From: Perkinsela sp. CCAP 1560/9
Lineage: Eukaryota > Protista > Euglenozoa: Kinetoplastea
Assembly (NCBI GenBank): GCA_965644495.1
Contig: CBFFSA010000093.1
Location: 1-11,374 of the forward strand
Direction of reading: 5' to 3'
Length of the DNA: 11,374 nucleotides
Both the position numbers and the translations under genes were made by a program. Shown here piece after piece: positions 1 through 11,374 of this stretch (positions within the stretch are counted from its first letter, which is position 1; each line of letters starts with the position of its first letter). The notes below the pieces were generated by a model that saw nothing but the letters and a program-made list of their open reading frames with translations, searched no databases and had not been told where the DNA came from.

Positions 1-1
1 G

Positions 2-592
2 GTTGGAAAAAAATTGATTACTAGAATCCAAAGGGTGTTGTGTATGGGATCTTTTCCATGGAAAGAGACATATTCGCTTATTCGTGTGAAGAACTGAGCC
101 CTCTTTACAAAAATGCAAAAGAGATACAAATTTGCTGATGGAACAAAGAGACGTCGTCTCGACTTCATGGAATCAAATGACATGTAGATGAATGAGATTT
201 TACTTGGGTTGGGTCCTCTGCACCTTGCGAGCTCAAACACCATGGTTGTTGTTGTCACTGTAAAAGCCACACGAAAACTTGTACCTGACTTGTCACCACT
301 TCAATGGGCCACTGGAGGAGGGGGATTGGGCTCTATTGGCTGCGTTTGATGTGGGCTGTGGTTGATGATCCAGACAAAGAGAATCTCTCTTCCTCAAATG
401 ATCGGATGGTTTGAATGGCGAAATTTATCAGAGATGAACGAAATCGCAAAGCAAATTGAAAAATTACGAGAAGAAGGCGGAAAAGAAGCAGAGAAAGAGA
501 TCGGTCGTTTGATTTTTGAAACTGTTGAGTTGAAAAGTTACCAAATCACAACAATCGATGTGCGCAAATTTATCATTAGAGATCCCCGATAA
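2..592 (+). pseudogene. Degenerate or frameshifted coding-like 3' gene fragment, unknown product
   Basis: The ORF at 362-592 reads as a plausible C-terminus (helical NLSEMNEIAKQIEKLREEGGKEAEKEIGRL) but begins at TTG, with ATG as the next codon. Upstream sequence is higher in GC and complexity than local intergenic DNA, yet all three + frames contain stops. No family recognised. Confidence 0.3.
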
Positions 593-705
593 GTATTTTC
601 TTTGTGGAGGGGAAATTGCAACAATTGTTTGAGGTTTATTTATGGTGGTGGTGTTTTCAAAACCTATTTTATATTTTTAAGAATAATAAAAATTTTATTT
701 AGGGT

Positions 706-2213
706 TTAATCAAAAAAATGTTTCAATTGAGGAAGGAGGTTTTCTCTCGAGAGTTTCTTGTATACTAATCGACACCCAACCACAAACCCGATGGGAATAA
801 TAAGACAACAGATCCCAAAGTAGAGGGAATAACACTCATGTCCAGTGCAAAAAAGCTCACCTAGAAGAATTATCAGAAGGGAGAAAGGAAGAAAAGAGAG
901 GTAACTTTGTAAGGATATATACCAGGAGGAGTTTGTCGATCATAGAGAACTCCAGACAAAAGATCGAAACACAAAGGACCGAAGGCAGGAGAGAAACAAA
1001 GAATACCATAAATCTGACACCACTGAAACCCTGTTTTTTTCTGACGATTTAAATCAAGCAACATTCCAGGGGAACCAAGATTGAAGATCTGAACCCACAA
1101 TGCGCCATACACTAACGCATTCACGAAGGAGAGGCAATGCAGAATCCAAAGATTCATGGTTTGCCATAATATCAATGAGGATGCGAAGAGAACGGTAGGA
1201 AAGATCACAAAAAAGAGAGTCGAGGGCCAGTGATTACCCTCCTTCACCAGAGTGACAGCAATTCTTCCCACTGCTTGTCCTACACAAAACTCAAAAAAAA
1301 TAAGAGTAAGTTGGGTCTCATTTCCCCCAATGGCCAACACCATGCTCCCCGAGTTGTTGTAAAAATTGACAGTCACACCAAACAAGATAAACAAAGCAAA
1401 GATTCCCAACCACAACTCTTCAGTCATCAGCAGCCATTTCAAGCGAAGGGAGAGAGTATTTGCTCCACTCTTTTCCTCTTCTCCCTCTCCCTCACCCTCT
1501 CCCTCTCCCTCTCCCTCTCCCTCTCCCTCTCCGACCACTCCCACCTCCATTTCTTGGGGGTCTGCCTTCAAATAAGTCACCTCTTCAGTTTCAGGCTTAT
1601 CGTTGAAAGGGATCTTCAGAATGATGAAAACAACAAAGAAAAAGAGAGAGACAAAGCTAGCGGCACAACTCCCCAGGTAGAACCAACACAGTTTCATTTG
1701 ACGGTTTCCTTTGACCAGGTGGTAGACAACAGAAGCCAAACCACCGGAGACGGCAAACAATACCATAAACACCTTTTTCGCATAATCCACAAGTTTTTTG
1801 CTCACCTCATGAGAGAGAACCTTCGTCGCTAAGTCAGTGAAGATTGCAATCATGGGAATAATGCAAGAAACAAGCCCTACGCACGCGATCGTTAAGCTAA
1901 ACGCCACGGCAGTAAAGTTTCCAGGAGCAATGAGGACCGTTATAGCCGACAATGCCCATCCAATCACCGCAAGAATCAACGAACCCAACACTGTAGGCAC
2001 AGCCAAGCAAGTGGCGAGATACCCCACAAATCCTTGAACAGCAAGACTGCTTGTGTAACATAGCGACCCGATCAAATTGATTTCCTTTTGGGTGAAGCCA
2101 CCCTCGATTTTGATGTCGGTCGCAATGGCACCGAACGCATAGAAAATCCCACCACTGAGGGAAATCAGTAGCAGGCAAACCAAGGCGAGAACTACGATCT
2201 GCCAACCCTGCAT
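706..2213 (-). CDS. MFS transporter, nodulin-like (NFD4/MCH1/OFA-like) family; exons 2213..923 and 860..706, 481 aa
   Basis: About 12 hydrophobic helices in two halves separated by an acidic central loop; N-terminal GGIFYAFG and C-half GRI motifs. Removing phase-1 intron 861-922 replaces the spurious ORF end with ...GVLYDRQTPPGELFCTGHECYSLYFGICCLIIPIGFVVGCRLVYKKLSRENLLPQLKHFFD*, giving the LYD...CxGxxCY plus final helix typical of nodulin-like MFS proteins. Exon lengths 1291+155 = 482 codons. Confidence 0.88.
861..922 (-). other. Spliceosomal intron, 62 nt, phase 1
   Basis: G|GTATAT ... polypyrimidine ... TTCTAG|GT; removal restores a conserved C-terminus in frame. Confidence 0.88.
1480..1532 (-). 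repeat. (GAGGGA)n coding hexamer microsatellite encoding (GE)n in the MFS central loop
   Basis: ctccct repeats on the + strand; translation GEGEGEGEGEGEGEGEGE. Confidence 0.9.
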
Positions 2214-2266
2214 TCTAAAAATTGTGATTCAGTTTCCGAAAAATTGAATAGCCCCACAATGGAAAA

Positions 2267-2274
2267 TGACGTCA
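2267..2274. promoter_or_regulatory. TGACGTCA (CRE/ATF bZIP-type palindrome) about 55 bp upstream of the MFS start codon
   Basis: Exact 8-mer match; function is inferred from position only. Confidence 0.3.
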
Positions 2275-2380
2275 AATGAAAAAGAAAAAAAGAAAATTAG
2301 GTGACAATGGAGAAACCTCCATGTTCGTCACACAAACGAGTTTTTGCCAAAGTGAAGTGAGAGAGAGGAGGAGGAGGAGG

Positions 2381-2408
2381 AGGAGGAAGTGCCTGAGCAC
2401 TTCCTCCT
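2381..2408. repeat. Perfect inverted repeat: 12-bp stem, 4-nt loop
   Basis: AGGAGGAAGTGC-ctga-GCACTTCCTCCT. Confidence 0.8.
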
Positions 2409-3076
2409 TTCCAAATAAAGGGATTCAACTTTTTTTTTTTTTTAAAAAAAGTGCTAGGTCCCTAAAAAAAAGCACTCTATTTTTTTTGTTCGCTTTTTTT
2501 CTTTATTTTGCTCTTTTTCTTTTCAATCCCAAAAAAATGGTTCGCACTTGGTTCTGTTGTTCCATTTCCCCCCTTCTTTTCGTTTTCTTTTGTTTTTGTT
2601 TGGTTTCGACAAACAGAATGATACAACAAGATACCTCCAAATGATAAATGCGTAAACGCGAGACTATAATTGAGGGAATGGGAACGAACGTTTGATGGAA
2701 CACTACCTTATGAATGCCAGGAAGACAATTTTGCTCAGGAAAATTTGATTGGGCTGAGAAACCAAATGTCTTTTATGAGTTCATTTTCGATTGAAGTCGT
2801 GAAATTTTATTCTGTCCAATTGAATGGAAATTCAAATCTGACGTTGTTGAGAAAATTTCATGATGGCGGGGAGAATTGGGCGAAATTGCGTGATTTGTCA
2901 ACCTGACTCAATAACAAATTCATGGTTCATTCATTCATTCTCTCTCTCTCTTTCTTCTTTTCCTCTTCTTTGTCTTCTTCTTCTTTCTTTTTCTTGACAA
3001 ATGGTAAAGTTTCTCAAAACGGAGAGAGAGAGAAAAAAGAGAATGACAAAAAGAAAGAGAGATCAGGAGAGAGTGA

Positions 3077-3636
3077 AGAACAAAGATCGTCTTCAAAAAA
3101 AACAACGAACAAACAGAAATTGAACTTTCAGTAGAAATTGAAAATGTGGAACCGAGCGATTTTCAGGAAACCGGAACCGAAGAACAACAAGAGAAAAGAG
3201 AGATAACAAGGAGAAAAGAAGAAGAAGAAGAAGAGATAACAGAAAATCTCATGAAACTTCCTTCTTCTTCTCTTCAGATTCGAATTTTCCAATTTCTTTC
3301 TCCTCGTGACTTGTGTGCTTGTCAATTTGTTTGTAAGTCAAAGGGCATCCCTCTCACTTGCAAATGTTCTCTGGTGGCGTCATGCAATGAAGGTTTCTCT
3401 TTCTTCTTCTTTTTCTTCTTGTGGTGTGACTTGAATTTTAAAAGAAATTAAATGAAAAAAAAAGGTTTTGTAGATCGCAGAAGAAAGGCCAACACAAGTC
3501 GACAAGAAGCTTCTGAATGAAAAAAAAAAACAAAGGAAAATGGAAAGGGGAGTTTAAAAATGCTGTCGCCCGCCTCGAAACCCCAAGGCCTGTTGTCAGA
3601 AAGAAAAAAATTACTCTCTGGGTTACAGAAACAAAG
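3077..3636 (+). pseudogene. F-box protein gene, frameshifted (pseudogene or assembly errors); 5' end uncertain, candidate ATGs at 2922 and 3001
   Basis: LMKLPSSSLQIRIFQFLSPRDLCACQFVCKS (3248-3340) fits the F-box pattern LP..L...IF.FL...DL.....VCK. A +1 shift gives RASLSLANVLWWRHAMK (the LW motif), then intron 3393-3473, then IAEERPTQVDKKLLNEK, a shift in the A11 run at 3520-3530, and NKGKWKGEFK (post-F-box WK..F motif). Confidence 0.72.
3393..3473 (+). other. Spliceosomal intron, 81 nt, phase 0
   Basis: AAG|GTTTCT ... TTTTGTAG|ATC; low-complexity body. Confidence 0.65.
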
Positions 3637-3782
3637 GTTTTTCTTTTTATTCTTCTCTCCCTCTCTTCTCTCCTTCTTTTTTCTCTCTCCTCTCCTCTCC
3701 TCTCCTCTCCTTCTTCTCCCTCCTTTGTGTTTCCTGCTGTTTTGATCTCACACCACTTTTTTTTTTTGTTTCTAAAAAACAG
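3637..3782 (+). other. Spliceosomal intron, 146 nt, phase 0
   Basis: AAG|GTTTTT ... CT-rich ... AAACAG|TCA; joins two open coding frames. Confidence 0.65.
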
Positions 3783-3915
3783 TCATCTCTTGGATTCACT
3801 GGGTTAAAAGGAGATCCTTTTTATTTAATGGTTGAAGGAGATGGAGATTTACTCGTGATTGATGGATATTCTCTTCCAAATAATTTTTGTGAAAATGCAA
3901 CAGAGATTTATCCTG

Positions 3916-4053
3916 GTTTTTTTTTTTTTTCTTTTTTCTGTTTTTCTCTTCTACTTTTTCTCTTCTCTTTTCATACTTTCTCTTCTCTTTTTCTTTTTCT
4001 TTTTTTTTCTTCAGTTTCTCTAATTTTTCTCTTTTCCTCTTGTTTTTTGACAG
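3916..4053 (+). other. Spliceosomal intron, 138 nt, phase 1
   Basis: CCTG|GTTTTT ... TTGACAG|GA; in-frame and stop-free, which explains the Phe/Leu/Ser run in ORF 3828-4226. Confidence 0.8.
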
Positions 4054-5074
4054 GACAAAATATATCCTATGTTTTTGATGGCCCTTCTATTTCTTCTACA
4101 ATCACCAATTGTTATTCATCCCAGTTCAGTGTCAGTGTCTTTTTCAAATTCTATGTTGAAGAATTAGCATTCTTCAACTTCACATTATCTTTCGACCCAT
4201 TTCTCTCTGATATCTGGAGGTTGTAGTACATCTGGTTCCTGTGTTGATCTCCATGAAGATGGTTCCACGTACGAAACAGTATTTCTTGGAACCTGGCGAA
4301 TATATATTGTGAGGCAATCAGGCAGTCGAAAAAACAAAGGAACCAAGGAGTTTTTTCTATCTCTTCCTGTTCCCCCTCCTGATGGGCATGATGAATGTGA
4401 GAGACTCCGTACAAGCTAACTCAAAATGAGACATTCATACAAAGGGTATACTGTCTTAATTCCTCCAGAAAAGAGTACACCACCTTTGTGCAACAATGAA
4501 TGAATTTTCTGTCTGGCCCAACTTAGAGAGGAGGGCTGTGTATTATCAATTTGAAGCTCCTGGGCTTTTTTTGTCCTTGAACCACGTGAATGTGGAAAAG
4601 AATGCAGGTATTCGGTGCAGAAAGGGGGGATGTGTGATGAGTCTGACCCTTTTTGCTTTGGTTGTTATGTTGGGCACCCCATTTATCAGAATGTGCAACC
4701 AAGAAAGTATACCTATGCTAAAGCGATTCTTGTGTCTTTAAAGGAAAATGAAACTGCTCCAAATTGTGGTCGAAACAGCTCTGGCAAGAGCTATTTCTCA
4801 TACTATTTTCATCAAGTTCCTGCTAATTTTGAGTGTACTCAAGCAGAAGAGATCCAAGATTCTACTGTTATTCCTGCTTCCTTTAATGATGCTCTGTGGG
4901 TATTATCTAGCAGTAGGATTGATGATTGTTGTTATTCTTATTATTTTACTGCAAAGGAGAGCTCTTCTTCTTCTTCTGTTGTAACTTGTAACGTTTCAAG
5001 CCGTACTCGGTTTACTCTGCATACAGGTGAAGATTGTGTGATCATATGACAAATATTTCTTCAGATTATTTCAG

Positions 5075-5186
5075 GTCATTTTCCTTCTCTCTCATTCTCT
5101 TCTCTCTCATTCTCTTCTCTCTCTTTTTTCTCTATTATTACTTTTCTGAACTAAAATGAATTTTATTTCTCCAACTATTTTACAAG
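5075..5186 (+). other. Probable spliceosomal intron (acceptor tentative)
   Basis: CAG|GTCATT, CT-rich body, best acceptor TACAAG|. Confidence 0.5.
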
Positions 5187-5389
5187 AAAATGAAACGAGT
5201 ACTATGAAAGTCTGTACCTCTCGACAAGGGAGAGATAAAGATTCTCTCGTGCCATTAAGCTCTCGTCGTTTTCGCTTGACATTTGATGTTGTTGCACGCG
5301 CTCCCAACATTGAATGTGAAAAAGCACGAGAAGTGTTTATTGGAACTACTTATTTGACAGAAGATCCTGCTGAAATTTTTGAACAAGAG

Positions 5390-5506
5390 GTGTCTGTGAA
5401 TTAATTCCTCTCTCTTTCTCTTTCTTTTTTTTTTTTTTTTTAATTTTTTTTCTTTTTCTCTGTTTAAAAAAAAAAAGAAAGATGAGACTGATTTTTTATT
5501 TGGCAG
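5390..5506 (+). other. Spliceosomal intron, 117 nt, phase 0
   Basis: GAG|GTGTCT ... TTGGCAG|CTC; joins IFEQE to LFFLFKANLVDQYQFFCDDDEV in frame. Confidence 0.75.
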
Positions 5507-5634
5507 CTCTTTTTCCTTTTCAAAGCAAATCTGGTTGATCAATATCAATTTTTTTGTGATGATGATGAAGTGAGTTTGAATTTTTGTGAGGGATCTTGTG
5601 GGGACTCTCTGAGATGTAAAGTTGACCAACCAAA

Positions 5635-5727
5635 GTTTCTCTCTTTTCCCTTTTCTCTTTTTGTCTTTTTCTCTTTTTGTCTTTTTGTCTTTTTGTCTTT
5701 TTCTCTTCTCAAAAAAAAAAATCTTAG
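5635..5727 (+). other. Spliceosomal intron (alternative acceptor at 5733)
   Basis: AA|GTTTCT, (CTTTTTGT)n body, TCTTAG|. Confidence 0.65.
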
Positions 5728-6918
5728 TTTCAGTGAGCGAAAGATGCAAAACAGGGAGAAGAAATTATTCTTCAAATGGTTAACTCAAAAACCAATTTGA
5801 ACTCACCACTTTATATTCGTCATTCTCCTCCTCCTTCTCCTTCTCCAACTCCAACACCAACTCCTCCTCTTTCTCCTTCTCCAACTCCAACTCCTCCCCC
5901 ACCTCGTCACCATCTCTCTCCTCTTTGGATCTCTTTTATTGTATATTGGAGGAGTGATTTTTGTGATTGGTATTGGAATTGGAATTTATTATTTGAAATG
6001 GAAGAGGAACATTGGTAGTGGTCGTGTGAGTGAAGAGTTATTGGATTCAACTCAATTTGATTTGGGTGATCCTCCGTTGGAAGAGGGTGCTGATGATGGA
6101 TGATGGATGATTGATGATTATGATGAATACTATTTAAGATAAATAATATCTTCTCTGAGAATGAAGTCTTTTTTATTGGCTTGTTTTTAGAATATATTAG
6201 AGTGAATCCTTATCAATTATAAGAATCACCCCCCTCAATTTAGCAATTATTATCCACACACCAAGAAGAATTAAATTTTTCTGTTTTTCTCTTTCTTTTT
6301 CTTTTATTTTATGAAAAAAAAACCTAACAAAGGTTTTTGGATTTGAAGAGAGAGATCAAGTTTCAAGACAAGAGAAGAACAAAGAGAGGAAAGCGGTGGT
6401 TGCAACACAAGAACAGAAGAAGAAGAAGGGGAGAGAGAGAGAACATATTATTAAATATAATTAGGGGAAAAATCAGGAGAGAAAAAGAGATGTGTTTTGG
6501 GAATGAGAGTCATCATGCAATGAAATATTTATGCTTTTTTATTTGGATTAATTAATTTTATTATTTAATTCTTGAAAAGAAGAAGAAAAGGAATTAATCC
6601 AGTTGGAAAAAAAAAAAACAAAAGATGGGTCAATATCAAATAAAAATGATTGTTGTTTGTCAAAAGCCAAAGATAACAAACAAAAGAAGCATTTGAGTGG
6701 TTTTTCAAGAAGCTTCTTTTTCTCAGAAGAGGTAAAAAAAAATACAAAAAAAAAGAAAAGAAAAACAGAAAAAATTGATGAAAGAAGAAGAAAGAAGAAA
6801 GTGAAGAAGTTCTTGTGGGAGTGGAAAGGCAAGGTTCCAAAAAGTTCGAAAAAGTAGAAAAATGAAAGGATGGCTTGTGGGATGGCTTTTTTGATTTTTG
6901 ATTTTTGATTTACTAAAA

Positions 6919-7116
6919 AAATATTTCTTGGCAAGAAATATTTCTCGATTATTGTTACAATAATCTTTTTTGAATTGTTACAATAATCTTTCTTGATTAT
7001 TGTTCCAATTTTGAACAATCATGATTGGCAACAATAATTCTTTAATAAACGGGCGGGAAGATCAATCAAAAGATAATAATATTGTTACAAGAATTGTAAA
7101 TTCAATCCATGGATTG
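6919..7116. repeat. Cluster of palindromes and direct repeats with an ATTG/CAAT core
   Basis: AAATATTTCTTG-G-CAAGAAATATTT (6919-6943); GATTATTGT-T-ACAATAATC (6947-6965); ATTGTTACAATAATC (6974-6988); GATTATTGTTCCAAT (6995-7009); CAATCATGATTG (7016-7027); ATTGTTACAA (7081-7090); CAATCCATGGATTG (7103-7116). Confidence 0.8.
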
Positions 7117-7334
7117 GATCAGAATAAGAACAACTCATTATAAAAAAAAAAGGGGGGGGGGGGGAGAAAATGAAAAAGAGAATGAAAGAAATCATCAAGA
7201 AAGAAAGAAGAAAAAAACCTTATTTGAAGCAAGTCCCCTCCAATCCTTTTTCGGGAGGAAAAACAAAAACAAAAAAAACAAAACAAAAAACAAAAAAAAA
7301 TACCCCAAGAAATGAAAAACTTTACAAATTTTCT

Positions 7335-10217
7335 TTATTCTTCTTGCTGGGAGGAACAAAGCTTCTCCCCCTTCTCTTCTCCTCCCTTCTCTTCCTTTTC
7401 TCCCTCTTTCTCCTCTTTTTCTTCCTTCTCTTCCTCCTTCCCCTTCTCCTTTTCGTCCCTCTCTTCCTCCTTCTCTTCCTCCTTCCCCTTCTCCTTCTCC
7501 TCCTTCTCCTTTTCGTCCTTTTCGTCCTTTTCGTCCTTCTCTTCCTCCTTCTCTTCCTCCTTCCCCTTCTCCTTTTCGTCCCTCTCTTCCTCCTTCTCTT
7601 CCTCCTTCCCCTTCTCCTCCTTCTCCTTCTCCTTTTCGTCCTTTTCGTCCTTTTCGTCCTTCTCTTCCTCCTTCTCTTCCTCCTTCCCCTTCTCCTCCTT
7701 CCCCTTTTCCTTTTCGTCCTTTTCGTCCTTCTCTTCCTCCTTCCCCTTCTCCTCCTTCTCCTTTTCGTCCTTTCCGTCCTTTTCGTCCTTCTCTTCCTCC
7801 TTCTCTTCCTCCTTCCCCTTCTCCTTTTCGTCCCTCTCTTCCTCCTTCTCTTCCTCCTTCCCCTTCTCTTTCTCCTCCTTCTCCTTTTCGTCCTTTTCGT
7901 CCTTCTCTTCGTCCTTCTCTTCCTCCTTCCCCTTCTCCTCCTTCCCCTCCTCCTTTTCTTCCTCCCCCTTTTCTTCTTCCTCCTCCCCTTTCTTTTGTAA
8001 TTGAAAAGTATTTCTCACAAAAGGATTCATTGAGGCTATAATTTGAACTCTCCCAATCTCTTCCTTCCCCTGATAAACAATCACATCGAGGTCATGTTTG
8101 CCAGGGTTTTCAAAAGTGAAACTGGAGTTCCATATCACTCGCTTTTTCTGCACTGTCTTCACTTCTGTTTCTTGTATTTTATCACCAACTTTGACTTGCG
8201 TCCACACCTCAGAAGAAGATGAAGGTGAAGGCGAAGGTGAAGGTGAAGCAGATGAAGATGGGTCTTCTTCTTCATCTTCTAAGAAGGGAAGGTACAGATC
8301 ATTCACCCCTACCACAATACTATCACCCAATGAACAACGAGAGAGTAAGATAGAGCCCAAATTTTCATTCTTCTTGGGGTGTGTGGTAAGATCCATTGGA
8401 TCACAGTCATCTCGTGCGTCTCCCACACGCTTAATAGCCTCTACAGCCAGTGGTAATTGCGTAACTGCTACTGCTCCTGCCTCTTTCGTTAAATCCGCGA
8501 TTTTTTTCTTGGTTTCTTCCTCGCTTTCTTGAACACGACCTCCCGCAAGGAGAATACCAGCTGCTCCTGCTCCAACAATACCAATAAAAACGCTCTTTCT
8601 TGTACTTTCTTTTTGTTTTTCATCTCCTTTCTCCAATTTGTAGCATCCTTTGAGCTCAAAGTCGGAGGTGACCCTGATGATGCAATAGTAGTGATGAGAA
8701 TCCATGACAACACCATCATCATAAAGAGAGATTTCGAGAAGAGATTCGTCGAGAGGATTTAAGGGATCGTTTCCGTATTTTAGAGGTTCTAATAGGAACA
8801 CCTGATTGAAATTGGGGTTGCCTGACTTCACAGCAGTGCCAGTCCCGTATTTTGCTCCTTGCCACGAGACCATAGCAAAATATCGTCGAATTGAAAGAGA
8901 CTTCGCACTCAGAAGAACCAGCTTGATTCTTCCATCTTGATCGAGAAGAAAGGGGTTGAAGTCGAGATAGAGGGCCAGCGCATTGACTGGTTGGGAACAA
9001 AGCTTCTCTGCATCTTCCTCTTTCCCCTTCTCCTTCTCCTTCTCCTTTCCCTTTTCCTTCTCTTTCTCCTTTCCCTTTTCCTTCTCTTCCTCCTTTCCCT
9101 TCTCCTTCTCTTTCTCCTTCCCCTTTTCCTTCTCTTTCTCCTCTTTTCCCTTTTCCTTCTCTTTCTCTTTCTCCTTCCCCTTCTCCTTCTCTCCCTTTTC
9201 CTCCTTTTCTTCTCCCTTCTCCTCTTTCTTTTGAAGGTAAAAAATGTTTCTCACAGGTTTCTCTGAGGATGGAATGTTGACTCTCCCAATTTCCTCCTTC
9301 CCCTGAAAAACAATCACTTCGAGGTCACGGTTGATCCCAGGGTTTTCAAAAGTGAAACTGGAGTTCCATATCACTCGCTTTTTCTGCACTGTCTTCTCTT
9401 CCGTTTCCTGTGGTTTTCCAACTCCAACTTTGACTTGCACCCTCATCCCAAGTGAAGAAGATGAACACAAACATGAACATGAACATGATGAAGATGAAGA
9501 GGGAGAGGAAGAGGAAGAGGAAGAGGAAGAGGAAGAGGAAGAGGAAGAGGAAGAGGAAGAGGAAGATGAAGAGGAAGAGGAAGATGAAGATGGGTCTTCT
9601 TCATCTTCTAAGAAGCGAAGGTACAGATCATTCACCCCTACCACAATGCTATCACCCAATGAAAAACGGGAGAGAAAGATCGTTCCCAAATTTTCATCCT
9701 TCTTAGGGGGTGTGGTAAGGTCCATTGGATAGTCCTCTACAGCCTTTGGTATTTGACAAACTTCTGCCGCTGCTTTCGATAAACTTTCGAAGTCTTCTTT
9801 GTTTGCAAGTTGAATTGATGTTGTTCCACTTGCTTTTGCACTTAAAATCATGCTATTTCTTTTCCTATTTCTTTTTTTTTCATCTCCTTTCTCCAATTCA
9901 TAGTGTTTTTGAAGCACAAAGTCGGAGGTGACCCTGATGATACAATAGTAGTGAAGAGAATCCATTACAACACCATCATCATAAAGAGAGATTTCGAGAA
10001 GAGATTCGTTGTATCTTGCAAAAGGAGAATGTAAGTTGAACACCTGATTGAAATTGGGGTTGTCTGACTTCAAAGCAGTACTCGTCTCGTGTTTTACCCC
10101 TTGCCACTTGATCACAGCAAAATATCGTCGACTTGTCGAAAGAGACTTAGCACTGAGAATAATCAGTTCCATCTTTCCATCGATATCGGGTGGGCTGAGG
10201 TTGAGGAAGAGGGCCAT
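7335..10217 (-). CDS. 960-aa tandem C2-domain protein: two copies of [C2A - linker - C2B with Ser insert - K/E-rich tract]
   Basis: C2 pattern LIILSAKSL..YFAVIKWQG.K..T.....NPNFNQVF.L....LEISLYDD occurs twice; a second C2-like pattern VVGVNDL..VQVKVG...QETE....KRVIWNSSFTFE....LEVIV.Q...EIGRV.I also occurs twice. Uninterrupted 2.9-kb ORF with no intron. Confidence 0.85.
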   Translation of the reverse strand: MALFLNLSPPDIDGKMELIILSAKSLSTSRRYFAVIKWQGVKHETSTALKSDNPNFNQVFNLHSPFARYNESLLEISLYDDGVVMDSLHYYCIIRVTSDFVLQKHYELEKGDEKKRNRKRNSMILSAKASGTTSIQLANKEDFESLSKAAAEVCQIPKAVEDYPMDLTTPPKKDENLGTIFLSRFSLGDSIVVGVNDLYLRFLEDEEDPSSSSSSSSSSSSSSSSSSSSSSSSSSSSSPSSSSSCSCSCLCSSSSLGMRVQVKVGVGKPQETEEKTVQKKRVIWNSSFTFENPGINRDLEVIVFQGKEEIGRVNIPSSEKPVRNIFYLQKKEEKGEEKEEKGEKEKGKEKEKEKEKGKEEKEKEKGKEKEKEKGKEEEKEKGKEKEKEKGKEKEKEKGKEEDAEKLCSQPVNALALYLDFNPFLLDQDGRIKLVLLSAKSLSIRRYFAMVSWQGAKYGTGTAVKSGNPNFNQVFLLEPLKYGNDPLNPLDESLLEISLYDDGVVMDSHHYYCIIRVTSDFELKGCYKLEKGDEKQKESTRKSVFIGIVGAGAAGILLAGGRVQESEEETKKKIADLTKEAGAVAVTQLPLAVEAIKRVGDARDDCDPMDLTTHPKKNENLGSILLSRCSLGDSIVVGVNDLYLPFLEDEEEDPSSSASPSPSPSPSSSSEVWTQVKVGDKIQETEVKTVQKKRVIWNSSFTFENPGKHDLDVIVYQGKEEIGRVQIIASMNPFVRNTFQLQKKGEEEEEKGEEEKEEGKEEKGKEEEKDEEKDEKDEKEKEEKEKGKEEEKEEERDEKEKGKEEEKEEEKDEKDGKDEKEKEEKGKEEEKDEKDEKEKGKEEKGKEEEKEEEKDEKDEKDEKEKEKEEKGKEEEKEEERDEKEKGKEEEKEEEKDEKDEKDEKEKEEKEKGKEEEKEEERDEKEKGKEEEKEEKEEKEGEKEEKGGEEKGEKLCSSQQEE
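7365..7995 (-). repeat. Coding K/E/D/G minisatellite (about 210 aa) with higher-order periodicity
   Basis: The + strand is almost pure pyrimidine; the ERDEKEKGKEEEKEE block recurs at about 7454, 7577 and 7829 (123 and 252 bp spacing). Confidence 0.92.
9015..9232 (-). repeat. Coding K/E-rich tract of unit 1 (EKEKGK repeats)
   Basis: Translation KEKEKGKEKEKEKGKEEEKEKGK... Confidence 0.9.
9460..9592 (-). repeat. (GAGGAA)n microsatellite encoding poly-Ser plus SCSCSCLC inserted in C2B of unit 1
   Basis: Direct reading; the unit 2 equivalent is the shorter SSSASPSPSPSPSSSS. Confidence 0.9.
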
Positions 10218-10367
10218 CGCATCGACTTTTGAATGGGGTTGTTGGGAGCTAAACGAGAAAGAAAAAAGAACAACTTTCTTTTTTGATTTTGATAAAAACC
10301 AAATAATACTAAATAAGGATTAAAAATGAATGTTTTTTTTTTTGTCGGAAAAACTATTTTCGGGAGA
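10218..10367. promoter_or_regulatory. Putative compact bidirectional promoter between the C2 gene and the RING-HET gene
   Basis: Only 150 bp (108 bp if the ATG at 10326 is used) of AT-rich DNA lies between the divergent start codons. Confidence 0.45.
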
Positions 10368-11374
10368 ATGAGCGGATTTGATGGAGGAGAAGGCGAGAAA
10401 GGAGAAAGAAAAAGAAGAAAGAAAGAAGAAGAAAAAGAAGAAGAAGAAGAAGAAGAAGAAGAAGAAGAAGAAGAAGAAGAAAAAGAAGAAGAAGAAGAAG
10501 AAAAAGAAGAAGAAGAAGAAGAAAAAGAAGAAGAAGAAGAGGTGGAAAGAACAGGACAAGTAAAGTGTGAAAGGTGTTCTGAGATAAGATTATTCTGGCG
10601 TCTTCTTTGTAAGCATTCTTTTTGTGAAGACTGTTTAAAACAATGGTTTATTTCTCCATCATCTCGCAAAGGCAATTGCCCTGTTTGTTACATCGAGAAC
10701 GAACCATACAACGGAATGTGTTACATCCCTTACAGTGAGATTTTCGATATCGAAAGGGATAATGCCCAGATTTGGGAGAACTTCCAAAGATACCAAGATC
10801 TAAGATTAAAAACTGATGCTGTGAAACAACTTAACTTCAATGCTTGGAATAAGGGGAATCTCCGTTGTCTCCTTTTCATTTCGCACAGATGGGAAACGCC
10901 AGAGCATCCTGACAAACGCAAAAATAAGTTGTCTATTATCAAGGATATGGTTCAGGCGGTTTATGATGAGGCGGTTAAAAACGAGGATTCCATTTATTCT
11001 CAGCGAGATAATGGTCGCATGAATCGGGTGTCGTTAAAGGAGTGGGCGATGATGAATAAAGAATCCTTTAAGGATTTTGTAAAGGGGATTGGTGTTTGGA
11101 TCGATTACTCTTGTATCCCCCAACCCCAACCCCGAGGTGGTGTAAAGCTGACCAAAAAATTGAAAAATGAAAAAAGAGAAGCGCTTTGCGAGTTAAACAA
11201 CATCATTTCCTTCTCTACTCTCTTGGTCATTGATACTCACAAGTGCAAGGGTGATAAGGGTCGGTGTTCAGGGGACCCTAGATGTGGGTGGCATTTTTTG
11301 TCGAGAACTTGGTGTTTGGTCGAGCTGATTGTTTCAGAAGCCTATTCTATCTCCATCGTTTACCTCAAGCGAAG
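10368..11374 (+). CDS. RING finger (C3HC4) - HET/TIR-like domain fusion protein, 3'-partial (at least 335 aa); alternative in-frame ATG at 10326
   Basis: Frame 3 is open from the ATG to the window end: MSGFDGGEGEKGERKRRKK, poly-Glu, then CERC-x10-CKH-x2-CEDC-x14-CPVC (10566-10688, with W four residues after the sixth ligand), then MCYIPYSEIF...FQRYQDL, FISHRWETPEHPD (10875-10913), VWIDYSCIPQ (11094-11123) and FLSRTWCLVEL (11295-11327), the three hallmark HET-domain (PF06985-like) motifs. Confidence 0.88.
   Translation, partial: MSGFDGGEGEKGERKRRKKEEEKEEEEEEEEEEEEEEEKEEEEEEKEEEEEEKEEEEEVERTGQVKCERCSEIRLFWRLLCKHSFCEDCLKQWFISPSSRKGNCPVCYIENEPYNGMCYIPYSEIFDIERDNAQIWENFQRYQDLRLKTDAVKQLNFNAWNKGNLRCLLFISHRWETPEHPDKRKNKLSIIKDMVQAVYDEAVKNEDSIYSQRDNGRMNRVSLKEWAMMNKESFKDFVKGIGVWIDYSCIPQPQPRGGVKLTKKLKNEKREALCELNNIISFSTLLVIDTHKCKGDKGRCSGDPRCGWHFLSRTWCLVELIVSEAYSISIVYLKR
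10425..10541 (+). repeat. (GAA)n coding microsatellite encoding poly-Glu interrupted by Lys
   Basis: Direct reading; in frame with the RING-HET ORF. Confidence 0.92.

Follow-up and report, generated by a model that had tools for sequence, protein, structure and literature searches.

Does the end of this DNA encode a RING finger fused to a divergent cell-death enzyme? The window, which is the whole stretch of 11,374 nucleotides that was analysed, is the complete contig C93 of its source assembly (G000). A preliminary description had reported a stop-free frame absent from the list of open reading frames. Zero stops were indeed found across the 335 codons of the frame at 10368-11372, and the frame is missing from the list only because it runs off the contig end. 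It opens at 10317, directly behind a TAA, and a further in-frame ATG is present at 10326. Our analysis shows a genuine RING finger in one frame with a divergent HET-like domain, which has a predicted TIR fold and a catalytic-type Glu. The protein is probably a defence enzyme that is anchored in a membrane and has acquired a RING, and its relatives form a little-studied family whose members are probable immune enzymes. The features are collected in Table 1.

Table 1. Positions of the genes, domains and motifs in the window
Feature	Position	Strand	Remarks
Multi-pass transporter-like gene	873..2213	-	L003 homologue, 57% identity
C2-domain repeat protein, divergent neighbour of the RING-HET gene	7335..10217	-	
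RING-HET open reading frame	10368..11374	+	335 codons, runs off contig end
Basic cluster (residues 14-19), then poly-Glu low-complexity tract (residues 20-58)	10407..10541	+	
C3HC4 RING finger	10566..10688	+	Pfam zf-C3HC4 (PF00097); eight zinc ligands
HET-like, TIR/NDT-fold domain, residues about 117-335, C-terminal part missing	10716..11374	+	
FISHRW...HPD, first strand and loop, TIR betaA equivalent	10875..10913	+	FISHRW 10875-10892, HPD 10905-10913
WIDYSCIPQ, HET-family WxD block	11097..11123	+	
SRTWCLVEL, RxWCxxE helix with Trp315 and putative catalytic Glu319	11301..11327	+	Glu codon GAG 11322-11324

The source assembly contains two different eukaryotic SSU rRNA genes (C58:32767-34872 and C11:510796-512820), which we take to be one AT-rich, amoebozoan-like gene and one kinetoplastid-like gene. 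The large contigs have long open frames and little low-complexity sequence; C93 is rich in low-complexity sequence, and the poly-Glu tract of the predicted protein is typical for coding sequence of the host amoeba. Host-type sequence is found on the small contigs, C93 and C106 among them. G000 is a mixture of an amoeba host and a kinetoplastid-like symbiont, with C93 in the amoeba fraction. A Paramoeba-type host with intron-rich genes and a Perkinsela-type endosymbiont with intron-free genes (PMC5601477) would fit this mixture. The host genome seems only partly assembled in G000, and therefore absences there mean little. Neither the C-terminal continuation nor a paralogue of the RING-HET gene was found in this partial sample of the host.

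The RING finger is complete, as had been described. All eight zinc ligands (C67, C70, C81, H83, C86, C89, C104 and C107) are present with C3HC4 spacing, and Pfam zf-C3HC4 matched with 24.3 and 27.5 bits against a cut-off of 21. By chance, the RING pattern appeared once in 100,000 shuffles.

The second domain is more divergent. The positions of its motifs and of the Glu codon agree with the preliminary description. The RING is recognised directly by its profile, but the window domain gave no direct match to Pfam HET (PF06985) or to the TIR profiles (PF01582/PF13676, TIR_2). NCBIfam, PADLOC and PDB-sequence searches also matched neither HET nor TIR. A match to AGT was rejected as a 40-residue chance match. 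A word-based protein search with the single window domain gave no matches, and with the full-length clade alignment only the first member of that alignment was among the matches listed. A full HMMER search with the window domain detected 46 relatives at E<=1e-3, and a profile search added about 47. The closest relative, P0001 (45% identity, E 1.6e-23 to the window protein), lies above the Pfam HET cut-off (24.1 against 22.5 bits), and it is one of three among the 46 family members that match PF06985. The HET assignment of the window domain by profile is thus a transitive one, through P0001.

Other family members include P0010, an Aspergillus protein labelled HET-domain, an alveolate protein and a protein from an Acidobacteria-type genome. 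By structure, fungal HET proteins and haptophyte proteins that carry ankyrin, LRR or MORN repeats are also related (TM 0.54-0.65); the fungal HET cluster of the structural atlas (Atlas) gave TM 0.54 with the window domain. Fusions to Ank, LRR, MORN or TPR modules are present among the relatives. In the 46-member family, FISHRW/HPD, WIDYSCIPQ and SRTWCLVEL fall in columns with 90-100% conservation. The RxWxxxE motif ends in Glu in 92 of 95 first matches among the relatives, and in two of the exceptions the first match is spurious, with the Glu located further along the protein. Trp315 is located four residues ahead of Glu319, on the alphaC-equivalent helix. The claims of an intact catalytic-type Glu and of a HET/TIR-like assignment were therefore upheld, the latter by the P0001 match, the P0010 label, the Atlas comparison and the TIR/NDT fold. 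Judged from sequence and model, the second domain is a distant relative of the fungal HET domain with a predicted TIR fold.

HET domains are remotely related to TIR domains, and their mechanism is undetermined (PMC10197012, PMC10890737, PMC12881547). One review states that how they kill cells is unknown (PMC10890737), and another gives neither biochemistry nor structure (PMC12881547). Since no HET biochemical activity is found in these two reviews, NADase activity of the window domain is putative. The AlphaFold model of the domain has a pLDDT of 84.7. Foldseek detected nothing for this model in the PDB and viral libraries at E<=0.001; a wide structure search placed TIR domains and deoxyribosyltransferases at the top. 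The first match was the TIR domain of SpbK (Z 5.5, rmsd 3.3, 94 aligned, with an incomplete model), a best value that falls in the tool's range of 'possibly a common arrangement'. Deoxyribosyltransferases (Z 5.1-5.4, 9-13% identity) and the SARM1 TIR domain (Z 4.7, rmsd 3.1, 90 aligned) were detected in the same search. The absence of the last fold elements from the model accounts in part for the modest Z values. With the full-length P0003 model, the structure search was swamped by helical-bundle matches.

SARM1 561-658 aligns to 56-225 of the model, and E642 of SARM1, the catalytic residue (10.64898/2026.09.21.753143), and Glu319 each lie 16 residues before the end of the aligned range. Apparently, Glu319 is in register with E642 in the model, as read from the ends of the aligned ranges and not from a residue alignment.

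In a quick tree, the window protein clustered with P0001-P0004, P0007, P0008, P0017 and P0025 (SH-aLRT 88); P0044, a protein without membrane helices, was also inside the clade. The complete clade members possess two to six predicted membrane helices behind the HET-like domain. An R-x-x-L-x-x-W-A block and a YSI-like strand behind the Glu helix are common to the window protein and the clade. In the sister gene at locus L003 (P0001), the open frame closes shortly past the Glu helix, where an intron-like pyrimidine tract lies. Farther on, coding continues in exons with the family's downstream motif and hydrophobic helices; these exons were read singly, and a joined gene model was left out. Because its nearest relatives continue into membrane helices, the window protein is probably a RING-HET-TM protein. 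The described architecture thus stands for the RING and the HET-like domain, but it missed that the gene is cut at the contig end and that the clade has C-terminal membrane helices.

The divergent neighbour of the RING-HET gene starts 150 bases from the RING-HET start. Its first C2 repeat scored 25.8 bits against a cut-off of 22, and long Glu/Lys linkers are present. At L003, C2-like homologues also flank the RING-less sister gene, but downstream and on the same strand; a conserved head-to-head C2/HET pair was therefore rejected. The divergent neighbour of the sister gene is instead the transporter-like homologue. L003 and the window probably represent a rearranged block of an ancient duplication, which comprises the transporter, the HET-like gene and the C2-like genes. 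The L003 intron behind the Glu helix is absent from the window copy. The tetranucleotide profiles of the two loci correlate with r 0.98, and about half of the fourfold sites have changed. Since one contig of the L003 sample (ERZ24900291) is 99.9% identical to a G000 locus of symbiont type, so that the sample contains the same symbiont DNA, L003 was rejected as a sure orthologue from another species. Its simplest origin is an old duplication of the block within one amoeba, that of the window, or else a co-occurring relative. Elsewhere in the window, at 3146-3451 (+), an F-box motif was detected above the Pfam cut-off, a second ubiquitin-system module within the same 11 kb.

TIR genes were detected near the clade gene in three of the six fetched clade loci (L005, L006 and L053), and none were seen at L003, L007 and L054. 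L005 has a cluster of several TIR genes with three HET-like genes, L053 has TIR genes downstream of the clade gene, and a Roc-COR gene at L006 gave faint TIR matches. In the part of the window's genome that was sampled, the search for TIR_2 genes found none. These neighbourhoods fit a defence role of the clade, but they are suggestive only, because TIR genes are abundant in some protists. Several other genes were observed at these loci. L005 (ERZ26867466 contig, 1-17242) resembles a protist defence island: two HET-TM genes lie in tandem, one of them apparently frameshifted, and a ZZ-like zinc finger-HET gene occupies 11147-13306. An SMC/Rad50-like ATPase, recognised by eye from its motifs, lies beside the TIR genes and the HET-TM gene at L053:8043-10922 (-), and a second, split HET-TM family gene is convergent to P0002 at L007:7731-9099 (-). 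Separately, P0037 (L008:10001-11386) and its relatives form a large bacterial HET-like branch of about 450 aa with the same Glu and no Pfam, NCBIfam or PADLOC match. They are candidate undescribed anti-phage effectors, although L008 is not an obvious defence island.

The explanation that we favour, and hold to be moderately probable, is a membrane-anchored defence effector in which the HET-like domain is a Glu319 enzyme and the RING an accessory module. In the protist clade, the HET-like putative enzyme domain normally comes first and several membrane helices last, and the window copy would have gained the N-terminal acidic tract and the RING. Once clustered, the HET-like domain would use Glu319 as the nucleophile to break the N-glycosidic bond in NAD+ or in a related nucleotide, and this cleavage would deplete the nucleotide or make a signal. 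The RING would tune abundance or clustering, either by weak or E2-selective ubiquitination or by dimerisation. For the window copy, we infer a membrane tail and an immune role; the enzyme activity, its substrate and the RING activity are likewise putative.

How much the RING contributes depends first on its distribution. The RING pattern was absent from all 106 retrieved proteins, and no RING was found in the relatives' loci scanned in six frames, the L003 sister locus included; the relatives were searched as 50% clusters, inside which RING-bearing members may sit. A metagenome scan with the clade patterns gave seven loci, where in no case a RING shared the frame, and scans of viral and prokaryotic genomes gave no matches. 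An Atlas feature search for a RING plus the domain gave no named match. A RING+HET protein has not been described in the literature searched, which agrees with the preliminary description, and the combination did not prove common. Because the rest of the clade is without a RING, the simplest reading of the sequences is a gain in the window copy. The fusion looks like a one-off add-on, known from one incomplete assembled copy. N-terminal add-ons do occur, since the distant family member P0112 has a ZZ-like zinc finger upstream of its HET-like domain. The RING might then be a recent drifting passenger, a pseudoligase or zinc-binding spacer in a protein that acts like its RING-less relatives. RING pseudoligases exist (PMC11992055), other genes in the window are rearranged, and two E2-contact residues of this singleton RING are non-canonical. 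However, the eight ligands, Trp93 of the central helix and Pro105 of loop 2 are all kept in a fast-changing locus, which suggests selection. A RING donor or close paralogue RING that would mark a very recent gain was not found in G000, where the host genome is partly sampled. We consider the passenger explanation doubtful.

The non-canonical positions are Arg69 and Ser71 in loop 1 and Tyr108 at the linchpin. The loop-1 hydrophobic residue of RINGs takes part in E2 binding. Among 14 other RINGs of the assembly, comparators that are symbiont-type, the position of Arg69 is Ile, Val or Leu in 13 and that of Tyr108 is Arg or Lys in nine. The linchpin residue tunes RING activity, with effects from slight loss up to abolition, and non-cationic residues lower it, although XIAP, whose linchpin is Tyr, is active as a ligase (PMC12326332). 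Since Arg69 and Tyr108 occupy E2-activating positions, the ligase activity may be weak, and the RING is more likely to be a weak, E2-selective or dimer-dependent ligase than a strong one. The RING and its ligands are as had been described, but the three residues depart from the active consensus. This weakens the earlier proposal that an active RING self-ubiquitinates and keeps the level of a toxic NADase low as long as no pathogen or symbiont blocks the proteasome. The proposal draws on a RING with intact zinc ligands in one frame with a catalytic-type domain, on the kept Trp93 and Pro105, and on the XIAP precedent. Against it are the deviating residues, the lowered activity of non-cationic linchpins (PMC12326332, PMC11992055) and the fact that all relatives manage without a RING. 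We judge it unlikely.

The domain might instead be a non-NAD nucleotide glycosidase or a non-enzymatic adaptor, as the Glu helix is common to the TIR and NDT folds. In the structure search, TIR domains and deoxyribosyltransferases came out level, and the amoebal TirB and TirD showed no NAD+ processing (10.64898/2026.04.30.722052). However, the TIR neighbourhoods and the repeat fusions of the relatives fit immune effectors, and the near-invariant Glu argues against a pure adaptor. This explanation is very unlikely. Finally, the fusion might be an artefact of assembly or of splicing, located as it is near the end of a host contig that is short and of low coverage, in a mixed assembly, and known from that assembly alone. 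This is highly improbable, as the junction (10689-10715) is unique, non-repetitive and in frame, its single-copy DNA matches itself only, and no pyrimidine-rich splice acceptor lies between the RING and FISHRW, the first HET-like motif, which places both domains in one exon.

The most far-reaching possibility is that one chain forms a RING-HET-TM receptor, anchored in the membrane, whose ubiquitin ligase activity would gate a HET NADase as an amoebal death switch; we regard this as improbable. If true, gating would occur by self-destruction until the proteasome is blocked, or by ubiquitin-driven clustering. The receptor would act as a cell-autonomous death switch, in the host of a eukaryotic endosymbiont, and would be the first architecture to couple ubiquitin directly to a HET/TIR-type enzyme. 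Beyond the window, the family, with its near-invariant Glu in amoebal, algal, fungal and bacterial members, offers convenient test cases outside fungi for HET domains as NADases, and its intronless full-length members add to this convenience. With membrane-tailed members in TIR-rich gene clusters, the clade points to a branch of immunity in protists that is so far undescribed. To this, the RING fusion would add ubiquitin control, on the strength of one incomplete assembled copy.

Finally, we compared the window protein with known systems. The fungal HET domains (PF06985; HET-E/D/R, Bh, TOL, PIN-C and HET-6) have the SHxW, WxD and RxWxxE blocks in common with it. In contrast to them, the window domain is amoebal, lies below Pfam detection and has a RING in front; its clade ends in membrane helices, whereas the fungal proteins carry NACHT/WD40, ankyrin or lectin modules. 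No member of the protist HET-TM clade possesses a RING, unlike the window protein. With the TIR NADases (SARM1, SpbK, ThsB, plant TIRs and TirC), the strand-helix order and, apparently, the register of the Glu helix are alike in the model. The window domain differs from these in a long helical insertion between the first two strands, an N-terminal extension, the lack of a TIR or TIR_2 sequence match and an activity that is putative. Dictyostelium TirC is a toxic, regulated amoebal TIR NADase with a possible membrane helix (10.64898/2026.04.30.722052). The nucleoside 2'-deoxyribosyltransferases are the tied best fold matches, with a Glu on the equivalent helix. In those enzymes, this Glu is the nucleophile. 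They are stand-alone salvage enzymes without immune-type partner domains, unlike the window protein. As for the RING, the full ligand set, the helix Trp and the loop-2 Pro are found likewise in RNF141, TRIM5/30 and XIAP-type RINGs, whereas Arg69 and Ser71 in loop 1, Tyr108 and the fusion to a putative nucleotide hydrolase set it apart from the C3HC4 RING E3 ligases.
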